A stretch of DNA of 64,000 bases from Eledone cirrhosa (taxonomy: Eukaryota). This document shows positions 1-64,000 of this stretch, in pieces. Below the pieces are notes generated by a model that had not been told where the DNA came from, ran no database searches, and saw only the letters and a list, made by a program, of their open reading frames with translations. The translations under genes were made by a program, and so were the position numbers. The first letter of the stretch is position 1; the number at the start of each line of letters is the position of its first letter. Location of the stretch: NCBI GenBank assembly GCA_964016885.1, contig OZ024747.1, positions 10,230,001 to 10,294,000 on the forward strand, written 5' to 3'.

Positions 1-9
1 AGACCCCCC

Positions 10-121
10 CCTCTCTCTCTCTCTCTCTGCAGTAGTGGTAGTAGCTGCCGATATACACACTCTCCCCTTCTCTCTCTCTCTCTCTGCAGTAGTGGTAGTA
101 GCTACCGATATACACTCCCCT

Positions 122-163
<42 letters not shown>

Positions 164-365
164 GTAGTGGTAGTAGATTGCCAATGTACACACACTTTCT
201 CACCTTCATCTATCTCTCTCTCACTATACATACATACATACATACATACATATATGTGTATGTGCAGCAGCAGTAGTAGTAGAGGTAATAGCTTACCATA
301 CTCTCTCTTCCACTGTGTGTAGTAGTAGTAGTAGTAGCAGCAGCAGCAGCTTGCAATATACCCCC

Positions 366-399
<34 letters not shown>

Positions 400-482
400 T
401 TCTATACCTTTCATTTATATGTATATTTATGCGGTAGTAGTAGCAGCATCTTGCCATATACACTCTCTCTCTCTCTCTCTCT

Positions 483-522
<40 letters not shown>

Positions 523-550
523 TAGTAATGGTAGTAGCTTGCCATATTAT
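10..550. repeat. Degenerate compound tandem repeat
   Basis: Recurring unit (ct)n-gcagtagtggtagtagctgccgatatacac interleaved with (TA)n and (CT)n runs. Confidence 0.8.
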
Positions 551-1089
551 CTGCTGCTACTTGGCTTCTTTCTTGCCTTGCTTTAGTTGGGTAGCCTACA
601 GAATCAATACGGAGGTCTAGTTGTCATGGCAACATTCCTAGACCTTGGTGTCATCCAGATTTTCCAAAAACTAGGACAGGTGTCTGCTAGTATATCAGAT
701 AATGCTATTATTCCTTTAAAAAAAAAATTAAATAGAATTTTTATAATTTATTTTATTTTATGTATTTTTCTAAAATTTTATATTTCTAACATAGGTTTTC
801 AAATATTTGAAGGGGTGAGGGGAGGAGGCGTTTTATTTTAATTTCTCCCATAATTTTGTTGTATTTAATTAATTTATAATTAAAAGCTTATCAAAGATTT
901 TTTTTTTTTTTAAAGGTGTTAATTTTTGGAAGAACCACAATCTTGAAATGTTGAAATTTTATATCAATTTATTATTTGATATAAACTCTATAATGTATAT
1001 ATAGATATATGATATGTAGATATAAATATAATATATATAGATATATAATATAATATATAGATATAGTTATACAAATATAATATATATAT

Positions 1090-1250
1090 ATGACTTAGTG
1101 GTTAGAGCATTGGCCTTGCAATCGAAAGGTTGTGAGTTCAATTCTCAGACCGGGTGATGTGTTGTTTCCTTGAGCAAGACACTTTATTTCACATTGCTCC
1201 AGTTTACTCAGCTGTAGAAATGAGATGATAGGGACTGGGGTCCCTATCAT
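1090..1250 (+). mobile_element. tRNA-derived CORE-type SINE (family A)
   Basis: A-box-like gacttagtggttagagc, B-box-like gagttcaattctc, and CORE-like tccttgagcaagacacttt. Related copies at ~7985, ~9470, ~34855 (+) and ~37030, ~48930-49200 (-). Confidence 0.8.
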
Positions 1251-1390
1251 TCCACGGCAAAAAAGCACCCAGCACTCACTGTAAATGAGGTTGGTGTTAG
1301 GAAGGGCATCCAGCTGTAGAAATCAAGCCAGAATCAGTTCCCGTCCCACCCTTGCAAGCAGGGAAAAGTGGACGTAAAATGAAATGAATA
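1250..1390 (+). mobile_element. RTE LINE 3'-UTR/tail fragment
   Basis: Near-identical to 53460-53545 (aaaaagcacccagcactcactgtaaatgaggttggtgttaggaagggcatccagctgtagaaatcaagccagaatcagttcc), which follows an RTE ORF. Confidence 0.8.
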
Positions 1391-1394
1391 TATA

Positions 1395-1730
1395 TGCCAC
1401 TATATTTAGCTTTTGTTGATCTAGAGAAGGTCTTTGACAGACTACCTCAATCTATTATCTGGTGGTCCTTAAGGAAATGAGGAGTAGAAGAATGGTTTGT
1501 GAGAGCAATGCAAGCTATGTACAGAGGAGCTGTCAGTAAAGTGAGAGTAGGAAATGAGTTTAGCGAGGAATTCAAGGTTCAGTTGTTAACCCACTCCTGT
1601 TCATCATAGTTCTTCAGGCCATAACAGATGTGTTTAAAACGCACTGCAGATGATATGGAATCAAAAGGTCTGAGAGAAGATAGGACCCAGATTCCTTCAG
1701 GGAAGGGTCCATGGTCAATATGCATTGCAC
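1395..1730 (+). pseudogene. Decayed RTE-type reverse transcriptase fragment
   Basis: Translates PLYLAFVDLEKVFDRLPQSIIWWSLRK*GVEEWFVRAMQAMYRGAVSKVRVGNEFSEEF, the non-LTR RT motif F.DLEKAFD, with a stop and deletions. Confidence 0.8.
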
Positions 1731-1854
1731 ATCGTTCACTTTTCCTTTCATCCTTATGGGGTCGATAAAATAAAGTACGGGTAATGCACTGGGTTCAATT
1801 TAATTGACTTTCCCTTTTCCACAAATTGCTGGTCTTGTGCCTAAATCAGAACGG

Positions 1855-2035
1855 TGGATTGGCAGTATCGGTAGAGGTTCGGACGCCATGCTTTAACGCA
1901 TAGAGTTACGGCCCTTGCCATTCTGAGTTCAAATCCCGCCGAGGTTAACTTTGCCTTTCATCCTTACGGGGTCGATAAAATAAAGTACCAGTAATACACT
2001 GGGTAATTGCTGGCCTTGTGCCAAAAGTAGAAACG
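1855..2035 (+). mobile_element. tRNA-derived SINE (family B, resembling octopus OK-type)
   Basis: Contains tggcagtatcggtagag, gagttcaaatccc, gcctttcatccttacggggtcgataaaataaagtaccag and ttgtgccaaaagtagaaac. Multiple copies in the window. Confidence 0.82.
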
Positions 2036-2311
2036 ATTATTATGTATTTAATTTCAATGTTAGTTTTGTATATTTTGTTTATTTTCTGTGTTGTTTTATT
2101 CCTAATACTTCAGCATTTGTCATTGTTGTGGTTGCTAGCTTGCCAACATTCCATTTCTATCAATGATGGCACCAGATCTTCCTGGTTCCTTGTATGACTT
2201 CAACAGTGAAAGCTACACAACATTATTGATGCAGTGTCTGTGTGTGTGTGTGTGTGTGTGTATACATCAATATATGATTATTTTTATGTATATATGTATG
2301 TTTTTATATTT

Positions 2312-2379
<68 letters not shown>

Positions 2380-2633
2380 GTATATATGTGTTTGTTTGTG
2401 TGTATATGTGTGTGTGTGTTTGTATACATGTACATGTGTGGTGATGGTGGTGGTCAGTTTTACTTGAAAAGATCCATGGTGTGGGGAAGAACAATAGAAT
2501 GATGCAGTGGGTGAGAGTGGTCCCACAACTCTGTATATTGAGTGGGGTGGGGCCTTTCTATACATCTATATTTACTGGGAGGGGGGGGCTCCCTACTTAT
2601 CTACAACTATATACTAGAATATTGTCCTCTATT

Positions 2634-2838
2634 TTGACCCTTTAATGTTAAAACCGGTCAGAATTCTCTACCTCTTTCTGTTGAAACTGGCTGTAACTAG
2701 CCACTCATACTGATGTTAAGGTATTGTTCTCAAAATAAATACTTTCAAAATCTCATAGATTCGATATTATGTGAGGTAAAGCCTTTACCATGAAAATATG
2801 ATAGTATATATAGAGTAATGTGAATGCTAAAGGGTTAA
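2634..2838 (+). mobile_element. piggyBac-like MITE
   Basis: CCCTTTA...TAAAGGG termini with a 3' TTAA. Same family as 5177-5384. Confidence 0.8.
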
Positions 2839-3503
2839 AGGCAGTAATATGACTTAATTTGACTTGAATCAGTGTTAGGCAGATAACTCCATAGAATCTC
2901 CTTCATTTGGCATACATAATTTCCATTTTGAAGGTATTAGAGTTTTGTGTCTGGTTCACAGATTTATATTGTGTGGGTTATATTTATTTGTATATAAAAT
3001 ATAATTGTTTCTACTTTTGGCACAAGGCCAGCATTTATCTCAGTGTATTACTGGTACTTTATTTTATCAACCCCCGTAAGGAGGAAAGGCAAAGTTTAAC
3101 CTCGGTGGGATTTGAACTCAAACCAAATCCCACCGCGGTTAACTTTGTATATATAATATAATGTATTATAGTTATTCTCAACACGGTTTCGTTGCTACCA
3201 TTGGTTTCCAACCCCGCATTTGGGGCTTAGTTTGTGTGTTGGCACTCCTGCATGCGAGGCCTTCATTCAAGCAACTGTGTGTGTATACATACATACATAT
3301 ATATATATGTATGTATGTATACAAATCAACTTTTTCAAATACAAGTCGATGTTGAACGGTATGTCAAATCTATTTATCTATAAAACTATCTATATTGTAT
3401 TTTGTCTGAGGAAGGCATAACATATTGTTAATATGATATCCCTGTAATATATATAATGAAATAAATATGGTTTTATAAATATAGTTTCCATTTATTTAAT
3501 ATC

Positions 3504-3566
<63 letters not shown>

Positions 3567-5176
3567 CATCATCGGTTTTCCAGGCTTGCATGGTTGCTAG
3601 CTTGCCAACATTCCACTTCTATCAATGATGGCACCAGATCTTAGTTCCTGGTCCCTTGTATGACTTCAACAGTAGGTGTATATATATTTACACACACTGT
3701 AGCAGCAATAATCATCACAACCTACTCAATGAATTGGGAATTGGAAATTGCATTTGTTTTGTTTTTTTTTTTTGTTCGTTTGTTTTTTTATTATAAAAAA
3801 AAAGTTGATATAAAATTGAATCTCAGGTAGTTTATCATGTTGTAAATATATCTGAGTTGTAGATAAGGTTTCCTTCCTTCATCACCTTATCAATTGTCAT
3901 TTGTCATCACTGGAAACTTTTCTTTAGTCAGTAACAACTGATATATAACTAAATACTTGTTTATCTTAAAGGGAAGTGACTCTGAGAGTTGGGGGGGGGG
4001 GTAATATCTTGTTCTCTCTCTCTCTCTCTCTCTCTATTTATGCGTGTGTGTTTCTCTCTTTTGAGTTTAAAATTTTTTCCGGTTACCATCATGTTTATAT
4101 CTGTATACGCTCTCTCTCTCTCTCTCTCTACTTATATGAAAGGTCTCTGCCCCATTACAGGCCGTTAGTCAGTTTTCGTCTTCATTCCAGGATATTATTG
4201 CTGATTCTCCTATATTGTGTTATTATTGAAGCCAGTAGTATAGTTGTTGTTTTTTTTGGCGGGGGGGGGGGGGGGGGGTCTGGATTTTGCTAAGATCTTT
4301 GCACGGGTTGTAAACTGGTAAAACCTGTTCAGAACCAACTTATTTATCACTGTGACTGTATTACCTGGTTTCTATGATTGTTGATCCATAATATACTGAC
4401 ATAGCCACGCTGGCTGTTTCATGGTTTCCTCGAATACAAACTGTTTTAGTCATGTGCGTGTGTGTATATATGTTTATGTGTTGCCATTGTTCTGAAAGTT
4501 ACTATTGGTATATTGTTTTCATTACTGCAGACCTAAGTGTCACTGACCTCAGCTACTTTAGTTGCACTGAGACAGTTATTACAAGGTCTGTTTGTTGACT
4601 TGCTAGAAATAGCAGCTAAATGCTCTTTTAAGTCAGACCCTGCCTTCTTAAAAGGAAAGAAAAATATTGGAAAATGTTCTCTTAGATGTGAACAGTTATA
4701 AAAAATATATATATATATATATATACAGGATGACCCTTTGAACTCCTTTGATCAACAGACTTCTAGACCAGATCTAAGATGTCTTTATTGCAACAAATTA
4801 CTCTTGTAATTACAAGATATGGGGAAGGGGTCATCTATATTGTTATTCAAATCTTACTATCTGATGAAAAAGGGAGGCTAAACTCTCACTAATCTAAGCC
4901 TGGTGGAGACGGAATGAAAGGCGCGTTACTGGCGCCTTAAAACCAGTTTCTTGGGCAGACAGGATTTATTAGTCTGTGGCGCATTTAAGTGAAGAAAAAC
5001 ACTGATTTAAAAACTCCACTGCTTTTTGGCTATACCCACTCATAAGAAGGGCTTTGGAAGTCAACTCTGGGGAAAATGTCCAGAGCCAGAGTTCAAGACT
5101 GTAATCAACAATGTCCTGGCATCTCCTGCGACTGCTGGAACCATGTGTATTGGCACTTGACTTTCCATTGTATTAT

Positions 5177-5384
5177 TTAACCCTTTAATGTTCAAACCGG
5201 CCAAAACCAGCCAGAATTCCCTACCTTTTCTGTTGAAACTGGCTGTAACTGGTCACTCAAACTGATGTTAAGGTATTGTTCTCAAAATAATTGCTTTCAA
5301 AACCTCTCGATATTGTGCGAGATAAAGCCTTTACCATGAAAATATAATAGTATATATAGAGTAATGTGAATGCTAAAGGGTTAA
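5177..5384 (+). mobile_element. piggyBac-like MITE
   Basis: TTAA|CCCTTTA ... TAAAGGG|TTAA: TTAA target duplication and CCC/GGG termini, ~200 bp. Confidence 0.85.
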
Positions 5385-6431
5385 GCAACGTGCAGGGTGG
5401 GGTGTATTGCATGAGCAGGAGTCTATCAGTTATAAATCTATGGCTGGAATCTAGGGGCTGCCATTCTTAAATAGGCCTGCCAAACCACAACAGATGCTGC
5501 ACTATAAACAGCATCCTCTGCACAATCCCATAGCCTCTTGAGATAGATGCCGAAGAAGATTTATCATATGCTCTAAATTTAAAATTGGAGGTCAACTTTA
5601 CCTTTCATCCTTTCGGTGGGGGTAAGTGGGGTATCAATAAAATAAAGTACCAATCTAAGGTGTGGATTAGCAGAATTGTTAGAATGACAGATGAGGTGAC
5701 TTATGGTATTTTTTCTGTCTCTTTACATTCTGAATCCAAATCATCTGTGGCCTACTTGGGTGGTACACTTAAAGTATTGGTGGATTTAATACTACGATTT
5801 GGTCCTTGGTCACCTTTAATGGAGACCCAAGGATGGTACACTTAATAAAGTATTGGTGGATTTGGTCTTTGGTCCTTGAGCACCTTTAATGGAGTCCATT
5901 CTATTGTAAATATTCAAGCAATGGAGACATGTAACATAGTGGAGAGGGTGTTGGACTCAGTCATTAGGCCTAGAATGGGTGGCATGTTGTCTTCTTGAAC
6001 AAGATGCTTCATTACACATTGCTTGTCAGGGTAAGACTAGTCATCACTATCATTAAATCACTTGAGAAACCTATGAAATGTAACCTCAAAGGAGGCTAAA
6101 ATCTGCAATTGTGAACTGTAAATTTCATTTTTTTAAACAAATCTGAGAAACAGGTCCATAGTTCGTCTGAGAAGTCATTAACTTAGATTAAGAACTGATT
6201 TGGGTGTTAAATATTATTTTGGTGCCCCATTGATTTGGTTTGTGCTGTCTTTGAGTGTGTGAACATATATATATGTCTGGTATAGTGTGTGTGTGATGTG
6301 TATTGTATGTATATGTCTGGTATAGTGTGTGTGTGATGTGTATTGTATGTATATGCTTGAATGTGAGTACATTCAATATATAGAAACAATATTGTTTGTT
6401 TTTACATTAAAATATTCTCTCTCTGTTGCAG

Positions 6432-6534
6432 GAAAGTGATAACCTTTGGTGGGATGCCTTTGCAACAGAATTCTTTGAAGATGATGCAACATTAACTTTA
6501 ACATTCTGTTTAGAAGATGGTCTAAAACGATACA
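6432..6534 (+). CDS. LDB: LIM domain-binding protein (LDB1/2, Chip family), first exon seen in window; dimerization domain
   Basis: Boundaries ttgcag|GAA and TACA|gtaagt. Translates ESDNLWWDAFATEFFEDDATLTLTFCLEDGLKRY, matching the LDB/Chip motif DNLWWDAF.TEFFEDDA. 103 nt, ends in phase 1. Confidence 0.96.
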
Positions 6535-7431
6535 GTAAGTATCCCATAACAATATTGTCTCCTCTCTCTACTACTACTACTTTTACAGAGCTGGCTGGCC
6601 TTATGTCACTTCAGATACTCAGTACAGTCACATGTTACCTGACACTCGGTACAGTCACATGTCACCTGACACTCAGTACAATCAACAAAATAATTTGCTC
6701 TAGAAAAGGGAGATAAACCCTTCCTCATTCAGACTTACAACCTCATTGCTGTAATGTTATTTAGTTCTTCACTTGAGTTCCTAGTGTCCATCAGTAGCAT
6801 GAATAGCACTGTAGCACATACACACATACACACTTATGTGTGTGCCAGGAAATCCCAGTGTAAGAGAGCCACAAGAAAGAAAGTAGACCAAGAAAGACCT
6901 GGGAGAGGTAGTGAGAAGGTCCTGTCCAACCCATGCAAATGTGGAAAAGCAGACGTAAAAACGATGACGATGATTATATATATTGTTAGTCAATTGTAGA
7001 GGGAGAATATTAAGAACACTTTTTTTAATGGATTATCAGGTTTAAGTTATTAAAAAGTTAAAGATTTGTTATTAAGTCCCAGGTAGTACTGATCAAACAA
7101 ATCTATCAAGGGTCAGAAATTGGGGAGGGGGCATTGAAAGGGTTGATGTTAAGGAAGCATTTAGCTGTAAAACATTCTCAAAACATCCCATCCAACCATG
7201 CCAGCATAGAAAAGTGGACATAAAAAAAATTATGTTTTCCAACGTCTGCATGCAAGATTTCAGTTCTAGCATCATTCCTTCATAGACCGCCTACAAATTT
7301 TTCAGCTGACCCTCTTACAAAGACAATGTATAGAAAACTGCACACAAACAGATCAATAAATATATATTGTAGTATTTGTTGTGAAATCTTGATGCATTGG
7401 AGCTTCTCTCAAAAGATCCGTTATATTTACT

Positions 7432-7616
7432 TTCACCCTTTAGTATTTAAACCGGCCATAACCAGTCACTCATACTGATGTTAAGATTTTGTTCTCAAAA
7501 TTAATATCAGAATTCCATAGACTCGATATTATGTGAGATAATTATGCAAGAAGATAAACTCTTTACCATGAAAATTCAAGAGTATATATAAAGTAATGTA
7601 AATGCTAGAGGGTTAA
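7432..7616 (+). mobile_element. piggyBac-like MITE
   Basis: Same family. Ends GAGGG|TTAA, 46 nt before an LDB exon. Confidence 0.8.
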
Positions 7617-7662
7617 TTAGACTTTTTAACTGTGAACTAACTTTTCTGATTTTCTTTTTCAG

Positions 7663-7835
7663 CAATTGGACGAACTTTAATACCTCGCTATTTTCGCAGT
7701 ATTTTTGAAGGTGGCATTACAGATCTCTACTACTTACTAAAACATCCCAAAGAATCATTCCATAATACAACCATTTCACTAGACTGTGACCAGGCTATGA
7801 TGATCACCCATCATGGCAAACCCATGTTTACTAAG
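7663..7835 (+). CDS. LDB: LDB exon (dimerization domain)
   Basis: Boundaries ttttcag|CA and AAG|gtatc. Translates (T)IGRTLIPRYFRSIFEGGITDLYYLLKHPKESFHNTTISLDCDQAMMITHHGKPMFTK. Phase is consistent with the previous exon. Confidence 0.96.
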
Positions 7836-8599
7836 GTATCAATTATTATAAAATTGAAATATTTTAACATATGTTGTCTATTTTGTTATAAATAAGGACC
7901 CTTTTGCAACCATATTTTTAACTACATTTCATATAAAAAAATAATCTTGATTACATATATTTTACCGGGACCTTTTGTAAAGTAAAGGTGTGGTTAGGGA
8001 ATTGGATTCACAATCGTAAGCTTGTGAGTTCCAATTCCCAGACCGGGCGATGCTTTGTCGTTGAGCAAGACATGTTATTTCATGTTGCTCTTTCTGCCAG
8101 GAGTGGAGACAGGTAGATAGTATCAGTAATGGAAAGACCAATGGAAACATTGTTTCCTTGGTCCAATTTGATGAGGTCTAGGATCTTGTCTATTGACTTC
8201 TTTCCTTCACAAAAACCCATCCTCTTGTGTCTATATACAAAATGGCAGATTAGAACTTATTGATTATATATGGGAGTTGGGAAAGGGTTTTTTTTATGTT
8301 TAGCCCCAGATCAGCCTTAATGAAGCTGATCTAGTCCTTCTGGCAATCTACACTGGGTTATATTCTGTGTTCTTCCTTGTATATTTTAATGTTTAGCCCC
8401 AGATCAGCTTGATCAAGAAATTATAATGGAGTGTCTTTTTAATATGAATATGAACACTTTATATAATAGATGGGTTCCCGATGTATATTGCAAGGTGACC
8501 ACAATTAAAAAAAGTACTCAATACCTTGGAGTATAGGCATCTTTATTTTATTATAGAAATGACTTCTACAAGACTAGAACTGTTTCATTCATAAGAAAT

Positions 8600-8642
<43 letters not shown>

Positions 8643-8688
8643 TACCTGTACAGGTGATAACGTGAATGTTTCTTGTTTAATTTTTCAG

Positions 8689-8811
8689 GTAGTCACTGAA
8701 GGAAGATTGATATTAGAATTTACATTTGATGACCTCATGAGAATTCGATCATGGCATTTTGCTACCAGACAACATCGAGAATTAATTCCGAGAAGTGTAA
8801 TAGCAATGCAG
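8689..8811 (+). CDS. LDB: LDB exon
   Basis: Boundaries ttttcag|GTA and CAG|gtact. Translates VVTEGRLILEFTFDDLMRIRSWHFATRQHRELIPRSVIAMQ. Confidence 0.96.
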
Positions 8812-8897
<86 letters not shown>

Positions 8898-9161
8898 TTT
8901 AGCAGGTTCTCTTCAGCTGCTTTCCATTCCAATTACATACCACTTTACATGACAACTTCCCTAATGTTGGTGCCATGGTGCCACCATAAAATACACTTGG
9001 TAAAGCGTGATATCATCTGTTGGACCCTCCCAGGCCACCTGGAAGTCAGACGCTCCATATGATTACTGGCCGCTCTGTGACATGTACCAACCCTTCCTAC
9101 CAAGGAAAGCATGTTAACTTATGTATATGATGTGTTTACCTATCAAGTGTTAGTACCTGGT

Positions 9162-9377
9162 TTAACCCTTTAATGTTCAAACTGGCCAAAACTGGCCACA
9201 ATTCTCTACCTTTTTCCTGTTGAAACTGGCTGTAACTGGTCACTCAAACTGATGTTAAGGTATTGTTCTCAAAGTAAATACTTTCAAAATCTCATAGATT
9301 CGATATTATGTGAGTTAAAGCATTTACCATGAAAATACAATAGTATATATAGAGTAATGTGAATGCTCTTGGGTTAA
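9162..9377 (+). mobile_element. piggyBac-like MITE
   Basis: TTAA|CCCTTTAATGTTCAAAC ... GGG|TTAA. Confidence 0.82.
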
Positions 9378-9469
9378 GTGAAGTCACATCACTGTCTTTA
9401 CTGTACTGGAGTCTCTGACAAGGGCACATAACTCTGATTGCTCTAATTTACTAAGCCATGCGCACGGGA

Positions 9470-9632
9470 AGGCGCATGGCTTAGTGGTTAGAGCATTGGG
9501 CTTGCAATCAAAAGGTGATGAGTTCAATTCTCGGACCAAGTGATGTTGTTTCCTTGAGCAAGACACTTATTTTATGTTGCTCCAGTTTACTCAGCTGTAG
9601 ATATGAGATGATAGGACTGGGGTCCCTATCAT
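9470..9632 (+). mobile_element. CORE-type SINE (family A)
   Basis: ggcgcatggcttagtggttagagc...ccttgagcaagacac. Matches 1090-1250. Confidence 0.8.
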
Positions 9633-9651
9633 TAAGACACCAATTGAATCG

Positions 9652-9765
9652 GCCCCAGTACATTACTGGTACTTTATTCTATTGACCCCGTAAGGATGAA
9701 AGGCAAAGTTAACCTAGACAGTATTTGAACTCAGAACGTAAAGGACCATAACTCTATGCTACAAA
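9652..9765 (-). mobile_element. SINE family B fragment
   Basis: Reverse complement of the core gcctttcatccttacggggtcaatagaataaagtaccag. Confidence 0.75.
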
Positions 9766-9784
9766 TTGTGTATGTATGTGTATA

Positions 9785-10375
9785 TTTACAGTTAATGTGT
9801 GTGTTTATGACAATAATTACAGTTTCTATGGGTGTGTTTGACAATATTTACTGTTTATGTGTGTGTTTATGACCATATTTACAGTTTATGTGTGTGTTTA
9901 TGACAATATTTACAGTTTCTATGTGTGTGTTTATGACAATATTTACAGTTTCTATGTGTGTTTATGACAATATTTACAGTTTCTATGTGTGTTTATGACA
10001 ATATTTACAGTTTCTATGTGTGTTTATGACAATAATTACAGTTTCTATGTGTGTTTATGACAATATTTACAGTTTATGTGTGTATTTATGACAATAATTA
10101 CAGTTTCTATGTGTGTGTTTATGACAATATTTACAGTTTCTATGGGTGTGTTTATGACAATATTTATAGTTTCTATGGGTGTGTTTATGACAATAATTAC
10201 AGTTTCTATGTGTGTGTTTATGACAATATTTACAGTTTCTATGTGTGTTTATGACAATATTTACAGTTTCTATGTGTGTTTATGACAATAATTACAGTTT
10301 CTATGTGTGTTTATGACAATAATTACAGTTTCTATGGGTGTGTTTATGACAATATTTACTGTTTATGTCAACAAT
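9785..10375. repeat. Minisatellite, ~31-33 bp unit
   Basis: atgacaatatttacagtttctatgtgtgttt repeated roughly 18 times. Confidence 0.92.
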
Positions 10376-10406
10376 ATTTTTATTCTATTTTGCTCTTGTC
10401 TTACAG

Positions 10407-10487
10407 CAAGATCCTGCTATGGTTGAACAATTAAGTAAAAACATTACAAGACAAGGTCTGACAAATTATACACTTAACTTTTTACGG
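10407..10487 (+). CDS. LDB: LDB exon
   Basis: Boundaries ttacag|CAA and CGG|gtgagt. Translates QDPAMVEQLSKNITRQGLTNYTLNFLR. Confidence 0.95.
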
Positions 10488-10605
10488 GTGAGTTATTTCT
10501 TTCTTGTATTGTTTCTTTTCCAAAACTAGAATATAACTTGTGGTCGGGGTGCTTTGTATATCTAGGTGGTGGGGGAAAACAAAGCTCTGTCTTTTTTTCT
10601 GGTTA

Positions 10606-10645
<40 letters not shown>

Positions 10646-10650
<5 letters not shown>

Positions 10651-10946
10651 CTACTCCATTACCAAAGGTTTCTGGATCTCAGACAATATTAATATACATC
10701 TGGATTGGTCATCAAACAGATGTTATTGATAAAAAATATGAAATGAGATTTAAAATCTGTTAAAAATGAGGCAGGAAAAACAATTTTTAACAGATTTTAA
10801 ATCTCATTTCATATTTTTTATCCATACCCATGCTAGCGTGGAAGGTGGACGTTAAACGATGATGATGAACATCTGTCTGATGACTGATCCAGACATATAT
10901 TAATATTGTCTGTGATCCAGAAACCTTTGGTAATGGAGTAGTTATA
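10646..10946. repeat. Long inverted repeat (foldback) interrupted by an RTE-tail insertion
   Basis: Left arm 10646-~10768 is the reverse complement of ~10782-10822 plus ~10868-10946. Confidence 0.9.
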
Positions 10947-11060
10947 TATTGTGTTGTTCACTTTCTAATTAAATAGCTCTGTTCTATACATAGAGCACTC
11001 TTTTTTCCTTTGCTTTTCCTTTGGAATTACCTAACATATATATATATATATATATATATA

Positions 11061-11368
11061 CCATATTTGACAGCTTATAAGACATACTTTTTCTTTTTCA
11101 AAACAATATGCCATCCTCCTGCATCTTATAGGGTCAAGAGTCAGTTACTGGTTAATGGAGTTCTAGTGCTGCAGTGGCCCTTAACTTAAATTTTCACACT
11201 TTATGTTGTAAAAATGTGCTAAAATATTACAGCTAGAATTACAATGTAGAATGATAAAAATATGATGTACAAAGTTTAGACCCTTCACCTGACATTTGTA
11301 GTTTAAACCCATTTATTTTTGTTTTAAATGCCTGCCTAAACTCATGTCTTATAAGCTGTCAAATACAG
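11061..11368. mobile_element. Tc1/pogo-like MITE
   Basis: TIRs ccatatttgacagcttataagacat and atgtcttataagctgtcaaatacag, flanked by TA. Confidence 0.7.
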
Positions 11369-12129
11369 TATATGCATACATACATACATACGTACGTATG
11401 TATGTATGTGTTATATGAGGAGCCTACCAAAGCTTAACTACTACATCTGGTCCTGGGTGGTGGTGTCTTATTAATAGAAGCAGGGTTTGGTTGCAGTAAC
11501 TAGTAGTTGTTGTAGTGGTGGTAGTAATAGTAGTTAGAGCTGTGTTCTTATTGTGAGAGTCTGTATTGAAAGAAATTGTTACCAGCAGCTTTGGGGACAT
11601 CATGCATCTCCATATCAACCACAAGTTGTGAAGAAAAAATATTTTATTTATCAGCATGAGACAAAATAACTTGTTCTTTTTTAATCTGATTTTGCGTGTA
11701 TGTATCATCATCATCATACTTGATTTTTCCATGAGACATTCTAACCACATGCCAATAATATCGGGGCTATGATCGCTCGATTTGGAGAAGTAGCGGCTCT
11801 ACCTGGAGTGACTCTGATCTCTGAACTAAGCACTTTATCGAGTAATGTAATTCCAAAGAGCCTTTGGAGAAACCCCATTCAGCCACTTAATTTTAAAAAA
11901 AAAAGGAAGAAAGATGATAGTTTTTAGGAAGATTATCCAACCAAAGATAGAACATAAAAGATTTGGCTGCTCTGGTCTGTCCCAGACTGTGACATGTCTA
12001 ACCCATGCCGACAGGGAAAGGGGACATATGATGATGATAAATTAGTTTAATTCTGCAGTATTTGGTCATCAGTTTTTTTTTTTGTTTTATAACTTTACAA
12101 AGTTTTCTATTATCTCTCTTTCTTTGTAG

Positions 12130-12253
12130 CTGTGTGTGATTCTTGAACCAATGCAGGAGTTGATGTCTCGTCACAAAGCCTACGGACTGAATCCACGCGA
12201 CTGCCTGAAGACGACACTGTTCCAGAAGTGGCAGAGGATGGTGGCGCCCCCAG
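12130..12253 (+). CDS. LDB: LDB exon (LDB/Chip conserved domain, LCCD)
   Basis: Boundaries ttgtag|CTG and CCAG|gtaaag. Translates LCVILEPMQELMSRHKAYGLNPRDCLKTTLFQKWQRMVAPP. Alternative in-frame exon ends at 12259 and 12301 are possible. Confidence 0.95.
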
Positions 12254-13127
12254 GTAAAGGCAAGATACCAACTTTTGTTTCTTTTCACCACAATCCTCAT
12301 CGTAAGTATAGCAGTCGGCCACTGCCTCACCTGCTGTGGACACTGTCTCACCTGCCGTGGACACGACTGCAAATACTAATCACAATGCACGTCTTTCTTT
12401 CTTATCTTTTCATCTTCAACATAAGTATATCAAAAGTTTTCTTTGTTTTTATTTTATTTCATTCATAAAACATTGTCGTCTTATCTTTCTTTTCTATTTA
12501 TTTATTTATAACTTTTGTATTGTGTTTGTGTCTGTGTACACACAAACATATTCATGTACATAGTATATTTTTTTTACATATCCTACAGAAGATAGCAATG
12601 TGGACAATAGCAGCTATCGTTTAGAACAAAACTGGTGAAAAACAATTTTTAAAAATATATTGTTACCGTAACTTTTTTTTTAAATTCTTAACAATTTGAA
12701 AAAATTAAAACATGATCAACAACAACCACCTTTCCAACAACAGTACCCCCTCTCTCTCTCAATTGTCTACCAGAGTGAAGTCTCCCTCATCTACTTCAGT
12801 GAAGTCTCCCTCGTCTACTTCAGTGAAGTCTCCCTCGTCTACAGGTGTGATTACACCAGTTTCTTTTACTCTTCACTCCCAAATAGTTTCGAAGTTATAC
12901 CGCCAATTTTCTGTCATCACCTGAAGCACAGCTACACCTGAGGTTTAACCACAGCATGTCTCACCTGAGGTTCAGTGATGTCATGCTGCCATTATCTCCT
13001 CACAGTGGAGTCCTAATGTTAGTTTTCTGCTTCTCTTTTCCCCACAATGTATACCCATTGTTTCTGGTGTCTTGTCAGGATATGCTCCATATAACTTTCA
13101 TCTCATATCATCTCACATCTCTATTGT

Positions 13128-13300
13128 TTCTCACCCCTTGTCAGTTTCTGGTCCCTATTATTGCTCACCCCTTGTCAGTTTATGGACCCTGTTACTGCTC
13201 ACCCCTTATCAGTTTCTGGTCCCTATTACTGCTCACCGCTTGTCAGTTTCTGGTCCCTATTAATGCTCATCTCTTGGCAGTTTCTGGCCCCTATTATTTT
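13128..13300. repeat. Minisatellite, 34-bp unit, ~5 copies
   Basis: Unit ctcaccccttgtcagtttctggtccctattattg. Confidence 0.85.
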
Positions 13301-13691
13301 CTATTCCCAGGTTGTCTTGCAATATCCTTTCTCCCAATCCCATATCCCCTCTTTTATTCTACCATTCTTTTTCTATCTTTAGTCTGGCTATGTCCCATCT
13401 TATTTCTTATCCATTGTCATCTCATGCCTTCATCTCTTGTGAGCTTCTATTATCCCCCCCCCCCCCATTTCCATCTCATGCCCTCATGAGCTTCCGTTTT
13501 CCTCTCCCCTTCCCCTATTGTCAGCCCAGTCCCTCATTACTTAACTACAGTTATGGAAGATGGAAGACCTGCTCCTAATTTCTAAAGTGAAAGGCTTTGT
13601 TTGAAAAGAAAAGTTTCTTTATAATAACTTTTTGCATATTAAATAATTATTGTCTTCAGTTTTCTTCTGAGTAAACTCTGATCACTTAATG

Positions 13692-13992
13692 TGGTATTTG
13701 TTTTATCAAGTGTAGCTCTGGTATTTCTGTTTTATCAAGTGTAACTCTGGTATTTCTGTTTTATCAAGTGTAACTTTGGTATTTCTGTTTTATCAAGTGT
13801 AGCTCTGGTATTTCTGTTTTACCAAGTGTAGCTCTGGTATTTCTGTTTTATCAAGTGTAACTCTGGTATTTCTGTTTTATCAAGTGTAGCTCTGGTATTT
13901 CTGTTTTACCAAGTGTAGCTCTGGTATTTCTGTTTTACCAAGTGTAGCTCTGATATTTCTGTTAAGTATATCTATTTGGTATTTCTGTTTAA
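13692..13992. repeat. Minisatellite, 29-bp unit, ~10 copies
   Basis: Unit tcaagtgtagctctggtatttctgtttta. Confidence 0.92.
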
Positions 13993-16900
13993 CTGTGGTT
14001 ATGTCAGGCTAACACTTGCTCTTCATTCTCTTACTCTATAACCTATTTGTCTCCATTTACCATCTGGTGTTCCTTGTTCTCTCTGTAAGTTACAGAAATG
14101 TTCATGATAGTTTTGTCATCTGAAATATTATTAAAAGAAAACAGACTACATCTTTGGAGAAGTTACAAAAGCTGTGAGGTTAAAGTACTAAATAACCAAT
14201 TGTTCCTTTTTAGTTTATAGTCAGTTGTGTTGTACCTTTGGACAAGGTACATATCTCAATTTGCCTCAGTTTACCTGGCTGACAAATCAGGACCCACTTG
14301 TTTTATTTCAAGGTTAAGTTGTTAGTCCTGTATAGGATGACCAGCTTTAAAAATATCTGCTTGAATAGAAAAAACAAAAACATCAGGAGAGAAAAACAGA
14401 AAATAATTTATCTCACAAGAACATTTAACCTTTTCATTACAATATTTCTCGTGAAAGACACTGCCATGATTTTCAAATCATTTTAAAACTAATGAAGATT
14501 TTGGAGGTATAACTTAACGAAGGTTCTTACATAAAATTATAATGGAAGGTTTTTAGATAAATATAAATACTTTAAAATAAACAGTTTTGTATTATGAAAC
14601 CAGGGGTGGTTTGGTATGAAATGATTTGATAGGTTTTTTTGCTCTTTCTTTTTTCTACATTTCAAATGTCTTATATCCTAAATCAATGTTTTACAGTAGA
14701 TAGCAATTGAATTATACATAAGTCTGGTCACCACTATCTTTACACTGTCATTTCAATATAAACTGGATTTACTGTATTTTCCATGTATTTTACTGTAAAT
14801 TAATGCAAGCCTGTCATTTTATCTATTTTAGATAAAATGTCATTTTCTTTTGAGAATCTTGTTTTTTTTTTTAGTCTTTCTTCTTAATTATAAGGTTTGT
14901 ATTTTTTCCTTCTCCCTCCCTCTTTCTTTCTCTATCTATCTCTCAAGAATCGAATAATATATATTTATTTTGTTCTAAAATCCTTTGCCGCCTAAAAATG
15001 TTAGTTTTGTTATAGTTAAATAAACGTAACAAAAGCTGTCTGTTGGGGCAAGGTAATTATGCTATAACTACAAGAACCATAGAATATGTCTCTCTCTAGA
15101 GTGGCGTTAATGATACAGTAATCTGTATGGACTCGTGTAGTTTGAATGTTTTATAAACAGCACTCTCTGATATACTTTATCACTTATTGATAACATATTT
15201 AGCTTTGTGGTAGGTACTAAATGAATTTCTTCTGAAAAGAAAGGAAAGTCTTATATTTTTACCATAATTATTTGAAGCTGGAGTCTTAATTAAAACCTCA
15301 CAAATGTTGGCATTTATTTGGAGTGTAACTCTGTTGAATTTTTGGCTTGAAGCCAATACAAGTTGTTAGGTTGGTTAATAAGTAAGTAAATAGATAAGTA
15401 TGTTTATATAGATATTAGTGGTGTTGTCTGATATAGCCAACAGTTTGTCGCTTGCTCTGCTTCTTTTTCATATTGCTATTTTATCTTGTCTTTACATCTG
15501 GTGTATGGAACTATGACAACTAGAAACAGTCTGTTATTATACTTGTCATTACATCTGGTGTATGACAACTAGAAACATGCTATGTTATACTTGTGTACAT
15601 CTGGTGTATAGGAACTAGAAACAGGCTATGTTGTTATACTTTGCAATTTGCAATACAATTCTCCTGTCTTTTTATTGGTTCCATATATTTGACTGTGCAC
15701 GTGCTGCGGTACCTTCTAGAATTTAGTTAATTATATCAACACCTACTGATAGAATAAAGTGGTTGGCATTAAGATGAGTAATCTAGCCATAGAAAACCAG
15801 GCCTAAAATGGAGCATATGAGCAAGATGTGGTCACCATGCTGACCTGTCAAACCCCTGCACGCATGGAAAATAGATGTTAAATGGCGATGATGATGATGT
15901 ACTCGTTTTATCAACCTATGAAAGATATAAAGTCAGAGCCTTGACAAGATTTCAACTTAGAATGTAAAAAGACGAGTATATATCATAAAGTGTGTTAGTG
16001 TCTGACACTCTACCAGTTCTGTCACCCTCCTGCAATAAATAACGCAATAAGAAGCTTTCATATTAAGCCTTAACATGAACACAAAAATAATGATAGTGTA
16101 TCCTAGTTCGTTACAATCTTTAGAAAGTTTTCTAACAACTACAAATTACTGAAGTCTGACAAAAAAAAAACTGCTGAAGTTTAAGGAAAATAGTTGCTGT
16201 TTACTGGAGTCTTCTAGTTTGTTTTATAGAAACTTTAATATATCATCATTGGTGGACTATTTAGCATCTACCGTCCATTGTAAAGTGGGATCAAGTCTCA
16301 CCCTCAGTTAACAGAGTTATCTACCTTACCTTAGGAACACAGTTGTATGTCACGATCTAAATTATGATTTTTAACACCGTGAACATTTTGTCATTTTTTT
16401 TTAAATAACCGTTATGAATATTTAAAGATGGGTTGTCTTAATCTTTACAATCATATAACTTTCACTTGTGTTTATTAAACTTTGTCATAAAACTCTTCTC
16501 AGGTATTTAAATGCCACGACTTCACTGACCACTTTCTTTTCGTACTGGTCATCAACAAGACTCTTGCTGTTCTTGCTCTACCAGACTGTCGTTTTCCTCA
16601 TCAAAATTGTGAGGAGTGTACTTCACTTAAGGAAGGAGTCCCATGGGGTGGAATAGATGTTGTTGGCTGGTCTCTGCAGCAATGCTTTCACCATCTTGTC
16701 TGTAGGGCACAGCTGAGATATACCACCCAGACTGAGATGTAGAGTCTGTCACTCGCAGCTGAGATATACCGTCACTACTAAGTACTCCATATACTAGTTT
16801 AACCATCAGTACAGTAATACGACACTATTACCACTGCTAGTTAAGCCATCAGTACAGTAGACCATCTACAGTCAGCCACACCATTTCTTGGAGTCCATAC

Positions 16901-19053
16901 TTCATTATCACTTAACTGAAATTTCACACCTCTTTTATTGATTGTCTTTCCTGTTCCTATATAATTACAATTGACTTGGCTCTTTCTTCGATTATTTCTT
17001 TAAATTAGCTTATGGCTTGATTATGGTGTTTAATTATTCTAACATTTGGAATAGTTTTGTAGCTGATTTCCACGTGGAGAAGACATTTCTAACGTTTTAA
17101 TTTTCCAGGCAAAATCCTTCATCTGAGAATGATAGAAAAACTTTTCTATCATTCTCTTTACATGCTTCAATATGTTTTGGTTTTTACCTGTTATTGATAT
17201 CAATTCTTGCTGATGCAGACCAATATTTGTTTTTATGACTTTTGTTTTTTGTTTTCTTTTTTCATAGTCTTCACCTGTTTTCTACTAAATTAGTGTGTGA
17301 GGGTGTGGCAGAAAAACCTCCCATATTTTACATGGTCAATCCTTAAAATGTGGAACGTATTTTTGCCGCACTCTGTATGTGTGTGTACATATATATATAT
17401 ACACACACACATCCCTCCATTAACCTGTTTGGTATTCCTCATCTCCTCAGACTTCTATCACACATCTCTTTAGTGTTATATTTATTAAATGTCTTGCTCT
17501 TTTTTCTTTCTTTCTTTTTTTTTTCTTTTTTTTTACTTAAATATTTTCTCTGCTATTTTTGATTTCCTTTTGCTCTGCCATTTAAGAGAGAAATAAAACA
17601 GCTTCCTTTATTTCTAATTTAAATTTTAGTTGGATAAACTATTTAGAATTTGTATGTCTTCCTGTTATTATTATTATTATTTTACCTACCACCACCACCT
17701 TATCCTCACAACTGTGGTAAAATAAGTTCCAAAGGTAGGTAAAGTGCTGATATATTTATAGAGGCCCACTAGACATGAGATCCAATCTTGCTAAATTGTG
17801 TTCTTACCTGCTGGCTTGTCTACAGGTCTGTCGTATGTTGGGGGAGGCACTGACCCCACACAAACCTTTTAATGGTGCATCTTCAGATTTAGACAATTTA
17901 ATGGTGATACACTTATACCGAAACTCTGCCTTACAATTATTGCAACGGGCTTATCCAGAATATTCTAAGACCACCCCACTCCGCCCACATCCTTCCATGC
18001 CCAAGCAACAAAGCCTGGTTATGATCCTGTTTTCCTAGCTCCACTTTTACTTCAAACAACACCTACACATGTGTAAATTAAGGGCATGGGTCCTGCATGG
18101 TAAGATTTATTTTATGTTTTCTTTCAAAAATTTACCAACAATAATTTGGAAAGTATTGGAATATGTTTGTGGCTTGATCCTTTATTCTAGTCCTTCTTGT
18201 CTTACTGCCACAATATACATCCCTGATATATAAGAGTAACTTGTTGTGGCGTGCTGCTTGAAGCACTCTATGCTGTTACATGGTCCAAACATTTATTGTT
18301 TTTACACTACTGGCTGGTCATTAACTGTCCAAAACTCACCCTCTTCACCATGCAAGCAAGCTAGAAGGGTTGCCAATTTAGTTGGCGACAACCTTGTGAC
18401 AAGTTATGCTGGGTTACATGTTACCAGTAGCACTCGAGAGCAACCTAATCGCATATATATATATACACACACACACACACATGCATATCCATACACTTAA
18501 ATACACAATTATACATATATATTCCTTCTCGTCCACAAACACACTCATCTATATGTATATAGAGACTGCCATATGTGAATCCCAGTAATTACATTTGCTT
18601 GTCTAGACATCTTTATAGATAAATACAGACTTAATATTTAGAGTGTCTTGCCTCAGTTATTATCTGGTATAGAGTGTAGTTGTTGTAGTGTACTCACTGA
18701 ACTTTAGTCAATTGGAAGATAATAATTATTTTAAGAGTTCATTATTATCCACATGATGCTATTATCTAGTAGGGTTGTATGGAAACGTCTTTAGGACCTT
18801 GTGGTCACCATGTTAGTTCTTGTTTTTTTTTGTATAGTAAAGATTGCTTAGAGATCATAATGTGGAATACTTCATGGGAGCACAGCGGGCATTCTCTGTG
18901 TTACCCTTAGTAGGGTTTGACCCTTTTTAAGATATTTTATTCTCATTCATATTTGATGTTTTTAAACTTGCATTAGTTTGCTGCCTCAGCCAATGTTGTA
19001 TGAATGAGTTTACTTGATCTAAAGGAATATGAGTATGGACAATGTATCATCCC

Positions 19054-19251
19054 TTAACCCTTTAGTATTTGAATTATTCTATATATACTATTGTATTTTC
19101 GTAGTAAAGGCTTTATCTTACATAATTATCTCATATAATATCAAATTTAAGAGATTTTGATATTATTTATTTAAGAACAATACTTTAACGTTGGTCTGAG
19201 TGAACAGAAGAGTTGGGAGAATTCTGGCCGGTTTGAATACTAAAGGGTTAA
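19054..19251 (-). mobile_element. piggyBac-like MITE, inverted relative to the upstream copies
   Basis: TTAA|CCCTTTAG ... CTAAAGGG|TTAA. The internal sequence is the reverse complement of the 5177 family. Confidence 0.82.
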
Positions 19252-22200
19252 CTCCCGATGGAATTGTAGTGGGATAAGCCGTTTCTTGGGCATTTTTAAA
19301 CCTGGTGGAGCCCATCCCTCCCTCTATATATAGATGAGGACAAAATAATAACTTTGTGTCACCTCGAAAACACACGGCGACGGACACAGGGACGGATGGA
19401 GAGACACAGAGCTCTTATTATAATATAGATTACCTATCCTATGAATAAAATTATTGGTGCTAACATTATTATTAGTAATGACTGGGTATTTGTTACTCTA
19501 TTATGAGGATGATTCCCTAATTTAAGGGATACTCCCACCACCCTCTCTACATTACCAGCTACTGGGGCTTCACCTTTATTGAGTACTTTATATTTAGAGC
19601 AAGTAATGTCATCAAGCTGTATTAGTATATAACACAATACATAACTGTGTAAAACAGGAAGTTATATTGAGAGTAGCAAGATAGTGGGATAATAACCAAA
19701 CTGGAATAGTCATTTAGTAGATTATACTGTTTAGAATGTTTGGTAATCAATGATCTGTGATAGTTTATAGTCAGGACAGCAACTGGGAAGAAACATTGAT
19801 TGAAGAGGAGATATATCAACATAGTTTTAATAATGACTTCTAACTTAGGTAAACACAACATAAATATAGATATGTATATGTAGTGAAGAGCTTCTGCACA
19901 GCTTCCATCTACCAAAATCCACTAAGTTACACAACTTAAACAACATTGCTTTTTGTTTTATATATATACATTTTCTTGCTGTCATTTCCAATGTTCCTGC
20001 CAGTCAAAATATATTGAGTGACATTTTCAAACAAGTTTCTGTATTTCTGGAATATTCCTCCAAAGTTCTCTCTCTCTCTCCTTCTCTTTCTCTCTCTCTC
20101 TCTCTCAGCTGGTTTGTATATTTCTCAGGAATATTCCTCCAAAGTTATCTCTCTATCTCACACAGCTGGTCTCTATATGTGTAATCAATTGTTAGTTATT
20201 TTCTGTTCGTCTGTATATTTTGTCTCTTTCTATTAGATCAACTTTAATTATATAAATAAATGAATGTTAAGTCTGTATGTGCGAGGTAACAGAAGGTTGT
20301 GTGTGTGTGTGTATATATACACACACACAACCCTTCAGGTAATGGGCTGGTGTCCTAGGGAAGCCTGAGTACTTAACTCTTAACATCCTGTAATGGCATA
20401 GCAGAGAATAACTGAAAATGTGTTTGTTCTTTCAAATGTTTATATCTTTACTAGTGGAAAGATTGTTGTAAAAATTTGCAGCATTAGATTAAAGGTTTTA
20501 ATTTTTCATGTGCTAAGGTCATGGTGCTGTTTTATGCTTTTCTTCAATTAACATTTTGTCAATGTGGTCTTCAGTGTCATAAATAGATCAAATCTCCAGG
20601 GGCAGTTGGTGAGTATGGTCTGATAATGAAAGAGGTGTTAGGCAGGTTTCAAGAGGGAAATCATTTGGATGTGACATAATGCAGGAATGACTATTATTAA
20701 AGATGTTAGCTGGAACAAAGTGATATTTCTACTGCCATCCAATATCAACATAGAATGGTATTATTTAGCATTTCTAAGATGATGACAACCATTAAAATTT
20801 GTAGTGTGACAAATTATGTAATAACTCGTGCAGTGTTTCACTCTTTTGGTACCAACCTACCTGAAACCACCCCTGGTTTTATGACACAAAACTTTGTTTT
20901 AAAGTGTTTATATTATAATTTACAAACTTTCTATCAATAATTTTACCTCAGAACCTCTAAGTTATGTTCCAAGAATCATAATAAGAAAGTTAATTATATT
21001 ACTATATTGCTCCAAATTTTTTAATATATTCAAAATATTTCACAAGAAATAAGGTAATAAAATGGTTAAGATAGCCGAAGAAGGATCCTTTTATCAAAGG
21101 GAGGTAATTGTTGTAGTTTTAATTTCTCCTGCTGGCCTAGCGACCAGAACAATGTATTGGACAGGCAGCCTTGGATTAAATTGAAAAAATTAACCAGAGA
21201 TGCCATCTGCAAGGAAAACAATAATTAATATAATGAAATATATTTTGTCAGCCAATAAACTAAACAAATTATTGGCTATACACAATGAGGATAAGAGTTC
21301 CTTAGAAGATGTATTTCTTGAATTAATAGAATCATTCATTTTATTCCAATGTAGAATGGCCTTGTATCTCCAAACATCTTCTATATTCTTTCCAACTTTG
21401 GACCAACTGCTGCTATTGTCACTATTTAGATTCCATTGAAAACAAATAGTTTTTATTTCTGCTGCCAATGTGGACACTCCTACCATGACCACTGCCATCA
21501 CTTCCCCTTTCCTCCACTTCATCAACGTTCCTTGTGTCTAGAAGTCAACTAAATGATGTCTTTAGTATTTTATTGTTTACATTTTTTCTTTAAATATGTG
21601 TGTATATGTATCTACTTTCATACACACACACGCATACATACATATACATATATATACGCATGTATATACATATATATACACACATATATCTATGTATGTG
21701 TATATGCATACATATATATTATATATATATATATATACGCATACATATATATTATATATATATACACACATATATATACATATGTGTATATATTGTATTG
21801 TAACATTAATTCCCGCCGTTGTTATACAACTTCTTAATAAAAAAACGGCGGGAATTTGTGTTACAACCCAATATATAGATACATATACACGGGAGTAAAT
21901 TAAAACAAAGTACAAATACTCAGACAGCATGCTTCGTTTTGTAAATTTATTCATTTTAATTTCATTATTATTATTATTACTACTACTACTACTACTACTA
22001 CTACTAATATTATTATTATTATTCTGTAAGAGAACTTGGTATTCGATCTTCGTTTTTTTGTAAGTCAGTGTTTGACCTTTGATCTCGTGCTTCTATCTCT
22101 AGTTTCTGTAATTTGGAATAATCTTGTTCTTTACTCCACATATACACTTTAAGAACTGCTGCTTTATTTCTTTACATCTTTAGATAATTTACTGGAACGT

Positions 22201-22288
22201 ATTTCACCCTTTGGAAATTCACCAAGACTCGATACCTCACCTTCGAAAAGAAAAGGTTAATTATTTTTTTTATTTTTCAACTTTTTCA

Positions 22289-22320
<32 letters not shown>

Positions 22321-22322
<2 letters not shown>

Positions 22323-23063
22323 CCAAAAGTCCCTGGCCTGGCAGTGCTACCGAGGAGCTCTACCAGTTCGAGACAAGCTCTACAGACATGGGCGCCCGGG
22401 CAGGGACCCTGCAAAAAAGATCTGTCCGAGGTGCGTGCGAGACGAAGAAACCGTCGCGGACGCATTAATACACTTCCCGGGCGTCACTGACCTGTGGGGC
22501 TATGTAGAACGACTATTGTCGCGGGTGGGACCAATCCAGTTGACCACCGAGTCCATTGTCATGATCAAACCGCCACCCTCCTTCAAAAACGAAGGAGAGG
22601 CAGTTTTCCTTTGTGTGATAGCTATGGCGAAAGAGGTTGTATGGTGGACAAGGTTGAAAGGGCTGAGGTCAGACACCTTTCTCTCCGGCCAACAACTGAT
22701 TCTTTTTTTCAAATACCACTTTGGAAGAAGAATCAGGATGGAGAGAGGTGCTGTACCCCAGCAATTTTTATGAAAGGTGGGTGAAAGTGGCGAGAATGGG
22801 CCTTCTCTCTATATCAGCCTGTAGGTTGAGGAAAAGGAGGAGGAGAGGAAAGGAGTACAAGCTCTTCGTACTCCTGGAGATGAGGGTTGCACATTTTTTT
22901 TCGGGGGTATGTGTTACCCATATAAACTGTCTCCCTCTATTGGGGAAAATCGACTAACTTTTAAATTCCATCTGTGATAACATTTTACACGTTTTTATTG
23001 TATGTAAACTTCCCCCTTTGTATTTGTCCCCTTCTTTTGTGCCCCTGTGGCTAATAAAGAAAT
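22321..23063 (+). mobile_element. 5'-truncated L1/Tx1-clade LINE 3' end
   Basis: Translates FQKSLAWQCYRGALPVRDKLYRHG...CPRCVRDEETVADALIHFP, a degenerate zf-RVT CCHC knuckle. AATAAA at 23053. (TATC)n on both sides. Confidence 0.8.
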
Positions 23064-23578
23064 ATATCTATCTATCTATCTATCTATCTGTCTATTTATC
23101 TATCTATCTATCTATCTATCTGTCTATTTATCTGTCTGTCTATCTATCTATATCTTAGTGTTGTTGTTTTTTTTCCTCCCACCCTCTCTGTCTGCTAAGG
23201 GGTTTATTTTTTTTTTTTTAGTTCGATTTGAAGAAAAATTCTAGTTAGTCTTATAAGAAGTTTTGGTGTTCCGCTCAAATGGTTTCATTATAAATGAGCT
23301 CATCTATTTACTGATTGGGGTCATTGCTGCTGCATGCTTTCCATTATTATTATTATTATTAATTATGACTCTTGTTTCTACAATTTTCGTTCTGACTGAA
23401 GATGGAATGTAAAAAGAAATTGCATTTAAAATGTCTGAAAATTATTATTTTTTTTTTTTTTCTTCTATCATTATTATTATTAATTTAATAATAATTTCAT
23501 TATAATATTGTATATGTACAATTTAACGAACCTTTCATTGTCAGTTGTTGACTTGCAGTTTTGTGATTATTATTATTG

Positions 23579-23617
<39 letters not shown>

Positions 23618-23824
23618 CATACACAAAATGTTTCTTCTTAAAATATTTAGGAAAAATGACTCATAATTTCAATCATATTTAAAACAGCCATTGATTTACT
23701 TTAAGGGCAGTTTTATATATATATATATAGTAGAGTATAGAATTAGCTGTTGAAACGGCAAGAGCTCTGCTGCTGGGTCCTGAGTCTTTATAATATGTAT
23801 AAGTATATACATATATATATATAT

Positions 23825-23992
23825 CATCATCATCATCATCATCATCGTTTAACGTCCGTGTTCCATGCTTGCATGGGTTTGGACGGAGGGTTTTCCCACT
23901 TGAGGCAAGAGTGGTTATCTTGCTCGCATAGGACTATCTGGCGGGTTTTCTACAGCTGGATGCTCTTCCTAACACCAACCACATTTACAGTG
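23825..23992 (-). mobile_element. Short element with RTE-like 3' tail
   Basis: Reverse complement of the 49740-49890 family, ending ggacgttaaacgatgatgatg. Confidence 0.75.
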
Positions 23993-24969
23993 TGGGACTG
24001 TAAATATATATAATAAACACAAGGGGTTCAAGGGGTTAAATAATTTGACATAAAATAATTCTAGTTAGAGTTTTATAGTTCCAACAAATGAAATGTATGT
24101 TAGAGCAAAAAAATCCTAAATCCTTTAACATGGAACTTGTCTTGGTAATATGTATTGGTCTTATGTCATTCTCTTGTCTCTTCCTTGAAGTCTTGGTTGA
24201 TTTCTCAAAAGTGTTTCTACTTCTTTTGCTGTTCATCGTCTGCAACAGACTAAATTGTCATTTAGATAGTCAAATAGTTTGCTTATTTTTTCTTGTTTCT
24301 CCTTGTTTGTTTCTTTTCCCCACTGATATTACTACTGGATGTCTTCTCTACAAATTCTCTCATACACTGCCTCCTCCATCCCCCTCTTCTGTAAGAAGAC
24401 ACTGAATATAGAACATTTCCCAAAGATTAAATCTTCAACATTCTTTTCTATCATGTTTCTCTCTCCTCTTCAAATCTTCAAAACATTTATATAAACACAA
24501 ACCAACATATCTTAATAATTTTCAAAATATACCTATGTATTTAAACACAGATGTAAAGAAAATTCAAAATGAATTATATACATATATATATTATAATAAT
24601 AATTGCTCCCTTTGTCATAAACTTATTTTAAAACTTACATCATTTTTTTTATCTGTCTGCTCATTGCTCTTGTCCTAAAGTCGTTTAACTCCAGTCCATT
24701 CCAGCAAGTTGCTCCAGCTGTAACCATCCCCCTTTTACGCGTCATTTGAGGGGGATTTGGTTGCTATTCCGAGCTGGTGAAACAGTCATGTGGTGGCTTG
24801 TTTTACATGTTACATGTAGACACAAAACTTAATGTACACTCAAGTACATGAGATAATTCATATTTAAGAGAAGTTTGATCATATATTGTACATCACTCTG
24901 CCCCAGCATTTGTAATGGCCTCACCATAATGCTTCAGAAGATCTGCTCTGAATTAATCATAGTTCTTTT

Positions 24970-25300
24970 TTCTTCTTCACCCACTTATTCCTGAGAAGGT
25001 CATAGGGACAGAGTCCTCAAACTCTTCCAGTGGGTCCTGTAAGAAGCAACTGTCTCCAATTGATCTGGCTGGATACCCATGCCAGACCAGCCGAGCTCAT
25101 GGATGCTATCCAATTATGTTGTTTGGGGTGTACTCAGAGGTCTCCTGCCGGTTGGTTTTGCCCATAAAATCTCTCCATCAATTCTTTCCTGAGACACTCT
25201 GACCACATGCCCATAGTATCAGAGCTGTGATCTCTCAATTCGGTGAGAGGTAGCTGCTCTACTTGAGCAGCTCTTAATCATATCTTCTTTAGAATATTCA
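24970..25300 (-). mobile_element. Non-LTR (RTE-like) 3'-end fragment
   Basis: Minus strand encodes ...LDSIHELGWSGMGIQPDQLETVASYRTHWK. Related copies at ~39200-39350 (+), ~56810-56900 (+) and ~63540-63700 (-). Confidence 0.65.
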
Positions 25301-25894
25301 ATGTTTATAGTAGCCTGAATAAAGGTTCATTAAAGTTATTACACTTGTCATTTGAATGTAGCTTTTTTTAGTTCTTCTCATCCATTTTGACATTTCTGCT
25401 TTACTATATTACCCATGCCACATTGATAGATATAAAGTGTTTATTTCTGTAACATTTGATGGTTGTTGTCATGTAATTATTTCATTTGGGCCCTGTGTAT
25501 GTGTGATTATGTAAATGTATTCAACCTTACTACACTTTAAAACTTTTCTTAATCAGTTAGGTGGCTATCTCTGGTTTTATTTAAACAAAACTGTCCATTT
25601 TAAAGTGTTTGTATCTAAATTAAAACCTTCCATCATAATTGAAAAGTTATTTTTACTAATTCGTTCAAAATTGTTAATTACTTTCAAAATTAAATGAATG
25701 AGACAAATGTATTTCCGTAAAAAATGTTACAGAATGAATAACCAAATCACTTAGTTCTTTTTTATCTGACTCCCCTTTATAAAGATATTTTTTCTCTAAC
25801 AACTCCAGATCTAGCATCATCTTTTAATGAGAGGTTTCATTTTTTTTCTTTTTCTGCTGTAGTTTATATATGTATATATATATATATATATATG

Positions 25895-26162
25895 TTTCTA
25901 CTTTTGGCACAAGGCCAGCAAATTACCCAGTGTATTACTGGTACTTTATTTTATATGTGTATATATATATATATATATAATTGTTTCTACTTTTGGCACA
26001 AGGCCAGCAATTACTCAGTACATTACTGGTACTTTATTTTATCGACCCTGTAAGGATGAAAGGCAAAGTTAACTTCGGCGGAATTTGAACTCAGATCATA
26101 AAGAGACGTAACTCTATGCTTCAAAGCATGATCCGACTCTCTACCGATACTGCCAATCCACC
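25895..26162 (-). mobile_element. SINE family B with duplicated 3' end
   Basis: Reverse complement of 1855-2035. The 3' segment tttctacttttggcacaaggccagcaa...ctggtactttatttt occurs twice. Confidence 0.82.
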
Positions 26163-26874
26163 ATAATATATATAATGTAATATAAACAGGATATAAGGAA
26201 AAACTAGGCAACATTTGTTGGAGTTCTAAGAAACATATATTTATACAATAAAGTCCATAACATGTGTTTCAATACAGTTATGTAATTGCCTATAAAACCT
26301 GAATTATTGTGTAATGTTCTCCAAGTTTCCCAATTTTCTTCTTGTTTTAAGTTAGAATTATCTGGTGATTGATTGTTTTTTTTACACACACACACGCACA
26401 CATCTATAGATACCACTGTACAGATCTTTTAACCTACCACATCAAATTAACTCACTGCTGTTATTGTCTTCATTGCTTTCTTTATAAAAGGTGGAATATG
26501 GCTAGAATTTCTCATTTAGATCTTTTTCTTCTCTTGTAATATCTATTTTTATGGTTTTGCTGCAATTGTCTGAGATTCATTGCTAAGGCCATGAGTATTT
26601 TAGATTTATTTGTTATACCTTTTTTTCCATATCTAAATATAACTTATCAAAGAACACTTTACAAACCAACTTTCTCCCCTTTATATTTACCTGTTTTGAT
26701 AGTTCTATATATTTTTATATAAGTATCTTATATTCACATACCCACATGCTGTCTGTTTTGTATAATCACTCTTCAGTATTTAAATTATTAATATTACAAG
26801 AGCTTATTAGATTTCACCACCTCCCTCATCCTCCATGCATCTGCTTGTGTTAACTATATATTATTATTATTATT

Positions 26875-27242
26875 GTGAATTTGATATCTCAGTCATTGAT
26901 GTTATTTAACCAGAAAATTTACCATAATGAACATCAAGCTGCAACCTCAGATATTCAGGACATATCAGAAGGTCCTTGCTGTTCCCAGTAGTCGTGCCTT
27001 TTGAAGTGTTCCAAAAAAGGAGGCTGGGCTAAAAACTCTTCGAGTACCTAGTGCTCCTATGATGATTGGAACAACCTTGATCTCATGACAGTCCCAAATC
27101 CTTTTCAGTTCCCTCTTTAGATCCTGATACCGGTTAATTTTCTCCTCTTTTCCTTGCCCCCTTGTGTCAAAGGGGCAAGCTACATCTACAATCAAGCAAG
27201 ATCTTTTTTCCTTGTCAAAAACCACCAATGCAGGTCCGTTGT
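26875..27242 (-). mobile_element. R4/Dong-clade non-LTR retrotransposon 3' fragment (restriction-like endonuclease)
   Basis: Translates VVFDKEKRSCLIVDVACPFD...KEEKINRYQDLKRELKRIW...VVPIIIGALG...LLGTAR, the PD..D RLE motif with K..KY..L. (TAA)n on both flanks. Confidence 0.8.
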
Positions 27243-27585
27243 ATTATTATTATTATTACCTACCCACTGTTGAGTTAAATGAAGCTGATTTTACTATTAA
27301 ACAGCATCTGTTTTATGTCCTTTCTGGACACCTTCCCCAATAGCTACCCGTGTTAACTATTGCACCTGTATGTTGTAGAATTATGGTGTAGTTCTGTTAT
27401 ATCCCCAAATACAGTGTCGGATAGAACGTCAGTCATGTCCAACCTATCTAGTGGGTATATTATCTATTGTGTCCTTTTAAGACTGTTACAGGTAATTTAG
27501 AGGGAAGATTTGGCTGCCCTTTCTAGCAGGTTGAACTACTGCATAGAGGCTCATTTGTTGGCTTCATCTGAAGTAGATTGATTCT

Positions 27586-27995
27586 CATAGCTCCTATACT
27601 ATCACACCTTACTATAGCTCCTATACTATCACACCTTACTATAGCTCCTATGCTATCACACCTTACTATAGCTCCTATGCTATCACACCTTACTATAGCC
27701 CCTATGCTATCATACCTTACTATAGCTCCTATACTATCACACATTACTATAGCTCCTATACTATCATACCTTACTATAGCTCCTATACTATCATACCTTA
27801 CTATAGCTCCTATACTATCATACCTTACTATAGCTCCTATACTATCACACATTACTATAGCTCCTATACTATCACACCTTACTGTAGCTCCTATACTATC
27901 ACACCTTACTGTAGCCCCTATACTATCACACCTTACTGTAGCCCCTATACTATCACACCTGTCACCCTACTATAGCACCATTACTATCACCCTAC
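27586..27995. repeat. Minisatellite, 27-bp unit, ~15 copies
   Basis: Unit atagctcctatactatcacaccttact. It explains the repetitive ORFs 27523-27852 and 27578-28000. Confidence 0.93.
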
Positions 27996-28073
27996 TATGA
28001 CCCCACTCGTTGATGTCCCCTCCCCCTCTAAAGTCGTGAGAAGATTTTGTTGTTTCATTTTCATTAGTTACAG

Positions 28074-28234
28074 ATACGGCAAGACCTCCGAGTAAAAGAC
28101 GAAAACGGAAGTCGTCGGCTGGAAACAATTCGACGTCGGGAAACGTAAACTCCCGGGATGCAGTGCCACCATCAGGAAAACAGAAGAGATCACCGGGTCC
28201 GCAAGGATTTAACATTGCATCAACAGCACCGGGG
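28074..28234 (+). CDS. LDB: LDB exon (basic NLS)
   Basis: Boundaries ttacag|AT and GGG|gtaggt. Translates (D)TARPPSKRRKRKSSAGNNSTSGNVNSRDAVPPSGKQKRSPGPQGFNIASTAPG. KRRKRK is the LDB-family NLS, and the phases fit both neighbours. Confidence 0.92.
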
Positions 28235-28439
28235 GTAGGTAGTCAGAAATTTCCTTGAAATATTTTCACTCTCAGAACCTAGCTCAGCACTGCTTCAGTT
28301 GCTCAGCTAAAAACACCAAAAATTGACCAACTTATAATGAAACAAAAAAAGCTAAACATTATATTATCAACAAAAAAAAAAATATAAATTGTTCACTAAA
28401 CTTAAGAAAGCTTCTTCTACCTATCATCTGTCCATTGCT

Positions 28440-28595
28440 TGTAAAAAAATGGTTAATATTACTACCTGATGTTTAAAAAAATGGTTAATATTACTACCTG
28501 ATGTAAAAAATGGTTAATATTACTACCTGATGTTTAAAAAAATGGTTAATATTACTACCTGATGTTTAAAAAAATGGTTATTACTTACCTGATGC
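28440..28595. repeat. Minisatellite, ~31-33 bp unit, ~5 copies
   Basis: Unit gtttaaaaaaatggttaatattactacctgat. Confidence 0.88.
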
Positions 28596-29695
28596 AAACT
28601 TTTCTTAGTTTGAGATGGAATTTAACTCAACTGAAGACAAAAAAACACAAAGAAACCCCAAAAAGGGGTGAAGAAAAAAAAACAAAGAAAATCTACCAAT
28701 ATTTTTCATTCAATTGCTGCTGCTGCTATATAATCATCATCATTATCATCATCATCACATTTTATGTACAGTTTTATTTAATTTTTGTCAATTTTTTTAT
28801 TTTCATTTTAGTATTTCATAGAAGAAAAAGAAGAAAAAAAACAATAAACCTCAATTAATATTGTCTCTTATTTTTCACTTCAATTATTATTATTTTTATA
28901 AACCCTGTTGCAGAAATGGTTCTATTTTTATTTGGCAGAAGGAGACTTTTTATAAATGGTTCATCTAGAATAATTTCTGCTGACTTCTTTTTTTTTTTTA
29001 AACTTCATATCCTTCGGTAAAGAAAAAAGTAGGGGGAAAATACTTGTCTTTTATCATCCAAAGTTTTGTTTTAAAATACTTAAATAGGAAAGACTTCTGC
29101 TGTACCAAATATATCAGACATCCTAAACCCCAAATTGACAACTGATTCTTTCCAAAGTGTTGAATATTTTTCAACTACCAAACTAATTCCTGGCTTGAGC
29201 TGTTACACCCAGCTCTTCTCTCTGCCTATCTATCTTTCTATCTATCTGTCTATCACTCCATCTGTCTGTCTCTTTTTTTTTTTTTTCATTTTTTTTTTTT
29301 TCTTGGGAGAGAGCATTAGAGGGGAATGTGTAAGCAAGCTTCCATTTACAACCACACCATCCCTTTAAATTCAATGAGCCCCCCCTCCTCTGTCTGTGTG
29401 TGTGCGCACTTTTGTTTATATATGCGCACCATGTGTGATTGACTGTTCCCCACCCTCCCCACTCTCTCTCTCTCTCTCACCATATATACGTGTGTATGTA
29501 TACATAAAGTCTATATATATATGTATACACACATGCATGCATTGAAAGCTGCTGCTAGGTGTCACTGTTAGCTGACACTTTCTAGCTTGATGGCAGCAAT
29601 GCTGAGACAGAGCTGTGGCTGTGGTCACCCACTCTACCTTACCCCAAGCTACACCATTTCCGTTTGTCTAATGCTCTGTCTTGTTCTCTTTTCAG

Positions 29696-29923
29696 GATGT
29701 TATGGTTGTCGGTGAACCAACCCTGATGGGTGGGGAGTTTGGGGATGAAGATGAACGTCTCATCACTCGTTTAGAGAACACTCAATATGAACCAAATGGT
29801 ACAGAGGAAGAGCAAGAGTCCAAATTTCAGACTTCTCCAGCGCCATTGCAGCAGAGCCCATGGGCTCAGGATAAAAAGCCTCCTCCAAACCCTGCCAATC
29901 AAACAGAGGAGAAGACTGACTAA
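29696..29923 (+). CDS. LDB: LDB terminal coding exon, LIM-interaction domain (LID)
   Basis: Acceptor ttttcag|GAT. Translates DVMVVGEPTLMGGEFGDEDERLITRLENTQYE...EEKTD*, the canonical LID sequence. Confidence 0.97.
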   Translation, partial: DVMVVGEPTLMGGEFGDEDERLITRLENTQYEPNGTEEEQESKFQTSPAPLQQSPWAQDKKPPPNPANQTEEKTD

Positions 29924-30323
29924 CATCAGACACAACACACACACACACACACACAATAGACACAAACATACACATGAACAACAACAACATACATATACAC
30001 CAACAGACTCCAACATTATATATATATAATATATATACATAATATATATACATGATATAATACAAAAACTGATGTGCAGCGAATGTGACAATGAGTGTCA
30101 GATGGTTTGGCTGCTTGCTCCTCCTCCTCCTCCTACTTCTCATCCTCCTCCTCCTCCTCCGACATCATCATCATCGTCGTCGTCATTCACACATATACAT
30201 ACAAACACACAAGCACATACATACATACATACATATGTACGCATAACTCCATATTGTCATTGGCAACATGATATTTTCCTGGACAAATGTGAGTGTTGGT
30301 GCCTCAGTAACGGCAAATATGTT

Positions 30324-30364
<41 letters not shown>

Positions 30365-30814
30365 TTAACTACTACTACTACTTGTTATTACTTTTATCAC
30401 CACCAACACGACCACCACTACTACTACCACTACTACTCTTCCTGTCACTCACTTTGTATAAAGATGCTACTGCTCTGTTTCTCTCTTTTTCTGTTGATTT
30501 GAAGAGAAAGAAAAAAACAAATATGATAAATATATCCTGCAGTAAAAATATATATATATATAAAGAGAAAATAAGTATTTAAAAAAGAGAAAAACAAACA
30601 TAAAACAAAAAGAAATCAACTGCAACAACAACAAACAAGAAAACAACAACAAAATGTGATGGAAAAGAGAAAGAGGGAGAAGAGAAGAGACGGGTAATGG
30701 AGAGAGAAAGATTTTTAAACAAAAACCTGTTTGATAGTTCGGCTCTTGTAAATTATTATTATAATAATAATAGACATTTTTATATATGTGTGGCTGTGCG
30801 TATGTATATATATA

Positions 30815-30872
<58 letters not shown>

Positions 30873-31093
30873 TATGTATATTATTATATATTGTGTATAT
30901 ACACATACGCAAATAAACACTCATATATAAGCTAATGTCTATATATATATATTTATATATATATATATATATAAAGTTTATCAATTTTTACTTCATTCAT
31001 CTTCATCCCCCCCTCACACCCTAGTGGGTGCATGTGTGGCTCACTCTAACCTTGAAAAAAAGTAACCCCTACCACCACAATCTCCCCTGCTTT

Positions 31094-31131
<38 letters not shown>

Positions 31132-32151
31132 GTTTGTTTGTTTTTTGAACTTATATTCCACTTATATTGTCTATACTCTCTCCTCTTCTCTCCTCCCTTC
31201 TCTTTTCCTCTTCTCCCTTTTCTTTCTCTCTCTCTCTATCCCCACCTCCTCTGTCTCTTCGATCCTTGTCTGTCTCAGAAGGGGTTTGGTCAGTCCTTCT
31301 GTTCTTATAAACTTGATTCACCCTCTCTTGCTCTCTCTCTCTCCACACGTGTTCTTGCATGTAGACAAAGCACTTCCCATTCTTTTATTCTTTTCACTCA
31401 ACTATGGCCCTACTGGAGCCTTCCATGGCTTATTGTTGTTTATATCAATCCCCTCTATTTATTTGACTGATACTTATGAGGGGTGGGGGTTCCTACATGG
31501 TTTCTCACATGGTCTGCTAGAAAATCTCCCTTAATTATCCCTGCCACCTTTTAAAAGAGAAGGGAAGGGAGTGACATGTTGGATTGTTTCTAGAAAAGAA
31601 AGACAGGATGGTCACATCTGTAATGTCTATAATTATAGGACTATACAATCAACTATCTTCAGACTAAATAACTTATTTATTTTATCACCCTTGGACATGA
31701 AATACAATATCAACCTAACGTTATATCGGTCTTTCTCTCTTTCTCTCACACTTAATCATAGAATTCTTATTGAAAGTTTAAAAAATAGATCCAGTCTCCT
31801 TTTTCATTTCAATTTATTTTTAAAAAAGTCTGTTTTTCTCTTGTATGTAAATTTAGAATGATTAAATTGTGTATGTATGAATGTGTACGTGTGTGTGTGT
31901 GTTTGTATGAATGTGTACATGTGTGTGTGTGTATGAATGTGTATGTATGTATGTGTGTGTATCTTGTCTTCTCTAATTAATGAGATTAAAAACAGTCAAC
32001 TTGACAAGACTGGTACACCGGTTGTTGATAGGTATCATGTCGTTTGTTGTTATTGTTTACAAAGCTGACAAAAAAAAATAATCATGATTTTCTTTGTCCC
32101 AACATCCCAGCCAAATTGTATTAAGTTTTATACTTGCTATCTTCCTTGCTT

Positions 32152-32184
<33 letters not shown>

Positions 32185-32957
32185 CCCTCTCTATCTACCC
32201 CAAGTTGTTCTACAATAGGTATGAGTCATGTCCTGTATTTGTAAGAAAGATATATCTTGACAACTCAGGATTAGCCACACACTTTTCACTAAAGTTTAAT
32301 GTAGGTTACCTGGCCATAACAATCAGTTACCTGCAGCAACAATCAACAATCAGTTACCTGCAGCAAAAGTCATGGTTGTTGTTGATTGATAGTGACTTCA
32401 TGGTGATGAAATGTCTCACCAAATAAGAGAACATAATCCCACAAGTCAAGGCAGGGGTCAAAGTCTTATGCAATCGACTTTTATTTCACAAATGAAACTT
32501 TGTAACTCCGTTTATAAAATGTTATTTTGAAGGGTGGTGAATCAGCAGAACTGTTAGTGTCAGACAAATGTTTTGCAATATTTGTTCTGAATTCAAAACC
32601 TGTCTAGATCAACATTTCCTTTCATTTTTCTGGGGGTCAATAAATTAATGTACCAGTCAAATACTGGGGTTGATATAATCAACTTTCTTATCTCCACAAA
32701 TTACTGGCCTTGTCTAGGTTAGAAATAATTATTTTGTATTTATGGGCTGTAGATTAATTACAGTTAAGCTAAATGGTTAGACAATGTCATTGTATCACAA
32801 ATTATGACCAACCCTGTGTGTACGTAGATATATAAGACTATATACGTATATATAAAAACCCTCTCTTCCTCCATTCCCCACTCAACTAAAATATTCTTGT
32901 CAGCTTCATTCTCTCTTTTGCTCGCTCAAATATATATATATATATATCAGATTAGTA

Positions 32958-32990
<33 letters not shown>

Positions 32991-35201
32991 CACGCACACA
33001 AACTATCAATCAGATCCCTTAGAAGGGTTCTCATTTGCATATTCTCTCTCAAGACATTAATCAAAGTTTTACATAATTCTTCTTCTTCCCCTTCCCCAAC
33101 CATTTCTTGTTAACCATTTTATCTGTATTTACTGGTTTCCATTGTTTAAGCTGTTCCCCTCTCTCTCTCTCTCACACACACACCTCTCCTTCTATCTCTC
33201 CTCCCCTTCTCTGTTGAAGCATCTCTTCTCTTCAGCCATTCAACAATTTACATGTATTTTCAAACACGACAAACAAACAAAAATATTATTATTTATTTGT
33301 ATTTTGTAATATTAAGAGAAAACGAAAATGAAAAAGAGAGAGTGATCTCTTGCAAGTAATGTTGAAAGGAAGAAGAAAAATTTCAAATTATATAAATGTC
33401 TATATAAAAAAAAAAAGAAAAGAAAATGAAAAAAAAAACCTGGGCATTAATGATATTTTGTGTTCATTCCTCTTATTTATTTTATTTTATCTTGATTTTG
33501 TTGTTCAACTGAGAGATGTTCTAAAACTATTTAGGTAATGTCTTTTCCTACCCCCATTGCCTTAAATATCAACAGCAACAACAATAGTCACTGTTGTTTT
33601 AACCCTCCTTACTTCCTCTAACAATAGAGTTAGCTCAATCTGTTTGTACAGAACACAACCTGAATCTGATCTTTATGGTGATATTTATATCTTAAGTTCT
33701 ATAGTGTGTAAGATATTAATTATAGATTGTCTTTGTAGAACAACAGAAGTTATTTAAATACTGGCTAGGGCTCTGCTGTACTGATTGGTTATTGACCTCA
33801 GAAGATCTGATTGGAATTTGAACTCAGAACCTAACCAAATGCTGCCGAAATCTGTGTTAATGTGTCTGGTGTTCTACAAATTCTGTTATCCATGTGTAGA
33901 ATTACATATTTAGTGTCACTATATTACATATTAAACTATATGACTATGATTATTACTGGACATCTACACACATATATATAGAGAATGGTATACAACATAA
34001 AAATACTAAATATCTATATAAAGGATGATAGTATTGAAGAGATTAAACTATATTGTTGGCTCTGACGTAAATTTCAAACTCTAATTTAAGGAATAGTTTG
34101 TCTAGTTGTCAAAACAGCAAGAGCTCGGCCATCAGGCCCAAACTCTTTCAAATATATACATATATTTATATATATATAGTGTGTGTCATAAGTAACGGGG
34201 TAGTCCAACATTTATATTCCAAATGATATTTACTAAAATTCTGGTCATACATTACTAAATGATAAATACATTAATTATATTTTTAACTACTTTAGCTTAA
34301 AGTGTTTGAAAAGCTGACACTGTTTCTTATATTTTGAAGAACAAAATAATATACATGTTGACATTGATTTCTGAATAATAATTTAAGAATTGGCATAGGG
34401 AAGGGCATCCAGCCGTAGGAATCAAACCAGAAACAGTTCTGTGTGAGCAAGACACAGTCACCTGACACAACTTGCCTTAAATGGGACATCCCATGCTAGT
34501 GCAAAAGAAAATAGGTGTTAAATGGTGATGATGAATTCACTACCCTTGCTTTAAGCTGCTGAATTCTTCAGGACACCCCAAAGAAAAGAGGGAAGAGGTG
34601 TAAGATCAGGAGATTGAGGAGGATACTTGATAGGACCAATCCATCTGTGTGGGAATTATCAAGCCAGTTGTATACAACTGCTGTAATGAGGTGTACCACC
34701 TTGCTGGAACCACATTCCATGAGCATCTGGTCATTTCTTAAAATGCACAAAATGGCTGATCACACACAAATAAACAGATATTTAGGAAGTTATGTGAACC
34801 TTGCAATAAAAATGCATTGATTGCCCGGTTACTTATGACTCTACTTATATATATGAGGGCATGTGGTTTAGTATTTAAGATTTCGGGCTCATGACCTTGT
34901 GTTTGCTCCTGTGAGACATTGTATCCTTAAGCAAAACACTTCATTTCATGCTGCTTAAGTCCAATCTGCTGGCAAAATTGAATAGTACTTGTTATTCAAA
35001 AGGTCGGCCTTGACACACACTGTGCAGCTGAATCTCCCTGAGAACTACATTAAGGATACATATGTCTGTGGCATTTTAATTTCACCATCCTGTTTGTACA
35101 TCTGGAACACTTGTCAAAGCCAACACAGATCCAACTGGATATATAAAATATTCTTTATTCTAATTTCCTCCTAATATAAATTCTGTTCTAACCTTGCCTG
35201 A

Positions 35202-35375
35202 TTAACCCTCTAGCATTCTCTCACTTTCTGTTCAAAATGGCCATAACTAGCCACTCATATTGATGTTAAGGTATTGTTCTCAAAATAAACAATATCAATC
35301 TCATAGATTCAATATGTGAAATAGTCTTTCCTACAAAATCAATACTATAAATATAGAGTAATGCTAAAGGGTTAA
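35202..35375 (+). mobile_element. piggyBac-like MITE (internally deleted)
   Basis: TTAA|CCCTCTAGCA ... TGCTAAAGGG|TTAA. Confidence 0.78.
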
Positions 35376-37329
35376 ACCATAGCTATCTATTTGCCTCTCT
35401 TTAACAACAAAACAATGAATGTCTTTAATGCTGTAAATATATTCTTTATTTAAGTTGAATATTTTCTCCTTCTAAAAGATGCAATATATTATACATTAAT
35501 TTCTTGTGACCAAGCTACTAACTAGAACCTTAGTTGAAAATATAAGTTTTATGTTTCAGAAATAACAACTGAGTTCTGTTTGTGTACAAGTGGCCACCCC
35601 CATCCCCTTCTTAATGTGTCGGAATGGGAGTTTACTTTTTCTTCCTTCCAGATGGTGTATAAACATGACCAAACTCTTCGTTCAATGCCAGGAATGATGT
35701 TGCCTAGTTCATGAAATAAAGAAATATGTATATAATTATATATATCATTATATTAACCTTTCATCCTACCCACTTCCCCTGCCCTACTTATGGAACAGCC
35801 AGATATATCGGTTGTTTCAAGTCTTCAAGTCTTCTACTTCCATGAAGCAGAAACAACACTGGGGATGAGGTTTACTTTGATTTTTTTTTTTTTTTTTTTT
35901 TATTAAGAGCTGGGTTGGGGACAAAAGAAAATAGTCATGGAGTTTAGAAGTTCTTGCCAACATCATTTAAATCAACAGTATAAATATATATATGTACATG
36001 TGTATATACATATATTTATTACTTGGAAATATACCCATTCTATTGAAGAAATTCCTGACAATTGTTCCATCTCTTTTTCATCCCAGTTGTGAGAAGGGAT
36101 GATGACCAAAGAACCTTCTGTGTGACTGACTCACAAGTTGGTCATGTCATACAATGCCGATCAATCCTGCCCCCACTTCCCAACCACCATTCTTGGTGAC
36201 TTTTGCCACAACCAACCAATCTTAAGTAGTCCACATTTGTTTATTGTCAAAAATCACGTCTCTGGTCTTTTTTTTTTTTCCTTCCTTCTCATCAATAAAG
36301 ATTGTGGTTGAACATTCTTGGGATTGTCTTGATTAATTCCACCTTACTTTCAGGTATGATATTCTCAGTTAAGGCAATACCAAACAGCCTGTGTGTTCTA
36401 CATTGATTCACTATTTTTAACAGCTGTGAGGAGTCGTCACTAGAGATGACATTTTGTACATTGAAAACACTGGCTCCAACATGACTCTTCACTGAATATC
36501 ATCAGTGCTAGCGAGGGTTGGACAGGTCTTCAGATTCACTATTCATCTCTCCTATATCTAGGTTGTCATGTCTGAAGAGTCCTTCTGATCCTCTCTTTGG
36601 CATGGTCTCTACAGCAGAACCCACTTCCTATTGCCTTACAGTGTACATAGGACCAGCACTGTATATGTTTCAATATTATGAAGATTTTAGTGTGTTTAGT
36701 AAAGTACATGTGACTGTCAGAGCGGTTTATGTTCTGTCACATAGTTATGTTCCAGTTTATACCTTGCAATCCACTTGGAGGTTATTAGACAAACAGCAAA
36801 TCAATAATACAACTGGCAGCAGTTGTTTGGTCAACTTCCAACATGACACTGAGAGAAGGCTGGACAAGATAATATGTTAGTATAAACATTAACTTCTATA
36901 TAAGGTAATATTATAATAGAGCTTATGTTACAGGAACCTCTTGGGGTATGAAAGCCATAATTACTTTCTGCTATATTGCTGCCTGTACAGTGAGTCATGT
37001 ATGTTGACTAAAGTCCCTCTAAAGCTTGGGGCCTCATCAGGCCAGTGCTTATCCTGGTTTCATGGCATGAAGAGAGAGTACAAGGCCTAGACAGGACGCC
37101 AGTCTATCACGGGGTTAAACCCCCAGCTATTGCTGGTACTCGTTTACTGGAGCAATGAGATACGAAATGTTTTGTCCGGGAATTGAACCCATGACATTAT
37201 GATCCAACAGTTTCTACAAGATCTATGGCTGTAGCAAGGTGGTGAGACCTGGACCTACAGATGAGGCAAGCAAGCTCTGATGGATATGTAATGTTAGTGT
37301 GTTGGATGAAAGTAGCAAATACTACATCA

Positions 37330-38102
37330 TGACTGATAATGGCTCCTAGCCTATTGGAAGTAAGGTGTGCTGGAGCATTGTTCTGATGAAACAAGACCCC
37401 TTTCATCAGTTTTCCTGGGTGTTTTGTCTTGATTGCCTCAGCAGTTGGTGTGGCTGTCTTGACGATATGCCCTCACCTTCCCTGCAGATGAATCGACCTT
37501 GGTTTCATTTGGAGCAGGTGAGGAAGAGTGTTTTCACTGCATGGATTGTCTCTGGTTCAAAGTGATGAACCCAACACTTCTTGGTTAGGAAACCAGTTGG
37601 ATTTGCATCAATGTCAGATTTTCCCCGTGATGTGACCAGCATGGGGCGCTTTTGATCGGGTTCATGCCAAGAATATTCTCAGCTCACTTGGGATATGCTA
37701 ATAACATTGGCTATTTGATTACTAGTCAATTGCCTGTCATTCATCAGCATGTGGTGAATGCAATGATTTCCTAAGTGGAGGACGTCCAGACCGTGGGTCA
37801 TTTTCAAGACGCTCTCTTCCCATCTTAAATTCAGCCGTCCACTTTTGCACTGCTGATAAAGCTGGAGTATCGTCGCCTAATGTAGCAACAAAGTCGGGAT
37901 GAATGTCCCTGAGGGCTAAACCCTTTTTCTGCAAGTAATTGATAACACCACGGATGTCAATTTTCAAGAGAAATCACTAAGTTACTTTGAAGTCAGATGT
38001 CAGTTTACCTGGAAAGAAACAATGTAGTTATTAATAAGAAGAGTTAAAATTAGTGTGTACAAGATTTCACCTCTTCATATGAACTTTTCAGCTCACCCTC
38101 AT
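37330..38102 (-). mobile_element. Defective mariner (Mos1-like) transposon
   Basis: Translates KIDIRGVINYLQKKG...TLGDDTPALSAVQKWTAEFKMGRERLENDPRSGRP (mariner HTH) and KGVLFHQNNAPAH (DDD-domain motif). Frameshifted. TIR-like end tatgagggtgagctgaaaagt. Confidence 0.88.
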
Positions 38103-38296
38103 AATATACATGCTGGGCTGAATATATACTCAAAACGGTTTTATTCAGATTTTACTGGTAACTAGAGAAAAAGTTGTATCCCAACAACTTGTTTATCTTC
38201 AAAACATAATATAACAATTATAAGATGACTGATATTTTATTTAATCATGGCTGTTGTGAAAAGAAAAACTTACACAAGTTTTGATTTTAATACAAG

Positions 38297-38302
38297 TTTA
38301 TT
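38297..38302 (-). promoter_or_regulatory. Candidate AATAAA polyadenylation signal of the SR gene
   Basis: AATAAA on the minus strand ~100 nt after the stop codon. Further copies occur near 38237 and 38140. Confidence 0.45.
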
Positions 38303-38398
38303 TCAATGAAATATGGAGGGGGGATTGTGTAATTTACAGCATGAGACAGTCTAGAAGAAATACATGAGCCTATGAAAAAAATATATATATATAATACA

Positions 38399-38489
38399 CT
38401 AGTCTTGAGGGCTATCTGTCTTCTGCTCATCTTGTCCAGAACCATCTTTACCACCTGACTGAGATGAGGATCTGCTGTATGACCGAGAC
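38399..38489 (-). CDS. SRSF10: SRSF10-like terminal coding exon
   Basis: Acceptor ttttgtcag|G. Translates SRSYSRSSSQSGGKDGSGQDEQKTDSPQD* (TAG). Total CDS is 684 nt. Confidence 0.85.
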
Positions 38490-38616
38490 CTGACAAAACA
38501 GAGAAGGGAGCAGTTTCAGTGAAAAGTTTTTCAAGACAGAAAGGAGGCAAAAGACCACCAAGGAATAGTGTTAACATGTAGTGTTGTGGTGAGTGCATTC
38601 CAGAATGTTGGTGTAC

Positions 38617-38721
38617 CTTAGTGGGTGGTCCTTTTGGTCACCGGATACTGATCTACGTGGAGATGGACTGCTTCTTCTGCGATCATAAGACCGCGATCTG
38701 CTGCGAGAACGACTGTAAGAC
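38617..38721 (-). CDS. SRSF10: SRSF10-like exon 7 (RS domain)
   Basis: Boundaries ctttgtag|G and CTAAG|gtacac. Translates SYSRSRSRSRSYDRRRSSPSPRRSVSGDQKDHPL(R). Confidence 0.88.
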
Positions 38722-39486
38722 CTACAAAGAAAACAATTATGAGGAGGTAAGTTTGCAATGTCAAAACAACTCTCCATACACATGGCAGTTTATTTTACCT
38801 TTGTTAATTACATTCAAGACTTGTTACCAACTAAATATCATAGAAATACCTGACTGACCACATTTACCTAGATATATTTTCATCAGAACTCAGTCACTCT
38901 CATAATTCAAAACCCATTGATTACTTGTTTATTCCAATTGAAATGTTCAATACAATAGGAAATGGGGGACCAACTAGAAATTAGGGTATTTTGGGCTCGT
39001 CATCTAGTTAGGTATATAATATTGGTCACTAGCTCTTTATAAGGTGATATTTAAACATTTTTAATGACTAAAACTTTGCCTGTAATTAGACACCAACATA
39101 CCCAAACCCCCTATTTTAAAGGTTAAAGGCTTTCCATACACATTAAAACTCCTCATTTTAAAAGTTAAAGGCTCTCTATTCACATTAAAACAAAAGCAAG
39201 ATGGTTGGATAACATCCATGAGCTTGGCTGGTCTAGGGGATCCAGCCAGATCAGTTGAGACAGTTGGTCCTGATAGGACACACTGGAAGAAATATTTGAG
39301 GACTCTGCCCCCACAACTATCCTAGGAATAGGTGGGCAAAGACGAAGAAATTTATCATGTACTTACTGATATCTTGACCATAGTTAACTAAACTAGTTAC
39401 TTCTAAGAGAACTACAAACCTAAAACTGGTGGCAACTAAATACTAAGCTATTAAAGTGTGATACTAAGACTAAGATTACAACTTAC

Positions 39487-39522
39487 CGATGTCTGCGTGG
39501 AGATCTGCTTCGACTGCGTCGA
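39487..39522 (-). CDS. SRSF10: SRSF10-like exon 6 (36-nt RS microexon)
   Basis: Boundaries ccttttgtag|T and ATCG|gtaagt. Translates (S)RRSRSRSPRRH(R). Symmetric phase 2-2. Confidence 0.9.
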
Positions 39523-40118
39523 CTACAAAAGGAAACAAAATATTTTAATAATAAGCAGAATAATTAAGGTGATCACAGGATCTTTAATTCTCAGAATCAT
39601 CAGCTCCATCTAAGAAGATATATTTAATTAGATATCACAGTAAAGAAAATATTTCAGAGAGTCATTAATATATAAGATATCTTTACACCTGTACCACACT
39701 TCAATAGTCATACTAATATATGTCTACACTATTACCTCTACCACACCCCAATCAATAGAAATAATTGAACACAACTGGTCAATATCTTATTTACTCTTCT
39801 CGATGTAACAATACAATTGTAATGTTAGTCTTACTAAATTTAAACTAAAGTAGAAATAGTATTTTTAGTACTATTATTATTCAGGTGACATGTTAAGAGA
39901 CAATATAATTATGGGACAGTAACATCTTAACAGCTGACCATGTGGTCAGTGAAGTCACATGGTTAATATCTACGTCAGTTAGGCCCAACATTATGACAGG
40001 AATGTTATCTAGACTTGGTCATGTGGTCAGTCAATAAATAGCCCTCCTCCATGTAACAGCCCTCCTCCATGTAACAGCCATTGTGCTTGATATGAAGAAA
40101 AGTGTCCATGCCACCTAC

Positions 40119-40163
40119 CTTTTTCTAGTGCTGCTACCACCATTAGGACTCCTCGAACGCGAT
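40119..40163 (-). CDS. SRSF10: SRSF10-like exon 5 (45-nt RS exon)
   Basis: Boundaries ctcttccag|A and AAAG|gtaggt. Translates (R)SRSRSPNGGSSTRK. Symmetric phase 2-2. Confidence 0.88.
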
Positions 40164-40350
40164 CTGGAAGAGAACACATAACAGCATACATACCTACACG
40201 TTGATTCCAACTAAAAACTTCTTCACAACAGTCAACTATCTTAATTTAGCAACACAAAATCTGCAATACCCCCAACTCAATCGCAGTAAACAGATGTCCC
40301 TAGCAAAAACCTCTTTCTTCCAAAAATAAGGGCAGTTTGTTGTTACTTAC

Positions 40351-40483
40351 CTTGGACTTCTACTTCTTGATCTGTAACCCCGCCTACTCCCACGTCTGTC
40401 ATAGTAATCATCATAATAACGGCTACGATATGGTGATAACGAACTGCGTCGCATTTTTTCTTTGTTTCTCATTTGTGATGGTG
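40351..40483 (-). CDS. SRSF10: SRSF10-like exon 4 (linker and start of RS domain)
   Basis: Boundaries ttttag|CA and CCAAG|gtaagt. Translates (T)PSQMRNKEKMRRSSLSPYRSRYYDDYYDRRGSRRGYRSRSRSP(R). GDRK-TPxQM is the SRSF10 signature. Confidence 0.93.
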
Positions 40484-40496
40484 CTAAAATAAAATA

Positions 40497-43400
40497 AAGT
40501 CATACTAACAACCAGAAGAGCTCTCCCATACTACAAGTCATACTAACAACCAGAAGAGCTCTCCCATACTACAAGTCATACTAACAACCAGAAGAGCTCT
40601 CCCATACTACAAGTCATACTAACAACCAGAACAGCTCTCCCATACTACAAGTCATACTAACAACCAGAACAGCTCTCCCATACTACAAGAGATACTAACA
40701 ACCAGAACAGCTCTCCCATACTACAAGTCATACTAACAACCAGAAGAGCTCTCCCATACTACAAGTCATACTAACAACCAGAAGAGCTCTCCCATACCAC
40801 AAGTCATACTAACAACCAGAACAACTCTCCCATACTACAAGTCATACTAACAACCAGAACAGCTCTCCCATACTACAAGTCATACTAACAACCAGAAGAG
40901 CTCTCCCATACTATAAGTCATACTAACAACCAGAACAACTCTCCCATACTACAAGTCATACTAACCAGAAGAGCTCTCCCATACTACAAGAGATACTAAC
41001 AACCAGAACAACTCTCCCATACTACAAGTCATACTAACAACCAGAACAGCTCTCCCATACTACAAGAGATACTAACAACTAGAACAGCTCTCCCATACTA
41101 CAAGAGATACTAACAACCAGAACAACTCTCCCATACTACAAGAGATACTAACAACCAGAAGAGCTCTCCCATACTACAAGTCATACTAACAACCAGAAGA
41201 GCTCTCCCATACTAACAACCAGAACAGCTCTCCCATACTACAAGAGATACTAACAACCAGAACAACTCTCCCATACTACAAGTCATACTAACAACCAGAA
41301 GAGCTCTCTCATACTAACAACCAGAACAGCTCTCCCATACTACAAGTCATACTAACAACCAGAACAGCTCTCCCATACTACAAGTCATACTAACAACCAG
41401 AACAACTCTCCCATACTACAAGAGATACTAACAACCAGAACAACTCTCCCATACTACAAGGCATACTAACAACCAGAACAACTCTCCCATACTACAAGTC
41501 ATACTAACAACCAGAACAGCTCTCCCATACAACAAGTCATACTAACAACCAGAACAGCTCTCCCATACTACAAGTCATACTAACAACCAGAACAACTCTC
41601 CCATACTACAAGAGATACTAACAACCAGAAGAGCTCTCCCATACTACAAGTCATACTAACAACCAGAACAGCTCTCCCATACTACAAGTCATACTAACAA
41701 CCAGAAGAGCTCTCCCATACTACAAGTCATACTAACAACCAGAAGAGCTCTCCCATACTACAAGTCATACTAACAACCAGAACAGCTCTCCCATACTACA
41801 AGTCATACTAACAGCCAGAACAGCTCTCCCATACTACAAGTCATACTAACAACCAGAACAACTCTCCCATACTACAAGAGATACTAACAACCAGAACAGC
41901 TCTCCCATACTACAAGTGATACTAACAACCGGAACCGCTCTCCCATACTACAAGTCATACTAACAACCAGAACAGCTCTCCATACTACAAGTCATACTAA
42001 CAACCAGAACAGCTCTCCCATACTACAAGTGATACTAACAACCAGAACAACTCTCCCATACTACAAGAGATACTAACAACCAGAACAGCTCTCCCATACT
42101 ACAAGTCATACTAACAACTAGAACAACTCTCCCATACTACAAGTCATACTAACAACCAGAACACTCTCCCATACTACAAGTCATACTAACAACCAGAACA
42201 GCTCTCCCATACTACAAGTCATACTAACAACCAGAACAGCTCTCCCATACTACAAGTCATACTAACAACCAGAAGAGCTCTCACATACTACAAGTCATAC
42301 TAACAGCCAGAACAGCTCTCCCATACTACAAGTCATACTAACAACCAGAACAGCTCTCCCATACTACAAGTCATACTAACAACCAGAACAGCTCTCCCAT
42401 ACTACAAGTGATACTAACAACCGGAACCGCTCTCCCATACTACAAGTCATACTAACAACCAGAACAGCTCTCCCATACTACAAGTCATACTAACAACCAG
42501 AACAGCTCTCCCATACTACAAGTCATACTAACAACCAGAACAACTCTCCCATACTACAAGAGATACTAACAACCAGAACAGCTCTCCCATACTACAAGTC
42601 ATACTAACAACCAGAACAACTCTCCCATACTACAAGTCATACTAACAACCAGAACAGCTCTCCCATACTACAAGTCATACTAACAACCAGAACAACTCTC
42701 CCATACTACAAGTCATACTAACAACCAGAACAGCTCTCCCATACTACAAGTCATACTAACAACTAGAACAACTCTCCCATACTACAAGTCATACTAACAA
42801 CCAGAACACTCTCCCATACTACAAGTCATACTAACAACCAGAACAGCTCTCCCATACTACAAGTCATACTAACAACCAGAACAGCTCTCCCATACTACAA
42901 GTCATACTAACAGCCAGAACAGCTCTCCCATACTACAAGTCATACTAACAACCAGAAGAGCTCTCCCATACTACAAGTCATACTAACAGCCAGAACAGCT
43001 CTCCCATACTACAAGTCATACTAACAACCAGAACAGCTCTCCCATACTACAAGTCATACTAACAACCAGAACAGCTCTCCCATACTACAAGTGATACTAA
43101 CAACCGGAACCGCTCTCCCATACTACAAGTCATACTAACAACCAGAACAGCTCTCCCATACTACAAGTCATACTAACAACCAGAACAGCTCTCCCATACT
43201 ACAAGTCATACTAACAACCAGAACAGCTCTCCCATACTACAAGTCATACTAACAACCAGAACAACTCTCCCATACTACAAGAGATACTAACAACCAGAAC
43301 AGCTCTCCCATACTACAAGTCATACTAACAACCAGAACAACTCTCCCATACTACAAGTCATACTAACAACCAGAACAGCTCTCCCATACTACAAGTCATA

Positions 43401-44616
43401 CTAACAACCAGAACAACTCTCCCATACTACAAGTCATACTAACAACCAGAATACTCTCCCATCCCATACTACAAGTCATACTAACAACCAGAACAGCTCT
43501 CCCATACTACAAGTCATACTAACAACCAGAACAGCTCTCCCATACTACAAGTCATACTAACAGCCAGAACAGCTCTCCCATACTACAAGTCATACTAACA
43601 ACCAGAACAGCTCTCCCATACTACAAGTCATACTAACAACCAGAACACTCTCCCATACTACAAGTCATACTAACAACCAGAAGAGCTCTCCCATACTAAC
43701 AACCAGAACAGCTCTCCCATACTACAAGTCATACTAACAACCAGAAGAGCTCTCCCATACTACAAGTCATACTAACAGCCAGAACAGCTCTCCCATACTA
43801 CAAGTCATACTAACAACCAGAACAGCTCTCCCATACTACAAGTCATACTAACAACCAGAACAGCTCTCCCATACTACAAGTCATACTAACAACCAGAACA
43901 ACTCTCCCATACTACAAGAGATACTAACAACCAGAACAACTCTCCCATACTACAAGTCATACTAACAACCAGAACAACTCTCCCATACTACAAGTCATAC
44001 TAACAACCAGAACAGCTCTCCCATACAACAAGTCATACTAACAACCAGAACAGCTCTCCCATACTACAAGTCATACTAACAACCAGAACAACTCTCCCAT
44101 ACTACAAGTCATACTAACAACCAGAACAGCTCTCCCATACTACAAGAGATACTAACAACCAGAACAACTCTCCCATACTACAAGTCATACTAACAACCAG
44201 AACAACTCTCCCATACTACAAGTCATACTAACAACCAGAACAGCTCTCCCATACTACAAGTCATACTAACAACCAGAACAACTCTCCCATACTACAAGTC
44301 ATACTAACAACCAGAACAACTCTCCCATACTACAAGTCATACTAACAACCAGAACAACTCTCCCATACTACAAGAGATACTAACAACCAGAACAGCTCTC
44401 CCATACTACAAGAGATACTAACAACCAGAACAGCTCTCCCATACTACAAGTGATACTAACAACCAGAACAGCTCTCCCATACTACAAGTCATACTAACAA
44501 CCAGAACAGCTCTCCCATACTACAAGAGATACTAACAACCAGAACACTCTCCCATACTACAAGTCATACTAACAACCAGAACAGCTCTTCCATACTACAA
44601 GTCATACTAACAACCA
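40497..44616. repeat. Large minisatellite, 38-bp unit, ~108 copies (4.1 kb), in SR-gene intron 3
   Basis: catactaacaaccagaacagctctcccatactacaagt repeated head-to-tail with single-base variants. Confidence 0.97.
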
Positions 44617-44729
44617 GTTCGACAGCAGCAACAAAACACACCAGTGAATCTCAACTGAAAGACAACTCATCACAGCTTAGAAAACTTGAAAGCTGCAGTG
44701 TGGAGAACTACATTTCACTGCCAGACAAA

Positions 44730-44956
44730 TATAGACAATAGACAGTTATGTTCTCTTACAAAGGAGGCAGTCTATATGACAATAGACAGGGTTATGTTCT
44801 CTTACAAAGGAGGAAGTCTATGACAATAGACAGAGTTATGTTCTCTTACAAAGGAGGAAGTCTATGACAATAGACAGGGTTATGTTCTCTTACAAAGGAG
44901 GAAGTCTCTATGACAATAGACAGGGTTAAGTTCTCTTACAAAGGAGGCAATCTATA
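44730..44956. repeat. Minisatellite, ~44-bp unit, ~5 copies
   Basis: Unit tgacaatagacagggttatgttctcttacaaaggaggaagtcta. Confidence 0.9.
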
Positions 44957-45185
44957 CGTAGGCACTTAAACTGCTGGAAATAGCTGCCAAATCACACCTT
45001 AGTGCCTTGAAAAGGCACAAGACAACATAGTCACAAATGTTGTCCTTACATACAGAAGTCTGAAAAAAGATGGGCTGGTCATAGTTGGAATGCAACCATA
45101 GGTTTGTTGGATCAGGAGTGACGTTAAAAACATAAACATAAGGTTACATATCAATAAAAGCCCCAATAAAACAAGTTTTACTTAC

Positions 45186-45289
45186 TTTTTCTGTCTCCTC
45201 TAGCAAATTCAATCTGAAGGTTCTTTCCATAAAAATTACTTGCATCCAGGTGATATAACGCATCATCAGCATCTCTAGGGTCTTCAAAT
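45186..45289 (-). CDS. SRSF10: SRSF10-like exon 3 (C-terminal half of RRM)
   Basis: Boundaries gatac|ATTT and AAAAA|gtaagt. Translates (Q)FEDPRDADDALYHLDASNFYGKNLQIEFARGDRK. Confidence 0.95.
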
Positions 45290-45767
45290 GTATCTCGTTA
45301 AGGATGTGCTTGCTTGGAAAGTTTAAAGTTCCATTTAATTTAAAAATGTGAATCATTTACCACATTTGTGATTGCCAAACCAGTGAATTCCCTTTCTTTT
45401 AAAACACAAAATCTCCTACATACATGCTAAGAGTAAAACTCAAGAAAAAAATATATATATTTTATAGCAAGTCAGCCCCCCCTTCAATGGCCAATATAGT
45501 ATTTGTTTAAAGGATACAAGTTGATTAACTTGAAATTCTCATTTATTCAGTTTTAATATTTTAAATGGGGAGGAAAAAGGTAGAATCTCTAAAGTCCAAA
45601 TGAAGAATTACTACAGGTGTAAACCACAAAGGTCTGCAGGTGGGTTGAGCAAACAATTCAGAAAAACTGAATTTATTACAAGAGAAACCTGCTGCTTTCA
45701 GTAAAGTTGTATAATAATAGTAATAATAATAATAATAATAAAAATAAAAATAGAAATAATAATAATA

Positions 45768-45982
45768 ACGGTTTCTGATTTAGGCACAAGGCCTAAATTT
45801 GGGAGGAAGGAAAAGTCGATTAAATCGATCCCAGTGCATTACTGGTACTTTATTTTATCGACCTCATAAGGATGAAAGACAAAGCTAACCTTGGTGAGAT
45901 TTAAACTGAGAACGTAAAAGGCCATAACTCTATACCACAAAGCATGTTGTCCGATGCTCTACTGATATTATCAATCCACTGA
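45768..45982 (-). mobile_element. SINE family B inside the U12 intron
   Basis: Plus strand reads actggtactttattttatcgacctcataaggatgaaagacaaagctaacc. Embedded in (TAA)n. Confidence 0.8.
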
Positions 45983-46639
45983 ATAATAATAGTAATGGAC
46001 TGAAGTAAAACTGACAAATTGTTGTCTGCAAGTGAAAAGTCATTTTTAACAGTCACTAGTAAACAATAGTGTACCAACATCAAACACTGTGTTGTACTGA
46101 GAAAGAGAAAAGAAACTTATGTAATATTTCAGTCAAATATTCTCGTCATACCCAAACCAAAATCTTCATCTTTTTAAATCTACAATTGTCAAGGTAATTA
46201 ACGTCACAAATGATAAAAATTAATTAATACAGCAGAAGAGGAAATTAATATTCAAACAAACAAAAAAAAAAAAAGAAACATTGTTTGCTTCATATAAGAC
46301 CAAGTGTAAGGTAGATGATGTCAGAGACAACACTATATCCTCCCAAATTAGACAATATCTTAATTCCTCCATCTTCCCTGATGTTTAGTTTAAGGGAAGT
46401 TGCTACAATCTCATTCAAAAGAAACGTTGTTTTGTCACTAGAATGTTTACTTTTACCCTAGATTTTAAACACAATCACTACAAAATACACCATTTTTTGT
46501 ATCTATTATTATTATTATTAATTATTACTATTATTATTATTATTACCAGTAGCAACTCCCCTTAATAGGGGCAATTTAAATATTATTATTATCATTATAT
46601 ATATTTTTTGTAAGATGGGATAGAAAGCAAAACCCCCAC

Positions 46640-47014
46640 CTGAACAGAAACTTGTCAGATGATCCAGCCACAGCTGTATATAATGAAGTAATTGCATGTC
46701 TGGATATTATATCTTCAAACTCTTGACTTGCTTGAAACTTGCTATTTTCTGAATCTTGTCTTGTATTGGGACAGTAAACCAACAGCACTAGACTTCCCGA
46801 CATCTTCGATGCCTCTGGCATGAACCTCCAACCATTACAACTTTGTAGTTTTTCGGTATCTGTAGTACTTGCATACCATGCATCGCTAGCTCTTTGCTCA
46901 AAGCTTGAGGGGAACATTTGCCCGTTTTGTTTGTCTGTCCATTGCTCTTGCTAAGGTTAACCTTGACCACTTAGGAGGAGGCGAGCCTTGTTAGTATTTA
47001 TCTTTACTTGAGCT
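46640..47014 (-). other. Candidate U2-type poison cassette exon nested in the U12 intron
   Basis: Boundaries tctttcgtttctttttattag|AGCTC and TTCAG|gtgggg. 375 nt of non-repetitive, higher-GC sequence with stop codons in all three frames within the first ~60 nt. Confidence 0.6.
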
Positions 47015-47937
47015 CTAATAAAAAGAAACGAAAGACTGGCATAAAAATTTGATCATACCAAAACATTATTACAAACATTACAAAAGGTAAAAGGATTGCT
47101 TCTAAATACATAGGGAGTGAGAAATACAATTATATTTAATAAGTTCAAGGACTTAATGCTCCAGTTAGTATGATTTGTTTATAAAGGAGTGTTGAGGTAA
47201 AATAGGGACAGCTAATGATGCAAGTAAGTGAGTACTTGTACAGATTAAATATTTCATTTACTTATTAAATATCAAATATCAAGATTGAAAATTCAGAAAA
47301 TACATTCACAAGCATTTCAGAATATTATTCAAGAGCTAAAACCTTTCCCCAAATTTCAAGAGTTGTATTCCAGTTTGGAAGTGAAACCATTAACCAGACA
47401 TGCATTATTTTGACAATACAATTTATAAATCCAGTTTAATAGCACTATCTTTTTCTTTCTTGAACATTCTCAGAGGCATTTTTAATACAATAAAAATTAC
47501 ACACAAATTTAAATCATAATCAAAACATTTGTTTTGTGCGTAATAAGGAAAAAGAAATGATTTAATAATTGTCAGTTGTGCAGGTTTTCCAAGGAGAAAA
47601 GCTAACAACTATTCAATGAAATAATGCTACATCACAACAAACCATATCACCATTGTGGTACAATTCAGTGAGGTTTGTCTTAAATATACTCTAATTGGTA
47701 TCTAATGAAAGATTAATCTGGACAACAGTAGAAACAAAATCCTTAATAGACTAAAGAGAAATAGTTGCAGCAATATTATAAAGTTTCCAGTGCCATTTAA
47801 ATGATGGAGGAGGAAGACGAAATATTTTACTCATCCATCATAAATTCAATGTAAAGATTAAATATTTCTCAGAAGAGAAAACTAGAAAGAAAGAAAAAAA
47901 TAGTGTGACAAGTTGTTGTGATAATTAAACTGGATCA

Positions 47938-48126
<189 letters not shown>

Positions 48127-48667
48127 TTATATATATACTTGGATATATATATATATTACTACATTGAGTAGGCAACTTTTTTTTTTTTTTATTTAGTAAG
48201 GCCCTAAACTAACCTCTTGTATAAGTAAAAAGAGATTTAAAACTGTTGATACACAATTTGGAGCAGAGATACATATAAACACCAAACAAAGGTATCCACC
48301 TTCCAATATCTTCAGCCAGACCATTAAACTTCCATGTATCTCAAAAATTGTTATAGGTCATTCTCCCATTCTTCAGATTCCACATCATGTGATTAAAAGC
48401 AAATAAGATATAAAATACAACACTCAGATTGTCTTAGTATTTAAACACAGCCAAGAATATTGAAACATGTCTTTCTTACACCAAAATATCTGTCACATTC
48501 TATCTTTTATTAGTTCTATTTATTGGACTTCATACATGATGGGATACCCTTATTAAGGATTTCACCAATTATATTGATTCCAGTACATTTTCTGGTACTT
48601 ATTTCATTGATACAAGAAAAAGGAACAGAAAGTTGATATGAAAAGGATTTAAACTCAAAATGTAAAA

Positions 48668-48870
48668 GCGCGTAATACTGTCTCTGGTGAGCAGAGATAC
48701 ATATAAACACCAAACAAAGCGCGTAATACTGTCTCTGGTGAGCAGAGATACATATAAACACCAAACAAAGCGCGTAATACTGTCTCTGGTGAGCAGAGAT
48801 ACATATAAACACCAAACAAAGCGCGTAATACTGTCTCTGGTGAGCAGAGATACATATAAACACCAAACAA
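48668..48870. repeat. Tandem repeat, 51-bp unit, 4 copies
   Basis: Unit gcgcgtaatactgtctctggtgagcagagatacatataaacaccaaacaaa. A partial solo copy sits at ~48262-48316. Confidence 0.92.
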
Positions 48871-49531
48871 AGCTATCCCCCTTCCAATATCTTCAGCAAC
48901 CTGCTCACCAATATATATATAAAAGTCTAAAGACTGTCTTGAGCTTGGCAGCTCATCAGGCCAGTGCTTATCCCAGTTTCTGTGATGTAGCGACAGACTA
49001 TAAGACTCCCTCCGGGACAGGACACCAGTCCATTGCATAGTTAAACTCCCAGCTGTTGCTGATACTCATTTTCAGCTGAGTATACTGCAGCAACATGAAA
49101 TGAAGTGTTTTGCTCAAGAAAAAAACACGCAACCCAGTCTAGGAATCAATCCCACAACATTATAAGTCCAACACCCTTACCACTAAGCCATGTACCTCCA
49201 CATCTACTGCAGACCAAAAGGGACTTCTTCATTTCATGCAGTCTCCAATCTCTCACCACAGTGCTGTACAAACCAATAAGAATATTGTAGATATGTGTAG
49301 GCCTTTAGCCAAAATAACACTCACAATCCAACATATACAAGTATGGACAAGATTAGCTTTGCAACCACGTGGTTTCAGGTTTCATCCCATTGGGTAGCAC
49401 CTTCACCAAATGTCTTCTATAACTTCAGCTTGACCAAAGCCTTTACAATGAATTTCATAGACAGAAACAGCAAAATAAATCTTTCATGTATATATATATA
49501 TATACACACACATACGTATATATATATATAT

Positions 49532-49566
<35 letters not shown>

Positions 49567-49654
49567 CACACACATACATATATATATACACACACACATA
49601 CATATATATATACACACACACATACATATATATATACACACACACATACATATA

Positions 49655-49728
<74 letters not shown>

Positions 49729-49739
49729 CATATATACAC

Positions 49740-49892
49740 ACTGTAAACGTGGTTGGTGTTAGGAAGGGCATCCAGCCATAGAAAACCCGCCAGACAGTCC
49801 TATACGAGCAAGACAACCAATCTTGCCTCGAGTGGGAAAATTCCCGTCCAAACCCATGCAAGCATGGAAGATGGACGTTAAACGATGATGAT
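49740..49892 (+). mobile_element. Short element with RTE-like 3' tail
   Basis: ggttggtgttaggaagggcatccagccatagaaaac...catggaagatggacgttaaacgatgatgat. Confidence 0.75.
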
Positions 49893-49894
49893 AT

Positions 49895-49940
<46 letters not shown>

Positions 49941-50454
49941 GAGGTAGACCAAGGAAGACCTGGGCAGAGGTGAGAGCTGATTTCAAATTGCTGAGACACC
50001 CAGAAGAGATGAAAAAAACGGGGTGAGTGGAGAGATGCTGTGCTCAAAAGGACCCATCCAGCACATGCAAGTGTGGAAAAACAGACATAAAAACAATGAT
50101 GATGATTATATATATATATATAAATAAAGAGGGAGAGGGGGTGAGAGAGAATACATGATGCCATACATGCTTAACTTATCTGCCTCTCTTCCCAACCCCA
50201 TCAGAGCAGAGAGGGCACTTCAGTTCAAATAACCTACAACCTCTAGTGCTGGTGCCACAAATATGTATCCTGCCAGTAGGAAAATGCAGACATACAAAAT
50301 GTAATGTTGATGATGTGCATATATACATGTGTGTGTGTATCATGTTACGCCCATTTTCTATACTGGTATGGGTTGAAGGTGGTTTGTTAGCTGTCCTTCT
50401 AAACACCAACTACTTTACACATATATAGTCCCAGCAGTACTATCTCTCCCCCAC

Positions 50455-50733
50455 AACAATCACCATCTCTGCCTCACATCACCACAGCAATCACCATCTC
50501 TGCCTCTCATCACCACAGTAATCACCATCTCTGCCTCACATCACCACCGTAATTACCATCTGCCTCACACCACCACCATAATCACCATCTCTGCCTCACA
50601 TCACCACCATAATCACCATCTCTGCCTCACATCACCACCATAATCACCATCTCTGCCTCACACCACCACCATAATCACCATCTCTGCCTCACATCACCAC
50701 CATAATCACCATCTGCGCCTCACATCACCACCA
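50455..50733. repeat. Minisatellite, 31-bp unit, ~9 copies
   Basis: Unit aatcaccatctctgcctcacatcaccaccat. Confidence 0.92.
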
Positions 50734-51633
50734 ACTTGCCATTGCTGTATCCCTTCTATTCATAAGGTTACTTTAAATCAACAGAGACAATGTTGAGTAA
50801 TTAGTACTCTTTAGTCTTACAGAATTCAAAGGAACCTCACTAGCGCTAACAAAATATATATTGTAAAATGGTTGGCACCACCAAGAAGGACATCCAGTTA
50901 TATGGGCCATGCAAAAAAGAAAAATGGTATCTTCAATTGAAACATGGTCCTCTGGTTGTTCTTGAATAGCAGAAATGCTGAATAAGAACTGACCCAAACT
51001 CTGACAACCTCTTCAATCCATGCTAATATGAAAAAACAAACGAAATGATATGTAAATCAGACATAATACATAGAGAAGTTGCAACACTCTCCACAAAAAT
51101 ACATGAAAAAGCAGCATGCAATTTATTGACTGGACCTACAAAACCTCAATCTGAAATATGTGGTACATTGTATATGCAGGAGGACACAAATTATATACGA
51201 ACACACACACATTATATATATATAAAAGCGGACGTAAAATGATGATGATGATTAGCTGAAATTACATAGATTGTTTGAAAATCAGTAAAATGTGAAACTA
51301 AGTCAATCTGTATCACAAATAAAACAATTTTGTATTTTATATAGAGCAAATCATTGAATTAACACATTTACAATAAAAATTATTCCATATATACAAATAT
51401 GAAATTGTTTCATTTATAATGAGAGCTTCAAGTGATGTATGAAACTAATGGTCAGAATCTGTAATTTGAGCAACTTTAATGATATACTCTTTGTATATTA
51501 TTTAGGCTTGTTTTATGATAGTTGTTTGTTGGAGAGCTATTTCATGATAAAACCTATTTGACAACTATTCACTCATACAAAACAAAAATATTGAAACACA
51601 AATGTAAAGTTGTGGTTAGGAGGGGCATCAACT

Positions 51634-51848
51634 GTAACCCTTTAGTATTGAAACTGGCCGGATATGGCCAGAATTCTTTAACCTCTTTCTATCCAAACCA
51701 ACAATAACTGGCCACTCATACTGATGTTAAGTATTGTTCTCAAAAGAAATAACATCAAAATTTCATAAATTTGATATTATGTAAGATAAAGCCTTTACCG
51801 TGAAAATACTATAGTATATATTGAGTAATGTAAATGCTAAAGAGTTAA
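51634..51848 (+). mobile_element. piggyBac-like MITE
   Basis: taaccctttagtattgaaactggcc ... aatgctaaagagttaa. Same family as 5177. Confidence 0.78.
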
Positions 51849-52899
51849 AAAGAAGTTATTTATAAGGAGTTTGTGAATTTAACAGAATATCTGATACAAA
51901 CTGTTTTGAAACTGAGTAAACTAAAAAGCAGTTCTCTGTTGTGAATAGAGAAAGATTTGGTGGTGATATGCCAGTTCACTGGTGTAAACACTTCACAACT
52001 AATTCGGCTCAACAGAAAATAACAGGCCTAATTTGGCAGAACAGCCAGTAAATTGAAGGAATGGTATGCAGCTGCTATATCTCTGCAACTGCTGCTTCAA
52101 TTTTCTGGCCATAGCTGCACACACACACACACACATACATACATACAGAGTGAGTTGGTTATTCAGATTACTATTTTAACAACATCAATTTGATAAAAAC
52201 AAAAGAAAACTGTCTACAAAGAAAAAAAAATGAATTTTAAATATTTCTTTCTCTCTCCGTCTTAGGTAAAGCGGCCTGTTTGAAAAATATATTGCAGTTT
52301 GCATCCAATGCAAATATATGCATATATATATATGGCTGTGTATATGCACATATTGCCCACACAGAGAGAAAGATGCACAATGAAGATTACTTAAAATCGT
52401 CATCAAAATTAGTGGGTCACAAATGCAGCATTGTGGAGGCTCTTGGTATGTTGCCCTTACTGGGTCTTCAATGCATTATGGAACAAACTAACTGGCTAAG
52501 GGCCTGCAAGCAAGTCACAAAACTAATAACCAACAGTTCAGAGCAGCAAAACACCAAAATTCAAGAAATTGGCTGATACCCACCCAAAATTCAGTCAACA
52601 ACCTATGAGTGACCAAATCTCTCCAACACAAACAAGTATGACTAACAATTAAATGATATGCTGTACAGTAATTCTCCAATTTGCTGTATAAAGAACATCT
52701 CAATAGTAATATGTGTGTTCCTACACAATAGATGTACCTAATACACTAGTTATTACCATCTGCTCAGAGTCAACACTTGTAACTTCATCATTTTACAAGT
52801 ACTTTCCACACTGTCATGGTTTAGACAGGTTGTCATGGTCCAAGACCAGATGAGTCAGATCACCCTATTTTACTCTAACCTTCTATACTTGGCATAGCT

Positions 52900-53638
52900 T
52901 CTATGAAAGGCAGACTGTATGATGCGTGTATCCGAACAGCAATGTTACATGGTAGTGAGACCTGGGCGCTGTCTGTGGAAGTCTTCCGTAGATTAGAAAG
53001 AAACGAAGCCTGCATGCTCCGATGGATGTGTAATAGTAATATACGCGAACGGCAAAGCATAAATGAATTGAGAGAGAGACTGAGCATAAGAGGAATCAAA
53101 TGCTGTGTGCAGGAGAGGCGGTTGCATTGGTATGGACATGTGATGCGTATGAAGGATGACAGCTGCATAAAGAGGTGCAGAGCAGTAGAAGTCGATGGAA
53201 ACCATGGAGTGGAGAGGCCCAAGAAGACCTGGGATGAGGCGATAAAAGCCGACCTTACCCAATTACACCTCTCAAAGGCGATGACACACGACCGTGACCT
53301 CTGGCGTCACGCAGTGATACAGAAGACCCGACCCCCCACGGGTACAAGCCGAAGCATATAGACAATATGCCCCCACACCCTCCCACTGCAAAGTGGTCAT
53401 GGAGGTGCCACGGCAAAAAAGCACGCAGCCCAAACTGTAAAGTGGTCGTGGAGGTGCCACAGCAAAAAAGCACCCAGCACTCACTGTAAATGAGGTTGGT
53501 GTTAGGAAGGGCATCCAGCTGTAGAAATCAAGCCAGAATCAGTTCCGTATGAGCAAGACAAGGTCAGCCAACCGGACACTGCTCACAACAGGACAACCCG
53601 TCTAACCCATGCTAGCGACGTAAAACGGTGATGATGAT
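52900..53638 (+). mobile_element. 5'-truncated RTE-clade LINE (C-terminal ORF, 3'UTR and (GAT)n tail)
   Basis: ORF 52903-53361 KGRLYDACIRTAMLHGSETWAL...RRLHWYGHVMRM...RPKKTW carries the RTE C-terminal motifs (YGSETW, LRWYGHV.R, GRPKKTW). The tail ends gatgatgat. Confidence 0.9.
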
Positions 53639-53669
53639 ATACATTATAAAGTCAGATTATATACACACA

Positions 53670-53719
<50 letters not shown>

Positions 53720-54846
53720 AAGAGGGATGGAGGTAGTTGGCTGGAGTGTTTGAGCCATCAGATATATCTGGTACACTTTTTGTATAATAGTTTATTTATA
53801 CATTATAGTGAATGGTTTCCGTCTACAGCAGAAAACTAAAGCCTGTCTAATATAAATTTGCACAGCACAACAAAACCACCTTCACTTGATATAACAGAAC
53901 TGGTTGGGGTGGGGTGAGACAATTGTTTAAGTTCTACAAGTAGAAAGATTCCAATTTTCTTCTAACCAGTCATTTGTTTGGCACATCATGGATGTCGTGG
54001 AGTTAGATTTGGCAAACTCTGTTCAATGAATTGCTTGAGTACTTGCCAGCTTTCAACAGCTGCTAAATTCTTGGGACAAGACAGTTGTGCAAATGTCAAG
54101 ATCCTTCAATAACACCCAGCTTGCTGTTTCAGAGTGGTGCAACAATAACACAGCATTTGCATTTTTTAACCAACAAACTAACTATGATGGGTGGTATTAC
54201 AACAGATTGGCACCTTCATTTTACTTTTACAACATATCTCATTATATACATTTATACACACACACACACACACACACATATATGTGTATGTATGTATGTA
54301 TGCATGTGTGTATGTATGTAGAGAAAGAGAGAGAGAGAGAAATAGAGATTTATTTATATCTATAAATAAATCTATGTACACATGCGTAACACATGAAAAA
54401 TACTGTCTTTACAAAAAGAAATCATAAATGTATCTGAATAATTATATATATATATTCATTCCATCATTTAAAAATTACTCTATGAAATTCTGTCACCCAG
54501 AAAAAAATCACATACTATTGTTAATATATCTAAGAATTCCATGAGACAACAAACACTTTTTTTTTTATTATCTCCTCACAAAAATCTAATATCATACCAA
54601 ACCACTTAAGTTTACTAGTTCACCAACAAAGGAGCATCTATATGGTTGCTCAACTTGTTAAGATAACAGAAGCTGGAATCCTAGATATACTGTCTGAAGA
54701 AGATGATGGGATGATCATAGCTGAAAGGTGTAATGGTAGAGATGTGAGAAGTGCCATTTATAGCAGTGAAACATGTGAACAATGGAACAACAGAGAAGGC
54801 TGAAAACTATGGAGATGAGAATGGCCCAGAAGATGAGGTGTAAACC

Positions 54847-55043
54847 AGGCATGTCAAACATGCGGCCCTTTACGAGCACACCTGTGGCTTGCACAAAGGT
54901 TTCTAAGTGCGAGCATGTTTTATCTTTGTAACATTTTTAAAAATAGTTGTAATGTGTGCAATTAGGCTGTTGTGTGTGGCCTTCAGACAACATATATGTG
55001 ACCCATGTGGTCCTCGGGAGGACCCTCAGTTTGAGATACCCTG
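54847..55043. mobile_element. hAT-like MITE
   Basis: Termini caggcatgtcaaac ... gtttgagataccctg (CAGG..CCTG TIR) with internal gcggccc motifs. Confidence 0.6.
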
Positions 55044-55300
55044 TGTAGAGTATCTCTGAGAGAGGGGAGAAAAATCAATTGCAGAGGATGACAAGAATAT
55101 AGCAAGTGATGTTTTGAAGAGGAATGGAATGAGATGGCAGGATAATGTTGAGGAAGGATGAAAGTGACTGGGTGAGATGAGTGATGGAAATAAGTATAAG
55201 AACTTATATGTGTGTGTGATTGTGTTAGGATAGAACTGGTCTAAAACTAAGGCCATTACTCAACAGAGTACTCAATACTTAGATTAGTAGAGTATGGCTA

Positions 55301-55420
55301 TATTATAAAGAGTCGGGACCCAACAGCTGAGCTCTTGCTGTTTCAGCAGCTAGTTCCAGTCAGGATCTAGCTGTTGAAACAGCAAGAGGTCAGCTTTCAG
55401 ACCCCAACTCTTTATTATAT
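55301..55420. repeat. Palindromic element (foldback)
   Basis: ctcttgctgtttcagcagctag pairs with ctagctgttgaaacagcaagag; outer ataaagagt pairs with actctttat. Confidence 0.85.
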
Positions 55421-55489
55421 ATATACACACACAAATAGATAAGATGTTACTAGTTAAGACCAGTAAGATCATTACTCAAGTAAAGTGTA

Positions 55490-55615
55490 GATATTATAAA
55501 AACTCTGTCCTATGGTTAAGCTTTTACTATTTTGACAAATATGTAACAATCCTTTTTCTCATTTGCTATCAAAATGGCAAAAGCTTAACTGTAGGACAGA
55601 TAATCCTTATGATAT
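55490..55615. repeat. Second palindromic element
   Basis: ctgtcctatggttaagcttttactattttga pairs with tcaaaatggcaaaagcttaactgtaggacag. Confidence 0.82.
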
Positions 55616-58600
55616 AAATATATTAAATAGTTTAACGAGCTACTTCATGTTTCTGGGAAGCTGAATATATGAGAGAGACTACAAAGTTCTAGCTAGAAAA
55701 AGGTGCCAGAGTTTTAATGGAGGTGTGAAAATCTCTGACCCTTTATTCTGTATCTTCCTGACAGTAGACACTACACCAATGTAACTATTTCCTTCTTGAT
55801 AGTTACTGAAACTAGTTTGGACAAGTCACAAAGGATATAACAGTGGAAGAAGGAGAAAGAAAATAAAAACATAAAGCTAGGAGGAAAGGAAATAGGAGAT
55901 AAGAATGAGTAGAGGTGTGAGGGCGGGGACAAGACAAATGGGCAGGGGCTATTCTGGTATGGTTATTTTAACTGTAATTTGAGCAGGAACCAGATTTACA
56001 AACAGCAAAAGGAAACTATAAAAAAAAAACAATTTAAATAGAATTTTCTTTTAAATTGTGTTAAATTTTATATTTAAGTAGGTGATCCAAGACTGAAATT
56101 CTAACCATCACAACTTGGATGATGTAAAGAATATATTTACAAAGGAGGGGGTGAATGTTAGTGCTTAGTTATAGCCTCCCAGCCATGAGGTGTGTATATG
56201 CTAAGTTCACATCTATTTTTTATAGTTGTTTTCCTATTTTGGACAGTTCAGTGTGCAGAACAACTGCATAATAACAATCTAAATAGCAGTTGCCTGCATT
56301 CTTATTAATTATTGCTGCTAATAATAAATATTTTTTAAATTAGACAAGATTTTTTTTTTCTTTCTGTTTTACGAAAGTTTTCCTTTATTTTAGGGGTCAA
56401 TTACTTGGCATTAGAAATATTCAAGGTATACCTTTATGACATAATAGCTAGGGGTTCAGAGTGTGTACCAGCAATTTTATTTATTTACTTAACTGACCAT
56501 CAAACTGTGTAATAGAGCGGCCTGCTAGAAATAGCAGCCAAATTACCTGTATTTTTCCTTATTTACTGATCTGACCAACACACTCAATCACTGGACAAGA
56601 AACAAGGAGAACTATATGATAGAGCCACCCGATAGAAATAGCAGCCGATACACCTCGCGCTTTCAAAAAAAAAAAAAAAAGACGACTCATTAAATAATGT
56701 AATCCTAGATACATTTACAAACCAGACTCGTATATTTATCGCTAACTAATTAAAGTTTAATTATTCATTAAGGTTTGAAAAATCTGGACATTATAAGAAA
56801 AATATTGTCTTTGGAGATCCAGCAGGATCAACTGGAGGCAGTTGCTTCTGACCCACTGAAAGGTGAGTATGAGGACTCTGTCAGAGATAAGTGAGCGAAT
56901 AAGATAGATATATCCTACTTGTTTTGCTAGTAACAAGTGCCACTTAAGACAAGTTAGGGCTTGTGAGATGGTGTATGGGTCATAGACAGAAGTAGCCATA
57001 TGAAATACTGTAACAAAAGTATGTAGACATGTTCGTAAAGTTGTTTTGTTCCATATTACACCAGGAACTAAACGATGAACTTGTTTTTACTGTTTATGTC
57101 GATAACATGATTTTGTCAGAATTCCGATGAAAACAACCATATTTCCTCCGACAAAGACATTGAAATAATGTCGTCTTGTACATTTCTAGAAAATCTATTA
57201 TGTTCCCCTTAAATATCTTATTCCTACCATAAGGCAACTTCTTTACCCAACATTAAATATCTAAGAATAATAAATCAAACCGAAATAGTTCTTCTTTAAT
57301 TATTTCTATCATTAATCAAGCATATTATTGCATATGTATGTATTCTTTTATAAAACCCTTTCCAAACCAAACCCGGTTCCTTTATAAAAAGCTTTATTCT
57401 AAATTTATATTTATGAAAAAAAAACTTTAAGTTATGTTCCAAACACTAACTTTAATAATCAGAAATGTTTATTACTAAATCCTTCCAAATTTGTTATTAG
57501 TTTCTTCAAAATTAATTGAAATATCTTCGTTAAAAATATGGTAACGGGTTTGTATCTTCCCATTAAACTGATATCAGAAACTTCTTGTGGTAACTAACCT
57601 CTACTTCTAATGACAGGTCCTCTTTCTAAAGGTTTGGGCTTTTGAAAAATATTTTATATAAGAATAATTTCAGAAACTTTAAAAAGCAATTCTATAAACA
57701 ATCAATGAAAAAGTAATTTAACTCAATCCCTCGAAATTAAAAACAACCCTAAGTAATTTAAACATAAGCTAGACTAAATAATAAAGGGTACATGATTGCT
57801 TTCTCATTACTTTCCAACTTTAATATTGCCTTACAGAATAATGTTTCCTTAAAATATATTAGTGGTTGAGTATACCGTATCTACCACTGTTTTAAAAAGG
57901 AAACTTTCTAATATTTATTCTTGCATATTAAATATATGTCCATCTCCAGTCATTTAATTATTATTTAACTAAAAATAAAATATAATATATTCCATTAGAA
58001 ATATGGCTACGAAAGAATGTGGTAATAAATCGTTTCATTAACCTATTTCATACCAAATATTTATAGTAATAAACTAAAGTTATTCTACAAAATCCTTCCA
58101 AATTCTTGTTTATTGAAACTATTATTTTATTAGAAATGTATTCATAAAAAGTATTTATTTAAAGACAATAGAGGCTTGTTGAGGTGATTGTTACTGAAAT
58201 AATGAGGTGTTTTGTTTAAAACAACGCTTGACTTCGAAAACAAGACAAACCATTCAGTGTTTTGTCTCTCCATCATCACCAACAATAATATAACATGATA
58301 GGGAACATGGGGGAGATTCCTCGATAGTCAGAAAATAATGTCACATTTCAGCGATTTCAGTATCCACACGTGTTAACCTTTACTTGGTTGTAGTTTGTAA
58401 ACTGAAAACTGCGTCACTGAATCAATATATATATAAATATATACACACATAACAATCTCATCTGGAGACTCATATATCTAACTTTACTCACAAAATATAA
58501 ATGCATTAAATTTTTTTTTAATTTCACTAATTTGTAAATAAGGTTGTAGATTGCTTTATTAATATTTTAATTTCCACAGGCCCCCAAAATATGTATTATG

Positions 58601-59060
58601 GAGCTATTAATACGGATTAATAGCAAATAAATAACTACTTGTAATTTTATTTTTAAAAACTCCCCGCCGATAATATTAAATGAAAAACTAAGAAATGTCG
58701 ACATGTTGAAATGAAGCGCATAAATTAGAGCGGGAACTTAGCTCCGTCTTCGACAGATAAATGTTCACTTCGTTAGAAAAACATTTATATTTAATACAAA
58801 ATGAAACTGGTAGTAGGAAGAAACATGTGCTATTAGCTGGTCAAATAAAATATATGAATAAATCGCAGCCTTTTCACATTCTCATCAGAAATAGAACAAT
58901 TTTGAAACAAAATATACCGGCTCCAGACGAAAAGTATTAAGACATTCACCACTATAACCTTCTTCCTCTCTCATTCACTCTCTTCGATGTTTTAATCGTT
59001 CTCCTGTAAGAACCGAATATGAAGCTTGTAAATTTTCACCTCAGATATAAATAAACTTAC

Positions 59061-59125
59061 CTCGTTCCTTCGGGAACATTTCGTACATAGAGAGAAGTAT
59101 TTGGAGGCCGGGAGTAACGCGACAT
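59061..59125 (-). CDS. SRSF10: SRSF10/SRSF12-like SR protein, exon 1
   Basis: Reverse complement reads ATGTCGCGTTAC...ACGAG|gtaagt. Translates MSRYSRPPNTSLYVRNVPEGT(R), close to the vertebrate SRSF10 N-terminus MSRYLRPPNTSLFVRNV. Confidence 0.95.
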
Positions 59126-59280
59126 TTTCTCCGTAATACTAAAGCAGTGATATATTTTAACAATGGCGGCGCACGTCAAGAATTTGATATCGGCGCATGC
59201 GCACTAAATCATCCGGCTTTATTGTCCTCATGGCGTTTTAGGGAAAAAATATTTTTTTCCTCGTTTCACAATTTCACGCA
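59126..59280 (-). promoter_or_regulatory. CpG-rich 5'UTR/promoter of the SR gene with NRF1-, YY1- and CRE-like motifs
   Basis: GCGCATGCGC palindrome at 59193-59202 (NRF1 consensus). AATGGCGGC at 59162-59170 (YY1-like). CACGTCA at 59172-59178 (CRE half-site). Local CpG enrichment in an otherwise CpG-poor window. Confidence 0.65.
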
Positions 59281-60061
59281 CATGTTACATTAGATAAATG
59301 AATGTATAGATTATCAGCAGTTAAAAACCATCACTAGAACCCGAGAAGTCTAGTAAGGGTGTACATTTAAGAGAGCCAGTTAGGTACAACAAAATAATAT
59401 ATGATTTGTCTTGGATAGAATAAATATTTCATAACTCAAGCAGAAACTTTCATTCGGAGAAAGAGAAAGACAAACAGATTTAATTCCTTCTAAATTGAAA
59501 GGGAACTTCTGGGATTTGTTCATCAATAAAGGAATTAAATTTAGTGCTGTAGAACTGACAATTCTATACCACTCTTGTTGCTATTTACAGAAAAGAATTA
59601 ATTACACAATCCAGGGATAGCTTCTTAGAAATAGACAGCTAAGTTTATTGGCTCCAGGTTCTGTGTGGTAAATTATACCACACTATACTACCTACTATAG
59701 CAGGGTATAGTTGCCTTTTCAGAGCTGTCTTAACCATATACATTGTACAGTAAATTAGACAAAACTGTGGAAGTTCTTTTCAGTTAGATGAACTTGGCTG
59801 GTCAAAACTAACCATCTTAGCCACAGACAGAATACAATACCAGAAACATCATATAAACCAGCGTCTCCTTTATCTATTGTCCAGTAGCCTATCAACCTGG
59901 CCTTCATACAATCAATACCTCTCAACTCTGATCATCAATTTGCCCCTGAAAAATTTTTCTCTGGGGTACAGACTTCGTTTTTTGTTTTGTTTTGTTTTTT
60001 ATGAAAGTCTAGCAGTTGCCCATACATGCAAGTCTCCACACCAATGTAGTCCAAAGACAGG

Positions 60062-60366
60062 TATGATTTGACACCAGTGAAGTCACAGTTGAGCTCAGAA
60101 TGTTGTGAGAAGGGATAAGATTTGATACAGCTTGGCACTAGTAAAGTCACAGCTGAGCTCAGAATGTTCAAGTGATAAGATTTGATGCAGCTTGGTGCCA
60201 GTAACATCACAGCTGAACTCAAAATCTGAGAAGAGATAAGGTCTGATACAGCTTAGCACCAGTGAAGTCACAGTTGAGCTCAGAATGTTGTGAGAAGGGA
60301 TAAGATTTGATACAGCTTGACACCAGTGACATCACACTAACCTCAGAATATTTTGAGAAGAGGTAA
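60062..60366. repeat. Tandem repeat, ~60-63 bp unit, ~5 copies
   Basis: Unit gataagatttgatacagcttggcaccagtgaagtcacagttgagctcagaatgttgtgagaagg. Confidence 0.85.
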
Positions 60367-60564
60367 GGTCAATTCTTTCTCACTTCATTTCTCTGTCTAT
60401 AATAACAACACCCCTACAACTCCATCAGAATTTATGGGGTCAATCATTATGGTGATGACTTGTAAAGACTATGTGAGAGAACCAAGGGGTTTTCCTAGAT
60501 TAAAATTACCAATATGAATTGAAATAGACATTTTCATTCAAAATATTAGTTAAATGTAAAATCT

Positions 60565-60760
60565 GTGCTGAGGTTTAGAGAGGGATGGATGATTCTAGAA
60601 GAGTGTGGAAGCAAGGTTTTGAAACAGAAGGTATTTAGGGAAGTCAACCTCACTATCACCAGTACACTCTTTCAACAATCAAACCTTCATAAAACTATTT
60701 GGATGTATCCTAGAATAAAGAACTGGAATATGTTAGACTTTGTGATCACACTTCTATAGC
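60565..60760 (+). pseudogene. Decayed LINE APE-endonuclease fragment (RTE-like)
   Basis: Translates NLTITSTLFQQSNLHKTIWMYPRIKNWNMLDFVIT, similar to the RTE motif L.ITNT.F...HKTTWMHPRSK.WH.IDY.I. Confidence 0.65.
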
Positions 60761-60934
60761 AACTGTTATCTTTCAAATTACACTCTCCTCCGTGGTAAGA
60801 TCACATTTCATCTTACTCATAAGAGACCCCAAAAGTCATCAAAACCTAAGGGTATCAATATGTTGTCATTAAATTCCAGAACCCAAAAGACTGAGCTCTG
60901 GAATCAATCAGAATCATATCTCCACTCGGCTGAG

Positions 60935-61812
60935 ATACTGTGGTATCTTCCATCAAACACCCTAACAACTGTCGTATATCAGGTATCTTCCATCAGATAC
61001 CCTAACAACTATGGTATCTCCCATAAGACACCCTAACAACTATGGTATCTTCCATCAGACACCCTAACAACTGTGGTGACTTCCATCAGACACCCTAACA
61101 ACTGGGATATCTCCCATCAGACACCCTGACAACTGTGGTATCTTCCATCAGACACCCTAACAACTGTGGTATCTTCCATCAGACACCCTAATAACTGTGG
61201 TATCTTCCATCAGACACCCTAACAACTGTGGTATCTCCCATCAGACACCCTAACAACTGTGGTATCTTCCATCAGACACCCTAAGAACTGTGGTATATTC
61301 CATCAGACACCCTAACAACTGTAGTATCTCCCATCAGACACCCTGACAACTGTGGTATCTTCCATCAGACACCCTAACAACTGTGGTATCTTCCATCAGA
61401 CACCCTAACAACTGTGGTGACTTCCATCAGACACCCTGACAACTGTGGTATCTTCCATCAGACACCCTAAGAACTGTGGTATATTCCATCAGACACCCTA
61501 ACAACTGGGATATCTCCCACCAGACACCCTGACAACTGGTATCTTCCATCAGACACCCTAACAACTGTGGTATCTTCCATCAGACACCCTAAGAACTGTG
61601 GTATATTCCATCAGACACCCTAACAACTGTAGTATCTCCCATCAGACACCCTGACAACTGTGGTATCTTCCATCAGACACCCTAACAACTGTGGTGACTT
61701 CCATCAGACACCCTAACAACTGGGATATCTCCCATCAGACACCCTGACAACTGTGGTATCTTCCATCAGACACCCTAACAACTGTGGTATCTTCCATCAG
61801 ACACCCTAATAA
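60935..61812. repeat. Minisatellite, 31-bp unit, ~28 copies
   Basis: Unit tcttccatcagacaccctaacaactgtggta. Confidence 0.95.
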
Positions 61813-62254
61813 CAGTACAAATTCACTTTAAAATGGAAGTACAAAAGAAAAATGTAACTATGAAATTTTCTTAATATCTCTATACAGCCTGAAAATAGCC
61901 ACTACATACATTGTAAACATCTCTAACATTTGAAGGCTTTTATTATGGATAGTCATACTATTTCCTGACTCAAGTCCACTACAGATATTGGAGTTGTTTT
62001 TAATTTTCACTGTCAAAATGTCCATAGCAAAAGTGTTTTTCTGTGCAATCAGTTGTTGGCTTCATGGCCGACCTGAAACCTAGAGTTCCTGTTTGATCAT
62101 TTGGTTTTGTATATGTATATGTGTGTGTTTGTGTGTATGTATGTGTGAGAGTGTGTGTATGTGTGTGTGTTTGCGCTGCTAATTTCAATCCCAAAACAAA
62201 GTTTTGTAGTTAAGTTGCAGATGATTTTCCGCAACCTTTATTAGAGTAATATAC

Positions 62255-62472
62255 AATCATCATCATCATCATCTCTATCATCCTTATCACCTTCATCATC
62301 GACATCATCATCATCACCATCATAATCATCATCATTATCATCATCATCTCAACCACCACCCCCACCATCACTATCACCATCATAATCATCATTATTATCA
62401 ACATCATCTTCATCATCTTAACCACCACCATCATCAACATCATTCCCATCATCATCATCACCATCATCGTCG

Positions 62473-62503
<31 letters not shown>

Positions 62504-62820
62504 AATCATCATTATTATCAGCATTGGCAGTATCGGTAGAGAGTCAGACGCCATGCTTTGCAGCAAAGAGTTACGCCCCTTTATGATCTGAGTTCAAATC
62601 TCGCCGAGGTTAACTTTGCCTTTCATCTTTATGGGGTCGATAAAATAAAGTACCAGTAATACCCTGGATTAATTGCTGGCCTTGTGCCAAAAGTAGAAAC
62701 AATTATTATCAGCATCATCATCATCTCAACCACCACCACCGTCATCGTCATCATTATTATCATCATCATCTCAACCACCACCACCATCATCAACATCATT
62801 AACATCATCAACAACAACAT
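62255..62820. repeat. Degenerate (CAT/CAC)n trinucleotide tract split by a SINE
   Basis: Long catcatcat runs on both sides of the SINE at 62524-62700. Confidence 0.9.
62524..62700 (+). mobile_element. SINE family B
   Basis: ttggcagtatcggtagagagtcagacgcc...gagttcaaatc...ttgtgccaaaagtagaaac. Matches 1855-2035. Confidence 0.85.
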
Positions 62821-64000
62821 TTTATGTTGATTGTTCCATGATTACATGAGTTGGTTAGGTCTTTTCCAACATAGTTTGCCTCTCTTCATTGTGTTCCTTC
62901 CTGATCACCTTTGTGGGGTTCACCATTTTAAGATCAGCTCTCACCACCAGTAACAAAATGGGGAAAACCAAATTGTGGGATTTGGGAACATATGCAGGAA
63001 GAATCGGGATTCAGATTTGAAAATGGACAAACTTTTAAACTTAAAAACATATTCATGTGTTTGTTTGGTAATGTTGTCTATGTCTTAAGGGGCTGTGGAG
63101 AGCTTGCCAAACAAAGGGTTGGGAAGAGCCTTCAGTCATATCAAGGATATGACAGCCTCTCTAGTGTTTGGTGATCTACGTGATAAATACACCCAGTACA
63201 TGCTGTAAAGTGGTTGGTTATAGGAAGGGCAACTAGTCATAGAAAGCTTGCCAAACAAAGGGTTGTTTCAAAGACATGACAACCTTTCCTGAGTACTGCA
63301 TGAAACATAAGACCATACATAAGTGAGACACAAGTCCCTGGCCTGCCTGGAAGATCAGTGGCTCCACTTCAGTACTCACTTGGTCTGTGTAGACCTGTCA
63401 TTAAACAATGAGGATGATATATTGATAGGTCTGCACAAACTATGGTATATAGTATTTCTACATGTATAATATATTTAGATTTCTTGTATTAATGGTGAAA
63501 TTAGAATGTTTGGTATCACCACATAGTCAAGTCATACCTTTTCCTCCTTCTTCTCTCACTTATTCCTGAGAGGGTCGTGGGGGTGGAGTCCTTAAACACT
63601 CCGTCCAGCGGGTCCTGTCAGAAGCAACCGTCTCTAACTGATCTGGCTGGATCCCCAAGCGAGACCACTCAAGCTCATGGATGTTATCCAACCACCTTGC
63701 ACGGGGTCTATTATTTCTACATTGTATAACATATTTGGGCTTCTTCAGAGAATGGTGAAATTAGATTATTTGGTATCACCACATATTCAAGCCATGCCAT
63801 TTCACTAATTATTTCTCGATATTTTATTTATTTAAGAATCCTAACAGAATCCCCTCTCTCCAAAATCAAATAACAATGTTCTTATAGTTACCAATAAACT
63901 AAACACTTTATGAAAATTTATCCCTAGAGTTCATTATAGAAGAGACGAAATGTCGACGATAGATAAAAAATAAAATATATACTTTGTACTCCTTTATTAA

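Follow-up and report, generated by a model that had tools for sequence, protein, structure and literature searches.

An element in the AT-AC intron of octopus SRSF10 as the probable start of an unproductive exon

Is unproductive splicing inside the minor (AT-AC) intron of SRSF10 peculiar to vertebrates, or is it an older arrangement of animal genes? In mammals, exon 3 contains an enhancer to which SRSF10 binds, promoting the non-coding form, and loss of the minor spliceosome lowers the coding form (passages of PMC7244321); the exon has also been reviewed (PMC8522700 and PMC8329584, in part). The loop, which these texts describe only in mammals, is the best-described link between minor-spliceosome activity and general SR-protein levels. 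In a literature search made up mostly of titles and open-access main texts, with novelty weighed against parts of PMC7244321, PMC8329584, PMC7726792, PMC10639083 and PMC4379411, no paper describing an unproductive exon in SRSF10 of an invertebrate was found. A first-pass annotation of an octopus locus had proposed a poison exon of 375 nt within this intron. From that proposal a functional, conserved, stop-containing element survives, probably entered through a U2 acceptor and excluding the joint between exons 2 and 3, but probably not a discrete 375-nt cassette as the main form. Our main reading, to which we give a probability of roughly 60%, is that the block is the start of an unproductive SRSF10 exon that is spliced with exon 2 skipped and is the ancestral counterpart of mammalian exon 3. 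What is new beyond this locus is that the SRSF10 minor introns of 12 other lineages all carry a cluster rich in CAAG and TAAAG. If the layout holds across animals, it would be among very few unproductive splicing events so conserved, invisible to alignment-based searches, and it would have a bearing on the question whether regulation is what keeps minor introns in place. Exact predicted junctions are provided for invertebrates.

The gene, its minor intron and the conserved block

The gene lies on the minus strand of the window (the whole stretch of 64,000 nt that was analysed) and is SRSF10/12-like: with tblastn, an SRSF10-like protein of Octopus vulgaris finds six exon pieces, which match it at 92-100% and mark the animal as an octopod (Table 1). 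Its AT-AC intron has the U12 donor consensus and a branch motif 7 nt before the AC. Contigs of 4 of the 24 listed sequencing runs (X24, X1, X9 and X7) were compared with the window over 44960-48660; X24 is near-identical to it, and X1, X9 and X7 represent three related organisms. These contigs are taken as RNA by guess, and the word share of the runs, 0.15-0.17, agrees with the value of 0.166 that exon 2, exon 3 and the block would be expected to give. The minor intron 47971-45290 is spliced in octopus SRSF10, as the joint of exons 2 and 3 across it is seen in three of the four runs, X7 being the one without it. Many database SRSF10 models (P0004-P0008, P0011, P0012, P0014, P0025, P0028 and others) read through the U12 donor, which can be recognized by YP after the exon 2 peptide; this read-through is a recurrent annotation error, marking the same intron in molluscs, annelids and fish.

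Table 1. Features of the SRSF10-like locus in the window, in the order of transcription
Feature	Position	Strand	Remarks
Exon 1, coding part	59061..59125	-	65 nt; AG end before a consensus GT donor; likely partner of the 47014 acceptor
Exon 2	47972..48076	-	105 nt; U12 AT donor at its end
U12-type AT-AC intron	45290..47971	-	2682 nt
Internal U2 acceptor (AG) with its pyrimidine tract and branch region	47015..47110	-	conserved; rank 2/130 AGs; contig boundary at 47016 in 3/4 runs
Ultraconserved 5' part of the putative unproductive exon, candidate equivalent of vertebrate exon 3	46609..47014	-	conservation; single copy
Probable composite exon, acceptor to exon 3 donor	45186..47014	-	1829 nt; X1 contig; level depth in X9 and X24
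CAAG/TAAAG/AAAGA cluster, candidate splicing-enhancer array	46711..47011	-	leave-one-out motifs
Predicted premature stop in the exon 1 frame	46957..46959	-	40 codons in; 1771 nt before the exon 3 donor; depends on the likely exon 1 junction
Degenerate U12-donor-like site	46700..46707	-	3 nt past the motif cluster; located where vertebrate exon 3 has its seldom used minor donor
GT donor of the first-pass annotation	46634..46639	-	same in relatives; crossed by contigs; at most a minor exit
Full-consensus U12-donor-like site	45509..45517	-	228 nt before the intron end
Exon 3	45186..45289	-	104 nt
Exon 4	from 40482	-	of the SRSF10/12-like gene

As described at first, the block spans 47014-46640 between an acceptor and a GT, has stops near the acceptor in all three frames (at nt 22-24, 56-58 and 9-11) and contains two purine-rich motifs, at 46764 and 46939. 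It was also said to be non-repetitive, and indeed it has one match in G000, by a copy count that skips common words and is thus a lower bound; a transposon was rejected on this single match. The GC content of the block is 0.41 as against 0.29 in the remaining intron, and CAAG occurs 13 times in its 375 nt, 6 times in the other 2307 nt of the intron and not once on the opposite strand. By a simple, hand-made pyrimidine score, the AG at 47014 ranks second of the 130 in the intron. The GT donor at 46639 is present but weaker than had been implied, with 5/7 consensus positions and in a tie with two other GTs. The published SRSF10 motifs AAAGACAAA and AGAGAV (PMC8522700, in part) overlap the enriched words, and neither occurs exactly in 45186-48100. 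Searches of Rfam (0 matches for the block) and of PDB (nothing informative) were negative.

The note had suggested looking for a conservation peak at 46640-47014. Such a peak is found among close, octopod-like relatives, and it extends to about 47110-46609. The 408 nt of 46609-47016 contain a single substitution and 5 gap letters in X1, and as many in X9, whereas exon 3 shows 10 and 9 substitutions, respectively, in its 104 nt; the block is far more conserved than this coding exon. For X1 the contrast with exon 3 (1/408 vs 10/104) has a p of 8e-7 and that with the upstream intron 47111-47461 (24/351) a p of 8e-8, X9 has 23/129 downstream (46365-46493), and Fisher p values range from 4e-6 to 2e-14 across such contrasts, all of which amount to about a single contrast because X1, X9 and X7 share most of their differences. 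The upstream border is sharp in X1, where at most 1 of the 25 substitutions in 46987-47461 lies below 47111. Exon 2 has 0 differences in 109 nt in the assemblies of two relatives, which, set against the 9-10/104 of exon 3, suggests a regulatory constraint on exon 2 itself. Within the block there is nearly no synonymous change, and X1 and X7, two of the three relatives, have a one-base insertion; together these point to constraint at the nucleotide level rather than to coding. Elsewhere in the intron, a second conserved patch at 47464-47318 (4 substitutions listed in about 144 nt, in X1) opens with a purine-rich 30-mer resembling, at 87%, a motif that is conserved in annelid-like introns (E 0.002), and no sign of splicing was seen in this patch.

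Entry into and exit from the element

Two questions then arise. Which donor is joined to the acceptor at 47014, and where does the exon that begins there end? In X24, X1 and X9, the contig that begins at 47016 shares 30 letters with a contig whose end is at 46987; this overlap can be read as a branch of the assembly graph, at which a second path joins at the 47014 AG. Contig depth, which is not an expression level, steps up at this point from 6.4 to 24.1 in X24 (3.8-fold), from 74.9 to 896.6 in X1 (12-fold) and from 14.1 to 64.3 in X9 (4.6-fold). The known acceptor of exon 2 bears the same two-letter branch signature, at 48078. The contig of X7, one run of four, passes the acceptor unbroken. 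Among the 15 of 27 joints listed there is no junction into 47014, and the stretch compared, 44960-48660, excludes exon 1. The letters shared at the branch need a partner ending in AG, which holds for exon 1 and not for exon 2. There is no strong GT donor in 47971-47015, where the sole AG-GT is a poor one; one other AG-GT candidate lies in intron 1, at 56546. Contigs of X24 and X1 are continuous over 46987-47999 at low depth. Because no strong GT stands between the U12 donor and the acceptor, exon 1 is probably joined straight to 47014 with exon 2 skipped, and we regard this as the likely pairing and the best inference. A hybrid AT-AG splice from exon 2 to 47014 was considered and rejected, since exon 2 ends in CA while the branch shares AG; no such joint is found among the 15 of 27 listed. 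The twintron-like nesting that had been envisaged is probably not the route either, for no internal donor upstream of 47014 is supported in contigs or in sequence.

As for the exit, the GT at 46639 had been taken as the end of the exon, a role that is not supported for the main form: contigs cross it in 4/4 runs, no joint leaves from it among those listed, and the Logan protein P0001 reads through it. In X1 a single contig (record 2) covers the whole way from 47016 into exon 3, and in X9 (64.3, 62.5) and X24 (24.1, 23.3) there is no change of depth as far as exon 3. This reading-through suggests that the main form is probably the exon of 1829 nt, 47014-45186, with a stop after 40 codons, and that the 46639 GT is at most a minor exit; contigs lose rare forms. 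In X7 there are two contig breaks within 46600-46700, near 46700 and, at an A-run, near 46610, where depth drops from 292 to 197; an allele, an editing site or an RNA 3' end are candidates. A search with the truncated peptide of exon 1 plus block matched only an unrelated repeat protein. Neither of the two U12-donor-like sites, 46700..46707 and 45509..45517, is used by a joint among the 15 of 27 listed. The latter sits in a short island, 45549-45498 on the minus strand, that aligns in three relatives, and similar sites lie 225, 234 and 188 nt before the intron end in the loci L031, L045 and L006 from other animals. Overall, 7 internal U12-like sites were observed as against 2.3 expected, an excess that is weak because 5/7 fall on the opposite strand.

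Could the block nevertheless be the discrete cassette of 375 nt (47014-46640), joined as exon 1-block-exon 4 and serving as the main or a functional unproductive isoform? Its GT is unchanged in relatives, conservation stops about 30 nt beyond it, annelid-like clusters close with a conserved GT donor, and a decaying form could be too rare for contigs. The fall of X7 depth would fit too, but that break lies at about 46600-46617, off the donor, and the weakness of the donor, the crossings in all four runs, the level depth of X9 and X24, the one contig of X1 and the read-through of P0001 make the cassette decidedly unlikely. It is more improbable again that the block is an intronic platform on which bound proteins delay or tune removal of the minor intron (a detained intron), the branch at 47016 being a by-product or an effect of assembly. 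Contigs with the intron retained in all four runs, the lack of a junction into 47014 among the 15 of 27 joints listed and the unbranched X7 contig would agree with this. Against it, three separate assemblies branch exactly at the AG, where depth rises 4- to 12-fold, and acceptors head the cluster across lineages. Finally, a coding exon, a transposon remnant or the partner strand of an RNA-editing site can hardly be entertained. A stop-free frame of 124 codons overlaps the block, and cephalopods have conserved RNA structure around edited sites. The substitution pattern and the one-base insertion do not look like coding, however, and P0001, the single protein match, comes from a close relative; the block is single-copy, folds no better than chance would have it (z -0.03), forms no duplex with exon 2 or 3 and lacks an Rfam match.

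The layout in other animals

Is this arrangement shared? With a pattern made of the exon 2 end and the U12 donor, 90 metagenome loci were collected, of which 88 are SRSF10-like (L067 and L089 were dropped) and 50 of these 88 extend to exon 3; the sampling is restricted to genes that retain the minor intron. Twelve of them serve as lineage representatives: every BLAST group in which the intron is complete supplies one, except the large annelid-like group, which supplies two. Their best matches point to amniote (L071), tunicate-like (L027), mollusc-like (L031), coral-like (L008) and annelid-like (L006, L045, L046, L014 and L050), while L010, L041 and L043 carry no label, have at most 74% identity to 37 named proteins and, at a guess, may be from sponges.

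The most strand-biased words in these 12 introns, octopus excluded, are CAAG, TCAAG, TAAAG and AAAGA. The motif idea arose from viewing the loci, the motifs themselves being learned leave-one-out, and with such motifs the best 300-nt window beats local dinucleotide shuffles in 13/13 introns (p at most 0.01), with 15-31 hits per best window as against 0-11 in flanking DNA, some flanks being short. For octopus, motifs learned from the other 12 lineages give 22 hits in the best 300 nt, compared with shuffle maxima of 13-15; this window, which opens at the acceptor, outscores every other on the minus strand of the 64 kb, and a plus-strand tandem array comes close to it. A 4.1-kb array with a 38-nt unit (40497-44617, 109.5 copies) occupies most of the intron after exon 3, and the same CAAG/TAAAG-type motifs abound in it on the opposite strand. 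In 10/13 introns the AG immediately before the cluster is one of the two best-ranked in that intron (combined p for an acceptor at the cluster start 2e-4, or 5e-4 without octopus), and sense exceeds antisense motif count in 51/51 complete introns, many of them redundant. Seven partial loci from distinct lineages were also inspected: L012 is positive, L007 and L040 are ambiguous, L057 is negative, and L053, L064 and L086 are too short. The intron of L057 is of about 110 nt and lacks a motif cluster, and the minor intron of L045 ends in AG instead of AC.

The amniote locus provides an anchor. The cluster of L071 is the published exon 3, since its BsrGI site ends at +16 in agreement with the methods of PMC7244321, a source which, in the part at hand, also describes a mouse minigene keeping 356 nt of exon 3. 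In L071 the exon is rich in GA over nt 17-60, has a GTAAGT donor on its upstream side and is followed by a U12-like site at +363, as against those 356 nt. The motif test therefore finds a known element, and the octopus block by the same rule; the purine-rich 5' enhancer has its match in the motif cluster common to octopus and L071 exon 3. In two annelid-like paralog groups, with anchors picked after the alignments had been viewed, the acceptor is kept in 14/15 loci (7 CAG, 7 TAG) and 10/10, and the cluster is closed by a conserved GT donor in 15/15 and 10/10. The upstream GT donor is absent in 7/15 and 3/10 loci of these groups, so skipping of exon 2 may be common. Four coral-like loci have two blocks led by acceptors with GTAAGT between them; in L008, L021, L038 and L056 an extra conserved block occupies the last 400 nt up to the branch point. 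A U12-like site lies 250-420 nt past the acceptor in 4/13 introns (octopus, L071, L031 and L045; p 0.016 for a window chosen post hoc). By the sequence features compared, other animals share the layout of acceptor plus motifs. The octopus block gives no alignment with other lineages beyond that of shuffles (best p 0.015 of 13 tests).

Whether the circuit is ancestral or convergent had been left as an alternative. The evidence leans towards an ancestral origin, one deeper than bilaterians because of the coral-like loci, although alignable sequence that would serve as proof is lacking. Independent origins of a functional unproductive exon in octopus and other lineages, driven by a shared binder and a slow intron, would account for the absence of linear homology and for 3' ends that vary by lineage (GT donor, U12-like site or poly(A) site), and the unproductive splicing of most SR genes arose independently according to the part of PMC4379411 consulted. 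With a cluster in all 13 representatives with complete introns, coral-like ones included, many gains would be needed, and the starts of the coral-like and octopus exons look alike, if only as a post hoc impression; we consider independent origins unlikely. Parsimony favours ancestry. Most likely, then, a poison-exon module of ancestral animals was rewired in octopus to skip exon 2. A broader version, which we advance tentatively and a little short of even odds, holds that the SRSF10 minor-intron poison exon is older than the split of corals and bilaterians and possibly as old as all animals, an animal-wide gauge of minor-spliceosome capacity with a grammar that was kept and a wiring that was swapped by lineage. 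The grammar would be the U2 acceptor with its CAAG/TAAAG cloud, not alignable sequence. The wiring would be a competing donor and a poly(A) site in mammals, a GT-closed cassette in clitellate-like worms, and the exon 2 skip with an extended exon in octopus; the role as a gauge would be one reason why this minor intron persisted.

Proposed mechanism and relation to known systems

A possible outline of the process in octopus is as follows. The AT donor of exon 2 would be usable by the minor spliceosome alone. When recognition by the minor spliceosome is slow, or when abundant SRSF10 occupies the CAAG/AAAG array, the exon 1 donor would pair with 47014, a candidate protein on the motif array helping this acceptor. 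As no good donor follows 47014, the remaining minor intron would be kept and the exon would extend to the donor of exon 3. Its predicted stop comes after 40 codons and, given the likely exon 1 junction, lies 1771 nt and thus >50 nt upstream of the next junction, a placement that usually sets off nonsense-mediated decay; the transcript would be destroyed or held back. In this way the capacity of the minor spliceosome would determine SRSF10 output, and the level of SRSF10 itself would damp it. Since the mammalian event is temperature-sensitive (PMC7726792 and PMC8522700, in part), the octopus element is a candidate temperature switch in cold-blooded animals.

How does this compare with systems already described? 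In the U11-binding splicing enhancer (USSE) of SNRNP48 and RNPC3 (PMC8329584, in part), too, a U2 acceptor that leads to an unproductive isoform is followed downstream by a U12-donor-like site without donor function. USSE is a tandem pair of consensus sites, whereas octopus has two single sites 1190 nt apart, the one at 46707 degenerate and the one at 45517 consensus but 1.5 kb away, and in octopus more U11 would favour the dead-end form. In the prospero twintron of Drosophila (the same source), the major and minor spliceosomes also compete within one AT-AC intron that has a purine-rich enhancer; there the U2 intron lies wholly within the other and each product is a coding one, whereas the U2 intron of octopus would begin ahead of exon 2 and extend into the minor intron. 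The ultraconserved poison exons of SR genes, such as that of SRSF5 (PMC4379411, in part), resemble the octopus element in that stop-containing alternative sequence exceeds coding exons in conservation. The SRSF5 event is conserved across animals and in fungi according to the same partial text; in contrast to exons of that type, the element described here lies in a minor intron, and what several phyla have in common is its layout and a cloud of motifs instead of sequence that can be aligned. In a term search of the main text of PMC4379411, SRSF10 and U12 were not mentioned.

The closest relative is mammalian SRSF10 exon 3. The proposed comparison with the vertebrate exon holds for position and make-up, which are equivalent, and fails for linear sequence, where no similarity is found. 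Both systems have the same gene, the same AT-AC intron, an internal U2 acceptor, a purine-rich exon of about 300-360 nt with a U12-donor-like site at its end and an early stop, and in both the productive minor-spliced joint is excluded. Mammals have a competing GT donor downstream of exon 2, a place at which no strong GT is found in octopus. They also have a dominant poly(A) site in exon 3, whereas in octopus AATAAA and ATTAAA are absent between 47014 and 45855 and contigs continue to exon 3. Octopus likely skips exon 2 and extends the exon to the donor of the next coding exon. With these two defining features absent, it is to be regarded as a variant of the mammalian module, one that may run the same loop with different wiring.
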